From NCBI GenBank assembly GCA_038141925.1, contig JAYQJB010000002.1, positions 152,214-216,213 of the forward strand: a stretch of 64,000 nucleotides of DNA. The letters run 5' to 3'. The notes below the pieces were generated by a model. The model was not told the origin of the DNA. It did not search any database and saw nothing but the letters and a program-made list of their open reading frames with translations. The translations under genes and the position numbers were made by a program. This document shows positions 1-64,000 of this stretch, in pieces; position 1 is the first letter of the stretch; every line of letters begins with the position of its first letter. This stretch comes from Gammaproteobacteria bacterium. Its GTDB lineage: Bacteria; Pseudomonadota; Gammaproteobacteria; Magnimaribacterales; AG-339-G14.

Positions 1-55
1 AGAAGAACTTTCAATAGATTTAATCGAAAAACTTAAGAACTAAAAAGGAGTTGAA

Positions 56-934
56 ATGACAAATAAATATACTTGTTTTGATTTAGAAATAAAAAATAAA
101 GTCGCATATGTAACCATGTGTCGACCAGATGAATACAATACAATGAACAAAGCTTTTTGGTCAGAATTGCCTCATCTTGTTGAAAAAATATCCGATGATG
201 CCAGTGCACGAGTAATCGTGTTGTCATCTACAGGAAAGCATTTTTGTGCAGGAATGGATTTAGCAAACTTTTCATTAAGCGATAATCCCACCGAACCAAA
301 ATCCTCCAACACCCATAATGGCATGAAAAAGGAAGCTGGCTTCAGAATTACTCTAGACCTACAACATACAATCACTTCTCTTGAAAAAGCAAGAATTCCT
401 GTTATTTCAGCTATTCAGGGAGGTTGTATAGGTGGTGGTTTAGACCTAGCAACAGCAACAGATATGAGATTCTGTACTAAGGAGGCTTTCTTTTGTATCC
501 AAGAAATTAATATTGGGATGGCAGCAGATGTTGGAACTTTACAAAGAATTCCAAGACTGATTCCAGAAGGAGTAGTCAGAGAATTAGCTTACACAGGTAG
601 AAGGTTTTTTGCTGATGAAGCAAAAGCTCATGGCTTGGTAAACAAAGTTTTTGATTCCCATGAAGAAATGATGTCAGCTGTAAAAATTATTGCTGAAGAA
701 ATTGCTTCCAAAGGTCCCTTAGCAGTCGCGGGAACAAAAGAAATTCTTAATTATGGGCGAGATCATACAATTGAAGAATCTCTAAATCATGTTGCTTTAT
801 GGAATGCTGCAATGGGAATTAGCGATGAGATGTCTGTAGCTTTTGAAGCTAAAGCAAATAATAAAGATCCAGAGTTTGATGATTTAATTCCAAGAACTGG
901 AAAAAAATATCTTGATGGTGGATATCAAGGATAG
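56..934 (+). CDS. Enoyl-CoA hydratase/isomerase (crotonase; dienoyl-CoA isomerase-like)
   Basis: FCAGMDL, IQGGCIGGGLDLATATDMR and EINIGMAADVGTLQR crotonase motifs. Confidence 0.9.
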   Translation: MTNKYTCFDLEIKNKVAYVTMCRPDEYNTMNKAFWSELPHLVEKISDDASARVIVLSSTGKHFCAGMDLANFSLSDNPTEPKSSNTHNGMKKEAGFRITLDLQHTITSLEKARIPVISAIQGGCIGGGLDLATATDMRFCTKEAFFCIQEINIGMAADVGTLQRIPRLIPEGVVRELAYTGRRFFADEAKAHGLVNKVFDSHEEMMSAVKIIAEEIASKGPLAVAGTKEILNYGRDHTIEESLNHVALWNAAMGISDEMSVAFEAKANNKDPEFDDLIPRTGKKYLDGGYQG

Positions 935-935
935 A

Positions 936-1702
936 TTATTTTCTTAGAAAAACCGGGCTGTCTTCGGTGGAATCTTTTTTGGAAAATTTATATCCGTCAA
1001 GATTGAATTTATAAAGATTCTCAAGAGTTTTTACTCGATTTTCAATTAAATACTTGGCCATTAATCCTCTAGCCTTTTTCGCGTAAAGCTGATTATCTTA
1101 AACTGGCCGTTTTTAAAATCTTTGAAAACCGGACTGATGACTCTGCTTTTCAACTTTTCAGTATCAACAGATGAAAAATATTCGATAGAAGCAAGATTCA
1201 CCAAAATAGAAGTAGCTTTGAGATCTTCATTTAAATTATTGGTAATTTCTTCTTTCCAAAACTCATACAAGTCCTTATTTTTTGCAACAGAAATTTTAGT
1301 GCCCATCTCAAGACGGTAAGGCGAAATAATATCTAATGGTCTTAAAACTCCATAAAGTCCGGAAAGGATCCTGAGGTGTTTTTGTGCAAAATTTATGTCT
1401 TGTTTTGAAAGTTTTTCAAACTCCAGTCCTTGATAGACATCTCCTTTAAAAACAAATCCAGCTTGTTTTGCATGAGCTGAAGGTTTGGTTGCTTGAGACC
1501 AATTCTGGAATCTATCATGGTTTAGTGCAGAAATTTTTTCACTGACTCCCATTAAAGAAGACAACTCAGATTTATTGAGTTTCTTCATAGTAGACACTAA
1601 ATTTTTAGATTTAGGCAAAAAAGGAGGTACAGAGAAATCCAGTCCTGTTTCTGAAAAAGAATAATCTAACGTCTTAGCTGGAGATAGAACTATAATCATC
1701 AC
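936..1702 (-). CDS. yaaA: Peroxide stress protein YaaA (frameshift near 1085)
   Basis: LSPAKTLD N-terminus and LSGLYGVLRPLD..PYRLEMG; after KIISF another frame gives the expected AKKARGLMAKY and ends PVFLRK-stop at 936. Confidence 0.88.
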
Positions 1703-1724
1703 AGTATTATTAAATCATATTTCA

Positions 1725-2231
1725 ATGCTCAAAAAAATTACCAAAACCATAGAGAATATACTTAATTTATTTCCTTTCTTTTTTGGAAATATTTCTTCTT
1801 GGCTCATTTTATTAATGATTTTTCTGAGCTCGATGATTGTTATCTTAAGATACGTTTTTGAAATCGGAGTAGTTGCAATGCAAGAACTGCTCGTTTATTC
1901 ACATGGGATGCTTTTTCTATTTTATGCCGCATTAGCTCTTAAAGATGATGCGCATGTCAGAGTAGACATTTTCTACAGAGAATTGTCGGATAAAAGTAAA
2001 AGAATGATAAATATTTTTGGGAATTTGTTTTTTTTACAACCCTTTGCTTGGGTAATTTTAATATTTTCATTTGAATACGTTTACTTCGCTTGGTCTATCA
2101 ATGAAATTTCTCCAGAGCCAGGCGGTCTTCCTTTTGTGTATCTTTTCAAAACAAGCTTAATTATTTTTCCTATTCTTTTGATCCTTCAGAGCTTTTCAGA
2201 GCTGATTAAGCTGGTTTTCAAACATGATTGA
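1725..2231 (+). CDS. TRAP transporter small permease (DctQ family)
   Basis: 4 TM segments, HVRVDIFY motif, overlaps the large permease. Confidence 0.9.
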   Translation: MLKKITKTIENILNLFPFFFGNISSWLILLMIFLSSMIVILRYVFEIGVVAMQELLVYSHGMLFLFYAALALKDDAHVRVDIFYRELSDKSKRMINIFGNLFFLQPFAWVILIFSFEYVYFAWSINEISPEPGGLPFVYLFKTSLIIFPILLILQSFSELIKLVFKHD

Positions 2232-3579
2232 TTTTCTGCCGCTAATTCTTTTTGCCTTAGTTTGTATCTTTTTACTTTTTGGTTTCCCTGTTGCTTTTAC
2301 TTTGGCTGGGGTTTCAATAATTTTTGCATTGATAACAAGTTTTTTTGGCGTTTTTGATTTGTTTCTTTTAGAAACCCTGCCAAATCGGATCTTTGGCGTA
2401 ATGACGAACTCTACTTTAATCGCAGTTCCTTTGTTTATTTTTATGGGCGTATTGTTGGAAAAATCAAAAGTTGCTGAAGAACTTCTGCTTAAAATGTCAG
2501 ACTTTTTTTCTGGCTTTAAAGGTGGTCTTGGTCTTTCGGTAATTTTTGTTGGAGCTTTGCTTGCAGCCAGCACAGGCATTGTTGGGGCTACAGTTATTGC
2601 GATGGGTTTGATTTCTTTGCCCGCATTTTTAAAACAAGGATATCCCCATGATCTTTCTACTGGCTTAATTTCTGCTACTGGTACTTTGGGACAAATCATT
2701 CCCCCTTCTATTGCCTTAGTAATTTTAGGAGATGTATTGTCCTCTGCTTATCAACAATCACAGCTTAGCCAAGGTATTTTTACTGCTAAAACAATTTCTG
2801 TGGGGGATCTTTTCTTAGCAGCAATAGTTCCTGGATTAATGTTGCTCTGTTTTTATGCATTTTATTTTCTTTTCAAATCAAGAAACTTGGAACTTATCTC
2901 AAATAATAGACAAAACTCAATCAAAGCTAGTGATTTAATAAAAGTCATTGCCCCGCCTTTTATTTTGATCGTAACTGTTTTGGGCAGCATTATTTTTGGA
3001 ATTGCTTCACCAACAGAAGCATCCGGTTTAGGTGCTTTGGGAGCAATTCTGATTGCAATGCTAAATAATAAATTAAATTTTCAGACTTTAGCTGAGACCG
3101 TAAAACAATCAGCTGCCATAACCTCAATGGTTTTTATAATTTTAATTGGAGCTTCTGTTTTTTCTTTGGTTTTTAGAGGCTTGGGAGGAGAAGAACTTAT
3201 TGAGCAAATATTTAACTCAATTCCTGGAGGTCTTTTCGGTTCTATGGTTTTGGTTATGGTTTTGATTTTTTTGTTGGGTTTTATACTGGATTTCATTGAA
3301 ATAAGTTTTGTCATAGTGCCAATTGTAGGGCCGGTATTGATGGCAATGGGAGCAGATCCAATTTGGCTTGGTATTATGATTGCAATCAATTTACAAACTT
3401 CTTTCTTAACCCCGCCATTTGGTTTTGCTTTGTTTTATTTAAGAGGAGTCGCGCCAGAAAACATAAAAACAATTTCTTTATATACAGGAGTGATTCCATT
3501 TATAGGAATTCAGCTGGGTCTTTTGGTTTTATTAGCTATTTTTCCTTCAATCGTTAGTTTTTTACCTAATTATTTATAG
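2224..3579 (+). CDS. TRAP transporter large permease (DctM family)
   Basis: GTLGQIIPPSI, SPTEASGLGA, NLQTSFLTPPFGFALFYL motifs. Confidence 0.93.
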   Translation: MIDFLPLILFALVCIFLLFGFPVAFTLAGVSIIFALITSFFGVFDLFLLETLPNRIFGVMTNSTLIAVPLFIFMGVLLEKSKVAEELLLKMSDFFSGFKGGLGLSVIFVGALLAASTGIVGATVIAMGLISLPAFLKQGYPHDLSTGLISATGTLGQIIPPSIALVILGDVLSSAYQQSQLSQGIFTAKTISVGDLFLAAIVPGLMLLCFYAFYFLFKSRNLELISNNRQNSIKASDLIKVIAPPFILIVTVLGSIIFGIASPTEASGLGALGAILIAMLNNKLNFQTLAETVKQSAAITSMVFIILIGASVFSLVFRGLGGEELIEQIFNSIPGGLFGSMVLVMVLIFLLGFILDFIEISFVIVPIVGPVLMAMGADPIWLGIMIAINLQTSFLTPPFGFALFYLRGVAPENIKTISLYTGVIPFIGIQLGLLVLLAIFPSIVSFLPNYL

Positions 3580-3601
3580 GAATTTAATTCTTTAAAAAAA
3601 A

Positions 3602-4003
3602 TTAAACTAATTGAGAAATTGCCATATAAGCAATTATGAACCACCCAACAACAAAGATCGTAAATCTTAGCAATACCAAGTTGAATGTTAGCTGAACTAA
3701 AGAATGAATAATTCTCAAAATCACAAATGCCCAGGCTAACTGAATTATCAAAGGATCAATGCTATTGATTAAGGCTATGGCTAAAGTAACAACATAAAAT
3801 GCTATCGGTTGTTCAAAAAGATGATTGTAGTTATCTCCGGTTCTTTCAACCCAAGCAGGTAAAGTTCCTTTTAAGTCTTTTGTATGAGCTGCATCTTGTG
3901 GGTCTTTCATAAATCTTGCTCGGCCGTAAGCCATAATCAAGAAAATTGCAAAAGTCCAAAATATTAAGACAAATACTGGTGTTAATAGTGCTATTTGATT
4001 CAT
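3602..4003 (-). CDS. MAPEG family membrane protein
   Basis: DNYNHLFEQP and R-IIHS motifs, 4 TM. Confidence 0.8.
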   Translation of the reverse strand: MNQIALLTPVFVLIFWTFAIFLIMAYGRARFMKDPQDAAHTKDLKGTLPAWVERTGDNYNHLFEQPIAFYVVTLAIALINSIDPLIIQLAWAFVILRIIHSLVQLTFNLVLLRFTIFVVGWFIIAYMAISQLV

Positions 4004-4089
4004 GAAATCCCTCCTTTTTTTTAATATATCAGATAAATACTTCTCAGGCGAAATGCCTATTGAGTGGGAATAAAATACTGTAAGAAATA

Positions 4090-4682
4090 CTATTTTGGTT
4101 TTGGGTGCTTCCCAGTAAAGTTAGCAAAATATTCCTTAATGAATATTAAGATCTTCTCTCTACATCTCCGGAAGGGCTATAGAAATCTCCAAGCTCAATA
4201 GTTTTTTTAGAGAAATCAACTCCAACCATCATAATTTTGCTGTTAGTTTCATTAGCAATTCTTAAAAAGCCAGATTTGAGTCTGTCTACTTTTTTTCTAG
4301 TGCCTTCCGGTGATATAGCAATAATAAAGCCTTTGAACTTCTCCGTAATATTATTAATTTCATTTTTTAATGCTTCTGGGTTTGCTCTATTAACAGGAAT
4401 GCCGCCCATTTTTCTAAGCAACCTGCGAAAACCTTTTTTGAAAATTGAATGTTTGCCGACCCAATGAATGTTGACGTCAAGACTTAAGATAAGTGACATA
4501 GCAAGAACAAAATCCCAATTTGAAGTATGTGGTCCAGCAACCATTACCACGCGCTGATCTGTTGGAAAATTGCCAATAGTTTTCCAGCCTGTTGTTTTCA
4601 TTAATAATTGGCCAAGCCATCTGATAGGCTTTGGCCTATATGCGCGCAAATGCTCTGGGATATATGTTTGATGTATTTTCAA
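4090..4682 (-). CDS. PlsC-like acyltransferase (frameshift near 3' end)
   Basis: PHTSNWDF, GGIPVNR, SPEGTR, KSGF motifs; C-terminus continues in another frame (..FTGKHPKPK-stop at 4090). Confidence 0.85.
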
Positions 4683-4726
4683 GATTGGTATTTTATATGC
4701 TAAAAATGATTTAATTAAATAAATAT

Positions 4727-5014
4727 ATGGCCAATAAACATTTAGTCAACTTGGGTTATTTCTTCATCTGGGGAGATTTTTTGTTAGTTATATTTTTTGT
4801 TCATTCTTTATTTGTAAGTCCAATTACTGTTCAGATGTATTTTTCTGAATATCTGCAGATAGCTTTGAATTTATTTAATTGGATTAAAACTTGGGGTGGA
4901 TTTTTTGATTGGTGGTTGGGAATTATTTATACCTGGCCGGCAGCACTGCTTTTTTTTATTAGATACTTTATTTCAACCTCGATAGGTATTTGGTTAGTAA
5001 GAAAATACAGTTAG
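4727..5014 (+). CDS. Hypothetical small membrane protein
   Basis: 95-aa hydrophobic ORF filling the gap between neighbours. Confidence 0.55.
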   Translation: MANKHLVNLGYFFIWGDFLLVIFFVHSLFVSPITVQMYFSEYLQIALNLFNWIKTWGGFFDWWLGIIYTWPAALLFFIRYFISTSIGIWLVRKYS

Positions 5015-6120
5015 TTTAGTTCCCTCATTTCATAAACTGCTTTTTCTGAAATTTTATGATACTTAGAGACATTCTTTTTAAAATTTTCTTGAGACTCGAA
5101 TATCCTTTTTGATAAGGGATCTTCAGCAATCAACTCTTTTAAAAGTTCAGAAGTAATTTCTTTAAATTTTTTCAACACATCGTCAGGGAGTCTTTTTAGT
5201 ATCACCCCGTGAGTATTAACCAATGTTTCCAAAGCTTGATTATTCCTTGCAGTGTATTCATCTAACATATCCTGATTCACTGCTCTGCTTGCAGTTCTCA
5301 CTATTTCTTGAAGATCGGAAGGTAACGAAGCAAAAGCTTCTTTATTGATAATTACTTCTAAGGTGGGACCAGGTTCATGCCACCCTGGATAGTAGTAATA
5401 TTTTGCTGCTTGGTGTAGTCCAAAGGTCTGGTCATTATATGGCCCAATCCATTCTGCAGCATCTATAACTCCTGTTTGGAGATTCGTGAAGATTTCACTG
5501 CCGGGCATTAAAACTGCTTCCCCACCAGCTTCAGTCCAAACTTTTCCAGCCAAGCCTGGAATTCTCATTCTGGTTCCTTTGATATCCTCTAAAGAATTTA
5601 TTTCTTTGTTAAACCAGCCTGCCATTTGCACGCCAGTATTACCGCCTGCCAGAGGAATCAAATTGAATTTATCATAAGCTTCCTCCCAAAGTTCTAAGCC
5701 GCCTCCATAATGGAGCCAAGCATTCATCTCTTGAGCATTTAAGCCAAAGGGTAAAGCAGTAAAAAATTGTGCCGAAGGAGCTTTGCCAATCCAGTAATAA
5801 GATGCTCCATGGCCGATCTCAACTGTGCCTCGAGAAACAGCATCAAAAACCTCTAAGGCAGGAACGAGCTCTCCACTGCCATAAACTTTTATTTGTAGTC
5901 TGCCTGCTGACATTTTGTTTACTAATTTGGAAAGATTTTCAGCTCCCAAACCCACCCCAGGGTAATTTTTGGGCCAAGTAGTTACCATTCGCCAAGTGAA
6001 TGTCTTATTGGATTCTGTAAATGAAGTATTTGCTTCTTCTTGCTCACATGCAATGAAGAAAGTTAATACAAAAAGTAAAATTAAACTTTTTTTAAATTTG
6101 CGAAACTTAAAACCAGCCAT
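5011..6120 (-). CDS. TRAP substrate-binding protein (DctP/TakP-like, alpha-keto acid type), probable lipoprotein
   Basis: WRMVTTWP, GNTGVQMAGWFNKEI, MRIPGL, EWIGPYND, YYYPGWHEPG; lipobox-like FFIA-C. Confidence 0.9.
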   Translation of the reverse strand: MAGFKFRKFKKSLILLFVLTFFIACEQEEANTSFTESNKTFTWRMVTTWPKNYPGVGLGAENLSKLVNKMSAGRLQIKVYGSGELVPALEVFDAVSRGTVEIGHGASYYWIGKAPSAQFFTALPFGLNAQEMNAWLHYGGGLELWEEAYDKFNLIPLAGGNTGVQMAGWFNKEINSLEDIKGTRMRIPGLAGKVWTEAGGEAVLMPGSEIFTNLQTGVIDAAEWIGPYNDQTFGLHQAAKYYYYPGWHEPGPTLEVIINKEAFASLPSDLQEIVRTASRAVNQDMLDEYTARNNQALETLVNTHGVILKRLPDDVLKKFKEITSELLKELIAEDPLSKRIFESQENFKKNVSKYHKISEKAVYEMRELN

Positions 6121-8246
6121 TTTATTCCTTCTTTAGTGAAATTAACTTCAACTCTAGCATTGGCACCCTCTCCTTCATAGTTAAGAATGGTTCCTTCACC
6201 AAATACATCATGCGTTACCAAGTCGCCCAAAGAAAACTCTTCGCCTTTAAACTCAGTGCCGCCAACAATTTTGGGTACGAATCCTTTTGAACTTGGTGTT
6301 TCTGATGACATTCTAATCTCATACTTCAACTCGTCAGGAATTTCCTTTAAAAATCTAGATATTGGACTAAAACTTTCCATGCCATACATGTTTCTTACTT
6401 CTGCATAGGTTAAATATAGTCTTTCCATTGCCCTGGTGATACCAACGTAACAGAGCCTTCGTTCTTCTGCCAACTGCCTTGGATCTTCTAAAGATCTTTT
6501 GTGAGGAAATAAACCTTCTTCGCATCCAGCCATAAATACCAGTGGGAATTCTAAACCCTTCGCTGAATGGAGAGTCATCAATTGTATTGCATCTTCGTCA
6601 ATATCTGCCTGATTTTCGCCGGCATCTAAAGAGGCTTGATCAAGAAATATCTCCAATTCATTTCTATCGTCATCAGCGTCTTCGCCTATAGGATTAAAAC
6701 CAGAAGCAGCAGAAACAAGTTCCTCCAAATTCTCTTTTCTTGATCTGCCTTTTTCTCCAGGTTCTTTTGCGTGAAAATCTTTCAAACCAGTTGTGTTGAT
6801 AATTTCATCAAAAATTTCTCCAAGACCTTTGTTTTCAGTATCAGCTTTTAGCTGAGAAACTATTTCGATGAAATGAGATAAGGCTCTGGAAGATTTCTTT
6901 AAATTGTCTTTAGAAATAGATTCTGCCGCTTTCCATAAAGATATATTTTCAGCTCTAGCATGCTCACGCACGTTATCTAAAGTTTTTGCACCAATGCCTC
7001 TTGTAGGTACATTTACAATGCGTTCAAAAGCAGCGTCATTGTCAAAATCTACGAGTAATTTTGAGTAACTAAGGGCATTTTTAATCTCCATTCTTTCGTA
7101 GAATCTTACTCCGCCATAAATTCTATAAGGCAGCTCTGCCCTTAAAATACTATCCTCCAAAATACGGGATTGGGCATTTGATCTATACAAAATTGCTACA
7201 TCGTTAAGAGATCTACCCTCGTCTATCCAGTTTTTTATAATATCGACAATAAAGCTTGCCTCATCTCTTTCGTTGAAAGCGCGATAAATTTTTAAAGGCT
7301 CACCTTCTTTATTTTCCGACCAAAGTTTTTTGCCTAATCTTTCGGGATTATTTGCAATAACTGCATTAGCAGAGGAGAGAATATTTTTTGTGGATCTATA
7401 GTTTTGTTCAAGCTTAATGGTTTTCACTTTCTTAAAATCTTTTTGAAACCTTTTGATGTTTGCACTTTTTGCCCCCCTCCAGCTGTAAATTGATTGATCA
7501 TCATCTCCAACAACCGTCATAAAACTTTTTTTTCCTAAAAGTTTTTTTAATAAAAGATATTGAATTTCATTGGTATCTTGAAATTCATCAACCAAAATAT
7601 GTTCAAACCTATTCTGATAGTGCTCTAAAATTGCCTTGTTATTGGAAAGCAATTCAAAAGACCTCAAGAGGATTTCGGCGAAATCAACCAATCCTTCTTG
7701 ATCACAAACCTTTTGGTACTCGTTCATGATATCGACCATTTTTTCTTCAACAAAAGAAGCACTGGACTTTATTTTTGCTTTTCTTCTGCCTTCTTCTTTC
7801 TGATTGTTAATAAACCATTGTGCTTGAGAGGGCTGCCAGGTTGCATCATCTAATTCTAAAGATTTTATAACTCTCTTTATCACCCTATTCTGATCTTCTG
7901 AATCTAAAATAGTAAAGCTTCTTGGCAAGCCAGCTTCTTCCCAATGTCTTCTTAACATCCTATGAAATAAAGAGTGAAAAGTTCCACACCACATCTGATT
8001 TAGTTGTTCGCCAAGAATGTTTTCTATGCGACCTCTCATTTCTTTTGCTGCCTTGTTAGTAAAGGTAACAGTTAATAAAGACATGGGATTTAGGTTGTGA
8101 ACCTTGCACAGCCAAGCAACTTTATGAGTGATAACTCGGGTTTTTCCAGAGCCAGCACCTGCAAGAATCAAAGAAAATTGAGATCCGTCTGATACAGCTT
8201 CTCTCTGAGGAGAATTTAGATCATCCAATATATAAGATACATCCAT
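6081..8246 (-). CDS. uvrD: DNA helicase II
   Basis: AGAGSGKT, VDEFQDTN, VGDDDQSIYSWRGA, QNYRS, MTLHSAKGLEFP, EERRLCYVGITRA. Confidence 0.96.
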   Translation of the reverse strand: MDVSYILDDLNSPQREAVSDGSQFSLILAGAGSGKTRVITHKVAWLCKVHNLNPMSLLTVTFTNKAAKEMRGRIENILGEQLNQMWCGTFHSLFHRMLRRHWEEAGLPRSFTILDSEDQNRVIKRVIKSLELDDATWQPSQAQWFINNQKEEGRRKAKIKSSASFVEEKMVDIMNEYQKVCDQEGLVDFAEILLRSFELLSNNKAILEHYQNRFEHILVDEFQDTNEIQYLLLKKLLGKKSFMTVVGDDDQSIYSWRGAKSANIKRFQKDFKKVKTIKLEQNYRSTKNILSSANAVIANNPERLGKKLWSENKEGEPLKIYRAFNERDEASFIVDIIKNWIDEGRSLNDVAILYRSNAQSRILEDSILRAELPYRIYGGVRFYERMEIKNALSYSKLLVDFDNDAAFERIVNVPTRGIGAKTLDNVREHARAENISLWKAAESISKDNLKKSSRALSHFIEIVSQLKADTENKGLGEIFDEIINTTGLKDFHAKEPGEKGRSRKENLEELVSAASGFNPIGEDADDDRNELEIFLDQASLDAGENQADIDEDAIQLMTLHSAKGLEFPLVFMAGCEEGLFPHKRSLEDPRQLAEERRLCYVGITRAMERLYLTYAEVRNMYGMESFSPISRFLKEIPDELKYEIRMSSETPSSKGFVPKIVGGTEFKGEEFSLGDLVTHDVFGEGTILNYEGEGANARVEVNFTKEGIKWLVLSFANLKKV

Positions 8247-8294
8247 ATATTTTTTATTTTAAGCTAAAGTAGATTCTTTATATAAATAACATTT

Positions 8295-8879
8295 ATGAAA
8301 GATTTTGAAAATTCTTTGGATACGATGCTTGAAAAAGCTTTTTTGACTATTTCTAACGGAGTTGATGATTCTAAAAGTTACTTTCATACCCCAACTGTCT
8401 GTACTTTTGAAGGTCAAGATATATCAGCAAGAACTGTTGTGCTCAGAGATTTTAATGAACAAAAGAGAGTATTGAGGTTTCATACCGATCAAAGGTCGCC
8501 AAAAATTTCTCAAATTAAAGAAAATAACACTGCTACGGTTCATGCTTATGATCAAGAAGAAAAAATTCAGATTAGATTAAAAGGAAGTATTGAAGTTCAT
8601 CATCAAGATTCAGTGACTGAAAAGGCATGGGAAAATACTAGAGAAATGTCTAAAGAATGCTACTCAGTAAAAGACTCTCCTAGCAAAAGGATAGATAATC
8701 CTGATGAATTTGATATTGATAAAAACCAGATTGATAGGGAAATGGGTTATGAAAATTTTGCGGTTAATCTCTTTACTTTCCAATGCTTAGAAATCTTATA
8801 TTTAAAAAGAGCAGGTCACCGAAGAGCAATCTTTGAATGGCACAATAATGAAATAAAAAAGAACTGGTTGATACCTTAA
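8295..8879 (+). CDS. Pyridoxamine 5'-phosphate oxidase-family FMN-binding protein
   Basis: ARTVVLR, FHTDQRSPK, QIRLKG, HRR motifs. Confidence 0.8.
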   Translation: MKDFENSLDTMLEKAFLTISNGVDDSKSYFHTPTVCTFEGQDISARTVVLRDFNEQKRVLRFHTDQRSPKISQIKENNTATVHAYDQEEKIQIRLKGSIEVHHQDSVTEKAWENTREMSKECYSVKDSPSKRIDNPDEFDIDKNQIDREMGYENFAVNLFTFQCLEILYLKRAGHRRAIFEWHNNEIKKNWLIP

Positions 8880-9202
8880 TTTACGGTATTAGCTAACACT
8901 AAAATAACGCCAGTTACGATCAAAAGAATTCCAAAAGAAACAAGCAAAGACGGAAACTCTTGATATTTGATTGCTCCCAAAATTGCTATTAAGACAATTC
9001 CTACTCCAGACCAAATTGCGTATGCGACTGAAACCGAAATATGTTGAAAAGTTAAAGACAAAAAATAGAAACTTGCAGCATAGCTAAAGACAACAACGAT
9101 GTTAGGAATCATTTTTGTGAAGCCTTCTGTATCTCTTAAAAAAAGAGTACCTACAACTTCTAAAACGATTGCTAAAAAGAGAAAGGTATAAGGCAAAACC
9201 AT
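8876..9202 (-). CDS. SMR family small multidrug transporter
   Basis: 108 aa, TM1 Glu (AIVLEVVGT), AYAIWSGVG. Confidence 0.88.
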   Translation of the reverse strand: MVLPYTFLFLAIVLEVVGTLFLRDTEGFTKMIPNIVVVFSYAASFYFLSLTFQHISVSVAYAIWSGVGIVLIAILGAIKYQEFPSLLVSFGILLIVTGVILVLANTVN

Positions 9203-9295
9203 AATTCTTTAGAATACGATTGTAATAAAAAAATTAAAAACTATCTTGGAAAGTTAACCTATTCAATTTTTTCTATTTCAAGTTAAAATTAACTC

Positions 9296-10053
9296 ATGAG
9301 TAAACATAAAGCTTTGGACATGTTCGGTAGGTCTGGAAATCCCACATTGAGTGATGCGACTTTTGCTGATTTTGAAAACGTAGATCAAAAAACCATGACT
9401 TTACAGGGAACTGTAAATAAAGTCGGAATTCTTTTAGCTCTTGTAGTGTTAAGTGCCGCCTACACCTGGAATGTTTATTTTGTAACTGGCAGTCCTGGAG
9501 CATTGATGCCAATTGGGCTTTTTGGTGGCATGATTTTTGCTCTTATTACCATCTTCAAAAAAAACTGGGCAATGTACACTGCGCCCATTTATGCCATATT
9601 GGAAGGACTCTTTTTAGGTGGAATTTCTGCCATTTTTGAAAGTCAGTATCCAGGAATTGTGATTCAAGCAACTGGATTAACTTTTGGAACTTTGGCTTCT
9701 TTATTAGTGCTTTATAAAACAGGAGTAATAAAACCTACTGAGAATTTCAGACTGATGGTGGTATCAGCCACTATGGGGATTGCTTGCTCTATGTGATTAG
9801 CTTCATTATGAGTATGTTTGGCACAGGTATCGGTTTCATTCATGACAATGGTATTTTTGGAATTGGCTTTAGCCTTTTTGTCGTGGGTATTGCGGCTTTG
9901 AATTTGGTTCTAGACTTTGACTTCATTGAAGAAGGATCTGAAAAAAATGCTCCAAAATATATGGAGTGGTTCGGCGCCTTTGCCTTAATGGTCACTTTGA
10001 TTTGGCTTTACTTGGAAATGCTTAGACTGCTTGCAAAACTCAGAAGCAGATAG
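9296..10053 (+). CDS. Bax inhibitor-1/YccA-like membrane protein (frameshift near 9785)
   Basis: SGNP, MTLQGTVNK, YAILEGLFLGGIS, then LVLDFDFIE..APKYMEW..TLIWLYLEMLRLL in the second ORF. Confidence 0.88.
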
Positions 10054-10264
10054 CGTGTCTCTGACAAATATCTTTTTTTTACTGCTTACGATTGTCTCAC
10101 TTGCAGTATTCTTTTTTTTTGGTCGCTTTAGAGCATCAGACAAACAATTAAATAGAGAAGATCGAGTCGATTGGTCCAATAGAAGATATGACTTTCTTAA
10201 ATACTTTCTACTTATTCTTTTTTTAGCAGTAGGTATAGCGCTTTTGATCAGAACTTTCGCCTAG
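10031..10264 (+). CDS. Hypothetical small 2-TM protein
   Basis: Two hydrophobic segments, same direction as flanking genes; true start probably a GTG near 10055. Confidence 0.55.
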   Translation: MQNSEADSVSLTNIFFLLLTIVSLAVFFFFGRFRASDKQLNREDRVDWSNRRYDFLKYFLLILFLAVGIALLIRTFA

Positions 10265-10274
10265 AATAATCTTA

Positions 10275-11842
10275 ATGATTGATACCGGAATTTTAATAAT
10301 TGGTGGCGGTGCTGCTGGGCTGACCGCAGCAATTGAACTTAGTCAAAAACACAAGGTATCTGTTATTTCTAAAGAGACCATTGTCGATAGCTCTACTTGG
10401 TATGCACAAGGAGGAATTGCGGCAGTAATGGGAGAAAAAGATACGGTCGAAGAGCATATTGCTGATACTTTGGAGGTTGGAGATGGGATTTGCGATAAAG
10501 ATGCTGTTACCCACTGCGTAAAAAATAGTAAATCGGCAATTGATTGGCTAATTGAGATGGGAGTCAACTTTACAAAGACGAAAGATGGTGAAAAATTGCA
10601 TCTTACTCAAGAAGGCGGTCATTCAAAAAGGCGTGTTGCACATTCTAAGGATACCACTGGCAAAGAAGTATCAAATTCTTTAATTGCTAGAGCAAGAAAA
10701 ATAAAAAATATAACAATTTATGAAAATCATCTAGCAGTTGATTTAATAACCAGTAATCGCTCATGTTTAGGGGCCTATGTATTCGATAAGAGAAAAGAAG
10801 AGGTAATAACTTTTAAATCAAATGCAACAATTTTGGCATCTGGAGGAGCGAGTAAGGTTTATTTGTATACCAGCAATCCAGATGGAACCAGTGGCGATGG
10901 TATGGCGCTGGCTTGGCGGGCAGGCTGCGAATTATCCAATATGGAATTTAACCAGTTTCACCCAACTTGTCTTTATCATCCAGAAGCAAAATCTTTTTTA
11001 ATTAGTGAAGCTCTTAGAGGCGAAGGTGCTTTTCTGCTAAATCACGAAAATGAAAGGTTCATGAAAAAGTATCACAAAAAAACGAATTAGCCCCAAGAGA
11101 TGTGGTGGCTAGATCAATAGACGAAGAAATGAAAAAAACTGGTAAAGACTTTATGTTTTTAGATATTAGCCATAAACCCAAGAATATGATTTTAAAATCA
11201 TTTCCTGCAATTCATAAAAAGTGTTTGAGTTATGGATTTGATATCACAAAAGATAAAATACCCATTGTTCCCGCAGCTCACTACTCATGTGGCGGCGTTA
11301 AGACCGGCTTGTCAGGTGAAACAAATATAAAGAAGCTTTATGCTATTGGAGAAACAGCGTGTACTGGATTGCATGGTGCCAATAGAATGGCAAGCAACTC
11401 GCTTTTAGAATGTATTGTTTTTGCAAAGTCATCAGCTTTGCACATTGAGGAAAATTTTAGTCTGAATAATAAAAAACTTAAAGATTGGGATTCCTCAAAG
11501 GTTATTAGATCAGGAGAGAATGTTCTTATCTCTCATAATTGGGATGAAACCAGAAGATTAATGTGGGACTATGTTGGCGTTGTTAGATCAAATGATAGGC
11601 TATTAAAAGCAAAGGAAAAAATTAAAATTATTCAAAATGAAGTAGAAAGTTTTTACAAAAATTTTGAGTTGAATTCAGATTTTATTGAGTTGAGAAATTT
11701 GGTTCTAGTTGCAAGGTTGATTATTGAAAGTGCTATTTTAAGAAAAGAAAGCAGAGGACTTCACTACAACATAGATTTCCCAGATAAAATTAAAACGGGT
11801 TCTGCTTCAGTAATTTCAAGAAAACAACTTAAAGTTGCTTAA
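10275..11842 (+). CDS. nadB: L-aspartate oxidase (frameshift in an A-run near 11080)
   Basis: GGGAAGL, STWYAQGGIA, EGGHS, QFHPT, LISEALRGEG, PAAHYSCGG, GLHGANRMASNSLLE, ESRGLH. Confidence 0.95.
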
Positions 11843-12275
11843 TAAGATCTCTCATAGAAAGAACCCCAACAAGCTTTTCGTCGTCCATTACCGCCAGGTG
11901 ACGAATCTGATTTTCCATCATTAAGTCTAAAGCATCCATTTTTGTGCACTGAGGTGTAACGCTGATAATATTTTTAGACATTATTTCTTGGACTTCGTTA
12001 TTTAGGGCATCTTTTCCTTTTCTGGCAATGAGCTCAATCACATCTCTTTCGGTAACAATGCCCTCAAGATCTTGAGGGTCATTTGAATCAGAACAATATA
12101 CTAAAAGTGCGCCGATTCTGTTTTTGTCCAAAATTTTGCAAGCTTCTGAAACAGAAGAGTTTCTTGCAACGGCAAAAATATCCCAATACCTTTGGTTTAA
12201 GAGCAATGATTCGATGTTTTCAGACATTAAGCGAGATGATTTATGGGGTTTTTTGTTTATAATACTTGAATTCAA
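11829..12275 (-). CDS. CBS domain pair protein
   Basis: IGALLV..GIVTERD and IRHLAV..GVLSMRDL. Confidence 0.88.
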   Translation of the reverse strand: MNSSIINKKPHKSSRLMSENIESLLLNQRYWDIFAVARNSSVSEACKILDKNRIGALLVYCSDSNDPQDLEGIVTERDVIELIARKGKDALNNEVQEIMSKNIISVTPQCTKMDALDLMMENQIRHLAVMDDEKLVGVLSMRDLIKQL

Positions 12276-12288
12276 CGGAGATTTAAAA

Positions 12289-12671
12289 ATGATATTTAAA
12301 AAAGGAATTAAATTATTGTCTCTATCAGTTCTTTTTTGGGGTTAAGCTCCTTAATGCATGCTGATAAGGGCTTTATAACTGTCGATGGAAAAAACATTGA
12401 AATGAATGTTGAAAGACAATATCAAGCCCCTGCAAGCTATCCAAGAAAAGCTTTGAGACTCGCAAAAGAAGGTTATGTAATTGTTGAATTTGATGTCAGC
12501 GCAGATGGTGATGTCATCGATCCATTTGTTCTTGAAGGAGAGCCTGCAGGACTATTTGACAGAGCGGCAATGAAGTCAATTAGAAAATGGATTTATCAGC
12601 CTCCTGTTTACGAAGGCGTACCTGTTCAAGTAAACGATGTACAAGTTAAATTATCTTTCAAAGTCCAATAA
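12289..12671 (+). CDS. TonB C-terminal domain protein with N-terminal signal/TM (frameshift near 12335)
   Basis: YPRKALR..EGYVIVEFDV..G.V..FDRAAMKSIRKW; ATG at 12289 after GGAG. Confidence 0.8.
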
Positions 12672-12693
12672 GATAATTAATTTTTACGCGTAA

Positions 12694-15687
12694 ATGCGTA
12701 TCAGAACAGTATTAATTGGGATTGGCCTAGCAGGAAATTTACTGCTAGCCCTTTCCTTATTTTTTTTATTTAACTACAGAGATGCTACTCAGAAAGAGTT
12801 TGCAAACGAATCTTTGGTATCAACATATGAAGCAGCATGGTTTCAAACTCTTGAAACTTCAATTGATGCAATTTCCGCCTGGCTTCCTATAACAGGAGAA
12901 AGAGGTAATTATTGGGATCCTGAAAATCCCATATACCCTGAAGAAGAACTCTCCTCGCCTGATGATTCCTATGCCAATCCATTAATCCAGTTCATCACGG
13001 ATAAAAACATTGGGGAAGCAGGATATCTTCTAGATCTAATGTTTGAATTTGATTTGGACGAAGGTAATTTAAGTTTCATCAAAGCCTATTATCCGAATGG
13101 ACAGAGATTTTATTGTGCTAGTGCGCTGGACTTATCTGGAATCGATGCTTGTAACCCCCAAGCGAAAAATGAATACGATGAGAATCTAGATGAATTTCTC
13201 ATTGATGCTGGAAAGCGACCGAGAAGGTTTCTACAAAAAATCATAGACTCCTCTGGAGAAAAAATCTCTACTTTAAACCAAATGATGGCTTTTCCCGTTA
13301 AGGCTTTTAGCAGAAGTGCTGAAGCAATCATCGTCATGGGAATAGATGTAAGAAAGTCCATGGAAACTTTTGGAGATGAATTTGAACTGGTTACTGCAGT
13401 TCAAACAGAAGAAGGAATTATTTCGCTGGGAGATGATTATGCGAGGTATGAATCTGGTTTGGAATTGGATGAGAACCTCCAACTTTGGCATTACTAATAT
13501 CAAAGGTCATGTCGATAAAGCAAATTCAAATTTAGAAGAATTTGGTAACCGAACTTCTACGAGAGATTCTGATTTGGGATCGTTGATAACATTGCTGCCA
13601 CTAAGCTCTTATTTGTCATCGGATAAAGCACAGTTATTTATTTTTAGAGATGAAAGTGAAAGTATCGCCCAAGAAAATGCTATCTTAAATTCGATTTACA
13701 TAATAATTACAATCGTAATTTTCTTGGTCATAGCACTCACTTCAGTAATTCTTGCTAGTGTTTTTGGATCGGTAAATAAAGCAATTGAGGTTTTACAGGC
13801 GCTTACAAGCGGAGACTTATCTAAAACCATGCCGCAGAGAAGAGGTCTTTTGAGATCTGAAAATGATGAAGTTGGTGAGCTTGCAAAAGCTCTAGAAATT
13901 TATAGAGGCCATCTCAATGAGATGGAAAACATAAGAACAGAACAAGCCCGCAGAAGAAAAGAAAGAGATACAGCTATCATAGAAAAAATGAGTATTCTTG
14001 CCGATGAGCTTGAAGGAGATTCAAGAACCTTAATTTTGAATGATATAAACAAAATGCAAAATCTTGCGCAAGAAAGCTCCCAAGATAAAGGGGAAGAGGC
14101 TTCAGTTGAATTAATGACAGTTGCTTTCACAAGAATGGCAGACGAGGTGCAAGTCTTATTGATACCAGGACCAAAGAAATGGAAGAGTCTCGAGATGAAG
14201 CACTTGAGGCCAATGAACAGAGAAGTAAATTTTTTGCCAATATGAGTCATGAACTCAGAACCCCATTAAATGCAATTTTAGGATATGGGGAAATGTTATA
14301 TGAGGAATGCGAAGATTTAGGCTATGAAGACTTGATGCCTGATCTTAAGAAAATTACCACATCTGGAACACATCTATTATCTCTTATTAATAATATTTTA
14401 GACCTTTCAAAAATTGAATCAGGAAAAATGGAATTGTTTATTACGAGCTTTGAAATTGAAAAGGTTGTTGAAACCCTAAGAGATATAAATGCACCTTTAG
14501 CAGCCAAAAATGACAATGGTTTCAAAATAAATATCCAAGAAGCTATAGGATCAATGTCTCAAGATGAAACGAAACTTAGACAATGTGTAACAAATTTCTT
14601 AAGCAATGCTTTTAAATTTACTAACAATGGTTTGGTTACCTTAGATGTTACTGCTTTCATGAAGGACGAAGTTGAGATGATTGAATTCAAGGTAACTGAT
14701 GATGGAGAAGGCATGAGCGAAGAAGGAGTAGCAAAAGTCTTCGAAGAATATGAGCAAGCCGAAAGATCTACCTCAGCAACTCACGGTGGAACTGGTCTAG
14801 GCCTGCCTATTAGTAAAAGATTTGCTGAATTAATGGGAGGTGGCGTAACAGTATCTAGTGAAAAAGGAATTGGGTCTGTATTTTCCATTTTTATTCCAAG
14901 AATCTGTGATGAATCTGAAGAACTTGAAAACGAAGAAATATCTTCTTTGGAGGGAGAAAATTTATGCGTGCTTATTGACGATGATATAGCGATGCATGAC
15001 TTGATAAAAAGGACTGTTAAAAAAGCTGGCATGACATTGATTGGCGCCACTAATGGCGAACAAGGCCTGAATATGATTAGAGAGTCAAAACCTAAACTCA
15101 TTTTATTAGATGTGTTAATGCCAGGTAGAGATGGTTGGTCAATTTTAAAAGAATGTAAATCCGATGAATCAATAAAAGATATTCCAGTAATTATGGTTTC
15201 GCAAATGTCGCAAGAAACTTTGGCATTTTCTCTAGGAGCAGATGATTACCTTACCAAACCGATTGATCGGGATAAATTCTTGAAAATGGTAACGAACTTG
15301 CTTGGTAGCTCAACAAATAAAAAAATCTTAATTGTTGATGATGACTCCAATACTAGAGATATTTTAGGAAGAGCTTTAAAAGATGCTGGGTATGAACCTT
15401 TCTTGGCCAAAGATGGTAAGGAAGGACTTGATAATTTGGATAAAAATCCAGCGCTTATAGTACTCGATCTTGAAATGCCAAGAATGGATGGTTTTGAATT
15501 TTTAGAAAATTTTGTTGAAATGGAATTTGATGACAAACCAAATATCCTAGTTTACTCAGGGAAAGATTTGTCAGAAGTTCAAGAGGAACTGCTTAGAAAA
15601 AATGTTGCTGGGCTAGTTAAAAAAGATGAAGTATCCATTAATCAACTTCCAGGAATGGTTACTAAACTATTAGGAGCTAAGAGCTAA
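12694..15687 (+). CDS. Membrane hybrid sensor histidine kinase (periplasmic domain-HAMP-HisKA-HATPase-REC-REC), split into three ORFs by two indels
   Basis: N-terminal TM; second TM plus HAMP (DEVGELAKAL); ANMSHELRTPLNAI; NFLSNAFKFT, DDGEGM, GGTGLGL; two receivers (LLDVLMP, LDLEMP). Confidence 0.88.
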
Positions 15688-16049
15688 GCGCCAAGATTTG
15701 ACTCAATTTTTTCTAAAAGCCTTTTAAAATCTACTGGCTTGGTATCGAAATCATCAGCGCCGCATTCCAAAGCTTTTTGTCTATCATGTTCCATTGCATG
15801 AGCAGTCAAAGCAATAATTGGAATATTTGAAATCTCTGGATCCGCTTTTGCTTGAGTAGTTGCATCCCAACCATCTAAGACTGGAAGCCCCATATCCATT
15901 AAAACCAAGTCTGGGTTTTCTGACTTCATCTTATCTAGCCCTTTCTGACCATCAAATGCAAAAATGACTTCGTATTCTCTTCTTGTTAGCCTTCTGCCTA
16001 ACATGTCACGATTCATTTCATTATCTTCAACGTAAAGAATCTTCTTCAT
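15684..16049 (-). CDS. Single-domain response regulator (DivK/CheY-like)
   Basis: YVEDN, LMDMGLP, IIALTAHAM, KPVD. Confidence 0.92.
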   Translation of the reverse strand: MKKILYVEDNEMNRDMLGRRLTRREYEVIFAFDGQKGLDKMKSENPDLVLMDMGLPVLDGWDATTQAKADPEISNIPIIALTAHAMEHDRQKALECGADDFDTKPVDFKRLLEKIESNLGA

Positions 16050-16060
16050 AACTCTCTCCC

Positions 16061-17516
16061 TCAGTTATAAATAAACTGATTTCTACCCCCTTCTTTTGCT
16101 TTGTAGAGTCTCTCATCTGCAAGATTAACAAGTTCTTCTTGATCCTTAACCTCAGATGAATTAATGACTCCTCCACTTATAGTAATATTAATTTGAATAT
16201 CTTGAAAGGGTATTGATAAATCTACTACTGCTTTTCTTATTGACTCGCAGTAGTCATTTAGGACTCATTGCTTCTTTGTTTTCTATAACTGCAATAAATT
16301 CCTCTCCACCTACTCTACCAATAACATTATCGCCGCATGCATCTCTTAAGCTGTTAGCAACCGCTTTAAGAACTTCATCGCCTCCAGGATGTCCATAGGT
16401 GTCGTTTATAGACTTAAAGAAATCTATATCCATAGAAAGTAAAGAAAACTCATAACTTTTATCTTGGTTAAGTTTCTCAAAACATTCCTCAATTTTGTCA
16501 AAGACAACTTGTCTATTAAAAATTCCAGTTAGAGGGCAAGTTGTTGCTTTAAGATTTAATTCTTTTAATAGCTCTTGTTCTCGTGCTCTAAAGTACTTTG
16601 CTTCTAAGCTAGCAATAGACTTAGCCATCAATATAGTCCCGTTCAAAGGCTTTGGAAGATAATCCGAAGCGCCTAATTTAATACATTTAGCAGTGCTATC
16701 AACATCATTGAATGCGGAAACCATGATTATTGGTAATTCGTCTCTATCGTGATTCTCTCTGAATCTTTTTAAAAGCTCTAAGCCATTAATATCCGGTAAC
16801 ATTACATCTAACAAAATTAAGTCTGGGGTTTTCTTATTTACCTCTTCTATTGCTGAAGTACCGTCTAAAGTCACTCTGCATGAAAGACCATTCTGAGTAA
16901 GTCTTCTCTCTAAAACCTCGCAATTGGTTTTATTATCATCAACTATTAGGACATCCGATCCTTTGAGGTAGTCATCTATGTCTAAACTGTAGTCAATATC
17001 ACCTAATGATCTAAAAAGCGATTCGGCATTTTGGATTTGACCTTGTTCAGAATCCTCTGCTGCTTTTTCATTTAGATCACCCTTAATAAAATCTACGAAT
17101 CTTTCTATAGCTGTTTCTGTCTCTCTTGATAGAGATAAAATAGTATTTAGATCTTTAATGCATTCTTCTGACAAATCGTCTTCAAAATCTTCAATCAGAA
17201 TTTCGCTGTAACCGATGATTGCATTTAAAGGAGTTCTGAGGTTGTGCCTTAGTTCTGAATATTCTTGGGAAGTTTTAGCTTCCTTATCTGCAGCTGTATT
17301 TTCCCGAAAGGCATCCTCGTATTGGCTTAAAAGCTTGGCTTCAGCTTCCTTAATTTGATTGATTTCAGAACTTATATCTAAGTTGTTTTGAACTGCAAAC
17401 TGTTCTACCAAATCAATGTATTGTTCAATAGCCTCAGCAGGAGCCGAAAACTCTTGTTTAATTTGTGCCAATAATATTTTTTCCGCGCCTTTGGAAGGCT
17501 TTTCTACACTAGCCAC
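16061..17516 (-). CDS. HisKA-REC-GGDEF diguanylate cyclase (frameshift near 16260)
   Basis: LRHNLRTPLNAIIGYSE, receiver LLDVMLP, DIDFFKSINDTYGH..GD, RVGGEEF; tail ADERLYKAKEGGRNQ in another frame ends at 16061. Confidence 0.88.
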
Positions 17517-18610
17517 TAAAATTCCTCCTTGAATTCCGTTAAAAACTGAGGACGATGATGAAAATAACCTTGTCCTTTATCACATCCCAGTTTCAAAAAA
17601 GTTTCTTGCTGTGCTTGAGTTTCAATTCCTTCAGCCAACATATCTAATTCCATATTTTCACAGATGCTTACGACAAACTTAACAAGCTCCTGAGTATCTT
17701 GTTCTGCAACTGTCCTTGAAAAATCTTTATCAAGCTTAACCATTTTTATAGGAAGATCTCTCAAATAACTGAGAGAGGAATAACCAGCTCCAAAATCGTC
17801 AAGAGCAAGAGGAATTCCATGTGATTGAAGATTTTCAAAATATTCTGCTGCTCTTGATATATCTTCGAGCTCAGCTGTTTCCGTTATCTCAAGGCCCAAG
17901 TCTCCTGGGTTGAGATTATTTTCTTTAACAAAATCCAAAATAATTTTGCAAAAGTTTTCCTGCATTGCGGTATAGGCAGAAACATTAAGATAAACAGTAA
18001 AATCTAAGTTTTTTTCTTTTTTAAATTGAAAAATTTCTTTTAATTTTTGCATAGAGGCCAAAACAACTAATGAAAATAAACTTTCTCCTTCTACCAGAGG
18101 TATTAACTTATCGTTTGGAATAATGTCTCCATTCTCATCCCTTAGTCTTAGAAGTGTTTCAACGCTAACCAATTCTCCTGATGCTAGATCGTATTGCTTT
18201 TGATAAGCCATATCGATACGGTCATTTTCCAAACAAGAAATGGTATTCTTTAGGGCATCTAAGGCCATCTCAGATTGAGCAAGAACTTCAATTAAAAAAA
18301 ATGATTCATCTTTATCGAGAGGAATTTCATGAACTCTAGATCTCAATAAAAACTTTATTTTTCTTAATTCAAGTTCAAGATCAGATTGAAAAGACGAACC
18401 TATGGTTTCAATTTTTTTTGATGCGCCATAAGAAACGATTGGAGCAATTTTTATGTCATCTAATGAAGAGGTATCAAAAACATATTGAGCTGATTTGTTC
18501 ATCCACTCTACGCCTCTATCTTTACAAAAAATAAGATAAGGGCTTGGGTGATGCTGTAGGGATTTAATTAAATATTTTGCTTGTTGCTCTTCAATTATGG
18601 TCATCTTCAA
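17516..18610 (-). CDS. EAL-domain c-di-GMP phosphodiesterase with N-terminal PAS-like region
   Basis: ETLLR (ExL variant), LNVS, LEITE, LDDFGAGYSSLSYL, KLD, AEGIET, GQGY. Confidence 0.88.
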   Translation of the reverse strand: MKMTIIEEQQAKYLIKSLQHHPSPYLIFCKDRGVEWMNKSAQYVFDTSSLDDIKIAPIVSYGASKKIETIGSSFQSDLELELRKIKFLLRSRVHEIPLDKDESFFLIEVLAQSEMALDALKNTISCLENDRIDMAYQKQYDLASGELVSVETLLRLRDENGDIIPNDKLIPLVEGESLFSLVVLASMQKLKEIFQFKKEKNLDFTVYLNVSAYTAMQENFCKIILDFVKENNLNPGDLGLEITETAELEDISRAAEYFENLQSHGIPLALDDFGAGYSSLSYLRDLPIKMVKLDKDFSRTVAEQDTQELVKFVVSICENMELDMLAEGIETQAQQETFLKLGCDKGQGYFHHRPQFLTEFKEEF

Positions 18611-19058
18611 TTAGTTCCTCAACAACTTCAACAAAGCTATCATTAAATGTATTTTTCATGAAAGACCAGAGCTTTAAGTGATACTCTGATTTAAAAAGCG
18701 TTTTAAAGGATCTTTTATAATTGTCCCATTCGCCTTTATCAATCATGCCTATTGTATATTGATAATGTTGGTTCTCTCTTGATCTTAACATTATGCTGAA
18801 ATACGACATATATTTAGCATCTTCTTCAGGAGTTAATTCTTCATCATTTCTCAGCTTTAGCTTAATCTTAACCATGCTTTTTTTCATACCTTCTAGAGCA
18901 ATTTCCTGATGACTATCGGCAACATTTTGTCTTGCGTTTGCCCTAGCTACTCTATTCTGCTCTCTCATTTCTTGTATTAAATAGTAAATTGAAGCTACGG
19001 CTCCAATTGCTGCCAAAGCTCCAACTATGCTATTAAAATACTCTATAAAAAATCCCAT
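18591..19058 (-). CDS. Hypothetical protein with N-terminal TM
   Basis: 155-aa intact ORF overlapping the start of the EAL gene. Confidence 0.7.
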   Translation of the reverse strand: MGFFIEYFNSIVGALAAIGAVASIYYLIQEMREQNRVARANARQNVADSHQEIALEGMKKSMVKIKLKLRNDEELTPEEDAKYMSYFSIMLRSRENQHYQYTIGMIDKGEWDNYKRSFKTLFKSEYHLKLWSFMKNTFNDSFVEVVEELIEDDHN

Positions 19059-19121
19059 AAATCATTCTAAAAATGGAGACAGATAAGCTTAATTGTTTTG
19101 CGCTCTTATTTAAATGATTTT

Positions 19122-19514
19122 TTAAAATAAATAAGGTATTAATCTCGCTTTAACTTTGTTGCAGTAGGCTTCATAACCTTCTAACTCATTAAGAAGAGTT
19201 TTTTCTTCAATGCTTATTCTTGATCTCAAAGCTATTGCTAAATATATCAGGCTTAGTATCAGTGATACATAAGTTCCTAGCCAAACATTTACTCCTGTTA
19301 TAAAAAAAATAAAGCCGGTATACATCGGATGTCTAACTTTAGAATAAATACCTGTATCTATAACTCTCTGGCCTCTTTCTTCTTGAATATTGACCGTAGT
19401 TTCTGCAAACTCATTTGCATTCATTGAAGCCATAACCAAAAGCATACCAAGAATGTAAATTACTAGTCCTATATTTTTAGTTACTCCTTCAAAAACAGGT
19501 GACAAATTTAACAT
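19122..19514 (-). pseudogene. 3' half of an isoprenylcysteine carboxyl methyltransferase (ICMT/PEMT)-family gene; displaced duplicate of 23106-23789
   Basis: VIDTGIYSKVRHPMY..EEKTL..Y; aligns closely with 23106-23500 at DNA level but lacks the N-terminal half. Confidence 0.8.
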
Positions 19515-20350
19515 AAGAGCTTGTAGAAACTTTAATGATATCGTTTATATTTTTTTTTTATTGATCCATTTATTTTTATAAGCAATTTCTTCTAAGCAAG
19601 CGACTTTCTTTTTTGCTTGTTTTTTGAAATTTTGAAACAAAATTTGATGCCTTCAGAAGACTGTCAAAAGTCCCACAATCCAGCCATGTTTGATTTTTAT
19701 CCAATTCCGTTACGTTCAGCTGATTTTATTTAGATAAATTTCATTAAGATCTGAAATTTCTAACTCTCCCCTTTTAGAAGGCTTGAGCCTTTTTGCTGCT
19801 TTGCTGACATTTTTAGGATAAAAATAAATTCCTGTAATTGCTTTATTGCTTTTAGGTTTTTTAGGTTTCTCAATAATTTTAAAAGGTTTATTATTCTTTT
19901 TTCAAGAATTCCAAATCTCTCAGGATCATTTACTGGATAAGTTAATACAGATGCATTGGAGATATTTTCATCAGCTATTTTTAACTTAGAAAGAAGCTTG
20001 TCCCCAAAAAAATAAGTTATCTCCTAAGATTAAGCAGGTTGGATCTGATTTCAAAAACTTTCTCCTAAAATTAAAGCTTGAGCAATTCCATTTGGTTTTT
20101 CTTGAATTTTTAAAGGAAAGATTTATTCCCCACTTGAATCCTTTTCCCAACAACGACTTAAACCTAGGAATATCTTCTGGTGATGAAATAATTAAAATAT
20201 CTTTATTCCCATCATCATTAGTACTGATAAAGGATAATAAATCATCGGCTTATCATAAACGGGAAGGAGTTGTTTAGAAGAAACATCTGTCAATGGGTGA
20301 AGTCGAGATCCCAATCCTCCAGCGAGTATGATTCCTTTTCTATTTGACAT
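19489..20350 (-). CDS. rfbA: Glucose-1-phosphate thymidylyltransferase (several indels)
   Basis: Manual translation: [77 protein letters not shown]. Confidence 0.88.
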
Positions 20351-20354
20351 TAAA

Positions 20355-21255
20355 TTAACTTAATATTTCTTCTATACTTTTTTCCCAATTCGGCAAAGAA
20401 AGTGAGTAGGAATTTTTAATTTTATCAGATGATAAATGAGAAAATTTTGGTCTTTTAGCCTTAAAATTCATTTCTTCTGTATTAACTGGAATGATATTTA
20501 TTTTAGCAAATCTTGAATTTATGCCTTTGCGGCTACATAAATGTTGTGTAAATTTTGCAAAATCATACCAAGAGCCATAGTTTGGTCCTACTAGATTAAA
20601 AATTCCTTTGGATCTGTCATCATCATTTTCTTTATCTTTTAAAATTTTTAATACGGCTTCAGCTAAAAAGCCAGAGAAATTTAGAGAAGTTGTTTGATCA
20701 TCTACTATTTTCAGTTCTTTTTGACTTTCAGCAGCAGAAATGATTTTAAAAATAAAATTATTTGGATTTTTAGAAATTATTCCGCTTGTTCTAAATATTA
20801 AAAAGTTTTCAGTATTTTCTACAATAAATTTTTCTCCAAGAAATTTGCTTTTTCCATAACTTGAAATAGGATTTGGTTTATCTTCCTCAGAATAAGGATG
20901 GCCTTTTACTCCATCAAAAACATAATCAGTAGAAGAAATGGAAAAGTTTTATTTTTTTTTCATTACAGGCTTGAGCGATAAATTTTAATGCGTCTCCATT
21001 TATTTGTTTTGCAAAATCAACTTCTATCTCAGCTTGTTCTACATTTGTATAAGCTGCGGCATTGATAACATATTTTGTTTCACCTTTTTTTAAGAGATTT
21101 GAAAAATTTTTTGGCTCAAGAAAATTAAATTTCTTTTTATTTATGCCTTCAACGCTAAAATTTTTGCCTAAAGTCTTTATAAGCGAACTTCCTAGTTGAC
21201 CTTCCGATCCAAGGACTAAAATTTCAGTTTTTTTTGTTTCTTTTGAAGAAGTCAT
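20355..21255 (-). CDS. rfbD: dTDP-4-dehydrorhamnose reductase (frameshift near 20930)
   Basis: [44 protein letters not shown]. Confidence 0.88.
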
Positions 21256-22249
21256 TTGATCTTCTTTAAATACCACTCCACAGTTTTAATAATTCCTGAG
21301 TTAAAGTTTTCTTTAGGCGACCAGCCAATCTCATTTTCAATTTTTGATATATTTAATCCATATCTATAATCATGGCCTAATCTATCTTCGACAAAGGTAA
21401 TTTGATCAGAATATGAGCCGCCATTTTTTTTGGGATATATATCATCCAATAAATTGCATATTTGAGTTACCACTTCAATATTTTTAATTTCATTTTTCCC
21501 TCCTATGTTATAGGTTTCACCTGTTCTCCCTTTTTTAAGCACAAGAGAAAGGGCATCACAGTGATCTTTAACATATAGCCAGTCTCTGACATTGGAGCCG
21601 TCACCGTAAATGGGTAATTTCTTTCCTTTCAAAGAGTGGCTGATCATCAGGGGAATTAGCTTTTCTTCGTGCTGGAAAGGACCATAGTTATTAGTACAAT
21701 TTGTTGTGATTACTGGCAAACCAAATGTTTCATGCCATGCTCTTGCCAAATGGTCTCCGGAAGCTTTTGAAGCGGAATAAGGACTGTTTGGAAAATAAGG
21801 ACTATCTTCTAAAGATTGAGGATCTTTATCTTTTAATGAACCATAAACTTCATCAGTCGATATTTGAATGTATCTGAAATTATCTTTTTCAGATCCTTTT
21901 AACGTTTCGAAATATTTTAAAGATGCTTTTAATAAAGTATGTGTGCCCAATATATTTGTTTGAATAAAATCATCAGAATCTGAGATAGACCTATCAACAT
22001 GGCTTTCAGCAGCAAAATTTATTACAGCTCTTGGTTGATATTTTTCCAATAATGCAATTACTAATGAAAAATCTTCAATTGATCCTTTTCAAAAAAATAA
22101 TTTTCAGAATTTTTAAGATGTTTAATATTATCCTGATTTGATGCGTAAGTGAGCTTATCAAGATTTACCAAGGGTTCTTCGTTTTCAGAGAACCAATTTA
22201 ATATAAAATTTGCCCCAATAAAGCCGCTTCCACCAGTGACAAGAATCAT
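21252..22249 (-). CDS. rfbB: dTDP-glucose 4,6-dehydratase (frameshift near 22090)
   Basis: VTGGSGFIG, LDKLTYAS, FAAESHVDRSI, ISTDEVYGSL, PNSPYSASKA, NNYGP, RDWLYVKDH. Confidence 0.93.
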
Positions 22250-23097
22250 TTTTTTCCTTCTCTTAATTCCTCGATTATGCCTCTAAAAAAAGCAAAATAT
22301 TTAGATCTTTTTCTTTGAGAAAAAAATCATCTCCAAAGAAACAGCTGCATTATAGCGATTGAGAAACATTTAATACGATAATTTTTTACATTATATTTTT
22401 TCATAGAATAAACTCTTGATTTCCCCATATGAAATCCCTTAAGAGCTGCTATGTAAGGACTCCTTGATGAGGAAGTGCCACCTTGATGAAAAATTTGGGC
22501 TTTAGGATAATAAATCAAAGGGCCGATTTCTTTTTTAAGTCTTAAAGTTAAATCGTCGTCTTCGTGATATAAAAATATGTTCTCATCAAATCCGCCTACT
22601 TTTAAATAATTTTCTTTCTTAAGAAAAATAGCAGCTCCTCCCATTACTGGGATTTCACTTACCTTATTAGGAGCTTTTTTGAGCCATTTTTTCTTGTCTA
22701 ATAAAATTGAACGACGCTTGAATTCTTTTTATTTTTTTTCCGATAATTTTGGGAGTAAAAGCTGAGGCATTTGGAATTTCAACTACAGCATTTATAAGAT
22801 TGCCAATGCAGTCTTTATGCAAAAATCGTGTCAGGATTTAATAAAAAGATAAAATCTTTAGTAGCCTCTTTTACCCCGATATTACATGCAGTACCGAAAA
22901 ACCTTTATTTTCTGGATTTTTTATTTCCTTAAATTTTTTAATTTTTTTAAGCCTTTCTAGGCTTTGATCTGAAGAATTATTTACAATTATTAATTCAACA
23001 TTCTCAGGTATAGAGGGAAAAAGTGATATTGAAAGGCGGCTTCACTTTTAAAACTAACAATGATTACGGAAACATTTGAGTCATCTCTATCTGTCAC
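22246..23097 (-). CDS. Glycosyltransferase family 2 (rhamnosyltransferase-like; several indels)
   Basis: VSVIIVS, GFGTACNIG, FINPD, GGFDENIFLYHEDDDL, HQGGTSS read across frames. Confidence 0.8.
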
Positions 23098-23105
23098 GAT
23101 TAAAT

Positions 23106-23789
23106 TTAAAGCAAGTAAGGGATCAATCTTGCTTTAACCTTTTTACAGTAATCTTCATATCCTTCTAAATCATTAAGAAGAGTTTTTTCTTCAATGCTTA
23201 TTCTTGACCTTAAAGCTATTGCTAAAAATATCAAGGCTTAGTGTTAGTGATAGATAAGTTCCTAACCAAACATTTACTCCGGTTATAAAAAAAATAAAGC
23301 CGGTATACATCGGATGTCTAACTTTAGAATAAATACCTGTGTCTATAACTTTCTGACCTCTTTCTTCTTGAATGTTTACAGTAGTTTCTGCAAACTCATT
23401 TGCATTCATTGAAGCCATAAATAAAAGCATGCCAATGAAATAAAAACCCAAACCAATATTTTTTATATTGCCTTCAAAAGTAGACGAAAGGTTTAAATGA
23501 AATATATCTATCGGCGCTAAAGAAAGTCCTACAACAATTGCAGATAACATCAAAACTGTTGCCAGCCTATCTTCTTTCGGTTGAGCCTCTGAATCGTAAT
23601 TCATTCGAGCTTCTATGCTTGCCGGTTTTACAATGAGTAAATATGCAGAAGCCAGAATAGTTATTGAGAAAGTGAATAGATAGAAATAAAAGTGCGTCAG
23701 CCCAATTTAAGGTTAAGGCAGGTAAATATAAAAAACACCCAACAATGCAGTCTGAAAAAGTATCCAAAAAAAGTTTTTACCCATAACAT
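23106..23789 (-). CDS. ICMT/PEMT-family membrane methyltransferase, full length (indels)
   Basis: N-terminal TM region, then ANEFAETTVNIQEERGQKVIDTGIYSKVRHPMY and C-terminal KVKARLIPYLL-stop. Confidence 0.82.
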
Positions 23790-23825
23790 GATCTTCACCT
23801 AAATCATGTTAGCAAATATTAGCGG

Positions 23826-24663
23826 TTAGTTGTTTTTAACTAAAAACTTTTCAACTGCCTCGGAAAAAATATCATTTTTATCGCCTGCAACCATATGCGC
23901 TGCATCATTGATTTCTTCAAATTCAGCATGAGAAACAATATTTAAAAAAAAATTTTTATCTTCTTCTGTCAATACATCACTAAGCCCGCCCCTAATAAGC
24001 AATGTGGGTTTGTCTAAGGACTTAGCTGCATCTTCTAAGTGGCCAAAATATTCTTTTATGTCTTGATCTTGCCTTCCTTGAAGAAATTTAGGATCCCAGT
24101 GCCAATAAAATCTATCTTCCTTTTTTCTTAAGTTTTTATTAAGTCCGGTTAAGTCTTTTGGTTTTTCTCTGTGAGGCAAAAATTCGGATATGTAATTTGC
24201 AGCCTCTTCCAGAGACGCAAAACCATCTGCTGCGGACCGCATAAACTCTACAACTTTGTCCGATCCTTCTTGATTTGGATAAATGCCTATATCTACCATA
24301 ATAAGGGTTTTGCATAATTTTGAATGATTTGGGTCTCCGGCTAGTGATAAAGAAGTCATACCTCCTAAAGAAGCTCCAACTAAATTAGCCGGTTGATCAA
24401 AGTTTTCAATAATTGAAATTAAATCTTCCTTATGGTGATGAATTCTGTAATTTCCCTCTTCTGACCAAAAACTATCTCCGTGACCTCTAAGGTCATAGGT
24501 GATGACAAAAAATCCTTTTTGAGAAATGCTTTCAGCAGCTTTGTCCCAGGCAAATCTTGTTTGTCCCCCGCCATGCAAAAAAACCACTAGTGGGTTTGAC
24601 TCTTTCACCAAATACAGAGGCGGCAATGTCTCTCCCTTCAAGATTTTTAAAAGTTTTAAACAT
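23826..24663 (-). CDS. Alpha/beta hydrolase
   Basis: LHGGGQT, DLRGHGDS, GASLGG nucleophile elbow, AAHMVAGD. Confidence 0.88.
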
Positions 24664-24672
24664 CTATTTTTT

Positions 24673-25238
24673 TTAGATCCACTCAGTTACGAATTCTGAA
24701 GTATCCATTTCAGGAATCTTTTTTCTGTTTTCCCGTGGCAGTGCCGACATAAAGATAGCCAATTACTTTTTGATTATCATTTAACTTGAGATATTTTTGA
24801 ATTTTTTCATTTAATGCAAATACTCCGGTTCTCCACATGCCTGCATAATTAAGAGCATTTAAAGCGAGCAATATATTTTCTGCACAGCTGCAGCAGTTGA
24901 AAGCATTTGTTCAATTTCAGGAACCTTGGGGTGAATTTTTATTTCAGAAATTAAAATAATTATCATCGGTGCACGAAAAGGTGCCTCTTTATATTTTTGT
25001 AAAGTCTCATCTGTGACGCCCTCTATATTTTCCTTTGCATAATCTACAAAAAACTGCGGAAAGTTTTTCTAAGCCTTGACCTGTAACTTGAATAAATCTT
25101 GAAGGTCTTTGCCAAAGCATGATCAGGAGCTCTAAGTGCTGCCTGATAAATAATCTCCATCTCTTCTTGGGAAGGGTGAGGCTTGGAAAGCTCTCTTGGA
25201 GAGTTTCTATTTAGTATGTTTTTTAGCGCCTCATTCAT
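24673..25238 (-). CDS. Nitroreductase (YdjA-like; indels)
   Basis: RNSPR, AALRAPDH, then APFRAP, HPKVPEIEQ, YAGMWRTG, YLYVGT in other frames. Confidence 0.82.
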
Positions 25239-25305
25239 TTGTTTTAAAGCAGCTTATCTTGCAAACAGTTCAATAAGTTCTGTATCGAGCGAGAAATCGA
25301 CTAAG

Positions 25306-27216
25306 CTATTTATTAAAATTATTACTATTAAGTTCAAGACCTTGGAGATCGCCTTTATCACGCCACTTTTTCATTAATTTAAAAAAAGTTCAATGCTCCG
25401 CCGCCATAAGGGTTATTTTGTGGAGCTTGCATAGGCTTCCCTTCGTTATTGTAGTAACCAGGTGTACAGCTTTCTTGAAAACTCAGCATGTCCCTTGAAT
25501 TATCTATGATAGTTTTGACCCAATTTGCTTCTCCTTCTTTGGAAGCTTCAACTAAAGTCATATTCTTTTCTTTCATGGTTTTCAGAATATAAGCTAAATG
25601 AATGCTTTGCTCATCCAAAGAGTGCGTATAGTTTGCAGTAAAGCCAGCTTGCTGAGGCCCAAAGAAAAAACTGTTTGGAAAACCCCTGCTATGCATACCA
25701 TGCATAGTGGAAAGACCATCTTTCCATTTATCCATTATTGAGAGACCTTCTCTTCCATAAATCTCATAACCACTTCTTCTGGTGTAGTCAGTCCCCACCT
25801 CAAAACCTGTAGCAAATATGATGCAATCAACTTCATATTCTTTGCCGTCGAAGAAGATGCCTTTTTCTGTAATTTTATCTAGGCCCTTGCCTTGAGTGTC
25901 TACTAAAGACACATTTTCGCGATTGTAAGTATCTAAGTATTCATCATGGAAACATGGACGTTTACAAAACTGTCGATAGTAGGGTTTTAAAGATTCTGCT
26001 ACGTTTGGATCTTTTACAATCTCTTCAGCTCTTGCTCTTATTTGTTCCATTTTTGCGAAATCTACCATTTCAACTTTATTTGAAATATTTTCTTTTCCTA
26101 CAAAATTCATGAATTTATCTGCCATATATGGCTTCAGGCCTTTTTTATAAAAATCTTTATTTAATGGCGCAAGTATTGCCCATGAAGCCATTCTTAGTTT
26201 GGAAGGGCCTGATGACCTAAATGCAGCCAATATGGTTCTAAAAATTTCAGTCCAACCATCGTTTACTAAATCTTCCCCACTGAATTCTCCTGCTAAAAAT
26301 CCTTCAAAGTTAGCTCTTCTTTTTCATGCCACCCAGGCTTCATGGAATTAAACCAGGCTTCGTCGGTTTCTCTATTTGCTCTTACGTCTATCGACGAAGG
26401 TGTTCTTTGAAAAACATAAAGCTCTTTTGCAGATGCTCCCAAATGCGGAATACACTGCACAGCAGTTGCTCCTGTGCCAATGATGGCTACTTTTTTATCG
26501 GAAAGATTTTTCAGGTCTCCGTGAGACGATCCTCCAGTATATTCGTAGTCCCAACGACTGGTATGAAAAGTATGTCCTTTGTAGTCATTAATTCCGTCTA
26601 TTGCAGGCAGCTTTGGTCTATTCAAAGGTCCATTTGAGTGAACCACAAAATTTGCAGTAATTTCATCGCCTTTGTTGGTTTTAATGGTCCATAATCCAGA
26701 ATCGTCCGACCACTTCGTCTCAGTGACTTCTGTTTGCAAAATTGAGTTTTCGTAAAGCTTAAACTTTTCAGCAATAACCCCACAGTACTCTAGAGTCTCA
26801 GGAGCATTGGTATATTTTCTTTTGGGGACAAAGCCAGTTTCTTCAAGCAACGGAAAATAAATATAAGATTCAATGTCACATGAAGCTCCAGGATATCTGT
26901 TCCAATACCAAGTCCCTCCAAAATCTCCACCTTTTTCAATGATTTTAAAATCATCAAATCCTGCTTCTCTTATTCTTGCAGCAGCAAGCATTCCACCAAA
27001 ACCACCGCCGATGATTGCAATTTCAGTATGAAGTTTTAAAGATGCCCTTTCTGTCTTTTCTTCAACATATGGATCTTCTACAAAATAGGAGAAATCTCCT
27101 TTTACTTCCTTATATTGGTCGTTGCCGTCAGAGCGAAGACGTTTATCTCTTTCCTCTCTGTACTTTTGACGAAGTTTTTCCGGATCAAAATCAAATTTTT
27201 CTATATTTGCTGCCAT
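25306..27216 (-). CDS. Baeyer-Villiger/flavin-containing monooxygenase (indels)
   Basis: GGGFGG, GGTWYWNRYPGASCD, YKGHTFHTSRW fingerprint, IIGTGATAVQ, CKRPCFHDEY, ATGF, CTPGYYNNEG. Confidence 0.9.
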
Positions 27217-27262
27217 ATTAAATTACCTTAATAAAATGTAAAAAAAATATAACTTATGACAT

Positions 27263-28492
27263 TCATCGTGTCAAAAGATTGTTTTTTTGAAAAGAATTTT
27301 GTAAGAAAAATAGAAATAATAGGTTTATAGACAAGTATCCTGCCAAAGGCAGAATATATTTGTTCGCTTCAGGAAAGAAAAAAGAAGTTAGGAAAACTCC
27401 TATTAAAAAAACTATTCTGAAAGCATCTGCCAGCAAAGCCTTCTTACTGTCCAACCACAAAGAAACACAATATGCTGTTGAAACCATTGCTATAGCAACA
27501 ACAATACCTTGCAGTAGGTTCATTTCGCCCAGTTCAATAAAGACTGTGCTGATAAGAGACACGAATATCAGTTGGAAAAAAGCATAACTTTTGGAAGCAA
27601 AAGAGGAATTAGGATTGTATTTTTCAAAATTATGAACATCAAAATCTGTTTTTGGAGATAAATGACCTGAATCGGTTGGAATCCACCTGGTTGGTGCAAT
27701 CAAGACATAAAGTTTATCTTTAAGATTTTTTGTATGAAATATTTCTCTAAGCATCTTCACATAAATATGAAGATTTGCCCAAACAGGATTAAAGGTTTTT
27801 AAAGGGCCTCTTATGCCATAGATAGGAGAAACATTATCTTCCTCCTCCTTGAAAGTTCCGAATAATCTATCCCAAATAATAAATACCCCGCCATAATTCT
27901 TATCTATGTATTCCTCATTTTGAGCATGATGAACTCTGTGATTAGAAGGAGAAACGAAAAATAACTCGAACCATCCTAATTTAGAAACATGTTCTGTGTG
28001 AACCCAAAATTGATAAATCAAATTAATGGAAGCTACCGAAACAAAAACATAAGAATGCACACAGATAATGAAAAGCGGAATATAAAATACCCAAGTCAAA
28101 AAGAAACCTGTGCCAGTCTGTCTTAAAGCCGTAGATAAATTGTAATCCTCGCTTTGGTGATGAGCCACATGCGATGCCCAAAAAATTTGTCTCTCGTGAC
28201 TAATTCTATGAAACCAATAATAGAAAAAGTCATAGGCAATAAAGGCAACAATCCAAGTAAGAATTGAACTTGAATCCCATCTTGGCAATGAAAAATGTGT
28301 TTCCACAAAGAAGAAAACTGCCCCTCCTAACCCGATTTTCAATGCCGAACTAGTAGACCGAAGAGCTCCCATAAACATACTAGACAAAGCATCATTGGCT
28401 CGGTAAGTATTATTATTTTTTAACCATCCATAAGATAGTTCTATTAGGATGGCTAATAAGAAAAACGGAACTGCATACGGAACATAATCCAT
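27263..28492 (-). CDS. Sterol desaturase/fatty-acid hydroxylase family, alkylglycerol monooxygenase-like
   Basis: YYWFHRISH, WASHVAHHQSEDYNLSTALRQ, YQFWVHT, HRVHH, DKNYGG. Confidence 0.87.
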   Translation of the reverse strand: MDYVPYAVPFFLLAILIELSYGWLKNNNTYRANDALSSMFMGALRSTSSALKIGLGGAVFFFVETHFSLPRWDSSSILTWIVAFIAYDFFYYWFHRISHERQIFWASHVAHHQSEDYNLSTALRQTGTGFFLTWVFYIPLFIICVHSYVFVSVASINLIYQFWVHTEHVSKLGWFELFFVSPSNHRVHHAQNEEYIDKNYGGVFIIWDRLFGTFKEEEDNVSPIYGIRGPLKTFNPVWANLHIYVKMLREIFHTKNLKDKLYVLIAPTRWIPTDSGHLSPKTDFDVHNFEKYNPNSSFASKSYAFFQLIFVSLISTVFIELGEMNLLQGIVVAIAMVSTAYCVSLWLDSKKALLADAFRIVFLIGVFLTSFFFPEANKYILPLAGYLSINLLFLFFLQNSFQKNNLLTR

Positions 28493-28497
28493 AAATT

Positions 28498-28887
28498 CTA
28501 TAGTTGTTTAATTGCGCAAAGCTTGTTGCCTGAAGGATCTCTCAAATAAGCTAAGTACATTTTCATGCCTTCAAATTCTCTAACACCAGGCGCATCTTCA
28601 ATGGAAACTCCGCCAGCTTCAAGGCCTGCTGCATGCCATTTATCTCCTTGAGCTTCATCTTCTATATTAAATCCAATAGTTGAGCCATTTCCTGCAGAAG
28701 CTGGCTCCCCATCAATAGGCTCTGAAATACAAAAAGTCATTCCCTCTAAAAAATAAAAGTATCGAGTTTGACCAGTAAGATTTGGAACCATTAGTCCTGG
28801 TTTTGCACCTAAAACTCCTAAAACATTGTCATAAAAAGTTTTAGATTCCTCAATATCATTTGCTCCAACCATAATATGACTAAACAT
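28498..28887 (-). CDS. VOC/glyoxalase family protein
   Basis: MFSHIMVG, GNGSTIGF, YLAYLRDPSGNKLCA. Confidence 0.88.
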   Translation of the reverse strand: MFSHIMVGANDIEESKTFYDNVLGVLGAKPGLMVPNLTGQTRYFYFLEGMTFCISEPIDGEPASAGNGSTIGFNIEDEAQGDKWHAAGLEAGGVSIEDAPGVREFEGMKMYLAYLRDPSGNKLCAIKQL

Positions 28888-28915
28888 AATTTCCCCTGTA
28901 ATTTATTTTTAATTT

Positions 28916-29782
28916 TTAGTAGGGTCTGTCGCCTACGACTGTAACCCTTTCAACTTTTCTTACTTGCGGCCAATAATCTGATACAGCATAGTGTTGGCAC
29001 GCTCTATTATCCCAAAAAGCAATCGAATCCTTTTCCCAAATAAATCGACACTGGTACTCAGGTATTGCCGCTTGAGCATATAAAAAATCTAGCATAATGG
29101 AAGATTCTGTAGCATCCCAGTCTTTTATATATTGTGTGAAAGCTTTGTTTACGTATATAACTTTTTGTTTTGTATCTGGATGAGTTCGAATCACAGGATG
29201 TTCAGGGCTTGGATACTTTTGATTAAAAGCCTCTATTTCAGCGTCGCTTTTTCCTTGCTTGATCAATCTTTGTCTAAAACCAGCAAAATCATGAACAGCG
29301 ATTGCTCCTTCTAATTTTTTTTTCACTTCTTCTGGCAGTCCGTCATAAGCCAGGCACATGTCTGAAAATAAAGTATCGCCTCCAACCTGAGGACCTTCGA
29401 TCATGCGCAGAATAGATCCCAGCGATGGCTCTTCTCTCCAAGTCACATCAGAGTGCCAAGTGTTTTCTCTACCTCTACTCTTTTCGTTGTGAGTTATGCT
29501 GAGAACCTCTGGGTGTCCTTCTTTGTAAGGAGCAAAAGGATGAACTTCCAGTTCTCCAAAGTTTTTTGCGAACTTTAAATGTTCCTCGGTAGAGAGATTT
29601 TGTTCGCGAAAGAAAATTACTTTGTAGGTAAGAAGAGCTTGGTAGATTGATTGATAGGTTTTTTTATCTAGATCTTGTCTTAAATCAATATCCAAAAGCT
29701 CTGCTCCAATATTTGGAGACAAACGATTTACCTTAAAAGGTAAATCTTGGAGTTCAAAGTCTTCAGCGCTTAAAACTTTCAT
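28916..29782 (-). CDS. TauD/TfdA family 2-oxoglutarate dioxygenase
   Basis: WHSDVT, GGDTLF, HPVIRTHP, WDNRACQHYA. Confidence 0.9.
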   Translation of the reverse strand: MKVLSAEDFELQDLPFKVNRLSPNIGAELLDIDLRQDLDKKTYQSIYQALLTYKVIFFREQNLSTEEHLKFAKNFGELEVHPFAPYKEGHPEVLSITHNEKSRGRENTWHSDVTWREEPSLGSILRMIEGPQVGGDTLFSDMCLAYDGLPEEVKKKLEGAIAVHDFAGFRQRLIKQGKSDAEIEAFNQKYPSPEHPVIRTHPDTKQKVIYVNKAFTQYIKDWDATESSIMLDFLYAQAAIPEYQCRFIWEKDSIAFWDNRACQHYAVSDYWPQVRKVERVTVVGDRPY

Positions 29783-29840
29783 TAAATATAGATTAAGAAA
29801 TTTAAAGCATTTTTACAACTATCCAAACAGTTGAAAATAT

Positions 29841-30464
29841 TTAAGACCTTATTCGCTCAACAATGAGCCCAAAGAGCAATAAGAAAACAAAAAGAGCTAG
29901 CCTTAAATCAGTTATAAATGGAGTTTCCACAGGAATAGCTATGGTCTTGTCTAATGCCTCAACTTTGTATTCGTGTCTTTCATCAAAAATAGGATTCAAC
30001 CCAATTTCAAACAAGTCTCTTCTGCTTCTGTATCTAAATATAGCAACTATGTCCCACTCCTCCATTCCTTGAGCAGCGACAATATCTAACGCAGGATTTA
30101 AAACATAAGTAAAAAATACTGGGTGTGAGGCTCTTTTAAACTGTTGTGGCCACATATATTCCATATAGTGCATCTGGAGATCTAATGAAGTTGCTCCCTC
30201 TCCAGTGGCTTCCATTGTTCGTGGTGATTCATTCCTATCTAGAAAGTTCACCATATAAAAGTCTTTGCCATCGTCCTCGCTCATAAACTTGAAGGCAGTT
30301 TCCCATTGCTCAGAATCTCTTCTATCAGAATTACTTTCCTCGAAGATTTTTTTATAGGTTTCAATCTCCTGATCTGTAAGAGGACCGGATAAGTTCGTGT
30401 ACCAGAGAAAAAAAACTATATATACAACTACGATAGGAAGCCAAAGCTTAATATTAAATTTCAT
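29841..30464 (-). CDS. Hypothetical membrane-anchored protein
   Basis: 207-aa intact ORF; TM at both ends; DDGKDFYMVN and RYRSRRD motifs. Confidence 0.7.
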   Translation of the reverse strand: MKFNIKLWLPIVVVYIVFFLWYTNLSGPLTDQEIETYKKIFEESNSDRRDSEQWETAFKFMSEDDGKDFYMVNFLDRNESPRTMEATGEGATSLDLQMHYMEYMWPQQFKRASHPVFFTYVLNPALDIVAAQGMEEWDIVAIFRYRSRRDLFEIGLNPIFDERHEYKVEALDKTIAIPVETPFITDLRLALFVFLLLFGLIVERIRS

Positions 30465-30474
30465 TACAGCCCTC

Positions 30475-31263
30475 TTAGTTTTTTAAAAACATTACCATTT
30501 TATGTCTTTTAGGCCTTCGATTTTTAAACTCTGCAATCGAAGTTTCTTTAAAGTTTGAATTTCTGCCTCCAGAAAAGCTACTTCCTAAAATATACGCTTT
30601 GCTGTATCCGCAATCTTGCAAAATTTGTATTGAAGCTAAACAGTTCTGTAAATTTCTTGTCATCTCCATTTCCAAAGAAACTACTGGAGAATCAGAAAGA
30701 AGAATATCTTTAGCCCCTCTAAGAGCAGCCTCTTCATGTCCTTCTATATCTATTTTTAAGTAAGATATTTTGCCTAAATTATTTTCAGACTTAAAATTAT
30801 CAAGTTTCTCAACTTGAAAGATTTCATTTGAATCCAAATCTTCAACAATTTTGCCCGAACTAAGATTTCCTTTATCAACAAAAGCTTTTAAAGCCTCTTT
30901 TTTATCAGACAGTCCTAAATTAAGTGGCGAAACGTTACTGACTGATGAAGCATTAATCTCCAAAAGCTTAAAAACTTCTTTATTTGGTTCAAAAGAAAAA
31001 ACTCTATCGAAGATTCTTGAAAAGAATAATGAGTGATTGCCAATGTTAGCTCCCGCGTCTATGCAAATCTTTTTGTCGAGTTGCATTGACAAAAAAAACT
31101 TTTCTACGGCGTAAAGCTCTCTTTTCTCAAACCATCCATCTAGAATGATTTTTTGGGTTATATAGTCATTTGCAAAAGTAGCAATTGGCAGATTGATTAA
31201 AGAACTTTTCTTTGCAGCGCGTCTTAATGCTCTGGAGAGAATAAATCTAGTAAGTAGATTCAT
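30475..31263 (-). CDS. FkbM family methyltransferase
   Basis: IDAGANIGNHS, SFEPN, LKIDIEGHE. Confidence 0.88.
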   Translation of the reverse strand: MNLLTRFILSRALRRAAKKSSLINLPIATFANDYITQKIILDGWFEKRELYAVEKFFLSMQLDKKICIDAGANIGNHSLFFSRIFDRVFSFEPNKEVFKLLEINASSVSNVSPLNLGLSDKKEALKAFVDKGNLSSGKIVEDLDSNEIFQVEKLDNFKSENNLGKISYLKIDIEGHEEAALRGAKDILLSDSPVVSLEMEMTRNLQNCLASIQILQDCGYSKAYILGSSFSGGRNSNFKETSIAEFKNRRPKRHKMVMFLKN

Positions 31264-31295
31264 GATGATTACTAAATATGTTTATCTTATTGTGC

Positions 31296-31844
31296 ATTAG
31301 TTTTTGTTTGCCAAAATTTAAGCATCTTTAATTGGTATCGTCATTTGCAAAAAAGTGATGGTAAATGGCTGCAAGTATGTGAATCGCAATTAGAAGGATA
31401 ATCGCATTGGTGCAAAACTCATGGAAATCTCTAATTAAATGAAAGTTACTTTGATTGTGAGTGCAAAAGAAAGATCAATACCCCAAAAACAACAATCGGG
31501 TCAGAGGCAAAACTAGCCATTGAAATTCCAGAAATAATTAACCCAAACATTAAAAAATATAAAGAATAATGTCCTATTTTTGCTGAGTAAATTTGCCAAT
31601 TCAGGCATAGACTGATGGTAATTTTGGTGCCCCATGATTGTATCGTAAAGGATTATCTCTCAATATAAATAAAAAAGTGACAATGATTCCAGCTGTAGCA
31701 TGATCGGCTCGAGATTCAAGTCTGTCCCATAACTCCATATTGCCTCCAAATTTTTGAGCGACATTTAAGATCCAACATGATAATTATAGCCATAAGCCAA
31801 TGAATTATTTTTTGAGTCTTTGTATAATCTATAAAGAAAAACAT
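31296..31844 (-). CDS. Cytochrome b561-like protein (several indels; absent from ORF track)
   Basis: Manual translation: KIIHWLMA..DHATAG..KIGHYSLY..FHE..IHILAAIYHHF heme-ligand His pattern. Confidence 0.75.
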
Positions 31845-32232
31845 TTAATCTAAATCAATTGAATATTTTAAAACTCTGCTTCAATCTCTAAATCTATAAT
31901 TTTTTTGATAAAGATTTCTTATTTGTTCTTCTTCAAATAAATTTTTGGAGCTTTGTTAAACTCATAAGCTTCTTTCCATCTTTCTGCACAAACACACCAG
32001 TGATCGCCTTCTTTTAAGCCCAGGAAAATTAAATTCTTCTCTTGGGGTTGAAAGATCATTACCTCGAGATTTAGAAAACTCTAAAAAATCTTTGGTCATA
32101 TAGGCACAAACAACATGCAGCCCTCTGATCTAAATTATCTGTGTGACAAAATCCATCACGAAAAAATCCAGTAATGGGATTTGAACAACATTCCTCTATT
32201 TCTTCTTCAAAAACATTAAATTGCTTTTCCAT
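31845..32232 (-). CDS. DUF2237 family protein (indels; absent from ORF track)
   Basis: Manual translation: CCSNPITGFFRDGFC..HVVCA..FLEFSKSRGNDLSTP..FPGLK.GDHWCVCAERW. Confidence 0.8.
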
Positions 32233-32233
32233 T

Positions 32234-32616
32234 TTAATTTACAAGCAAGATTATAAGACAAACAATTAATGTGAATAGGGTTAGGATCACGCTGATTAGA
32301 TGCAGATACTTAAAACTTTTATCTCTTCCTTCATCTCTTGCTTTGTTTGTTGCCGGAACAATTAAATATGAAATACTCATGAATAAAAAAGAAAAAAAAA
32401 GTATTTGAAGCGAAAACGATCGCCAATTACTGATAAGACCAAACCTATGAGACTAAGAATCGCCACATTTAAAAATAATTTTGGAAAAATAACTCTTAAA
32501 AAAGGGCCAGCTTGTTCTTCAGAGTAAACTTTAAAAATAGTAGGAGCATTTAAAGCTGCTTGAAACAAAATCATGCCAGCCATAAGCCCGGAAAGAAAAG
32601 GATATAAATTGTTCAT
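32234..32616 (-). CDS. DUF4149-like membrane protein (frameshift)
   Basis: APTIFK..AGPFLRVIFP; later VPATNKARDEG..FKYLHLISVIL. Confidence 0.7.
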
Positions 32617-33391
32617 TGTTTGAACTCTCTTATTAATGACTTAGCCCAAAAAGATATGCGAGGACTATTTTTGGCATCTAAAATAAATTCTTGGCCTGGG
32701 CCAATATTCGTATCTACTAATAAATTATTTTTATCTTTCCATTTTAGTCTGTTTAAAAAGATGTTCCCATTTTTATTAGCAACTGAATCAAAATATTTCT
32801 TAGGAAATTGCCACATAGATTTTGAATAACCTGGAGCGGTTAAAACCAAGTCATTGGAAAATTTTTTGAATAAGCCAAAATTTTTTTTGGATACATAAAT
32901 TGTATTGTTTTTATATTCTTTATATTGAGGATCATGCGGGTGAGAAATATTGTTTCTTTTTAGGAATGTCGATATTTTTCTGTCTCCCTCTAATATTTCT
33001 TCAATTTGCAACCAGCCAAAAATCTTATGGACATTGACATTTGGATCATCCTTTTTTTAAACCAACCAAAAAATAAAAAAAGATCTCCTATGCCTACGCC
33101 ATTATTTTTAAGCTCTGATTGTGCACTTCCTGCCTGCCCAAAAAGACCAATTTTTTCGTTCAAAGCTGGATCGTAATGACAAAAATCTTCAGAAGTAACC
33201 TTTGTTGCTGAAACTTCTTTTAAAGCTTGATCTCCGTTAATGCCGTTGAATTTTAGTTCATTAAATTTTTTTGGGGATTTTCCATTTTGAGGAATAGGAA
33301 GAGAGAAAATATCGCCGTTTTTAAAAATTGGTGAGGGCCTGCCTCCATATTTTGAATCAAAACCTTTTCTGCTTAAAATAACTCTATTCAT
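32613..33391 (-). CDS. Nucleotide-modification-associated domain 3 (Nmad3)-like protein (frameshift near 33050)
   Basis: ILSRKGFDS.YGG.PSPIF..G.IFSLPIP, HYDP, FGQAGSAQS.L, GDLFLFFGWF, HPH, GQEF motifs recognised from memory of the family. Confidence 0.72.
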
Positions 33392-33407
33392 AAAATATTA
33401 TCTAACT

Positions 33408-33756
33408 ATGACCAAAGCTATACTTCTTCACAACCCTAGATGCAGTAAATCTAGACAAGCCCTAAAACTTCTTGAGCAAAAAAAGAAAATTTTGAATTTT
33501 CATGTATCTGGATGAGCAACTCGAAAAAGATTTTTTAAAGAAATAATTCAAAAACTTGGTATGAACCCCAAGAGATCTTTTGAGGACTGGAGAATCTGCA
33601 TATAAAGAAAATAATTTAAAAGATACAAATATTTCAGATGAAGAAATCATTAATTTAATGATTGAATATCCAAAACTTATTGAAAGACCAATTTACATAA
33701 AAAGGTCAAAGGCTATTGTTGGCAGGCCCCCAGAAGACGTTTTAAAAATCGTTTAA
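33408..33756 (+). CDS. Arsenate reductase (glutaredoxin-type ArsC/YffB family; indels)
   Basis: Manual translation MTKAILLHNPRCSKSRQAL..PKLIERPI..IVGRPPE. Confidence 0.85.
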
Positions 33757-34635
33757 TTAATCCCTTAAAAGTTTCTTAGGTTTAAAAATATTTGTTAATC
33801 CTATTCCAATCAATATACATAAAGAGCCTAATATTACTTTCTGATCTATATTTTCATTTAGAAAAATTGCTCCCCAGAAAATTCCAGTTATAGGTACCAA
33901 AAAAATTATTGAAGAAGCTTGAACTGGGGAGGACCTCTGCAATAAAACAACATATGCAATGAAAGAGATGCCTGTTGAAACCAACCCAAGGAAAAAGACA
34001 GCCAAATAAGTTTTTAGAGATAAATCAAAAGAAAAAGATTGTGGTTCTGATAGAAATAAAGGTATGGAAAAAATGAAACCTGACATCATAGTTGCCGAAG
34101 CAAGTGCTGAAGACTTTATATGATTTAATTTAAATAGAATGTTGTTTGAATAGGCATAACAAAAGGCTCCAATAAGACATAGGGTTACTGGAAAAAATAC
34201 TACTCTGATTTCATCTAGTCCTATAAATATTAAGAGCCCGACAAAGCCTACTATAAGTCCTGATACTTGGAGAAAGGTAGTATTTTGCTTGAAAAGCAGG
34301 ATTGCAATAATTAATGCAAATAAAGGAGAAGTGCCATTTAAGATTGAAAGCATGCCAGCTGAAAGCTCTTGGGCAGACCAAGCAAATAGAAAGAAAGGCA
34401 AGGCAGCATTTATTATCCCAAGCAACATCAAAGCAGGAACAACTTTAGACATCTGCACTAAATCTTCTCTGCCAATAAATAAAGGTCCTAATAGAAGAGA
34501 GGCTAATAACAGTCTTATTGAGACTAAATGAGAAGGTGAAATTTCTTCTACTACCAAACGTGTAAACATAAAGGACGCTCCCCAACTAAAACTTACAAAT
34601 AGTACGAGTAACCAATTTAAAATACTTGTCTTCAT
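33757..34635 (-). CDS. DMT/EamA family transporter
   Basis: WGASF, two EamA repeats, 10 TM. Confidence 0.88.
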   Translation of the reverse strand: MKTSILNWLLVLFVSFSWGASFMFTRLVVEEISPSHLVSIRLLLASLLLGPLFIGREDLVQMSKVVPALMLLGIINAALPFFLFAWSAQELSAGMLSILNGTSPLFALIIAILLFKQNTTFLQVSGLIVGFVGLLIFIGLDEIRVVFFPVTLCLIGAFCYAYSNNILFKLNHIKSSALASATMMSGFIFSIPLFLSEPQSFSFDLSLKTYLAVFFLGLVSTGISFIAYVVLLQRSSPVQASSIIFLVPITGIFWGAIFLNENIDQKVILGSLCILIGIGLTNIFKPKKLLRD

Positions 34636-34752
34636 GAAGTAATAATCTCGTAAAGCGTCTTTTTTTTATAAAAGCTTATAAAGCCAGTAAAATCATTCAT
34701 CTTGTTTTCTATTTTTTTCTAGTTTACATTGCCTCACTAAAAAATATTCATT

Positions 34753-35727
34753 ATGAAAGTTGTAGTAGAAAATCTTATTTATAAACTCTTTAGCCAAGAA
34801 ATAGTTGAACTAGATCCAAATATAGAGATTATTTCATTAAATGCTGAAGATCCTAATGATCCTGCTTGGCAAGAAGTTCCTGAGTATGATGCTCTTTTTC
34901 TATCCTATACATTTCTTTTTGCAGTAAGAGATCACAAGCATCTTTTTGAGCCAATGCTGGAGCTTGCGAAAAAAGCAAAGTTTATCCAAAGCGGCTATGC
35001 GGGAATGGACGATCCTTTTTTACAGGCTGTTTTAAAAGAGACAGATGCTGTTGTTGCCAACTCAAGCAGTATTTATGGAAAACCTATGGCCAATTACGTA
35101 TTGGCGCAAATGCTGAGATGGAATAAAAGAATTGATCTTCATATTGAGCTTCAAAAAGAAAAAAATTGGATGCCAAATGGAGGTGATGGCGAACTAACCA
35201 ATAAAAACCTATTAATTTATGGATATGGAGGTATTGGAAAAGAAGTTGCTCGAATTGCTAAGACGTTTGAAATGAATATCACCGGTATTAGAAGATCTCC
35301 TGAACCTTGTGAGTTTGCAAACGAAGTTAAAACTCCTGAAAACTTAATGGATATTTTGCCTTTTGCAGATTTTCTTGTAACGGTTTTACCAGACAGCGAA
35401 CATACCCGAGATGTAATTGACAAAAAAGTCTTCAAACAAATGAATCCGCAAAGCATGTATATAAATGTTGGTCGAGGAAGCGCTGTGAATGAGGTGGACT
35501 TAGCTGAGGCTTTAAATTCCGGAGAAATTGCTGCTGCGGCATTAGATACCACTAAAAATGAGCCTTTAGAAAAGGACTCTCCTCTTTGGGAAGCTAAAAA
35601 TTGTTTTATTTCAGCTCATGATTCAGCGCACTCCTTAATGTCTTTACCTAGATCATTCAATCTATTTCTTGAAAATGTTGCCAATTTAAAAGATGGCAAA
35701 CCGATAACAAATCTATTTGAGCTTTAA
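34753..35727 (+). CDS. D-2-hydroxyacid dehydrogenase
   Basis: GYGGIG, INVGRG, AALD..EPL, SAH. Confidence 0.88.
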   Translation: MKVVVENLIYKLFSQEIVELDPNIEIISLNAEDPNDPAWQEVPEYDALFLSYTFLFAVRDHKHLFEPMLELAKKAKFIQSGYAGMDDPFLQAVLKETDAVVANSSSIYGKPMANYVLAQMLRWNKRIDLHIELQKEKNWMPNGGDGELTNKNLLIYGYGGIGKEVARIAKTFEMNITGIRRSPEPCEFANEVKTPENLMDILPFADFLVTVLPDSEHTRDVIDKKVFKQMNPQSMYINVGRGSAVNEVDLAEALNSGEIAAAALDTTKNEPLEKDSPLWEAKNCFISAHDSAHSLMSLPRSFNLFLENVANLKDGKPITNLFEL

Positions 35728-35730
35728 CCC

Positions 35731-36843
35731 ATGAAAGTAAATCTTCTTGGTATGTCTTTGGATGCCATGGAAAAATTTTTTATATCAATGGGAGAGAAGC
35801 CTTTTCGCGCTAAGCAAACTTTTCAATGGATTCATCAAAAAGGAATATCAAAATTTTCTGATATGACCAATCTTTCAAAAAACTTACAGAACACTTTAGA
35901 GAAAAATGCAGAAATTAGACCTCCAGAAATTGTTTATGAGAAAGACTCCAAAGACGGAACTCGAAAATGGGTATTGAGTGTTGGAGAAGGTGATTTAGTT
36001 GAAATGGTTTTAATTCCTGAAGGCAAGAGAGCCACTCTATGTGTTTCATCTCAGGTGGGATGCGCTGTTGACTGCAGTTTTTGTGCAACTGGTAAACAAG
36101 GATTTTCAAGAAATTTATCAACAGCAGAAATCATAGGTCAAGTTTGGGTTGCGGAAAATTCTTTTGGAACTCCCAGAGATCACGGTTCAAAAAATGTAAC
36201 AAATGTTGTGATGATGGGTATGGGAGAGCCTTTGCTTAATTTCGAACCTGTCACAGAAGCTATGAATTTGATGATGCATAACAAAGCCTATGGACTCTCG
36301 AAAAGAAAAGTAACTTTAAGCACCTCAGGATTAGTTCCCATGATAGATAAACTTTCGGAGGTAACGGACGCCGCACTAACCATTTCTCTTCATGCTCCCA
36401 ATGACGAATTACGTAATGATCTTGTACCTTTGAACAAAAAATATCCAATTAAAAAATTATTAGAGTCAGTAATGCGTTACGTTGAAAAATGCGGTGATCA
36501 AAGAAAAACTACTATGGAGTACATCTTAATTAACAAAGTTAACGACTCCTTAGAAAATGCCAAAGAACTTGCAGAAGTTTTAAGAAACATCCCAAGCAAG
36601 ATTAATTTAATCCCCTTCAATCCATTTCCTGGAACAGAATATAAAAGACCTTCCAACATGCGCGTGGAAACTTTTAAAAAAGTCCTTCAAAAAGAAGGTT
36701 TTATAACCACGGTAAGAACTACTAGAGGAGAAGACATCATGGCGGCATGTGGTCAGTTGGTGGGAAAAGTTAATGACAAAACTCGAAGAAAAGAGAGATC
36801 TCAAAATAAAGGAAAGCGAATTTCTACTAAGTTAATCAGTTAG
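35731..36843 (+). CDS. rlmN: Dual-specificity RNA methyltransferase RlmN
   Basis: [39 protein letters not shown]. Confidence 0.96.
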
Positions 36844-37581
36844 ATTATCTGAAGATTTAAGTCGATTTTTGCGAAAAATAAAAAAAGCTACAGGTATGCC
36901 TAGGATGTAAAGCATTCCTACAATAGATAAGAACTGCCACAAAAAATTAATCATCAGCAAAACTAAAACCACAAAGCCAACAAAAAACCTTAGAAAGAAC
37001 TTTCTGTTTACAGTGATATTAAGTTCTTTCAGAGAAAATGTTGGAATCTTGCTCACCATTAACAAACCTACAAGACTTGTATATATTGCTACTGCTTCAG
37101 GGTTTTCAATCCCCCAATTGAAACCAAGAAAAGAGTGAATCAAGGGTAGCAAAATGAGACCTGCGCCGGATGGAGTTGGCACTCCTAAAAAATACCCCTG
37201 TTTTTGAGCATCCTCAGTTGGCGGCAAGTTTAAGTTGAATATTGCAAGTCTTAAACAAGCAAAAACAATAAAAGCAGTAACCGCAAGATATCCCCATATA
37301 GCCAATTCTTCTAGAATCCCAAAATAAACTAAAATTCCAGGAGCCACCCCGAAACTCAAAAAATCAGCTAAAGAGTCTAGTTCAGCTCCCAAATCTGATT
37401 GAGTTTTTAAGAGTCTAGAAAATAAACCGTCTAAAACATCACAAATTGCAGCAATAAGAATACACACAACTGCAGCTTTAAAATCTTCTAAAACTGCAAA
37501 CCTTATCGAGCTAAGTCCGAAGCAAAGTCCAGTTAAAGTAATTAAGTTTGGAATAAAATTCTTAATGCTTCTTTCAGACAT
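36832..37581 (-). CDS. pssA: CDP-diacylglycerol--serine O-phosphatidyltransferase
   Basis: [40 protein letters not shown]; adjacent to psd. Confidence 0.88.
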
Positions 37582-37586
37582 GATTA

Positions 37587-38393
37587 TTAACTCGCAATGA
37601 TGGTCTCTCCAGCAATGACCTTTTGTCCTAGTTCTACTTTTGGAGCGTAATTTGAAGGCAGGTAGACATCAACTCTAGAGCCAAACCTAATGAGACCAAA
37701 CCTTTCACCAATCTTTAGTGAATCAAAAAGATTTACAAAAGAAAGAATTCTTCTTGCAATGAGCCCTGCTATTTGGACCACAATGATATCTTCATCTTTA
37801 TTATTTTCTAGCACGAGAATATTTCGCTCATTGTGTTCGCTTGCTTTGTCTAGGCTAGCATTTATAAATTTTCCAGGAACATAGATTATTTCTTTAATGC
37901 TACCTGCGACAGGAGCTCTGTTTACATGGACATTGAAAACATTCATAAAAACAGAAATTTTTAATAATTCCTCAGAGCTTTTAACCTCTTTAGGCGGAAG
38001 AGTTTTTTCGATTTTACAGATAACGCCATCTGCAGGAGAAATAATACCTTCCTCAGATGAAGGAGTTTCTCTTTCTGGATCTCTAAAAAACCATAAAACG
38101 AAAATCGTTAAAAGGAAACCTAGAATTCCCAGAGGAAAGTAAAAAAACCCCAATAAAGAAGAAAGTAAAATGAATATCAAAAAAAACTTATAACCTTCGG
38201 GATGAACTCGCTCTAGAGATAACCAAAAAATAACTACTCCCATTGAAGAAATCAATAGGTTCTGTAATCCAGAAAAAGCGACAAATCCAGTCAGCTCGCT
38301 TATAAAGCTTGAGGTCGCTCCAGCAGCAACAAAAAGCAGTCCAAAAAACATCAATAATTTTCTTAAAATTCTCATCGGAGAGGAATTATACAT
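37587..38393 (-). CDS. psd: Phosphatidylserine decarboxylase proenzyme
   Basis: FFRDPER, SPADG, FMNVFNVHVNRAP, QIAGLIARRI, IRFGSRVD self-cleavage motif. Confidence 0.92.
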   Translation of the reverse strand: MYNSSPMRILRKLLMFFGLLFVAAGATSSFISELTGFVAFSGLQNLLISSMGVVIFWLSLERVHPEGYKFFLIFILLSSLLGFFYFPLGILGFLLTIFVLWFFRDPERETPSSEEGIISPADGVICKIEKTLPPKEVKSSEELLKISVFMNVFNVHVNRAPVAGSIKEIIYVPGKFINASLDKASEHNERNILVLENNKDEDIIVVQIAGLIARRILSFVNLFDSLKIGERFGLIRFGSRVDVYLPSNYAPKVELGQKVIAGETIIAS

Positions 38394-38475
38394 ATCTAAA
38401 ATGTTTTGAATAAATTTCTCTATGTTTTAGTTTCAATAAGATTACAATAGCGCTTCAAAATGCAAACTGATTTCC

Positions 38476-39456
38476 ATGCAAAAAAAATTAATACTCCTTA
38501 TTTTATTTTCCAGTCTACTAATGTCTGACGAGCGATTTAAAAATACCAACAATATGCCAAATTTAAAAAGTTTTGGAGACTTTTTGAAATGGAGTTTTAA
38601 TAGAAAAAGACCAACCCCAATAAAAATAGAATCATCAGATGAATGGAAAAATTTTTCTGAGCTCGGGGAAAACTACTTAATTTGGATCGGACACTCTACC
38701 TTTTTAATTAATATAGAAGGGACCATCGTCCTAACTGATCCGGTTTTTTCTGATCGGGCTTCTCCGGTTAAGATAGCGGGGCCAAAAAGAATTATTCCTC
38801 CAGCCATGCAAATTACTGACTTGCCTGAAATAGATGTCGTTACAGTAAGTCATAATCATTATGATCATTTAGACATCCCTTCATTAAAAAAACTTTCAAA
38901 AAAGAATCCAAAAACTTTGTTTTTAGTTCCAAAGGGAGATCAAAAATTATTAAATCGAAAGGGTATTAAAAATACTAGAGAATTTTTATGGTGGGAAAAC
39001 ATTGAAATAAAAGGGACTAAATTTACTTTCACTCCTACTCAACATTGGTCGGCTAGAGGTTTAGCAGACAGAAATAAAAGTCTTTGGGGCGGATGGTTTA
39101 TGTCCTTTCCAAATTTTAAAAGCTTTCATGCAGGAGATTCAGGTTACTCTAAAGATTTCCAAGATACTCAGGAAAAACTCGGTAAACCTGATCTATCTTT
39201 GATTCCAATTGGAGCATATGCGCCACAATGGTTTATGAAAGCAAATCATGTAAATCCGGAAGAGGCTTTGCAGGTTGCTCTTGATTTAGGATCAAAAAAG
39301 AATTTCGCCATGCATTGGGGAACCTTCCAGCTTACTGATGAAGAAACATTGGAACCACCAGCTTTACTTGAAGAAGCCTTGACAAAAAAAGGACTGCCAA
39401 AAACCTTTTTTGAAATTTTAAAACCAGGACAGCTTAAAAAAGTTACACTTAATTAG
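38476..39456 (+). CDS. MBL-fold hydrolase, NAPE-PLD/RomA-like
   Basis: WIGHST, TDPVFSDRASP, SHNHYDHLD, QHWSAR, AGDSGY, PIGAYAP, MHWGTF. Confidence 0.88.
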   Translation: MQKKLILLILFSSLLMSDERFKNTNNMPNLKSFGDFLKWSFNRKRPTPIKIESSDEWKNFSELGENYLIWIGHSTFLINIEGTIVLTDPVFSDRASPVKIAGPKRIIPPAMQITDLPEIDVVTVSHNHYDHLDIPSLKKLSKKNPKTLFLVPKGDQKLLNRKGIKNTREFLWWENIEIKGTKFTFTPTQHWSARGLADRNKSLWGGWFMSFPNFKSFHAGDSGYSKDFQDTQEKLGKPDLSLIPIGAYAPQWFMKANHVNPEEALQVALDLGSKKNFAMHWGTFQLTDEETLEPPALLEEALTKKGLPKTFFEILKPGQLKKVTLN

Positions 39457-39466
39457 GAGACAAAAT

Positions 39467-39580
39467 ATGGATTGTGGTTGCGGAAGAAGTCCAACTGGAA
39501 AATGCATCGGTTGGCATAAACTCTCTGAAGAAGAATACCAAGAGGCTTTAAAAAAATATAAAGCTAAAGAAGCCGATTAA
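39467..39580 (+). CDS. 37-aa Cys/His microprotein, CDGSH-like metal/[2Fe-2S] motif
   Basis: AGGAG RBS, then MDCGCGRSPTGKCIGWHKLSEEEYQEALKKYKAKEAD-stop; exactly fills the intergenic gap. Confidence 0.75.
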   Translation: MDCGCGRSPTGKCIGWHKLSEEEYQEALKKYKAKEAD

Positions 39581-39864
39581 GTTTTAAGTTCTTCTTTTAA
39601 TAATCTGCGCTTGGCAGCTGTGCCTCCAGGGGCACTGTATCCTCCTAATTTACCGTCAGACCTTATTACCCTGTGACAAGGAATTTTTATTGGATAAGGA
39701 TTTTTCCCGCAAGCGTTTGCAACTGCTCTAACTGCCAAGGGGTGGCCAATAGCAATAGCAATTTCCTTGTAAGTTTTGGTTTCTCCTTTTGGAATTTTCG
39801 AAAGTTCTCGCCATACCTTTTTCTGAAAAACCGTTCCAGAACTCAAAACCAGTGGTTTTGTCAT
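39577..39864 (-). CDS. MGMT family protein (O6-alkylguanine alkyltransferase C-terminal domain only)
   Basis: FQKKVW..IPKGET.TY..RAVANAC..NP..IPCHRV. Confidence 0.9.
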   Translation of the reverse strand: MTKPLVLSSGTVFQKKVWRELSKIPKGETKTYKEIAIAIGHPLAVRAVANACGKNPYPIKIPCHRVIRSDGKLGGYSAPGGTAAKRRLLKEELKT

Positions 39865-40124
39865 CCAGACTTATCTAGTTTTTCAATGATTTCTATAACT
39901 TCATGCGCCCAATTTCCAATGATGGGAATAAACTCAAATTGAGCGAGTATTTGAATAAAGATAGTTACTAGCACTGTGGCACCAACAACAGATCCAAGGC
40001 CAATCGCCAAACCTCTTAACAGGTTGTAGTACATGAACTTCCATGCAGATTCGTGAATTTTCATGAAGTTGTGTTCTTTTAACTCTTCCAGAGCATCGGC
40101 AAGTCTTTTTTGGTCTTCTTCCAT
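39861..40124 (-). CDS. DUF5665-like small membrane protein
   Basis: NLLRGLAIGLGSVVGAT, IPIIG motif. Confidence 0.7.
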   Translation of the reverse strand: MEEDQKRLADALEELKEHNFMKIHESAWKFMYYNLLRGLAIGLGSVVGATVLVTIFIQILAQFEFIPIIGNWAHEVIEIIEKLDKSG

Positions 40125-40202
40125 TTTCCCCCCTAAAGTGAGCAGCTTGAATCCTTAAGAGGTAAGATTATAAAGTATTAACAAGTAAAAATTAGATCGA
40201 AG

Positions 40203-40799
40203 ATGAAAAAAATTGAGTATTACCTAGATTGTAGTAGTCCTTGGACCTACCTTTCGTTTAGGGGGATTTTAGAACTTAGAAAAAATAAAGAATTTGAAAT
40301 AATTTGGAAGCCCATATTGGTTGGGGGAATTTTCAATTCGACAAATCCTAGCGTCTATGAAAGTAGAAAAAATCCAGTTAAAGAAAAATTGGAATATTCT
40401 CAAAAAGACATGGCCGATTGGGCAAAACTAAGACACATAGAATTTAACTGGCCAAAAATCTTTCCAATCAATAGCGTAAAGTCTATGCGCGGTGCTTTTT
40501 ACTTCATAGACAAAAACAAAGATATAGAAGAATACCTAGAAAAAGTTTTTAAAGCTTATTGGACAGAAGGTAAGGACATTTCAAGCGACGCTTGTTTGAA
40601 TGAAATTGTCACTTCTCTATCGATAAAAGCTGATGATTTCTTAGAATTTATTGCGTTACCAGAAACCAAAGAAAGACTTGTAAAAAATACACAAGAATTA
40701 ATGGACCGTAAAGGATTTGGTTCGCCGACTTTCTTTTTGGAAAAAGAAGACATGTATTTCGGTAACGATAGAATTCAGCTTATAGAAAAGAAATTATAA
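40203..40799 (+). CDS. 2-hydroxychromene-2-carboxylate isomerase/GST-kappa (DsbA fold)
   Basis: DCSSPWTYL, PILVGGIF, FPINS, GFGSPTF, FGNDR. Confidence 0.88.
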   Translation: MKKIEYYLDCSSPWTYLSFRGILELRKNKEFEIIWKPILVGGIFNSTNPSVYESRKNPVKEKLEYSQKDMADWAKLRHIEFNWPKIFPINSVKSMRGAFYFIDKNKDIEEYLEKVFKAYWTEGKDISSDACLNEIVTSLSIKADDFLEFIALPETKERLVKNTQELMDRKGFGSPTFFLEKEDMYFGNDRIQLIEKKL

Positions 40800-40802
40800 A
40801 GA

Positions 40803-41536
40803 TTATTCGCTCTCTTTTTTCTTCGCCATTTCAGCAATGCTTTTGGCATCTTGTTTGAACATGGTTTTTAAACTTTCTTTTGAGATCCCCTCTCCGAAAT
40901 TTCTAGCTTCCTTGCCAACATCAATTCCTCTGCGAACAGCGGGCCTGGATTTTATTGCATCAAACCATCTGCGGACATTCGCGAATAGATCTATATTTAC
41001 TTCATATCTTTTATAGGCAGTTACCCAGGGAAAAGATGGCATATAAGCAATGGAATAATCACCAGCTAGGTATTCTCTCTCATTCAAAATTCTATCCATT
41101 ACGCCAAGCAATCTATCGTATTCATTTTTATATCTTTCTTCTGAGTAAGAATGATCTCCCGGAAAATTTGGTGCGTAGTTAACAAAATGACTTACTTGTC
41201 CTGCCATAGGTCCTAATCCGCCTACTTGCCAAAACAACCACTCTAAAACCTTTTCTCTCTCTGGAGATTTTTGGGGAAAAATTTTCCAGCTTTTTCTCCC
41301 AGATACATCAATATTGCTCCGGACTCAAAAATGCTTATTGGCTCTCCATTAATAATATTTTTGTGATCTACAATCACAGGCATTCTGTTGTTTGGACTAA
41401 TTTTTAAAAATTCTGGGGTAAATTGATCGCCTTTGCCAAGATTTACCGGAACGACCTGATAATCCATTTCACATTCTTCAAGCATAATGGATATTTTCCA
41501 GCCATTCGGGGTTGGAGCATAATATAAATCTATCAT
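40803..41536 (-). CDS. Glutathione S-transferase (YfcG/YghU-like; frameshift near 41260)
   Basis: PTPNGWKISIMLEE, ISPNNRMP, FESGAIL, WQVGGLGPMAGQ. Confidence 0.9.
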
Positions 41537-41549
41537 CTAAAGAATAGTC

Positions 41550-42360
41550 TTATGGCTTTTTGAATAGAAGAGTCATTCTATCGCTCTCTCCGATAGCGAC
41601 ATATTTGTCCTGATTTTTTTCTTTTAGTCTCAAAGAAGGCGGTAAAGTCCAAACTCCTTTTGGGTGGTTTTTTGTGTCTTTAGGATTAGCATTTATTTCA
41701 GATTTAGAGACCAACCTGAAACCATGTTTTTCTGCAATTTCGATCGCATGTTCTTCAGTAACATAGCCACTTTTTTTCATATCTTTCATAGAAGTGCCTT
41801 TCACTGCTCTATGCTCAACAACACCAAAAATCCCCCCTGATTTAAGTGCTGCAAAGGTGTTTGAAAAAACTTTATCCATCATCGGTCCGAGCCAGTTATG
41901 TAGGTTTCTAAAAGTAAGGACTGCATCTACCGATCCTGGCTCTAGAAAGTTTAGAAGTTAAATCTACTATTTTTACTTTGTTATAAATTTCTTCAGAACT
42001 AATTTTTTTCTCGAAATTTAATCTGCTTTTTTTTAAAAAATTATTTGATGAGTCTTTGTCAAAATGCGCTGCAATCAAGGTTCCTGAATCATCTAGATAA
42101 CTAGCTAAAATTTCAGTGTACCAACCTCCACCAGGAGAGAGCTCTACAACAGTCATAGATGGTTCAAGCTCAAAAAAAGATAATGTTTCGTAAGGATTTC
42201 GATAAATATCTCTTGATGTATTTTTTAAATCACGAAACTCGCTATTGACTGCTTTCTGCAAAGGGTCTGCTGAAAGAGAAAAACTGGAAAATAATATAAA
42301 AAGTGTAAAAAAAATTTTAGAAGAAAAGTTTTTCTTTAATTTAAGCTTCGTGACAATCAC
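41550..42360 (-). CDS. Predicted class I SAM-dependent methyltransferase, secreted type (frameshift near 41940)
   Basis: RD.YRNPYETLSFF, ELSPGGGWYTEIL, TFRNLHNW, SEINANPKD..GVWTLPP..IGESDRMTL. Confidence 0.85.
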
Positions 42361-42736
42361 AATCTAATTCTTTACAAATCTGATGATTTTTATAATGAGC
42401 ATAGATAACAAATAAAGAACCTAAGACCGTGAGAGACTTCTCTCCAATCTCACCAAAAACACTTGCTGTTAATACCGCGAAAACTAGAACAGATAGCCCA
42501 AAGACGCCAAAAAGAAAATAAGAAAGCTTGTCATGATTTGAGTAGCCTTTGATTAGCGCGTAGAAGCTAACCGGAAGAGCAGCAAATAAAATTGCGTAGT
42601 GCACAAATTCATTATTTATAGAAAAAGCAACGAACCACGTAGACAAAATCAGAAAAGAAGGCATGAATAAGCAGTGCAATACACAAATCGTCGACAATGA
42701 TATTGCCAGTTTGTCTGTAAAAAGTTGCAGGTTCAT
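42341..42736 (-). CDS. MerC domain membrane protein
   Basis: DKLAISLSTICVLHCL, EFVH, AHYKN and Cys-rich tail. Confidence 0.82.
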   Translation of the reverse strand: MNLQLFTDKLAISLSTICVLHCLFMPSFLILSTWFVAFSINNEFVHYAILFAALPVSFYALIKGYSNHDKLSYFLFGVFGLSVLVFAVLTASVFGEIGEKSLTVLGSLFVIYAHYKNHQICKELDCDCHEA

Positions 42737-42789
42737 AAATTATCTCTGGTGATGCAGTCTAAATAAAAAACACCTTGGTTACAATTTTT

Positions 42790-44424
42790 TTAAGATACAG
42801 AAGCTTGGTTGATTAAATCAGCAGCTTTTTCTGCAATCATTATGGCTGGAGCATTTGTATTTCCGGCAATTAAAGTAGGCATGATTGAAGCATCAACAAC
42901 TCTCAATCCGTCTATGCCATGAACCTTTAATTTATCATCAACAACGCTCATTTCATCGCTTCCCATCTTACAAGTACTCACTGGATGATATAAAGTTTCG
43001 CCCGTCTCTCTAACCCAATTATCCAGTTCATCGTCATCATCGACATTAAACTCAGGACCTGGCTTGGAGGGCTCACCTCGATATGGTTCAAAAGCCGGTT
43101 GCATGAGAATCCTTCTTGTTTCTCTAAATGCATTTCTGGTGTCAATGACGTCTTCTTCTTCGGAAAGATAATTGGGATAAAGCAATGGCTCATCATTTGG
43201 ATCTGAGCTTTTAAGAGTTAAGTGACCCCTACTCTGGGGTCTACAAATATATGCTATACAGCCAAATCCGTGGTCTGAAGTAACTCCTTCTCTAAAATGT
43301 TGATCCTGACTTTGAACCGAAACATAGTGCAATTGGGTGTCAGGTAAATCTTTTTCGGGGCTAGACTTAATGAATGCGCCTCCACTACATGGAGGGTAGG
43401 CAGCATCTCCTGTACCGAATAATAAATATTTTATTCCCGCAATTTGCGTGTTGAGCCAAGAAGCTGATCTGTGCAGAGTGACAGGCTGCGTTGCATAAAA
43501 AGCACTAGTAACTCCATAATGATCTTGTAAGTTTTTACCCACTCCCTTGAGTTCATGAACCATTTCAATGCCGTGCTTGGTAATGTCATTAGAATCTCCA
43601 ATACCGCTTCGCATCAGAATTTGAGGTGAACCCAATGCTCCTGCAGAAAGAATCACCTCGCGATTTACAAAACAGGAAGTTCTCACACCTTTTCCATTGA
43701 CATACTCAATGCCTTTTACTTTTTTCCCATCGAGTATCAATTTATCGACAGTTACATTGGTTTCATTAAATAGGTTTTTTCTTTTTAGTGCCGGATGCAG
43801 GTAAGCTTGGGCTGAACTCCATCTTCTAGGGCCTCTAGGAGTATCGTTTATCGTATGTTCGTATCTAGAAAAGCCTTCTTGCTCTTTACCATTAAAATCT
43901 CTTGTTAATGGAAAGCCAGCTTCTGCACCTGCTTCAATGAATTTATCAAGCAGCAGATCATCTTCTCTGTTGGATTTTTTCACATGCAAAGGTCCGCTAT
44001 AGCCATGGAAATCTTCATCTCCGTCACCATGAAAATTTTCAGCCTTTTTAAAATAAGGCAGAACATCATCATAAGACCACCCTTCGTTACCTTGTTGTCT
44101 CCATAAGTCATAATCATAAGCATGGCCTCTGATGTAAATCATTGCATTGATTGAGGAAGAACCTCCCCAACCTCTTCCCCTCGGCCAATACAAAGGACGA
44201 TTATTAGTCGTTTCTTCTGGTTCGGTTTCAAACCCATAATTGAAGTCATTTTTGGTTGGGACAATTTGTGAATATCCAGAAGGCATGTGAATGAACATAT
44301 TTTTATCCTTGCCCCCTGCCTCTAAATTTAGTACCGATTTTTTGCCATTCTCAGAAAGCCTGTTGGCCATCACACATCCGGAGCTACCTGCTCCAACAAC
44401 TACATAATCAAAAGTCTTGTCCAT
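42790..44424 (-). CDS. GMC oxidoreductase (choline dehydrogenase-like)
   Basis: VGAGSSG, PRGRGWGGSSSINAMIYIRG, GVGKNLQDH, YHPVSTCKMG, GNTNAP. Confidence 0.92.
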   Translation of the reverse strand: MDKTFDYVVVGAGSSGCVMANRLSENGKKSVLNLEAGGKDKNMFIHMPSGYSQIVPTKNDFNYGFETEPEETTNNRPLYWPRGRGWGGSSSINAMIYIRGHAYDYDLWRQQGNEGWSYDDVLPYFKKAENFHGDGDEDFHGYSGPLHVKKSNREDDLLLDKFIEAGAEAGFPLTRDFNGKEQEGFSRYEHTINDTPRGPRRWSSAQAYLHPALKRKNLFNETNVTVDKLILDGKKVKGIEYVNGKGVRTSCFVNREVILSAGALGSPQILMRSGIGDSNDITKHGIEMVHELKGVGKNLQDHYGVTSAFYATQPVTLHRSASWLNTQIAGIKYLLFGTGDAAYPPCSGGAFIKSSPEKDLPDTQLHYVSVQSQDQHFREGVTSDHGFGCIAYICRPQSRGHLTLKSSDPNDEPLLYPNYLSEEEDVIDTRNAFRETRRILMQPAFEPYRGEPSKPGPEFNVDDDDELDNWVRETGETLYHPVSTCKMGSDEMSVVDDKLKVHGIDGLRVVDASIMPTLIAGNTNAPAIMIAEKAADLINQASVS

Positions 44425-44438
44425 AATTTCTCTCCGCC

Positions 44439-44491
44439 AAAGAGATTATCAATAGGAAAAAGTATGTGCAATAAATTAATTCAGAACTTTT
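44439..44491. repeat. 53-bp direct repeat copy 1 (promoter-like, upstream of the GMC gene)
   Basis: aaagagattatcaataggaaaaagtatgtgcaataaattaattcagaactttt; matches 44987-45039 at 51/53. Confidence 0.9.
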
Positions 44492-44548
44492 CTATTTCAA
44501 TATAAAAATCTGTGAGACCAATGGGCTCGAAAAAATTTTATCTAGCTT

Positions 44549-44579
44549 AATGTGCATGCATAAGCATGCACATTTTTTT
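44549..44579 (+). terminator. Perfect 11-bp hairpin with T-tract on the + strand
   Basis: aatgtgcatgc-ataa-gcatgcacatt followed by ttttt. Confidence 0.6.
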
Positions 44580-44946
44580 AAGAAAGGCTTTCGCTTAAGA
44601 TTGGATCTGCTCCGAAGCGATTATCTCCAGTAGTGCCCGGTAAGCACATGAAAACAACAAAAACTAGTCCTCCAATAAAAGGAATAAATCCAATAAGAAC
44701 CCACCAGCCGCTTCTGTCTTGATCATGAAGCCGCCTAATTGCTACTGAAATACTTGGAATAATGATTCCCAATATAAATAATCCTGATAAAACTCCAATT
44801 CCAGATATTTCATCAAAGGTCCCTATCACAGCATCTATAAATCCTGTTACAAAGCCTCCAAGAAATGCGAATAGAAAAAACATCCAATATTCTTTTCTGC
44901 GTGCACGACCGTTAAAATCTGCATAGTTTTTTAATGCTTCAAACAT
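44578..44946 (-). CDS. DUF805 inner membrane protein (YhaH/YhaI family)
   Basis: YADFNGRARRKEYWMF, RRLHDQDRSGWW, N.FG.DP. Confidence 0.92.
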   Translation of the reverse strand: MFEALKNYADFNGRARRKEYWMFFLFAFLGGFVTGFIDAVIGTFDEISGIGVLSGLFILGIIIPSISVAIRRLHDQDRSGWWVLIGFIPFIGGLVFVVFMCLPGTTGDNRFGADPILSESLS

Positions 44947-44986
44947 AATTTTCTCCCAAAAGATTTTTCAATTATTACTCTCCTTA

Positions 44987-45039
44987 AAAGAGATTATCAA
45001 CAGGAAAAAGTATGTGCAATAAATTGATTCAGAACTTTT
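44987..45039. repeat. 53-bp direct repeat copy 2 (upstream of the DUF805 gene)
   Basis: aaagagattatcaacaggaaaaagtatgtgcaataaattgattcagaactttt. Confidence 0.9.
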
Positions 45040-45686
45040 TAAGTGAAGTCTTTGTAATCAAAATAATTGATACCCGCTTTTGCCTGCAAAGAGTTTTTAA
45101 CAACTGCTACAGAAAGCTTTTTTGCAGAAATGCTTCTAAATTTTCTTAAAGGTCCAATTAAAAAAGGATCAAAGATTAAAGATATTGCATCAGCCAAAAG
45201 TATATCCAACCTAAGCTTATTTCCTGTGAGGTGGCCCGGCTGAAAAATATTAATACTTTCAAAACCAAGTTTAATTATTTCCTCTTCAAGCATACCCTTA
45301 GTTTTAAGATAATAATTCCAGGAATTTGAATCAGCAGCTACCGCCGAAATAAGAGAAATATTTTTCGCACCTGCTTCTTTAGCTTTTTTGGCTATTTCCA
45401 GCTGATAAGTAAAATCTACTAAGAAGAAATCTTTTTTAAGATTTGTACTCATCAAGCCCATAACGTTGTGGTAAATCAAAGGATACCCCATAGAAAGATA
45501 AACATGATCAATATCCGAAAAGCTCAGTTGCTCAAGATTGTCAAAATCAATTAACAATTCTTGTGAGTCGCCTGGCAGGTTAGGAACAGCCTTTCTGCCC
45601 AACGCTAATGTTGGGCTTTTGTTAATACCTAATTCTATGAGAATGTTGTTTCCCAGAAATCCAGTTGAACCTGCAAGTAAATTCAT
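45039..45686 (-). CDS. NAD(P)-binding oxidoreductase (YraR/TIP30-like)
   Basis: AGSTGFLG, F..VDF.Y, SAVAAD..S.NYYLKTKG, QPG.L. Confidence 0.8.
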   Translation of the reverse strand: MNLLAGSTGFLGNNILIELGINKSPTLALGRKAVPNLPGDSQELLIDFDNLEQLSFSDIDHVYLSMGYPLIYHNVMGLMSTNLKKDFFLVDFTYQLEIAKKAKEAGAKNISLISAVAADSNSWNYYLKTKGMLEEEIIKLGFESINIFQPGHLTGNKLRLDILLADAISLIFDPFLIGPLRKFRSISAKKLSVAVVKNSLQAKAGINYFDYKDFT

Positions 45687-45689
45687 TTT

Positions 45690-46091
45690 TTAATGCGTAA
45701 AAATTATTCCTAAAGCTGGAATGATCAAACCAAAGAAACCAATAAAGGTTAATGACATGCCGCCAATTCTTAAATATCCGTTTTTCTTCATAAATGAAAA
45801 CGCTACCCCATGCATGAGCCTGCCCAAAGTAAAAATGATTCCACAAACGTAAAGTAATGTTTTTGATGCATCGCTTAATTCAAGAGCCAGCATTAAAATC
45901 AAAAACAAAGGGGCGTATTCGATTAGATTACCATGCCCTCTGATGGCTCGTTCTAAATCTTGTGGATCGATTTGTCTGTCGGGTTTATGAAACGACTTAG
46001 TAACTGGACTGCCCCTTAAGTCCAGAACTCTTACCGCGAGAATTATCATAAATAGCGATAGGACTATTGTGAAAATAAGCGTTACTTCCAT
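45690..46091 (-). CDS. MAPEG family protein (YecN-like)
   Basis: RAIRGHGNLIEYAP, GRLMHG. Confidence 0.85.
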   Translation of the reverse strand: MEVTLIFTIVLSLFMIILAVRVLDLRGSPVTKSFHKPDRQIDPQDLERAIRGHGNLIEYAPLFLILMLALELSDASKTLLYVCGIIFTLGRLMHGVAFSFMKKNGYLRIGGMSLTFIGFFGLIIPALGIIFTH

Positions 46092-46095
46092 TTAG

Positions 46096-46569
46096 TTACT
46101 TCCAATCAAGGTTGTATTCATCTTTGTATTTGCGGTAAATCCTTCTACAAGGATATCCTATAAGAAAGCCGTTTTTGTCGTCTTTCCACTCTGTTGAATT
46201 TTCTTCAGATTTTATAGCGAAGTATTCTTTCTGTCCCATGCCGTTTTGAAAAGCAACCTTTTCTATGGTTTTTGATTTTAAATTTTTGCAATCAGCTAAA
46301 ATATACTCTTTCACAGAACCAATTTCGCCATCCATTTTTGGCTCAAAATGCTCCAATAACCAAAAACTTACAAGTCTGTCATCTCTTAATTTGATTGAGT
46401 CTTTGTCTACAAAAATGATTGACCCAAATTCTTTGTCATAGGTATGAATAACAAACAAAGATTCCGAAGTCCCCATTCCAGAAAAAGCGTAAATTACTAG
46501 TAGTACAATTTTGTAAAAAGCTTTTTTAAAATAAATTAAGAAAGAGTTTATAGATTCCCTGCTGATCAT
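46096..46569 (-). CDS. Hypothetical exported protein (possibly surface-adhesin E-like fold)
   Basis: N-terminal hydrophobic stretch; FVDKDSI..W..ADC..C pattern. Confidence 0.55.
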   Translation of the reverse strand: MISRESINSFLIYFKKAFYKIVLLVIYAFSGMGTSESLFVIHTYDKEFGSIIFVDKDSIKLRDDRLVSFWLLEHFEPKMDGEIGSVKEYILADCKNLKSKTIEKVAFQNGMGQKEYFAIKSEENSTEWKDDKNGFLIGYPCRRIYRKYKDEYNLDWK

Positions 46570-46745
46570 TTATTTATAGGGCTTGTAAATAGTTCTATAA
46601 AAGCCCAAACAAAATAAACCGGGAGAAGAAAAATTATGCAAAGAATTGCTACAACAGGCTGCCTTTTAAAAGTTTTAATTACTCCTTTGATCAAAAGCAA
46701 AAGAACAACAAAACCAACGATAAAAATAAGAGTCAAATCATCCAT
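46566..46745 (-). CDS. 59-aa membrane protein (absent from ORF track)
   Basis: MDDLTLIFIVGFVVLLLLIKGVIKTFKRQPVVAILCIIFLLPVYFVWAFIELFTSPINK; stop overlaps the next ATG. Confidence 0.7.
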   Translation of the reverse strand: MDDLTLIFIVGFVVLLLLIKGVIKTFKRQPVVAILCIIFLLPVYFVWAFIELFTSPINK

Positions 46746-46757
46746 AAAATTCTTTAT

Positions 46758-47957
46758 CTAGTTTTTAAAACGCTTGCCTCTTTCTTTTGCTAATTTAAAG
46801 GCAGCATTGGTTTCAGCTTCAACCTCATCACGATGTTGTTGTCTTAACTCAGCATATTCTGCAGCCCACCAGCGTTTGGTAACTTGGGGAAAAGTTCCCA
46901 TTCTGTTCACACTTGCATTAGCTCCGCGATCGCGACCTTGCTCATAGCCTGCAGCACCAACATGATCAACATTTGATTTGCCAAAAGGAATAAGATCGCC
47001 TTCCATTTTAGGAATTAAAAAATAAGGCATTGAAACTCTTGTTTCTCCTTCAGGAATCAAAGTTGTGTTAACGCGATGAAGAGTTGCGGAATATTTTCCC
47101 TCGCTCAAATGCATTAAAGTACCGCCAGTATTTACTATCACTGATCCAGGAATCACAGGAACATGGTAATCTCCAGGTGCAGTTCTACAGGTAACAGGAG
47201 CGTCAATCCAATTGCCCTCAGCGGCAACTACTTGCAAGCCAGGCTTGTCGTTTATTAGCAATGCTATGAAAGGAGGTCCATCGATATGCGCCCCTACTTT
47301 ATTGCTTTTAAATTTTTTGTATTCGTCTATGATTTTTTGTTTATCTTCTTCTGCGTAAGCAGATAAGCTGTAGTTATGATTCAAGCTGGCAGCAAGATCA
47401 GGATCTTTAAAATCAAAATATTCATGAAATGCCGAAACATCCTGACCTAGAGACTCAACTATTGCCTCGCCTAGCAAATGAGTCAGGCGATGATAACGCC
47501 CATTTAAGTCATCTATTAGAGGCTTGAAACCTGGGAAAGATTTAGCATCCGGCCAAGTATTAGGTCCTCGAAAAAGACGTCGATGGATTGGCTGAGTCTT
47601 GTCATCGTATTCGCACAAAGGTTCTTGCTCAAAAGCATATTGAAAAGCCTCAATGACTTGCCCAAAATTGCTAACAGCCGGGTTGGGCAGGCTGTAACCT
47701 CTAAAATAAGGTGTTTTAGCTATATAGGCGGTTTTCTTTAATTCTCTGGAAGATTCAAAAAAACCTCTCACCTCTTTAAAAGCACCTTGTTGAAACTCAT
47801 CAGAGAATCCAGGTGCATTCGTCAAAACCATAAAGCCAAATTCAGAAAGAGCGTAAGAAAGATCATCAAAGAATTTTTCTGGATTTGCTTCTTTATCGAG
47901 CCAATCAACTTTAGGGAGTTCTAGATTATTTTTTTGGTTTTTTGTAACTGCCGACAT
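46758..47957 (-). CDS. Isopenicillin N synthase-family 2OG-Fe(II) oxygenase
   Basis: FRGY, GPNTWP, H-x-D (AHID), PGLQV, ATLHRV, RVS. Confidence 0.85.
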   Translation of the reverse strand: MSAVTKNQKNNLELPKVDWLDKEANPEKFFDDLSYALSEFGFMVLTNAPGFSDEFQQGAFKEVRGFFESSRELKKTAYIAKTPYFRGYSLPNPAVSNFGQVIEAFQYAFEQEPLCEYDDKTQPIHRRLFRGPNTWPDAKSFPGFKPLIDDLNGRYHRLTHLLGEAIVESLGQDVSAFHEYFDFKDPDLAASLNHNYSLSAYAEEDKQKIIDEYKKFKSNKVGAHIDGPPFIALLINDKPGLQVVAAEGNWIDAPVTCRTAPGDYHVPVIPGSVIVNTGGTLMHLSEGKYSATLHRVNTTLIPEGETRVSMPYFLIPKMEGDLIPFGKSNVDHVGAAGYEQGRDRGANASVNRMGTFPQVTKRWWAAEYAELRQQHRDEVEAETNAAFKLAKERGKRFKN

Positions 47958-48018
47958 ACTTATCCCATTCGATGAAAATCAATTTAATTCTAAACAAATT
48001 ATCAGTTTTTAAGCAAGC

Positions 48019-48897
48019 TTAAGGTCTTTTGTAGGCAGGGTCATAGGCATTCATTATATCTTGGGCAATGATATGCAAGTCAGTCTGAAAACCCGTATTG
48101 TAAGTATTGTTAGTCAAATTAACTTTATAGATGCTGTTCAGCCAAATTAAGGTTCCAGCATTGATGATGATATCCCCTTGGTGACCTTTCTCATCTGTGT
48201 ACAGCGAAAGTTGCTTTCGCTCCGCGAAATGCAATAGTGTCTAAAAGCAAATTATCCTGCCACATTTGAGTCAACTTAAGAGAAGCTAGTCCGGTAGGAA
48301 TAGAAAAAAGGTGGTGTTAGGAAATCTAACTCTCAAGGCGTCTAAAAGGGTATCGTTACTGAAATCATTAACCCACCAATCAAACAAAGCATTGATGTCT
48401 GCATAGCCATTTTCTGTTGCCCTTTGTGGCCAGGTCTCTGGAAAATCAATTTGCGGTATTGCTATAAATACGATTATGTTTGGGTTATTCGTCAAAGCAT
48501 AATTTATCCATTCTTCGTATCCATCAAGAAGAGTATTTGGATCGTTTGGATCATCATAAGGCGTAGAGACCATGCCAAACATATCTATGCTGCCCCTATC
48601 TAAGACGGACTTTACTTCAGCACTTGCACTGGCTTCATTCCATAAATCCAATGGTCTGCCATTGTCACCGCCGCGAAAAACGACATTAGCATTGTGAGCG
48701 GTGTAGCCAGCATCAACAGCTAATTCGCCAAGCTTTTCCGCATAAGGTCTGAAAAAACTATTCCCCATCAACATCATGTTGAGGCCTCCCAATGAAGGAG
48801 GGTTAGGTTGTGGAGCTGGATTTCCTCCACCAGAACCCGAGCCTCCACAAGAGAGCACAGATATTGCTAGCAGAAGAGAAAAAGTAAAGCTCTTCAT
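48019..48897 (-). CDS. Hypothetical lipoprotein, SGNH-like (indels)
   Basis: Lipobox VLS-C, Gly/Pro linker, MGNSFF block, later D..GH. Confidence 0.65.
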
Positions 48898-48913
48898 CTA
48901 CGGAAAGAAAAAG

Positions 48914-50083
48914 TTAAATACTTAAATCTTCTAAATTGTAGTCGATTAAATCCTGACGGGCTTTTTCATCCCAGAGGTAAGTTATACCGCTTTTGAGAAA
49001 GGGTTTGTATTCATAGGGTTTTTCGTCTTTATATTTTGCTTTCCTAGCTTCAATTGCATAACCAATAGATTTGGACCTTCTGTTTATGGTTTCTTCATCA
49101 AAGACTTGTGCCTCGCTGTGAATGCCGCCTCCTTTGGTACCTAAAACGGATGATCTTTTATGAAAGCCAAAGTTTACTGTTACTCTTTTTTCAAAACCGC
49201 AGTTAGGAAACGAGCCATGCAAAAGCTGTCTGTTGCACATCACAACATCGCCTGGATTGCAGATCATGGGAACAGCGCCTTTTAATCTTTCACTTCCTGC
49301 TTCAGCAACCAGCTTTTTAATATCAATTTTGCCATCTTTGTGAGTACCAGGCAGAACCCATACTCCGTTTACGGCGGTACTGCCATAAACCTGTGCCATG
49401 AAATTAAAACCATGGATATCTTCATTAAAGTCTTCGCTGTCCCAATGAGTTACCCCATCTTGATGCCAAGAAACTGCAGCCCCCACTCCAGGTTCTTTAA
49501 TGAATAAAGCTTCGTTGAATGGAGCAAAATCTTCTCCGTTGATGGATTCTGCAACTTGTAAAAGTTTTGGATGAGCATAAGTTCGAAGGCAGGCATCGGA
49601 AAATTGCAAGGTGCCTAATAAAATAACCGGTACAGCTTGAGGGGCATCAGCTGCGGCTTCAGGCTCAAAAAGTTTTACTTGGTGCCTGCCATTCGCCAAC
49701 TCGGTTCCGCCTAGAGGATCGCCTAAAGGTTTTGACCAAACTAAAGTTAATGCCTTGGAATCTGCGTTAAAAGCAGGCTTACCGTTAGAGTCTAAGGTTG
49801 TCTCTGGTCCAGCAGGAAAATTTTCTCGCAATTGCTCAAGATCTTCTTTGATGTCTTCAAGTTCATTGGCGTCAATTACATTTTCAAATATGTAAAAACC
49901 ATTTTTTGAATATGCTTCTCGAATTTCTTTAGAGAGTTTGCCGTTTTCATCAAATTTAATAGGACCTCTATTTCCTAACTCCAAAGCCCTTTTTTCTCCA
50001 TCTAGCAAATAAGCTTCCATCTCATCTGCATTTTCCCCATAGTAAGCTGCACAAGCTTTTATTGAACGAGTTGAATCAATCAT
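48914..50083 (-). CDS. Phytanoyl-CoA dioxygenase (PhyH) family protein
   Basis: FIKEPG..WHQD, PGTH, LHGSFPN, R-x-T. Confidence 0.85.
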   Translation of the reverse strand: MIDSTRSIKACAAYYGENADEMEAYLLDGEKRALELGNRGPIKFDENGKLSKEIREAYSKNGFYIFENVIDANELEDIKEDLEQLRENFPAGPETTLDSNGKPAFNADSKALTLVWSKPLGDPLGGTELANGRHQVKLFEPEAAADAPQAVPVILLGTLQFSDACLRTYAHPKLLQVAESINGEDFAPFNEALFIKEPGVGAAVSWHQDGVTHWDSEDFNEDIHGFNFMAQVYGSTAVNGVWVLPGTHKDGKIDIKKLVAEAGSERLKGAVPMICNPGDVVMCNRQLLHGSFPNCGFEKRVTVNFGFHKRSSVLGTKGGGIHSEAQVFDEETINRRSKSIGYAIEARKAKYKDEKPYEYKPFLKSGITYLWDEKARQDLIDYNLEDLSI

Positions 50084-50129
50084 AGTTGTATCTTTTTGTT
50101 TTAATAAATTAATTTCGAGAATTGTATCT

Positions 50130-51590
50130 CTAAATGGCTCCAGATTGAATGATTCTTATATAAGATCTGATTCCATTTAGAAAATCTTCTTTATTGATGC
50201 GTTCATCAATTCCATGTAAACCGCTTAGCTCGCTTGCAGATAATGGAAAAGGGTTAAATCGGTATGAATTTTTAGCTGCTTTGCCATAATGTTTTGAGTC
50301 AGAACCGCCTACCATTAAGCCCGGAGCTACAATAATGTCGCCATAAACTTCTCTCACTGAATTACTGATTACCCTGTATCCATCAGTGTCCCAATCAGAC
50401 ACAGAGCTTGCCAAAGTTCCTGCGCTAAGTTTTTTCACTTCGATATTTTCGTTGCCAATTAAATCATTAACAAAGTTAATAATGGTTTCTGGGTTGTCTC
50501 TTGGATGGAGTCTAAAATTAACTGTTCCTTTCGCCTCGCTTGCAAGCACATTAATTCGATTACTGGCCGATAACATTGTTGGGGCTGTAGTGGTTCTTAT
50601 TACAGCATTCATGGTTGGGCTATTGGAAAGAAAACTGTTTATTACTGGCTCAAATAACCATAAGTTCGCAAATAAAATTTTATATTGAAAAGGCATTTGC
50701 TTGCTGACTTCATCAAAAAGGCCTAGAGAAATACCTTCCAGCTTTCCAGGAATGGGATTATCCTCAAGCTTCAGTAAAGCTTCAGCCAAATATCCAATAG
50801 ATGAATTAGAGGAAGGCATGGATGAGTGGCCGCCTTCTGCTTTACCAATAACCTCAATGGTTAAACTGCCTTTTTCAGCGACATTAATAACTGCAACAGG
50901 TTTATCGACTCCAGGAATGATGTCTTTGAGCAAGAAAGAACCTTCGTCTAAAGTCCATTCAAGTTCAACTCCTTGATTGATAAGAAATTCAGCAACTTTT
51001 CCTGCGCCCCTTCTGCCACCAATTTCTTCATCATGGCCAAAACTCAAATAAATTGTTCTGTTGGGGACAAAGTCTTGAGTTAACAAATAATCAACGGCTT
51101 CCAAAATTGCGATGACACCACTTTTATCATCTAGAGCACCTCTGCCCCAGACATATTCATCATCGATTTTTCCTGAGAAAGGATTTTCTTGCCAGATTGA
51201 GTTTGCATCCTCTCTAACAGGAACCACATCATAATGACCTGTCAGCAAAATAGGATCTAATCTTGGATCTTCCCCTTTCCATTTTAATAAAAGCGTCTCG
51301 CCGAGGTATTTTTTTTCTAAATTTTCAAAAACTTGAAAGTATTCTTCTTCGAGCCAAGAAAGGAATCTTTGAAACTCATCGTAATCAAATTTTTCATAAT
51401 CGGGATGAGATATGGTTTCAAACTGTATTGATCTAGAAAGGTTATTAATTGATTTTGTTTCATCAAAAATTATTGGCTCACTAATTTGAGCTTGTTAAGC
51501 ATCTGGCTGATGCAAATAAGCTCTAAGCAAAACGATTAAAACCAGTATCAAAAATATAGCAAAAGCATATTTAAGAATTTTGATTACCAT
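50130..51590 (-). CDS. M20 family peptidase/amidohydrolase (carboxypeptidase S / PM20D1-like); in-frame TAA near 51495
   Basis: GHYDVVP, WGRGALDDK, HDEEIGG, DEG, GGHSS, GGSD, HGIDER; N-terminal TM in frame from ATG 51590. Confidence 0.88.
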
Positions 51591-51595
51591 AATTA

Positions 51596-51931
51596 TTATT
51601 TATCTCTCAATAACATTAATTTTATGTCTCCTTTGCAAACATAACTTAAGTAAATGAGATAGAAAGCTAAATATGGCGCTCCAAGAAAAAAAGCTCCAAT
51701 CCCAAGCGCGATTCCTTGCAAAGAGAAATTGTTTCGCCAACAAGTCCAAAAAGCTGATAATAAAAGAAAGGCTAAAAAATCTGTATTAAATTGTCCTTGC
51801 CAACTCATACTTAGGATTTCACCAAAAAAAGATGGGAATAAAGTGAAAAGTCCATCGCTTTGAATGACAGGAATTGTATAAACAATCACCATTAAAGCTA
51901 TAAATCCGAGAAAAAATCTAAAAAGCATCAT
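51596..51931 (-). CDS. Hypothetical membrane protein
   Basis: 111 aa with WQGQFNTDF..W..WR motif, 3-4 TM. Confidence 0.7.
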   Translation of the reverse strand: MMLFRFFLGFIALMVIVYTIPVIQSDGLFTLFPSFFGEILSMSWQGQFNTDFLAFLLLSAFWTCWRNNFSLQGIALGIGAFFLGAPYLAFYLIYLSYVCKGDIKLMLLRDK

Positions 51932-51999
51932 AATTAATTCCTTAAGTTTGTTATTTCGAGAAAAGTCTCCATTGCTGAACTCTATCAGTTGCGCTTAAA

Positions 52000-52970
52000 A
52001 CGCCATAACCAGGATCCATATCTCCAGCTACAGAAACATGAACACTTTCTTCATTTATGTCTCCACAAAATAAAACATCATAATTTCCGTTCTCTCTAGA
52101 TTCTCTTGATGGACCTTCACCAGGTTTTGGTGCATCGCTTAAATGGGTTTGGATGAAGAAATAAATTTCTGCTGCAGCTTTCACCTTCATCACCTGAACC
52201 CATAACCCACATTTCGTTGTAACAAAAATCCTCACCATACATATGATTCATCAACATATTAGATCTGTGCACATTTTTAGTGTTAATTGGTGCCATAAAA
52301 AATGGAGCTACCCATGTATCTAATTTTTCATCAAGAATAGGCTTGTTGTCAGCTGGTTGCTCAGGTCCAGTAAAACCATCTGAAAGTGCAAATGGGTTAG
52401 CTAAAACTGCAAAAAGTTCAGGCTTTTCTTTTAGGGCTGCCATAGTGGCACCAAGGGATGCAGCAGTACCTCCAGAAAATTCACCATTCATTCCTCTAAC
52501 TCTGCCTCTAACATTTGAAGAGGGTTTACCATATCTATTTTATAACTTCATTTTGTAAAAATAGAACGCCTAAATCAAAAGGAATACTATCAAATCCACA
52601 TGAAAAAACTATTCTTGATCCAGATTCTTTTGCCACATCACTCAGCTCATTAATTTTTTCATGCATCCATCCAGGTTCACCACATAAATCGACATAATCT
52701 GTTCCAGATTTTGCACATGCTGCAACGATATCATTGCCATATAGCTGATATGGACCAACAGTGGTTAAAACACATTTTGTTTTTGAAACCATTTCTTCAA
52801 TGCTTGCAATATCATTACTATCAACCACTAATAGCCCCGTATCTTCAGGAACATTTTTAGATGCAGCAACTGATTCTAGTTTTTCGAGATTTCTACCCGC
52901 TAAAGCCCAACTAATTTCAGAATTATTGCTATATTTTTCTACTAGATATTCAACAACTAATTTACCAGTT
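52000..52970 (-). pseudogene. Saccharopine dehydrogenase-like / trans-acting enoyl reductase, internal fragment
   Basis: TGKLVVEYL, WALAGR, TTVGPYQLYG, YVDLCGE, SCGFDSIPFDLG, SGGT, DPGYG; lacks the N-terminal GATGF start and the C-terminus after DPGYG. Confidence 0.75.
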
Positions 52971-54090
52971 CGGAATCAATTACGCCAAGCAAAGTACCTA
53001 ATGAGAGCATGAAATTTTCGATACCTAATTCTATTTCTGTTGAGCGGACAGCTATCGATGGCTTCGAAGATTGCTTGAAATCACCTGCCTGAAAAGCCTC
53101 GATGACGCTGTTTGCTAAGCTATATCCATACGCGCGCGCTTTATCATGACTTGGTTTCGTGAGCATTTTTTCTAAAACAGGATCGTATATTGGATCGGTT
53201 GGCCCTGAAGTCATTAAGCCTCCTATGTTTCCTGTAAGCCATAAAGTGGTTCCGCCAAGTCCAGTTCTAATTAGCTGGTCGTCATAGTAAATACCCTCGC
53301 TTATGCCTCTTCTTAAGTAGCCTGCAACATCAGCAGTTAATTCTAGATTTTTATCCCATGTAAGTTCGACATGAATTCCAAAGTTAATTAGCGAGCCAAT
53401 AATTGAGCCATCAGGTCTATTAAACAAAATTGCTCTGATGTCATCGTCTATCACGATGGGCTTTCTTTTGTCTTTGATAGGCGTGAGAGGGTTAGTCGGA
53501 ATTAAAGCCAAGCTCATTTCTGCAGGCTCCAAGTTATCTATAGCTACTTTTAAGGAGCGTATGAAAGCTGTTTTGAGCTGCTCCATATAACCTTCATCAA
53601 CGCCGCTCTTTAAAAAGCCCGGGCCCCAAAGACCTTGGGTATCTGGGCCCTCATGATTATGAGTGGCATGCACCATGATGTAATCTAGCCCCCACTCTGT
53701 CGGAACATCCTCACGCACACTGAGTACAAATTTTCTCATTAGCCCTATAGTGTCAGCACTAATTATTCCTACCCGAGTCTGACCGTCATCGATCACAGCA
53801 GTTACCGCCATGAGGTCATCTTTAACTCCTTGCGCAGCTCGTTTATTTTGAAACCCTGCCATCCATACGGCATCAAATTTGTTGTTGCCATTCACATCAG
53901 TCCATCTATCAATATCCGAATCAAATTGAGCGTCGTTATTTATATCTTCCCATTCATCGATTAGCTCAGGAGTAATTGAAAGCTCAGCAAACCCAACTTT
54001 AAATTCGTTTGCATAAATTTGAGAAGCCAAAAAAATACTTAACATTATAAAAATGTATAGCTTGTATTTTGTAAAACTGTTTAATATCAA
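52957..54090 (-). CDS. Neutral/alkaline ceramidase-like protein, apparently C-terminally truncated
   Basis: VGFAELSITP, WMAGF, GVKDDL, HATHNHEGPDT.GLWG, NFGIHVE, TAD; ends where it meets the saccharopine dehydrogenase fragment. Confidence 0.7.
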   Translation of the reverse strand: MILNSFTKYKLYIFIMLSIFLASQIYANEFKVGFAELSITPELIDEWEDINNDAQFDSDIDRWTDVNGNNKFDAVWMAGFQNKRAAQGVKDDLMAVTAVIDDGQTRVGIISADTIGLMRKFVLSVREDVPTEWGLDYIMVHATHNHEGPDTQGLWGPGFLKSGVDEGYMEQLKTAFIRSLKVAIDNLEPAEMSLALIPTNPLTPIKDKRKPIVIDDDIRAILFNRPDGSIIGSLINFGIHVELTWDKNLELTADVAGYLRRGISEGIYYDDQLIRTGLGGTTLWLTGNIGGLMTSGPTDPIYDPVLEKMLTKPSHDKARAYGYSLANSVIEAFQAGDFKQSSKPSIAVRSTEIELGIENFMLSLGTLLGVIDSELVN

Positions 54091-54573
54091 AAATTACTTC
54101 TCTTCTTTTTTTGTTTAAAGAGTAAGGTTGTCACCATTAAAATTGAGATTATAAGCAAAGCAAATTTAATGAGAGTTAGAGATGCTTTTAATAATAAAAG
54201 AGTGTTGGTAATGAGCAAATTCAAAAGTACTACTTGATTTATACCTTCGGCGAGATCAACAAAAATTAAGATAAGAGGAATAAATATCAATTTCTTGTTG
54301 GAAGAGAGTCTGGATACTAAACCAACAAAAAAAAAGTCCATAGGCTAAAGGATAGATCACATCTAAAGTTAATGTAGCGATGGTGTGCATACGCAACATT
54401 TCAGCGCTCATGGAATTAATGATATTTGTAACTTCAAGCGGATAATAAAATGCATCCAAAAATTCAAAACCAAATTTTTTTGAAATAAATGGAAACAATG
54501 CCGTACAAATCAATGATATTGCGAAGAGCAAGGAAAGAAGTAAATTGGTTTTTAACTGATCCAAGATTTTCAT
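54087..54573 (-). CDS. Hypothetical membrane protein (frameshift near 54330)
   Basis: H...T.TLDVIYPLAYG then DLAE motif, typical of a 4-TM family. Confidence 0.65.
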
Positions 54574-54595
54574 AGAAAATTATTTAAACCTGCGC

Positions 54596-54624
54596 TCAAA
54601 TATATTCCGCCGTGACTGACTTGG
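54596..54624 (-). repeat. glmS 3'-end remnant (att-like copy D)
   Basis: Minus strand CC AAG TCA GTC ACG GCG GAA TA = K-S-V-T-A-E; 54596-54616 matches 55306-55326 at 17/21. Confidence 0.7.
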
Positions 54625-54644
54625 AAAAAACAGAAATGTGATTT

Positions 54645-54839
54645 TTATCCATAATTATCGGAGAAATATTTTTCTCTATCCTCTTTATTCATGCCAACTG
54701 TGTCATTCATAAAATTATTTCTGTCTTCTCTAGATTTAAAGACCCATATGCAAACCGTGTCCTGTGAATGATAGATTGCTTTTAGTTCATCATCTATTTC
54801 ACAGATTTCTTTTGGGATTTCTGTCTTAATACAAATCAA
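54645..54839 (-). CDS. 64-aa hypothetical protein (cassette gene)
   Basis: GAGGA RBS plus TTG start; CEIDDELKAIYHS..CIWVF..R.DRN.F. Confidence 0.65.
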   Translation of the reverse strand: MICIKTEIPKEICEIDDELKAIYHSQDTVCIWVFKSREDRNNFMNDTVGMNKEDREKYFSDNYG

Positions 54840-54848
54840 CGCTTCCTC

Positions 54849-54863
54849 TTACTCTACTGTAAC
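54849..54863 (-). repeat. glmS 3'-end remnant (att-like copy C)
   Basis: Minus strand GTT ACA GTA GAG TAA = V-T-V-E-stop in a 57-bp intergenic spacer. Confidence 0.7.
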
Positions 54864-54896
54864 GATTATAAAAATACTTGTGCTTATCTTTCATTG

Positions 54897-55283
54897 TTAT
54901 CCAAATAATGTGTGATGAAAAAATCTACCTGGCATCAAAGTAAATGCACCAGCAATTAAAAGTGCCCCAACATAGACACCAATCATCGAATACATATGTG
55001 CGAACTTATATCTTTCTATTCTTGTTGTTTTAAATTTCTTTATATTCCAAATTGAATAAATCAATGACCCAATAGTCCATGGTATTAAAAGATGAATTAA
55101 TGAATATTGACCGGGATTAATTGCTTGAATAAATATTGCTGTCAAAGAAACTATTATTAAAAAAGTTACCCAGATTCGTCCGAGTATTCTATGTTGCTTT
55201 GTGCCCTTTTTAGTTAGGAGGATGTAAAGACCAAGTGGTACTGCAAGTAATGCTAACGTTGCATGAGCATAAATTATTTGCAT
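54897..55283 (-). CDS. DUF2306 family membrane protein (cassette gene)
   Basis: H..LA..LG..KKGT..HRILGRIWV, S.IHLL, H...M...Y.GAL..AGAFTLMPGR. Confidence 0.85.
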   Translation of the reverse strand: MQIIYAHATLALLAVPLGLYILLTKKGTKQHRILGRIWVTFLIIVSLTAIFIQAINPGQYSLIHLLIPWTIGSLIYSIWNIKKFKTTRIERYKFAHMYSMIGVYVGALLIAGAFTLMPGRFFHHTLFG

Positions 55284-55311
55284 TTTTTATGTTGCAATTC
55301 TCTGTTCAAAC

Positions 55312-55353
55312 TTACTCCACCGTGACCGAGTTGAATTGTTTGTACTAGTTTTT
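55312..55353. repeat. att-like copy B: glmS 3'-end remnant plus left 26-bp inverted arm
   Basis: Minus strand TCG GTC ACG GTG GAG TAA = S-V-T-V-E-stop (55312-55329); arm 55328-55353 is the reverse complement of 56722-56747 at 23/26. Confidence 0.85.
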
Positions 55354-55357
55354 TTTC

Positions 55358-55747
55358 TTAGTCATCGTATTTTTTGTTTTGATGGGATTACACCTTCACC
55401 CCACCCCTTGGATCTTTAACATCATTTACATATCTTGGAATTAAATGAATATGAACATGCAATTGTCTGACCATCAATTGTCTGACCACTTACCGAACCA
55501 CAATTAACACCAATATTGTAACCCTGTGGTTTTTTAAATTTTTTATCCAAATAATCTTTTGTTTCAAATATCAATTCATTAAACCCTTTTAACTCCTCTT
55601 CAGTAGAGTCAAAATAACTTGAATAAACTCTTTTTGGAATTATTAATGAATGTCCCTCACTAACAGGGAAGTTATCTAAAATCACAAATCCAATAGAATT
55701 CTCAAAAAAGATGTTCTTGTCATCAAAAAAAAAGGACTTTCATTCAT
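55358..55747 (-). CDS. HIT family hydrolase (indels, 15-bp duplication)
   Basis: D.FPVSEGHSLIIPKR, GYNIGVN.G..SGQTI, HVHIHLIPRY..D..DPRGGV across frames. Confidence 0.85.
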
Positions 55748-56687
55748 TATACTTTTTTTTCTTCAAGTTTAGACCTGTGAATTTTTAAATATTTCTTCAT
55801 ACCTTCTGTGACTGAGATTTTAAATCTCCAGATAGACCGAGTTTTTTAAAATTCTCTTCATTTAAAGTATTGGAGACGATTATCTCTCCCGTATCTTGAA
55901 AAGAAATCAAATGTCTATGAAAAAGAGAATCGAAAAGAGGTGATAATAAAATTCCATTTTCTACATCCAATCTTTCCTCATCATTGGACTCAGACCAACT
56001 CACAATGTGTGATGAAATTAAAATGGATTTAATATTAATACCTGTTATCGGACATTTCCCTCCCCATTTTTCAATAATTTGTTGTCTGTAATATCCTTGA
56101 CCAACTCTAGAAGTAATAACCCTTTTCTTTGAGTTGTATTTGGTTTTTTATAATTTCTCTTTCTTTTATTTGAAACAACTCCTTGTTTTGAAATTTTAGA
56201 CCTAGTGGTCTTACCGATAGAAGAGGGAATTTTTTCCATAAATAGATGTCAATCAGATCTTCATTTTGAGTGTAATCATCATAATCAATATTTTGATAGA
56301 TCATGTGAACAGGTTTAGATGTTCCTTCCTCGTATGAATCATAGGTTAACCTTCCACAATATATAAAGGGTTGAGTAACATTTTTTATTCTTGGGAAAAT
56401 TCTTACAAAAAGATGTGGAATTAAATCACCGTTTACAATTTCCTGTATTTTTGGACTTTCTTGGGTTGTTTGAGAATCCCAATGAAAAAAATCACCTTCA
56501 AAAAAGTCATCAAAATGAAATCTTGTCTCTTTCCCCTTCTTTTCTAAATCAACAAAAAATAAAAAGAGTTAGAGTTTTTTAAATTATAAATTCCTTCCTA
56601 ACCAAAGAGATCTTTGGTTGGTCTAATAAGATTGATAAATCTTTTTTGAATATTTTCACCGACTGCTAATTTATTGTGAGGATCCAT
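55747..56687 (-). CDS. DUF3427-like N-terminal domain fused to an HNH endonuclease (several indels)
   Basis: LFFVDLEK..DDFF..FHWDSQ..HLFVR..TQPFIYCG then SRVGQGYYRQ..W.GKCPITG..LISSHIVSW..ERLDVENGILLSP.FD.LF..HLISF. Confidence 0.75.
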
Positions 56688-56721
56688 TATCTAAAAATTA
56701 CAAATTCGTTCATAATTTAAT

Positions 56722-56759
56722 AAAAACTAGTACATACAATACTACTCAACAGTAACAGA
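56722..56759. repeat. att-like copy A: right 26-bp inverted arm plus functional glmS end
   Basis: aaaaactagtacatacaatactactc (56722-56747) overlaps the glmS stop; minus strand TCT GTT ACT GTT GAG TAG. Confidence 0.85.
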
Positions 56760-58569
56760 CTTAGCTAAATTTCTTGGCTGATCGATGTCGGTTCCTCTAA
56801 GCAGGGCTACTTCGTAAGAAAGAATCTGTAGGGGTACGGTGTAAAGAATCGGCGTCAGTAAGAAATCGCATTCTGGCAGATTGATCAGATTTTTTGCTTT
56901 CAATTTCATATTGCCCGCAGCATTTCCAATGACAAACAATTTGCCCCCTCTTGCTTTTACTTCCTCTAAATTAGAAACCAATTTTTCTGCCAATTCATTT
57001 TCAGGCGCTAAGGCAATAACAGGCATATTCTTGTCAATTAAAGCAAGCGGTCCATGTTTGAGTTCTCCTGCAGGATAAGCTTCAGCATGAATATAAGAAA
57101 TTTCTTTGAGTTTTAGAGAGCCTTCTTTAGCTATTGGATAAAAAATTCCTCTTCCCAAAAATAAAGCGTTATCTTTTTTAGCTATTTCTTTAGCGATTTT
57201 TATAATCTTGGGTTTTAACTCCAATGTCTCAGTTATTTTCTCAGGCAAAGCTCGTAAAGCGCCAACAACTCTCCCCCTTAATCTTGGATTTAGGTTTCTT
57301 GCTTTTGCTAAAGACAAAGTAAGCAACATCAAGGCAGTTAATTGCGTCGTAAAAGCTTTGGTTGAGGCAACGCCTATTTCAGGTCCTGCATTTGTTAAAA
57401 GAACAAAATCAGATTCTCGGGCCAGCGAGCTTGTGGGCACGTTGCAAATGGTAAGCGAACCCAAATAGTTTCTTTCTTTGGCATATCTCAATGCGCCCAA
57501 AGTATCTGCAGTCTCTCCCGATTGTGAAATAGTCAATAACAAAGTATTTTTATCGACGTACGGATTTTTGTAGCGGTATTCGCTCGCATAATCTATTTGG
57601 GTTGGGAGATTTGCTATTGCTGAAAACCAATTTGCTGCCACTCTGCCAGCATGCAGACTTGTGCCTGCAGCAACGATTTGAATTCTTTCTACTTTTGAAA
57701 GTAACTCATTGGAACCTTCTCCAAAAATATTTTCGAGCACATCTTCGCCCCCAATCCTGCCGTCTAGAGTATTTAAAATTGCGGTTGGCTGCTCATAAAT
57801 TTCTTTTTCCATGAAATGGCGATACCCATTTTTGCCCATCGCCTCGCTTGGAGACATCGATAGTGGTAATTTTTCTAATGGCCCTTTTTTGGTTCTTGTC
57901 TAAAATCTTGTACTCTTTAGCAGATACCTCTGCGACGTCCCCATCTTCTAAGAAGACAAATTCATTGGTTAGATCAGCAAGCGCCAAAGGGTCGGATGCA
58001 GCAAACATGCCTGAATCAGATTGGCCCAAAAGAAGCGGCGATTTATTTCTCATGAGATAAAAATGCGATTCATTTTTTAAATCAATGGCAGCAACAGCGT
58101 AAGCGCCCTCAAGTTTTTCTTTCAACAAAGACATGGCTCCTAGCATCTCAATATCTTGGTTTAAGAAAAAATCCAGTTGATGCGCTATCAACTCTGAGTC
58201 GGTTTGGGAGTTAAATTGGTAACCTTTTTTAATGAGTTGTTCTTTCAAGGCAACATAATTTTCAATGATGCCGTTGTGCACGATAAACACCCTGTTATTA
58301 GAAACGTGTGGATGGGCGTTCTCTTCTGATGGCTTGCCGTGGGTAGCCCACCTTGTGTGAGCAATACCAATTTTGCCCTTGGGCTTTTCTTTAACCATTT
58401 TGGATTCAAGCTTTTTGACTTTGCCTAAAGATCTAAGGTGTGCAATATCGTCTATTTGATGCAAAGCCACTCCCGCAGAGTCGTAACCTCGATATTCCAT
58501 CTTGTACAAGCCCTGCACTAAGAGTTTGCCAACGCTTTTTTCAGTAGCTGCTGCAATTATTCCGCACAT
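56742..58569 (-). CDS. glmS: Glutamine--fructose-6-phosphate aminotransferase (frameshift near 57850)
   Basis: MCGI, EYRGYDSAG, HTRWATHG, HNGIIEN, SQSGETAD, VASTKAFT, ELKHGPLAL, DQPRNLAKSVTVE. Confidence 0.97.
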
Positions 58570-59916
58570 TATTTTTTCTTTATATTCCTTTGTCTTGATC
58601 TGCCCAAGGCCAGTCTTTCAGCAGGGACGTCGCTCGTAACAACCGAGCCAGCACCAATCATACTATTTTGTCCGATTTTTATTGGAGCAATCAAAGAGCT
58701 GTTGGAGCCAATAAAAGCACCTTTGCCCACTTTGGTTTTGTTTTTATTTTTACCGTCGTAATTTACAAAAATAGTCCCCGCTCCAACATTAACATTTTCT
58801 GCAACTTGGCCATCGCCAATATAAGCCAAGTGCTCGGCTTTTGTGCCTTTACCGATTTTGCTGCGTTTTACTTCAACAAAGTTTCCAATCTCGGAGTTTT
58901 CTTCAAGGTGAGCATCGGGTCCGATGTGCGCATATGGGCCGGCAGTGACATTTTTTTCTAATATTGCATTTTCAATGAAAGTGTAAGGTTCAATTCTTGA
59001 GCCGTCGCCTATCTTGGAGTTTCTTATGATTGCGCCAGGGCCAATAATGACGTTTTTTCCGATTTCAACTTTTCCTTCAAAGATGCAGTTGATATCGATA
59101 CTACTGCCTTTTTGAATTTTGACCTCGCCTCTAAAATCCACTCTGGCCGGATCAGAGATGATGACTCCTTTTTTTAAAAACTCCTTGGCTTTCAACAGTT
59201 GATAGTTTCGCTCGAGTTGATTGAGCTCTTCTAGATTGTTTGCTCCCAAAACTTCCTCCTTGCTATCAAGTTTGACAGCTTTAACTGGTATTTTGTTCTC
59301 ATTTGCTAAGCTAACAATATCGGTTAAATAATATTCTTTTGCAGCATTTTTATTGTTCAAGCCCTTTATAAGCTCATCAAGCTTATTTGAAGCAACTGCC
59401 ATAATTCCGGAATTTACTTCGGTGATTTTCTTTTGCTCTTTTGATGCATCTTTCTCTTCAACAATTCCAAGCACCTTGCCCCCAGAACTTCTAATGATTC
59501 TGCCGTAGCCTTTCGGCGTTTGTTGCTCAAATGAAAGCAGGGCGAGACTGCTTTTTCCAGCTGTTTTTAACTAAGTTGTTCATCGTAGAGCTTTTCACTA
59601 AGGGCACATCGCCATAAAGAATAAGCGCTATCGACCCAGCTCTTAGGCCTTTTAAAGATTGTTTTACCGCATGTCCTGTGCCCAATTGTTTTGCTTGTTT
59701 GGACCATTTACTATTTTTAGGAACAGATACAGATGCTTTTACCAAAGAGGCTTGGTCGCCAACAACAATGTGAGGCTGACAACTTTTTAATTCGAGAGAA
59801 GTATCTAAAACATGCTGCAGCAAAGCTTTTCCGGCAACTTGTTGCAATACTTTTGGCGAAGCAGATTGCATTCTCTTGCCTTTGCCAGCAGCTAAAATAA
59901 TTGCATCGATTTTCAT
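58569..59916 (-). CDS. glmU: Bifunctional UDP-GlcNAc pyrophosphorylase/acetyltransferase (frameshift near 59540)
   Basis: ILAAGKGKRM, QLGTGHAV, LYGDVP, EYYLTD, GNFVEVK, hexapeptide repeats. Confidence 0.95.
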
Positions 59917-59963
59917 GAACAGCCCAGATTAGAGCGTATTCTAGATTTTTAAGGGGCTTTTGA

Positions 59964-60378
59964 CTATTTCTTTCGCATTTTGCGAAGCGTTTGCAATCTC
60001 GCAGCAACTTCAGCAAGCTCAGCTTTGGCTTTGGAAAAATCTACATCTGAGCTGGCATTATCTCTTGCCCTTTCTGCCAACTCTCTGGCTCTCTCAGCCT
60101 CTGCCTCATCAATATCTTCCGCTCTTTCAGCAACATCGGAAAGCAAGGTTACTGCATCTGGCTGAACTTCGATGAATCCACCGGACAGAAAAAATACTTT
60201 TTCTTCGCCGCCCTCTAAAATTACCTTCACCGGACCTGCTTTGATACCTGTTAGAAGTTGTGAGTGTCCTGGTGTGATGCCGAGTTCTCCTAAAGTTCCT
60301 GTAGCAACCACCATTTCGACCTGGCCAGAAAAAATTTCCGACTCAGCGCTTAACGATGTTGCAAAGAATTGTCGACAT
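59964..60378 (-). CDS. atpC: ATP synthase F1 epsilon subunit (frameshift near start)
   Basis: GELGITPGH, SGGFIEVQP..VTLL.D.A, position after atpD. Confidence 0.93.
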
Positions 60379-60380
60379 GC

Positions 60381-61766
<1,386 letters not shown>

Positions 61767-61776
61767 TCAATAATTT

Positions 61777-62637
61777 TTATAATGCTGCAGCTCCACCGAC
61801 AATTTCAGAAAGTTCCTAAGTAATTGCCGCTTGTCTGGCATTGTTGTAAATAAGTTGTAATTCGTCGATGAGAGTGCCCGCATTTTCTGTAGCATTTTTC
61901 ATCGCAATCATTTTTGCCGCTTGCTCGCAGGCTATGTTTTCAATCACGGCTTGGTAGACCAAAGATTCAATATAGCGCTGCATTAAACCGTCTAACAATT
62001 CTTTCGCATCTGGCTCATAGTTGTAGTCCCATCTGTGTTTCAACTCAGGTGTATCTTCTGCTAAGAGCGGTAAAAGTTGTTTGATTTCTGGCTGCTGCGT
62101 CATGGTATTAACAAATCTGTTACTAGCTAAATAAACCTTGTCGATTTCTCCTGCTTCAAATTTTTCCAGCAAGATTTTTATCGAGCCAATCAAATCCTCT
62201 AAAGCAGGCACGTCTCCAAGCTTTTCAGCAGCTGCAACGACGTTACCCCCATAAGAGTTAAAGAATACCTTTGCCTTAGTGCCAACCGAACAAAACTGTT
62301 GGCCAATTCCTTGATCAGCCTGTTCCTTTAGAAAGCCGACCAAGTTTCTAAATAAGTTTATGTTTAAACCGCCACACAAGCCTTTGTCAGAACTTACGAC
62401 AATGATGCCGATGTTCTTAGTTTCTCTTTCGGTCATATATAGAGGCTTGTATTCAGGATTTGAATTAGCCAAATGGCCGATAACGGAGAGCATGCGATCT
62501 GCATAGGGTCTGCCCATTTCCATTCTGTCTTGGGTTTTGCGCATCTTACTGGAAGCGACCATTTCCATGGCGCTCGTAATTTTTTGCGTATTTGAAATAC
62601 TAGAAATTTGTTTTCTTATTTCTTTTGTATTTGCCAT
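61777..62637 (-). CDS. atpG: ATP synthase F1 gamma subunit (premature in-frame TAG at 61816, likely error)
   Basis: [27 protein letters not shown]-(TAG)[16 protein letters not shown]. Confidence 0.95.
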
Positions 62638-62638
62638 T

Positions 62639-64000
62639 TTACCAATTTTGGGTTGATTTGAATTTTTCTAGAGCTTCTTTGAAACTTGCAAGCACGTCAT
62701 CGGAATATTCTCCGGTTTCGTCTAAGTTAGCCATAAGTTCCTTATATTCAGAAGCCATGAAAGAAAGCAGAGCAGATTCAAAATCAGCTACTTTGTTGAG
62801 CTCTACGTCTTTCATATAGCCTTCGTTAACTGCAAAAAGCATTACAGACATTTCTCCAACTGACATTGGTGAATACTGTTTTTGTTTCATAACTTCAGTT
62901 ACTTTTTGTCCTTGTTCTAACTGTTCGCGTGACGCATCATCTAAATCAGATGCAAATTGCGCAAATGCTTCTAGCTCTCTGAATTGGGCTAAAGCTATTC
63001 TTACTCCTCCGCCAAGCTTTCTAATCGATGGCAATTGAGCTGCCCCACCTACCCTAGATACTGAAATCCCTGGATCCATAGCCGGCAAAATACCTTTGTT
63101 GAAATAAGAAGTATCCAAAAATATTTGTCCATCAGTAATTGAAATCACATTCGTAGGTACGAAAGCCGATACGTCCCCTGCTTGGGTTTCAATAATGGGA
63201 AGTGCTGTCAGTGAACCGGTTTTGCCTTTTACTTTTCCGCCGGTTTCTTGTTCAACATATTCTTCGTTGACTCGTGAAGCTCTTTCGAGCAACCTTGAGT
63301 GAAGGTAGAAAATATCACCTGGGTATGCCTCTCTTCCTGGTGGTCTTTTTAGCAGCAACGAAATTTGTCTGTAGGCAACTGCTTGTTTTGACAAGTCATC
63401 ATAAATGATCAAAGCATCTTCGCCTTTATCTCTAAAGTACTCTCCCATTGAACAGGCAGAATATGGAGCCAAGAATTGCATTGGAGCTGGGGCAGCTGAT
63501 GCTGCAGCTACAACAATGGTGTGATCCATTGCGCCAAATTCTTCCAGCTTTCTGACTGTTGCAGCTATTGAGGATTGTTTTTGACCAATGGCTACATAAA
63601 TGCAAGTCATATTCTTGCCTTTTTGGTTGATGATCGCGTCAATGGCGATAGCAGTTTTTCCTGTCTGTCTGTCGCCAATAATCAATTCTCTTTGGCCTCG
63701 TCCAATAGGCACCATGCTATCTACCGCTTTTAGGCCGATTTGAACTGGCTGATCAACTGGCTTTCTAAACATTACCCCAGGAGCAACTTTCTCAACTGGC
63801 GAAGTTAACTTGGAACCAATGTCGCCTTTACCATCGATTGGATTTCCTAGTGCATCTACTACTCTGCCAACAAGCTCGTCGCCGACTGGAACTTCTAGAA
63901 TTCTGCCTGTACATTTTGCTGTGTCTCCCTCAGAAAGTAATTTGTAATCCCCAAAAATTACAACTCCTACAGAGTCGCGTTCCAAATTCAATGCCATACC
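62639..64000 (-). CDS. atpA: ATP synthase F1 alpha subunit (5' part outside window)
   Basis: [31 protein letters not shown]. Confidence 0.97.

What the first reader, a model, noticed from the sequence alone, without database searches (positions are those of the whole stretch)
54596..56763. Tandem array of gene cassettes accreted at the 3' end of glmS, each delimited by a glmS-terminus remnant
Seen: besides the real end (TCT GTT ACT GTT GAG TAG, 56742-56759), each of the next three cassette boundaries has a copy. They are SVTVE-stop (55312-55329), VTVE-stop (54849-54863) and KSVTAE (54603-54624). Copies A-C differ almost only at synonymous positions, as expected if each once served as the glmS end. 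The units hold HNH+HIT, DUF2306 and a 64-aa protein, with no integrase. Established: Tn7 targets glmS but inserts downstream without duplicating its codons; integrases that cut inside a gene's 3' end restore it and leave such repeats (SCC elements at rlmH). Inference: an integron/SCC-like capture site for small cargo cassettes, served by a recombinase in trans.
Basis: partly seen in the sequence, partly recalled or inferred. Interest (0 to 1): 0.85.

Follow-up and report, generated by a model that had tools for sequence, protein, structure and literature searches.

The report
Serine-recombinase cassette array at glmS end
Just after the essential gene glmS, this small marine bacterial genome has stacked several foreign gene cassettes, each bounded by a copy of the gene's last codons, most likely inserted by a serine recombinase in the way SCC elements stack up at rlmH in staphylococci.

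Summary
GTNACNGTNGARTAR occurs 3 times in the window (0.01 expected) and nowhere else in the 1.23-Mb genome. All three copies lie on the glmS strand, and a fourth, degenerate copy is confirmed by homology. At least 25 of 50 genomes of the same family carry 2-6 such copies downstream of glmS, with variable cassette content and order.

Each junction has the same layout: a cassette-specific inverted repeat, 10 nt, an invariant central AC, 10 nt, then the inverted repeat again. Bases left of AC travel with the left cassette and bases right of AC with the right one, which places the crossover at the central dinucleotide. That is the geometry of a large serine recombinase (LSR) site.

I found an LSR family whose attP copies the glmS end ([V/I/T]TVE-stop) and lies inside the recombinase gene. 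Integrated copies are cut off exactly where they meet glmS, and whole or partial copies sit in arrays of the window's order.

The window's genome holds no LSR, only XerC and XerD. Its cassettes are therefore integrase-less units or remnants.

This is an SCC-like accretion site, not an integron or a Tn7 site. No recombination was shown directly. I found no published description in the library I could search.

The parts
56742..56759 (-). Functional glmS end (SVTVE-stop), read as an attL-type junction. The inferred crossover dinucleotide AC is at 56752-56753.
56719..56741 (-). Left inverted-repeat arm of cassette 1 (P' arm). It starts directly after the stop codon and is followed by a T-run.
   Evidence: pair I1 (29 nt, 86% complementary). 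One search scores it 20 of 24.
55357..56718 (-). Cargo of cassette 1: an HNH_2-domain gene (about 55797-56687) and a HIT-family gene (about 55395-55748). Both are frameshifted in this assembly.
   Evidence: Indels relative to contigs of 4 runs are. A natural variant lacks exactly this unit (joint 55312->56743).
55330..55356 (-). Right inverted-repeat arm of cassette 1 (P arm), preceded by an A-run. It includes the 7-nt linker CAACTCG.
55312..55329 (-). Core copy B (SVTVE-stop), the junction between cassettes 1 and 2. AC is at 55322-55323.
54864..55311 (-). Cassette 2, with a DUF2306 membrane protein (54897-55283). The left arm is kept; the right arm has been lost (about 50 nt missing relative to L047).
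   Evidence: One search shows 94% identity to the third cassette of L047, against 72.6% for the flanking glmS.
54849..54863 (-). Core copy C (VTVE-stop), the junction between cassettes 2 and 3.
54625..54848 (-). Cassette 3, with a 64-aa ORF (54645-54839) that has no Pfam family.
   Evidence: One search shows 88.6% identity to the first cassette of L047.
54602..54624 (-). Core copy D, degenerate (KSVTAE; 2 mismatches to the motif).
   Evidence: Homology to the L047 core at position 542 is shown.
54103..54601 (-). Fourth inserted unit: a small membrane protein, split into two ORFs (54256-54573 and 54087-54341) by a 1-nt indel at 54327. No matching right arm was found.
   Evidence: Contigs of 3 runs lack one base at 54327.
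54094..54102 (-). Decayed remnant of the oldest glmS end (GAGAAGTAA), followed by the conserved flank TTTTTGAT.
   Evidence: by comparison with L038 and L043, where glmS itself ends at this flank.
52957..54090 (-). First gene of the older flank: a 377-aa protein with a weak match to the ceramidase N-terminal domain. In cassette-free relatives it follows glmS directly.
   Evidence: (E 3e-4, below the Pfam cut-off).

Best explanation
The stretch is an accretion site built by site-specific recombination at the last codons of glmS, most likely catalysed by large serine recombinases (LSRs).

Proposed mechanism:
- A circular element carries an attP of about 60 bp: inverted arm, 10 nt, AC, 10 nt, inverted arm.
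- The right half of this attP encodes (T)VE-stop.
- Exchange at the central AC puts the element's right half behind glmS, so the enzyme keeps its C-terminus.
- The former end is pushed downstream as a remnant.
- Repeated insertions stack units, with the newest probably next to glmS.

The window's four units have no recombinase. They are either decayed LSR elements or integrase-less hitchers that need an LSR supplied in trans, as ccr-less SCC elements do.

Shown here: the repeats, the arms, variable content and order across genomes, the association pattern that places the crossover at AC, and an LSR family that integrates at this very site.

Inferred: that such an LSR made this particular array, and that its cassettes can still move.
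For: 1. Motif statistics: 3 hits against 0.01 expected in the window, and no other hit in the genome. In 50 genomes of the family the hits cluster on the glmS strand beside glmS, and the reversed-pattern control gives 0-2 per genome. By my count from the table, 25 of 50 genomes have 2 or more clustered copies.

2. Variability: related genomes carry 0-5 cassettes. L038 and L043 are empty sites.

3. Horizontal movement: the window's DUF2306 and 64-aa cassettes recur in another genus in the reverse relative order. Their identity is 94% and 88.6%, against 72.6% for the adjacent glmS.

4. Arms: in 41 of 71 intervals the two ends of a unit are more complementary than the 95th percentile of non-self pairings.

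5. Crossover position: among 119 exact sites, junctions that share the right neighbour but not the left agree at positions 6 and 9 (0.67 and 0.64; background 0.32) but not at position 3 (0.32; background 0.27). Junctions that share the left neighbour show the reverse (position 3 at 0.55; positions 6 and 9 at 0.27 and 0.25). AC lies exactly midway between the mirror-image YTAYTC and GARTAR boxes.

6. LSR family:
- L095 carries KSVTVE-stop between complementary arms, inside a 733-aa Resolvase+Recombinase+Zn_ribbon gene.
- All 26 full-length relatives examined have a [V/I/T]TVE-stop core with AC at the same place in the gene.
- 5 of 6 genome loci and 14 of 80 metagenome loci are cut off at residues 603-606 exactly where they meet a glmS end. 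3 more of the 80 lie beside glmS but end at residues 574-581.

7. Same order as the window: of 266 genomes, 21 match the LSR profile. G170 holds a whole 556-aa LSR element in first array position, with matching arms. LSR C-terminal fragments abut cores in arrays such as L064, L200, L201 and L203.

8. Contigs of 2 runs from 2 studies join 55312 to 56743, skipping exactly cassette 1.
Against: - No LSR or LSR fragment was found in the window's own genome, although it is only 79% complete.
- Only 3 of 266 genomes of the order show an LSR catalytic part (G170, G088, G078).
- No circular junction was seen. The variant lacking cassette 1 keeps the glmS-type bases right of AC, so it is an alternative arrangement and not a proven excision product of this strain.
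- 30 of 71 intervals lack clearly matching arms, including the window's cassettes 2-4. Much of the array may therefore be fossil.
- The arms differ between cassettes, and a single LSR would not be expected to recognise them all.
- After a first insertion the glmS end is an attL-type hybrid, which canonical serine integrases do not use as a target. This rests on general knowledge, not on a test here.
- The crossover statistics rest on related genomes and on single-linkage families, so they are indicative only.
- The LSRs best characterised here (type A) come mostly from Bacteroidota contigs.
Confidence: 0.75

Rival explanations
1. A tyrosine integrase supplied by a phage, satellite or tycheposon-like element cuts inside the glmS 3' end. 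The cassettes would be its remnants.
For: Tyrosine integrases commonly restore the 3' ends of target genes and leave such repeats (general knowledge). L094 shows an 11.7-kb element bounded by long identical glmS-end repeats that extend past the stop codon, in another organism.
Against: Nearly all of the 50 family genomes hold only the two ~300-aa Xer-type recombinases. The 3 extra integrases (G041, G048, G060) have no motif copy (up to 1 mismatch) in the stretches fetched around them; in G041 the integrase follows guaA. Bases 3 and 6 of the core segregate with opposite neighbours, so there is no room for a 6-8-bp identical overlap. The recombinase pieces found inside arrays are serine-type.
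Confidence: 0.07
2. The host XerC/XerD pair moves the cassettes, as with IMEX elements or the dif modules of Acinetobacter plasmids.
For: XerC and XerD are the only recombinases present throughout the family. The sites are palindromic, with a central region.
Against: The inner arm boxes are YTAYTC/GARTAR rather than the Xer-type inner boxes. The arms differ from cassette to cassette.
Confidence: 0.04
3. An integron-like system is at work: single-stranded cassette hairpins are captured by an IntI-type enzyme.
For: The cassettes are small and mostly co-oriented; 72 of 82 ORFs lie on the glmS strand. Arm sequences vary while complementarity is kept, which recalls attC sites.
Against: There is no third tyrosine recombinase in the genome. 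The two arms sit at opposite ends of each integrated unit, so the exchange is in the middle of the palindrome and not at its edge as in attC. There is no attI or intI next to the array.
Confidence: 0.03
4. Tn7-like transposition is directed to glmS by a TnsD/TniQ protein, or the repeats arose by chance or homologous recombination.
For: glmS is the classic Tn7 target (general knowledge).
Against: The insertions lie within the last codons, not downstream of the gene. The duplicated stretch is 15-21 nt with wobble variation, not a 5-bp target duplication. Arm sequences are not conserved between units. No transposase family appears among the 25 listed of 55 Pfam families in 79 array ORFs. Chance is excluded.
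Confidence: 0.02

Closest known systems
Staphylococcal cassette chromosome (SCC/SCCmec) at rlmH (orfX), moved by the large serine recombinases CcrAB/CcrC. This comparison rests on general knowledge; search listings only were seen.
   Same: Both insert inside the 3' end of a conserved housekeeping gene and restore the reading frame. Both have direct repeats of the gene end at every boundary and imperfect terminal inverted repeats. Both form tandem composite arrays and include recombinase-less units that depend on a recombinase in trans. The recombinases linked to the site are serine-type.
   Different: The target here is glmS and the hosts are marine Gammaproteobacteria and Bacteroidota. The units are far smaller (186-6047 bp, median 835). 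The cargo is rich in restriction-modification and nuclease genes. In the type-A LSRs the attP lies inside the recombinase gene. The window's genome has no recombinase at all. Nothing has been tested experimentally.
Tycheposons and additive flexible genomic islands of marine bacteria (bioRxiv 10.1101/2020.12.28.424599 and PMC10872708; passages read).
   Same: They occur in streamlined ocean bacteria. Islands grow by repeated site-specific insertion, and repeated remnants of the target gene's end mark the units. Many units lack an integrase.
   Different: Those use tRNA genes and mostly tyrosine recombinases (910 of 937 in the preprint). Here the target is a protein-coding gene's last codons and the geometry is serine-type.
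Integron cassette arrays.
   Same: Both show a row of small, mostly co-oriented and tightly packed cassettes with variable palindromic sites, and no recombinase inside the cassettes.
   Different: There is no IntI, attI or attC here. The palindrome is split between the two ends of each integrated unit, and the exchange is at its centre.
SSV-type archaeal integrases, whose attP lies inside the integrase gene (PMC8371274; search listing only; the rest is recalled).
   Same: In the type-A LSRs found here the attP lies within the recombinase ORF, so integration splits the gene. Integrated copies end at about residue 606 of about 720.
   Different: Those are tyrosine recombinases of archaeal viruses that target tRNA genes. 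Here the enzyme is a bacterial large serine recombinase, and the attP is antisense to the gene.
Tn7 at attTn7 downstream of glmS.
   Same: The same host gene serves as a safe harbour.
   Different: Tn7 is a transposase-based system that inserts beyond the stop codon with a 5-bp duplication. None of its features is seen here.

Membership tests
Large-serine-recombinase integrative element (SCC-like) | An LSR gene (Resolvase + Recombinase + zinc ribbon) within the element or the genome | tested here: not met
   G000 has no PF00239 hit and no LSR-profile hit at E<=1e-5; the genome is 79% complete. The feature is met in relatives: G170 has a 556-aa LSR in its array, and LSR C-terminal fragments lie beside cores in several arrays.
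Large-serine-recombinase integrative element (SCC-like) | A site with dyad symmetry around a 2-bp non-palindromic crossover dinucleotide | tested here: met
   AC lies 10 nt from each arm. Neighbour-association statistics place the switch between core positions 3 and 6. This evidence is indirect and comparative.
Large-serine-recombinase integrative element (SCC-like) | Direct repeats of the target-gene end at each boundary, with the target gene restored | tested here: met
Large-serine-recombinase integrative element (SCC-like) | Excision to a circle and re-integration | not testable with these tools
   Only contigs could be laid. They show a variant lacking cassette 1 but no circle junction.
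Integron | An intI tyrosine recombinase next to the array | tested here: not met
   The genome has only two ~300-aa Xer-type PF00589 genes, both far from the array.
Integron | A complete attC hairpin at the 3' end of each cassette | tested here: not met
   The complementary arms lie at opposite ends of each unit.
Tn7-like element at attTn7 | Insertion downstream of the glmS stop codon with a 5-bp duplication and conserved Tn7 ends | tested here: not met
   The junctions lie within the last five codons, and the arms differ between units. tnsABCD genes were not searched for specifically.
Xer-dependent element (IMEX / dif module) | dif-like XerC/XerD binding sites at the boundaries | tested here: not met
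   The best dif-like site of the genome, at C2:796988, is unlike the core.
Tycheposon | Integration at a tRNA gene, with partial tRNA repeats | tested here: not met
   The target is glmS and the repeats are its last codons.

The most novel reading that the evidence does not exclude
A previously undescribed family of large serine recombinases may use the last codons of glmS as its chromosomal landing site. These enzymes carry a glmS-end mimic as attP inside, or directly behind, their own gene, so that integration splits off a C-terminal DNA-binding domain. In abundant streamlined marine bacteria they would drive an integron-like economy of very small, integrase-less cassettes, many of them defence genes. 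The cassettes would keep only the two attP arms and would be excised, exchanged and re-inserted in trans.
Probability: 0.4. Interest if true: 0.85.

Novelty: new variant of a known kind. Interest (0 to 1): 0.72.

Why it matters
It would give a concrete mechanism for a flexible genomic island in genome-reduced ocean bacteria, which lack the usual mobile-element machinery. These genomes hold only XerC and XerD.

It would add glmS's last codons to the short list of protein-gene landing sites of serine recombinases. It would also show an SCC-like stacking process outside the Firmicutes.

The LSR family has a compact, well-defined attP/attB pair at a universally conserved sequence. That makes it directly testable and possibly useful as an integration tool.

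The split-gene arrangement suggests a built-in switch between the free and integrated states. This last point is speculation.

Tried and rejected
- **Xer route.** I looked for a dif-like site. The best one, at C2:796988, is unlike the core.
- **Rare third integrases.** G041:C31, G048:C14 and G060:C12 were fetched. No motif copy (up to 1 mismatch) lies in the fetched stretches. In G041 the integrase, with an adjoining small resolvase, directly follows the guaA 3' end; G060 has the same integrase-resolvase pair. That is a different island.
- **Viral contigs with KSVTVE-stop.** Of 36 loci, most are ordinary glmS ends. L095 gave the lead. L094 is a different kind of element.
- **First search for L095 relatives.** A single-protein scan of viral contigs found only L095 itself. 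The profile was needed.
- **Split LSR in G170.** I expected one reading frame across the site. Instead the LSR stops 31 nt before the core, and a separate 116-aa ORF follows the glmS-side core, with different phases. There are therefore two layouts: type A (antisense and fused) and type B (sense, two genes).
- **Depth.** It cannot rank cassettes (the tool's own warning) and is not used. The joints 55345->56730 and 55359->56728, and the 37-nt step back, are single contigs that I could not interpret.
- **Right arm for cassette 4.** I looked for one, and for further cores beyond it with up to 3 mismatches. I found neither the arm nor any further copy that stands out from chance matches.
- **Literature.** Searches, and passages read, found no description of a serine recombinase at glmS or of such arrays. 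Paywalled papers and supplements were not seen and could hold one.
- **Not done.** Marine or estuarine origin is inferred. No fold, complex prediction or RNA search was run.


Full report
**What is in the window**

The real glmS end is at 56742-56759, SVTVE-stop at 55312-55329, VTVE-stop at 54849-54863, and a degenerate KSVTAE at 54603-54624.

The pattern GTNACNGTNGARTAR has 3 exact hits in the window, all on the glmS strand, against 0.01 expected. It has no other hit in the 1.23-Mb genome.

The fourth copy is not significant as a motif but is homologous to a core in another genome.

The units hold:
- HNH_2 and HIT genes in cassette 1;
- a DUF2306 protein in cassette 2;
- a 64-aa ORF in cassette 3;

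The fourth unit ends at a decayed remnant (54094-54102). The conserved flank that follows it comes directly after glmS in cassette-free relatives.

Contigs from 3-4 public runs differ from the window by 1-2-nt indels at the places where HNH, HIT, the membrane ORF and glmS are frameshifted. Those breaks are therefore probably assembly errors.

**The array is a variable locus**

The window is G000:C2:152214-216213 of a 1.2-Mb, 34-35% GC genome.

In 50 genomes of its family the motif clusters on one strand beside glmS. The reversed-pattern control gives 0-2 hits per genome. By my count, 25 of 50 genomes have 2-6 clustered copies.

Downstream regions fetched from 40 relatives show 0-5 cassettes. 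L038 and L043 are empty sites.

The window's DUF2306 and 64-aa cassettes recur in a genome of another genus (L047), in the opposite relative order. Their identity is 94% and 88.6%, while the adjacent glmS is only 72.6% identical. This indicates horizontal movement of the units.

Contigs of two runs from two studies join 55312 to 56743, skipping exactly the 1430-bp cassette 1.

Of 82 array ORFs, 72 lie on the glmS strand. Pfam families among 79 of them are rich in restriction-modification and nuclease genes: N6_N4_Mtase, DNA_methylase, MvaI_BcnI, DpnI, SAD_SRA, NucS_C, HNH_4, T5orf172 and YhcG_C. There are also HIT, DUF2306, PMSR, SelR and methyltransferases. No recombinase appears among the 25 listed of 55 families.

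**Anatomy of the junctions**

Each unit has its own inverted arms. One starts right after the stop codon and is followed by a T-run. The other ends 7 nt before the next core and is preceded by an A-run.

In 41 of 71 intervals the two arms of a unit are more complementary than the 95th percentile of non-self pairings. The window's cassette 1 scores 20 of 24. Its cassettes 2-4 have lost an arm.

The internal copies share the layout arm, YTAYTC, N, GTN, AC, NGT, N, GARTAR, arm. YTAYTC mirrors GARTAR, and AC sits exactly midway.

The left part of internal copies does not keep the Lys-Ser codons. The right part always encodes (T)VE-stop.

Among 119 exact sites:
- Junctions sharing the right neighbour but not the left agree at core positions 6 and 9 (0.67 and 0.64; background 0.32) and not at position 3 (0.32; background 0.27).
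- Junctions sharing the left, non-glmS neighbour agree at position 3 (0.55) and not at positions 6 and 9 (0.27 and 0.25).

The exchange point therefore lies at the central AC. A 2-bp non-palindromic crossover at the centre of a dyad is the layout of serine-recombinase sites (general knowledge). It leaves no room for the 6-8-bp identical overlap that tyrosine recombinases need.

**Which enzyme**

The genome has two ~300-aa Xer-type tyrosine recombinases and no Resolvase-domain gene. The same holds for nearly all 50 family genomes.

Scanning viral contigs for KSVTVE-stop gave mostly ordinary glmS ends. One 7.4-kb contig, L095, was different. There the motif sits between complementary arms, which is the predicted circular-form junction. 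It lies antisense inside a 733-aa gene with Resolvase, Recombinase and Zn_ribbon_recom domains.

This LSR has 79 relatives at E<=1e-10, mostly about 720 aa and on short marine contigs. Their alignment has a conserved N-x-S-T-V-T near residue 600, which is the antisense reading of the core.

In all 26 full-length genes examined, a [V/I/T]TVE-stop core with AC at positions 4-5 lies 301-400 nt before the gene's end, flanked by arms. Of these, 14 cores are exact and 12 have 1-3 mismatches such as a TGA stop or ATT/ACT as the first codon.

In genome contigs, 5 of 6 relatives stop at about residue 606, exactly where they meet a genuine glmS end in convergent orientation. These are MAGs labelled Flavobacteriales, Polaribacter, Flavobacteriaceae and Chitinophagales. 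The sixth is a free form.

The 80 metagenome loci divide as follows:

| Class | Loci |
|---|---|
| Full length | 29 |
| Stops at residues 603-606 beside glmS | 14 |
| Beside glmS, ends at residues 574-581 | 3 |
| Cut by a contig end | 28 |
| Remaining (1 ending at residue 606 and 5 others, none beside glmS) | 6 |

This family therefore integrates at the glmS end, and integration splits its own gene.

**Link to the window's clade**

A profile search of 266 genomes of the window's order found 21 with hits.

G170 carries a complete element in first array position. Its order is glmS core, a 116-aa ORF homologous to the LSR C-terminal domain, cargo, a 556-aa LSR (Resolvase+Recombinase+Zn_ribbon), a second core with matching arms, and then two small cassettes.

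In G170 the LSR is co-directional with glmS and ends 31 nt before the core, so the C-terminal domain is a separate gene (type B).

Type-A fragments, antisense and left of a core, occur in L064, L200, L201 and L203 at E 1e-15 to 1e-17. Type-B C-domain ORFs follow the glmS stop in L033, L034, L202 and L204-L206. These ORFs match the first half of PF07508.

Several cassettes are thus visibly decayed LSR elements. The window's own genome has neither an LSR nor such fragments.

**Interpretation**

The best reading is an SCC-like accretion site. LSR elements, and integrase-less derivatives that keep both attP arms, insert at the central AC of the glmS end. They bring a new (T)VE-stop and push the former end downstream.

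I rate this at about 0.75. I rate at about 0.4 the further claim that small cassettes still move in trans.

Weak points:
- There is no LSR in this genome, and LSRs are few in the order.
- No circle junction was seen.
- The arms are diverse, which argues against a single enzyme.
- Insertion must occur into a hybrid junction, which canonical serine integrases avoid (general knowledge; CcrAB is said to be more permissive, recalled).
- The statistics rest on related genomes.

The rivals are a tyrosine integrase in trans, XerCD, an integron-type system, and Tn7. They are weighed under Rival explanations, and each fails at least one anatomical test.

**Comparison and novelty**

The closest known system is SCC at rlmH. 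It shares the enzyme class, the 3'-end target with restoration of the gene, direct and inverted repeats, composite arrays and recombinase-less units.

The differences are the target, the hosts, the very small unit size (median 835 bp) and the attP inside the recombinase gene. That last feature is known to me only from SSV-type archaeal tyrosine integrases (recalled; PMC8371274 seen as a listing).

Tycheposons and additive islands are the ecological parallel, but they use tRNA genes and mostly tyrosine recombinases (passages read).

My searches found no description of a serine recombinase at glmS or of this array. Paywalled work and supplements were not seen. I file it as a new variant of a known kind.

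Noticed in passing
window 57793-58569 / 56742-57857 (glmS) and 58569-59474 / 59527-59916 (glmU): Both essential genes are split into two ORFs in this assembly. For glmS, contigs of public runs lack one base at 57848-57853, so the break is probably an assembly indel. glmU was not checked.
   Followed up: partly
window about 46760-54098: The variable region is larger than the array. In L041 (G013, same genus) glmS is followed almost directly by a gene homologous to window 46762-47923. L038 and L043 lack that gene but have the ceramidase-like gene. No core copy that stands out from chance was found there, even allowing up to 3 mismatches.
   Followed up: partly
L073 (G041:C31) and L075 (G060:C12): Two of the 50 family genomes carry a 411-438-aa tyrosine integrase followed by a ~200-aa resolvase. 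In G041 the pair directly follows the 3' end of guaA (GMP_synt_C). This is a separate island type.
   Followed up: partly
L094 (IMGVR_UViG_3300025809_001788), positions 297 and 12036: A glmS end and an identical repeat 11.7 kb away extend at least 35 nt past the stop codon. This looks like a different kind of element integrated at the glmS end in another organism. The contig also looks like an inverted-duplicate assembly.
   Followed up: no
L095 5087-6377: The free LSR element carries a second serine recombinase gene (227 aa; Resolvase plus a partial Recombinase domain), followed by a 201-aa ORF. It also carries a bPH_2-domain gene.
   Followed up: no
L060:310 and L061:270 (inside glmU); L071:301 and L045:8120: Exact motif hits occur inside other coding regions. 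The glmU hit recurs 2065 nt upstream of the glmS end in three genomes of one genus. The other two hits are the VTVE-stop end of another conserved protein. These are chance or convergent matches and were excluded from the statistics.
   Followed up: yes
L076 (G041:C16), oriented positions 1141 and 2660: Array copies read GAGAC instead of GTNAC. The central AC is kept while positions 1-2 change, as in some LSR attP cores with ATTAC or ACTAC.
   Followed up: partly
G000 C2:796988: This is the best dif-like site of the genome (5 mismatches to the recalled consensus), with an apparently intact XerD-side arm.
   Followed up: no

What the first reader, a model, noticed from the sequence alone, without database searches (positions are those of the whole stretch)
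55296..56763. GpC dinucleotide desert coinciding exactly with the newest cassette
Seen: reading base by base, I find only two GC dinucleotides in about 1.47 kb (55459, at a duplication/frameshift site, and 56665). CG, GG and CC occur normally, and GC is frequent immediately on both sides. A rough expectation at about 30% G+C is a few tens. Avoidance covers all codon positions and intergenic DNA, so it acts at DNA level. Inference: the cargo evolved in a replicon under strong pressure against GpC, for example a GpC-specific methylase, modifier or very short-site nuclease. This points to an uncharacterised conflict system or donor pool.
Basis: partly seen in the sequence, partly recalled or inferred. 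Interest (0 to 1): 0.9.

Follow-up and report, generated by a model that had tools for sequence, protein, structure and literature searches.

The report
GpC-free, alanine-free mobile nuclease cassette
A 1.4-kb gene cassette inserted at the end of the glmS gene of a marine bacterium contains almost no G-followed-by-C, and so encodes proteins without alanine; it belongs to a widespread, apparently undescribed pool of marine mobile elements that have purged this dinucleotide, and at least one of them carries an enzyme system that chemically modifies exactly that dinucleotide.

Summary
Window 55296-56763 has 2 GC dinucleotides against about 32 expected, and nothing like it occurs elsewhere in the 1.23-Mb genome. 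Contigs from four other studies remove one GC in all four runs and the other in three.

The desert is a 1,413-bp cassette bracketed by repeats of the glmS 3' end. It encodes a DUF3427-HNH nuclease, the architecture of modification-dependent restriction enzymes, and a HIT hydrolase. Its frameshifts are mostly assembly errors.

Relatives at 58-87% DNA identity are also GC-free and alanine-free. They occur in genome records titled SAR86, SAR116, Alphaproteobacteria and Rickettsiales, often at glmS. One element has 1 GC in 14.6 kb. It carries serine recombinases and homologues of all three enzymes of the CmoA-CmoY-CmoX pathway, whose characterised phage member carboxymethylates cytosine only at GC (PMC12783734).

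Avoidance holds in all codon phases and in non-coding DNA, and persists through hundreds of substitutions. It is therefore selected at DNA level.

Which enzyme makes a GC site costly remains unresolved. I found no prior report.

The parts
55330..56741 (-). GpC-free cassette (1,412-1,413 bp) inserted into the 3' end of glmS
   Evidence: Bounded by direct repeats of the glmS 3'-terminal 18-mer. One X13 contig skips 55330-56742 exactly. It has 2 GC in the window copy and 0-1 in four independent assemblies.
55747..56687 (-). Gene A: DUF3427 + HNH_2 nuclease, about 315 codons, split into several frames in this assembly
   Evidence: HNH_2 PF13391 scores E 4e-11 on the piece 55800-56147 and PADLOC HNH PDLC04132 scores 6.9e-24. 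Intact homologues L137 (319 aa) and L141 (322 aa) score DUF3427 at 4.6e-16 and 3.2e-15, plus HNH_2. The cassette is 85% identical in DNA to L146. Applying the indels shared by four runs gives one open frame of 316 codons.
55362..55747 (-). Gene B: HIT-family hydrolase with an intact histidine triad, its start overlapping the stop of gene A, with frameshifts in this assembly
   Evidence: Pfam HIT PF01230 scores E 7.7e-10. It is 55% identical to the intact 126-aa HIT of G024. The 13-base insertion at 55460 is absent from all four runs.
56742..56759 (-). Functional glmS 3' end (last five codons plus stop), forming the proximal junction of the cassette
   Evidence: Pattern search, 1 mismatch. The alignable glmS sequence of relatives ends here.
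55312..55329 (-). Displaced copy of the glmS 3' end, forming the distal junction of the cassette
   Evidence: Pattern search, 0 mismatches; 4 matches in the window against 0.56 expected. The equivalent second copy lies at the far end of the GC-free cassette in G024, G102, G223 and L053.
56719..56747 (.). Inverted-repeat arm at the glmS-proximal end of the cassette
   Evidence: the repeat finder I1: 29 nt, 86% complementary to 55328-55356.
55328..55356 (.). Inverted-repeat arm at the distal end of the cassette
   Evidence: the repeat finder I1. The stretch 55311-55355 matches DNA just downstream of glmS in several relatives.
56742..58569 (-). glmS (glutamine-fructose-6-phosphate aminotransferase), the insertion target, read in two frames in this assembly
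   Evidence: ORFs and the SIS domain. tblastn with a relative's GlmS gives two frames that meet near 57840.
54867..55311 (-). Older neighbouring cassette (DUF2306 membrane protein, 54897-55283), with normal GC content
   Evidence: Pfam DUF2306. It is 94% identical in DNA to genomes of another genus and another family. It is bounded by glmS-end repeats at 54849-54866 and 55312-55329.
54620..54848 (-). Oldest recognisable cassette (64-aa ORF, 54645-54839)
   Evidence: Bounded by degenerate glmS-end repeats at 54602-54619 and 54849-54866. It is 87-89% identical in DNA to three relatives.

Best explanation
The desert is a horizontally acquired 1.41-kb cassette integrated into the last codons of glmS. 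It encodes a DUF3427-HNH nuclease and a HIT hydrolase. It derives from a pool of marine mobile elements that carry serine recombinases and a Rep-like gene, and whose DNA has been purged of the GpC dinucleotide, so that all their proteins lack alanine (codons GCN). The purge is maintained by selection on the DNA itself. The most likely reason is self-immunity in a conflict over GpC-directed cytosine C5 modification. An element with no GpC cannot be marked by CmoX-type carboxymethyltransferases or by phage GpC methyltransferases. It therefore cannot be cut by modification-dependent nucleases such as its own DUF3427-HNH enzyme. Shown: the desert, its cassette boundaries, GC-free and alanine-free intact relatives in several lineages, ongoing avoidance, and the CmoA/CmoY-CmoX genes in a GC-free element. 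Inferred: that the CmoX homologue keeps GC specificity, that the HNH enzymes are modification-dependent, and that modification and/or cleavage is what makes a GC site costly.
For: The desert is real and unique in the genome, and independent assemblies make it cleaner. At the same site, just after glmS, intact GC-free and alanine-free HIT+HNH cassettes occur in G024 (1,469 bp), G102 (1,426 bp) and G223 (about 1.1 kb with 2 internal GC). They also occur in an alphaproteobacterial record (L053, 2,316 bp) and in a 46% G+C contig (L141, 3,139 bp). Each of window, G024, G102, G223 and L053 has glmS-end repeats at both ends. Of 168 distinct HIT rows, 19 lie in GC-free intervals of 1 kb or more. The 113 rows below 58% identity, L187 excluded, have a maximum of 345 bp and none lacks alanine. 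Selection is ongoing: re-placing the observed substitutions at random sites predicts 9-34 new GC, against 0-2 observed. That gave 0/1000 simulations in four comparisons and 2/1000 for L146 to the window. Conserved Ala columns of HIT became Gly, Val or Ser. The protein-database search gave 2,578 hits, and 18 of the 27 fetched have no Ala. Link to GpC chemistry: L159 and L161 overlap at 99.9% identity, giving 14,643 bp with 1 GC. This element encodes a 692-aa fusion whose C-terminal domain matches SpCmoX (PDB 8yf3) at 1.1e-66, while the next best hit is 1e-16. The SPPC motif and the motif-X Arg are kept, and identity to S-B43 CmoX is 38.5%. The N-terminal domain matches S-B43 CmoY at 1e-18, and a separate CmoA homologue is 40% identical (2e-56). 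SpCmoX requires a GC motif (PMC12783734, section 9). Phage C5-methyltransferases and TETs also act on GpC (PMC8256090, passages). DUF3427 is the specificity domain of SauUSI and of enzymes that bind 5mC and 5hmC (PMC6765204, passages). No C5-methyltransferase (PF00145) and no CmoX relative was found in 4 of 5 cassette hosts: G000, G024, G102 and G066, at 79-93% completeness. That fits a nuclease needing no cognate modifier. Viral contigs with the closest CmoA (59-61% identity) have GC O/E 0.19-0.27 and 0-2.5% Ala, whereas 16 more distant CmoA contigs have O/E 0.82-1.13.
Against: Only one GC-free element (L159/L161) among those I could see carries CmoA and the CmoY-CmoX fusion. Most GC-free loci are 2-5 kb fragments in which the rest of the element is unseen. 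HNH-HIT pairing does not by itself demand GC-freeness: 15 of 22 HIT relatives with normal GC at 58% identity or more still have an adjacent HNH gene. The purge therefore looks like a property of the vehicle rather than of this gene pair. If the HNH enzyme cuts the product of the element's own CmoX, having both in one element would kill the host unless they are regulated, and I have no evidence on that. The specificity of the CmoX homologue (38.5% identity) and of both HNH types is untested. The N-terminal domain of the HNH_4 type matched no solved reader domain. GT and AC are relatively enriched in the desert, as a C-to-T mutational process would also produce.
Confidence: 0.6

Rival explanations
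1. Mutational erosion rather than selection. C5-modified cytosine at GpC, made by the elements' own CmoX-type enzyme or by a GpC-context deaminase, deaminates to a T-like base. GC then decays to GT/AC, as CpG does in vertebrates, and protein function is kept by purifying selection.
For: GT and AC are relatively enriched in the desert: O/E 0.98 and 0.85, against 0.72 and 0.64 window-wide. CmoA/CmoY-CmoX-bearing viral contigs L214-L216 show partial depletion (O/E 0.19-0.27), a level typical of mutational decay. The S-B43 locus has O/E 0.71.
Against: Depletion is total (1 GC in 14.6 kb) and includes positions that are Ala in 80-93% of normal homologues. Replacements there include Gly and Ser, which need transversions or two changes, as well as Val. 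Genes are intact in G024, G102, G223, L053, L159 and others. Cassette hosts without any C5-methyltransferase still keep the cassette GC-free. Erosion alone does not explain why reverted lineages regain GC.
Confidence: 0.15
2. A classical restriction-modification logic with a 2-bp site. The HNH nuclease cuts unmodified GpC, the CmoA/CmoY-CmoX system protects host DNA, and the element is GC-free so that it is never a substrate.
For: L159/L161 carries both a GC-type modifier and HNH+HIT. PADLOC models of type II restriction enzymes match the HNH_2 piece at 9.6e-15 and 5.6e-12.
Against: Intact HNH+HIT cassettes sit in genomes where neither a CmoX relative nor any PF00145 methyltransferase was found. 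These are G024 at 93% completeness, and G102 and G066 at about 80%. A solitary nuclease cutting every unmodified GC would be lethal. The window's nuclease has a DUF3427 domain, known from modification-dependent enzymes (PMC6765204).
Confidence: 0.1
3. RNA-level or translation-level avoidance. The transcripts must escape a GC-cutting ribonuclease, or the proteins must be translatable without tRNA-Ala or alanyl-tRNA synthetase.
For: GC is its own reverse complement, so strand cannot separate RNA from DNA. All proteins lack Ala. From memory only: mRNAs lacking ACA or GCU escape the MazF and MqsR toxins.
Against: GC is also absent at codon positions 2-3 and 3-1, with 114 and 104 expected and 0 and 0 observed. 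It is absent from non-coding DNA too, including spacers between divergently transcribed genes, with 37 and 17.5 expected and 0 observed. The desert follows the cassette's recombination junctions, not gene ends. That rules out alanine avoidance as the primary target and makes an RNA target unlikely.
Confidence: 0.05
4. A sequencing or assembly artefact of this error-prone assembly.
For: The window assembly has many indel errors. There are 12 listed and 7 unlisted differences from four independent assemblies within 1.7 kb, and glmS is frameshifted.
Against: Contigs of four runs from four studies reproduce the cassette with the same or fewer GC. GC-free relatives come from many independent records.
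Confidence: 0.01

Closest known systems
Recognition-site avoidance in phage, plasmid and bacterial genomes (restriction-site or palindrome avoidance; recalled from general knowledge, no paper read here)
   Same: DNA that must escape a sequence-specific DNA-targeting enzyme loses the target sequence by selection.
   Different: The avoided word here is a dinucleotide rather than a 4-8-bp site. Avoidance is essentially absolute over up to 14.6 kb. It removes a whole amino acid from the encoded proteins. My searches found no report of this.
CmoA-CmoX-CmoY cytosine hypermodification of Synechococcus phage S-B43 (PMC12783734: abstract, sections 9, 10 and 13, and passages read)
   Same: The GC-free element L159/L161 has homologues of all three enzymes. 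CmoA is 40% identical and CmoX 38.5% identical, with the SPPC motif and the Arg kept. The CmoY-like PP-loop domain is also present, and the gene neighbourhood is the same. SpCmoX acts only at GC.
   Different: In the phage the system decorates the phage's own DNA; its locus has 357 GC in 13.1 kb. The element has no GC to modify, so its enzyme must act on other DNA. CmoY and CmoX are fused, and the proteins contain no alanine. The window cassette itself carries none of these three genes.
DUF3427- or PUA-nuclease modification-dependent (type IV) restriction enzymes, such as SauUSI and the McaZI group (PMC6765204, passages read)
   Same: An N-terminal DUF3427 plus a C-terminal nuclease domain, and no cognate methyltransferase in the host.
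   Different: From the passages I read, the tested DUF3427 enzymes carry PD-(D/E)XK or PLD nuclease domains; here the nuclease is HNH_2. This gene is paired with a HIT hydrolase, and the gene itself is GC-free. Activity is untested.
Phage GpC-specific C5-methyltransferase/TET/glycosyltransferase systems (PMC8256090, passages read) and M.CviPI
   Same: These show that GpC is a recurrent target of cytosine C5 modification in viral metagenomes.
   Different: No TET or glycosyltransferase was seen in the GC-free loci, and those phages were not reported to be GpC-free in the passages I read.
Tn7-type insertion at attTn7 downstream of glmS (recalled)
   Same: Site-specific accumulation of foreign DNA next to glmS.
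   Different: No Tns genes were seen in the stretch examined. Insertion is inside the last 18 nt of glmS, with the element supplying a new gene end and the old end displaced as a direct repeat. The related elements encode serine recombinases.
CpG depletion by methylation-driven deamination (recalled)
   Same: A dinucleotide that is the target of C5 modification becomes under-represented.
   Different: Depletion here is complete rather than about five-fold. It is confined to mobile DNA and includes functionally conserved codons.

Membership tests
DUF3427-nuclease modification-dependent (type IV) restriction enzymes | N-terminal DUF3427 specificity domain | tested here: met
   Intact homologues L137 and L141 score PF11907 at 4.6e-16 and 3.2e-15; the window cassette is 78.5% and about 72% identical in DNA to those two loci. 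The window's own 153-aa fragment gave no Pfam hit, because the domain is split by assembly frameshifts.
DUF3427-nuclease modification-dependent (type IV) restriction enzymes | Fused nuclease catalytic domain | tested here: met
   HNH_2 PF13391 scores E 4e-11 on window 55800-56147.
DUF3427-nuclease modification-dependent (type IV) restriction enzymes | No cognate protective methyltransferase in the host | tested here: met
   PF00145 and a CmoX relative were not found in G000 (79% complete), G024, G102 or G066; they were found only in G223. N4/N6 methyltransferases were not searched.
DUF3427-nuclease modification-dependent (type IV) restriction enzymes | Cleavage stimulated by modified cytosine | not testable with these tools
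   Needs enzyme assays.
HIT (histidine triad) superfamily | HIT domain with the His-x-His-x-His-x-x motif | tested here: met
   PF01230 scores 7.7e-10. The triad is visible in the frame 55391-55489. Intact relatives score 8.7e-19.
CmoA-CmoX-CmoY GC-specific cytosine hypermodification system | CmoX with the SPPC motif and the carboxymethyl-binding Arg, plus CmoA and an amide ligase | tested here: not met
   Not present in the window cassette, and no relative was found in G000. It is met in the related GC-free element L159/L161. The window cassette is therefore not a member, only a relative of the vehicle that carries the system.
Classical type II restriction-modification system | Nuclease accompanied by a methyltransferase of the same specificity | tested here: not met
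   The cassette holds only the nuclease and HIT, and no C5-methyltransferase was found in G000.
Tn7-like element at attTn7 | Insertion a fixed distance downstream of the glmS stop, with Tns transposition genes | tested here: not met
   The junction lies within the last 18 nt of glmS, with duplication of that 18-mer. ORFs of 54000-58500 include no transposase. The rest of the window was not examined for Tns genes.
Integron gene cassette | attC recombination site and a nearby IntI integrase | not tested
   No search for attC or IntI was made. The repeats that bound the cassettes are copies of the glmS 3' end, and related elements encode serine rather than tyrosine recombinases.

The most novel reading that the evidence does not exclude
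Marine bacterioplankton harbour a family of integrative elements that have eliminated one of the 16 dinucleotides from their whole DNA, and so run on a natural 19-amino-acid, alanine-free proteome. That proteome includes a working recombinase, a C5-cytosine transferase, a Cx-SAM synthase, nucleases and a HIT enzyme. They do this because they weaponise GpC chemistry. Their CmoA/CmoY-CmoX system marks every GpC in the host and in invading phage DNA, and modification-dependent HNH nucleases then destroy or police the marked DNA, possibly with the HIT enzyme acting on the adenylated intermediate. The unmarkable element alone is exempt. The glmS cassettes would be portable fragments of this 'mark everything but me' system.
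Probability: 0.25. Interest if true: 0.95.

Novelty: new variant of a known kind. Interest (0 to 1): 0.85.

Why it matters
If confirmed, this is the most extreme natural case of target-site avoidance I know of. A two-base word is removed from up to 14.6 kb, at the price of never using alanine.

It gives natural, diverse examples of enzymes that appear to fold and work with 19 amino acids. These include a serine recombinase, a C5-cytosine transferase, HNH nucleases, a HIT enzyme and CmoA. That is of direct interest to work on protein evolution and reduced alphabets.

It shows that GpC-directed cytosine hypermodification, described in phages only in 2021-2025, has shaped mobile DNA across the most abundant marine lineages. 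The enzyme system is also carried by integrative elements that cannot themselves be modified. This implies a role other than self-camouflage.

It offers a simple computational signature, long GC-free stretches, for finding such elements. It also identifies candidate nucleases that may read carboxymethyl-type cytosine marks, which could become tools.

Tried and rejected
Recent hypermutation by a GpC-context deaminase was my first idea, because GT and AC are enriched. I rejected it as the main cause because intact relatives keep the state through 58-87% identity, and because conserved Ala became Gly or Ser as well as Val.

Pseudogene decay was rejected. The window's frameshifts coincide with indels absent from contigs of four other runs, and removing the listed ones opens gene A. 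HIT still has unresolved breaks, because 7 differences were not listed.

No tRNA, tmRNA or Rfam family lies at the junctions.

The viral-contig scans found nothing for the HNH_4 protein, the 692-aa fusion or the DUF3427-HNH protein. HIT relatives in three phage contigs (about 50% identity) have normal GC.

AlphaFold model of the 309-aa HNH_4 protein: pLDDT 84. Foldseek against PDB matched only the Cas9-type HNH domain (best E 6.9e-3), and nothing matched the N-terminal 190 residues.

Complex prediction for HNH_4 with HIT gave no answer, so it says nothing either way.

PHROGs gave no hit for 10 element proteins. The protein atlas gave only a lead, ParB-HTH/MT-A70-like neighbours, for the 337-aa protein.

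The idea that the HNH gene forces GC-freeness was tested and not supported. An HNH gene is adjacent in 26 of 27 GC-free rows, 5 of 6 partial rows and 15 of 22 normal rows.

One simulation row (L146 to L148) used the wrong strand and is void.

A second low-GC stretch in the genome (C2:702.2-704 kb, O/E 0.34-0.47) is a Ser-rich low-complexity repeat and is unrelated.

Literature searches found no report of GpC-free elements or alanine-free proteomes. 'avoid', 'underrepresent' and 'devoid' are absent from the main text of PMC12783734, and its single 'deplet' hit concerns SAM depletion. The supplementary contig lists of PMC12783734 and PMC8256090 could include these elements, and I could not check.

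Sequencing runs: 20 rows from 10 studies hold part of the stretch, and only four runs were laid. The empty-site joint rests on one contig of depth 4.


Full report
**1. The observation**

Window 55296-56763 (1,468 bp, 29.8% G+C) contains two GC dinucleotides, at 55459 and 56665. About 32 are expected from its own base counts, so O/E is 0.06; the window as a whole has O/E 1.33. The other G/C dinucleotides are present in the same stretch: CG 14, GG 31, CC 65.

The 1,206-bp GC-free gap is the longest gap of any dinucleotide in the window. The next GC gap is 229 bp, and the longest gap for any other dinucleotide is 441 bp, for CG.

In the whole genome (1,225,982 bp in 2 contigs, about 34.6% G+C) the next-longest GC gap is 385 bp. 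Over all 1,468-bp windows the median is 51-52 GC and the first percentile 25-26. Only windows at this locus have 10 or fewer. The Poisson probability of 2 or fewer is about 8e-12.

**2. What lies there**

The minus strand carries glmS (56742-58569), then gene A, then gene B.

- Gene A has an HNH_2 nuclease domain. Intact homologues of 317-322 aa add an N-terminal DUF3427 domain.
- Gene B is a HIT-family hydrolase with the histidine triad.

The 18-nt glmS 3' end occurs four times on the minus strand: at 56742-59 (the real end), 55312-29, 54849-66 and 54602-19. That is 4 matches against 0.56 expected. glmS is therefore followed by an array of cassettes, each insertion having supplied a new gene end and pushed the old end outward. 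The GC-free stretch is the cassette next to glmS (55330-56741). A 29-nt inverted repeat, 86% complementary, sits at its two ends. The two older cassettes have ordinary GC content.

**3. Assembly quality**

I laid contigs of four runs from four studies on 55200-56900. They reproduce the cassette with few substitutions, but all four disagree with the window at the same indel positions. Twelve are listed and seven are not. Applying the listed ones in memory turns gene A into a single open frame of 316 codons. glmS is also split into two frames. The apparent pseudogenes are therefore mostly assembly errors.

The same data remove the remaining GC sites. The 13 bases at 55460 are absent in all four runs, and 56666 is T in three of four. 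One contig of run X13 joins 55329 to 56743, which is the empty site. Cassette depth is far below that of the flanks, so only some strains carry it.

**4. Relatives in the same order**

A search of 266 genomes of the order with an intact HIT found 13 genomes with this HIT type (E < 1e-25). In the eight loci whose ORFs I examined, it lay next to an HNH nuclease or was fused to one. Counting the window's genome, four have a GC-free cassette directly after their own glmS:

| Genome | Family | GC-free extent |
|---|---|---|
| window's genome (G000) | f1 | 1,206 bp |
| G024 | f1, another genus | 1,469 bp |
| G102 | f3 | 1,426 bp; HIT protein 99% identical to G024's |
| G223 | f2 | about 1.1 kb with 2 internal GC |

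Their HIT (126-132 aa) and HNH (309 aa) genes are intact and contain no alanine. G066 and G159 are partly depleted, and the others are normal. Record titles of close relatives name the SAR86 cluster, so the window's genome is probably a SAR86-group gammaproteobacterium.

**5. Relatives elsewhere**

The protein database holds 2,578 relatives at E <= 1e-10. Of the 27 close ones I fetched, 18 have no alanine by my reading of the output.

*Species genomes (80 loci).* Six have GC-free intervals of 1,405 to at least 2,339 bp. Their records are titled SAR86, uncultured Alphaproteobacteria, Rickettsiales and SAR116. One has a GC-free HIT gene of 484 bp inside a 50% G+C contig. The other 73 reach at most 349 bp.

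*Metagenome contigs.* GC-free intervals reach 4,864 bp (L167), at least 4,290 bp (L137) and 3,139 bp (L141; directly after glmS in a 46% G+C contig whose flanks have O/E 1.19). L159 and L161 reach 11,195 bp and 10,921 bp.

L159 and L161 overlap at 99.9% identity over 8,237 bp, so one element of 14,643 bp has a single GC. From their base counts, about 348 and 328 are expected. Every ORF of 100 codons or more there has zero alanine, except the recombinase, which has one.

Over all loci, 19 of 168 distinct HIT rows lie in GC-free intervals of 1 kb or more. The 113 rows below 58% identity, L187 excluded, reach at most 345 bp and none lacks alanine.

The window cassette is 85% identical in DNA to L146 and 78-79% identical to L148, L137 and L139. 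All four are GC-free.

**6. Level and persistence of the avoidance**

In 18 ORFs of L159 and L161 (4,382 codons), GC is expected 164, 114 and 104 times at codon positions 1-2, 2-3 and 3-1. It is observed 1, 0 and 0 times. In their non-coding DNA, 37 and 17.5 are expected and none is observed, including spacers between divergent genes. The target is therefore the DNA (or possibly RNA), not alanine as such.

To test persistence, I re-placed the substitutions that separate pairs of GC-free relatives at random sites of the same base.

| Comparison | Substitutions | GC predicted | GC observed | Simulations as low as observed |
|---|---|---|---|---|
| L146 to window | 176 | 9.2 | 2 | 2/1000 |
| L146 to L137 | 216 | 13.5 | 0 | 0/1000 |
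| G024 to L053 | 363 | 12.7 | 0 | 0/1000 |
| L161 to L167 | 442 | 33.9 | 0 | 0/1000 |
| L161 to G024 | 542 | 22.1 | 0 | 0/1000 |

A sixth row used the wrong strand and is void.

In a HIT tree of 74 rows, one clade of 42 (support 95/90) holds 26 GC-free, 6 partial and 10 normal rows. The labels need at least 7-8 changes. This fits a GC-free ancestor with repeated relaxation, but the root is not established.

Columns that are Ala in 38-93% of normal HITs are Gly, Val or Ser in the GC-free ones.

**7. The link to GpC chemistry**

The 14.6-kb element encodes the following:

- a large serine recombinase
- a Rep-like protein
- three MORN-repeat proteins
- HIT and HNH
- a 249-aa protein
- a 692-aa protein

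The C-terminal half of the 692-aa protein matches PDB 8yf3 at 1.1e-66 over its full length; the next hit scores 1e-16. It keeps the SPPC motif and the Arg that replaces the motif-X Asn. Chain 8yf3 is SpCmoX, the cytosine C5-carboxymethyltransferase of Synechococcus phage S-B43 (PMC12783734, section 10).

Against the phage record, the C-terminal half is 38.5% identical to CmoX (7e-75). The N-terminal PP-loop domain matches the adjacent 'putative asparagine synthase', CmoY (1e-18). The 249-aa protein is 40% identical to CmoA (2e-56). The best solved relatives of the 249-aa protein are CmoA/YecO.

The paper shows, by nanopore motif analysis and oligonucleotide assays, that SpCmoX needs a GC motif and that CmoY ligates glycine to the carboxymethyl group (abstract and sections 9 and 13 read). 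Burke et al. (PMC8256090, passages read) showed that phage C5-methyltransferases and TETs from viral metagenomes also act on GpC.

The phage locus has 357 GC in 13.1 kb, and its three proteins have 9, 15 and 21 Ala. The element's versions have none.

The three viral contigs with the closest CmoA (59-61% identity) have the same core: resolvase, CmoA, a ParB-like protein and a 662-aa CmoY-CmoX fusion. One of them also carries what looks, by sequence inspection, like a type I restriction system. They have GC O/E 0.19-0.27 and 0-2.5% Ala. Sixteen more distant CmoA contigs have O/E 0.82-1.13.

**8. Reading**

The GpC purge is a property of a family of integrative vehicles, and at least some of them carry a GC-specific cytosine hypermodification system. 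An element with no GpC cannot be marked by such enzymes, whether its own or a phage's.

DUF3427 is the specificity domain of SauUSI and of enzymes that bind 5mC and 5hmC (PMC6765204, passages read). Four of five cassette hosts have no detectable C5-methyltransferase or CmoX relative. The window's nuclease is therefore best read as a modification-dependent enzyme, and not as the R half of a restriction-modification pair.

I conclude that the cassette is a fragment, or minimal form, of such an element, and that GpC-freeness is self-immunity against GpC-directed marking and the cleavage that follows it.

Weak points:

- Only one fully GC-free element with CmoA and CmoY-CmoX was seen.
- HIT relatives with normal GC mostly keep an adjacent HNH gene (15 of 22), so the gene pair alone does not impose the purge.
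- How an element can hold both a GC modifier and a modified-DNA nuclease is not explained.
- The role of HIT is unknown. Hydrolysis of the adenylated intermediate of the CmoY-type ligation is my conjecture only.

**9. Rivals**

- Mutational erosion of modified cytosine may contribute. It could explain the partial depletion of L214-L216, but not the complete, functionally compensated purge.
- A classical 2-bp restriction-modification system conflicts with solitary intact nucleases in hosts that lack the modifier.
- RNA-level or alanine-level explanations conflict with the phase and non-coding data, and with the match to the recombination junctions.
- An artefact is excluded by the independent assemblies.

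**10. Novelty**

Six full-text searches found no description of GpC-free mobile DNA or alanine-free proteomes. The CmoX paper's main text does not mention avoidance. Supplementary files could not be read.

The principle, target-site avoidance, is known. Its extent here, the loss of an amino acid, and the pairing with a modification system that cannot act on its own carrier appear to be new.

Noticed in passing
window 57793-57857 (glmS) and 55200-56900: The assembly carries frequent indel errors. The essential gene glmS reads in two frames that meet near 57840. There are 19 indel differences from four independent assemblies within 1.7 kb. Any frameshift or pseudogene call in this genome should be distrusted, and its 79% completeness estimate may be depressed for the same reason.
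   Followed up: partly
window 54602-56759: glmS is followed by an array of at least three cassettes, each bounded by a copy of the last 18 nt of glmS. The DUF2306 cassette (54867-55311) is 94% identical in DNA to genomes of another genus and another family (G018, G031), which indicates recent exchange. The recombinase that moves these cassettes was not identified in the window.
   Followed up: partly
L018 (G102) against L012/L019 (G024): The HIT proteins of these two genomes, placed in different families of the order, are 99% identical, while their glmS genes differ. This means either recent transfer or mis-binning.
   Followed up: no
L022/L023 (G066, G159), L025, L026 (G048, G014): In these genomes the HNH and HIT domains are fused in one 325-326-aa protein, with an N-terminal helical domain. 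This argues that the two act together. These fusions are only partly GC-depleted or are normal.
   Followed up: no
L159 5598-7638; L137 1369-2661; L146 170-982; L165 2902-4529; L167 4157-4843: Alanine-free MORN-repeat proteins with lipoprotein-like N-termini recur, often in tandem, next to HIT-HNH in GC-free islands. Their role is unknown.
   Followed up: no
L141 9589-9990: A GC-free island holds an ORF made of Gly-Pro-rich tandem repeats (a run of short G/P/Y/M units), entirely without alanine.
   Followed up: no
L216 4714-9822; L141 13180-13926: Genes resembling a type I restriction system (HsdM/S/R-like, by sequence inspection only) ride on the GC-depleted CmoA/CmoY-CmoX elements. They have 0.7-0.9% alanine, so the depletion extends to large multi-domain enzymes.
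   Followed up: no
L056 3979-4463: In a 50% G+C contig titled Rhodospirillaceae, only the HIT gene is GC-free (484 bp), and its 129-aa protein has no alanine. This is a sharp compositional island of a single gene.
   Followed up: no
L213 (Synechococcus phage S-B43, 142595-155692): The phage region around cmoA-cmoY-cmoX has GC O/E 0.71. The three genes themselves have 10/26.5, 18/29 and 23/45 observed/expected GC, a mild under-representation in a phage that modifies GC.
   Followed up: no
G000 C2:702200-704000 (outside the window): This is the second-lowest GC O/E region in the genome (0.34-0.47). It is a Ser-rich low-complexity repeat region, not a relative of the cassette.
   Followed up: yes
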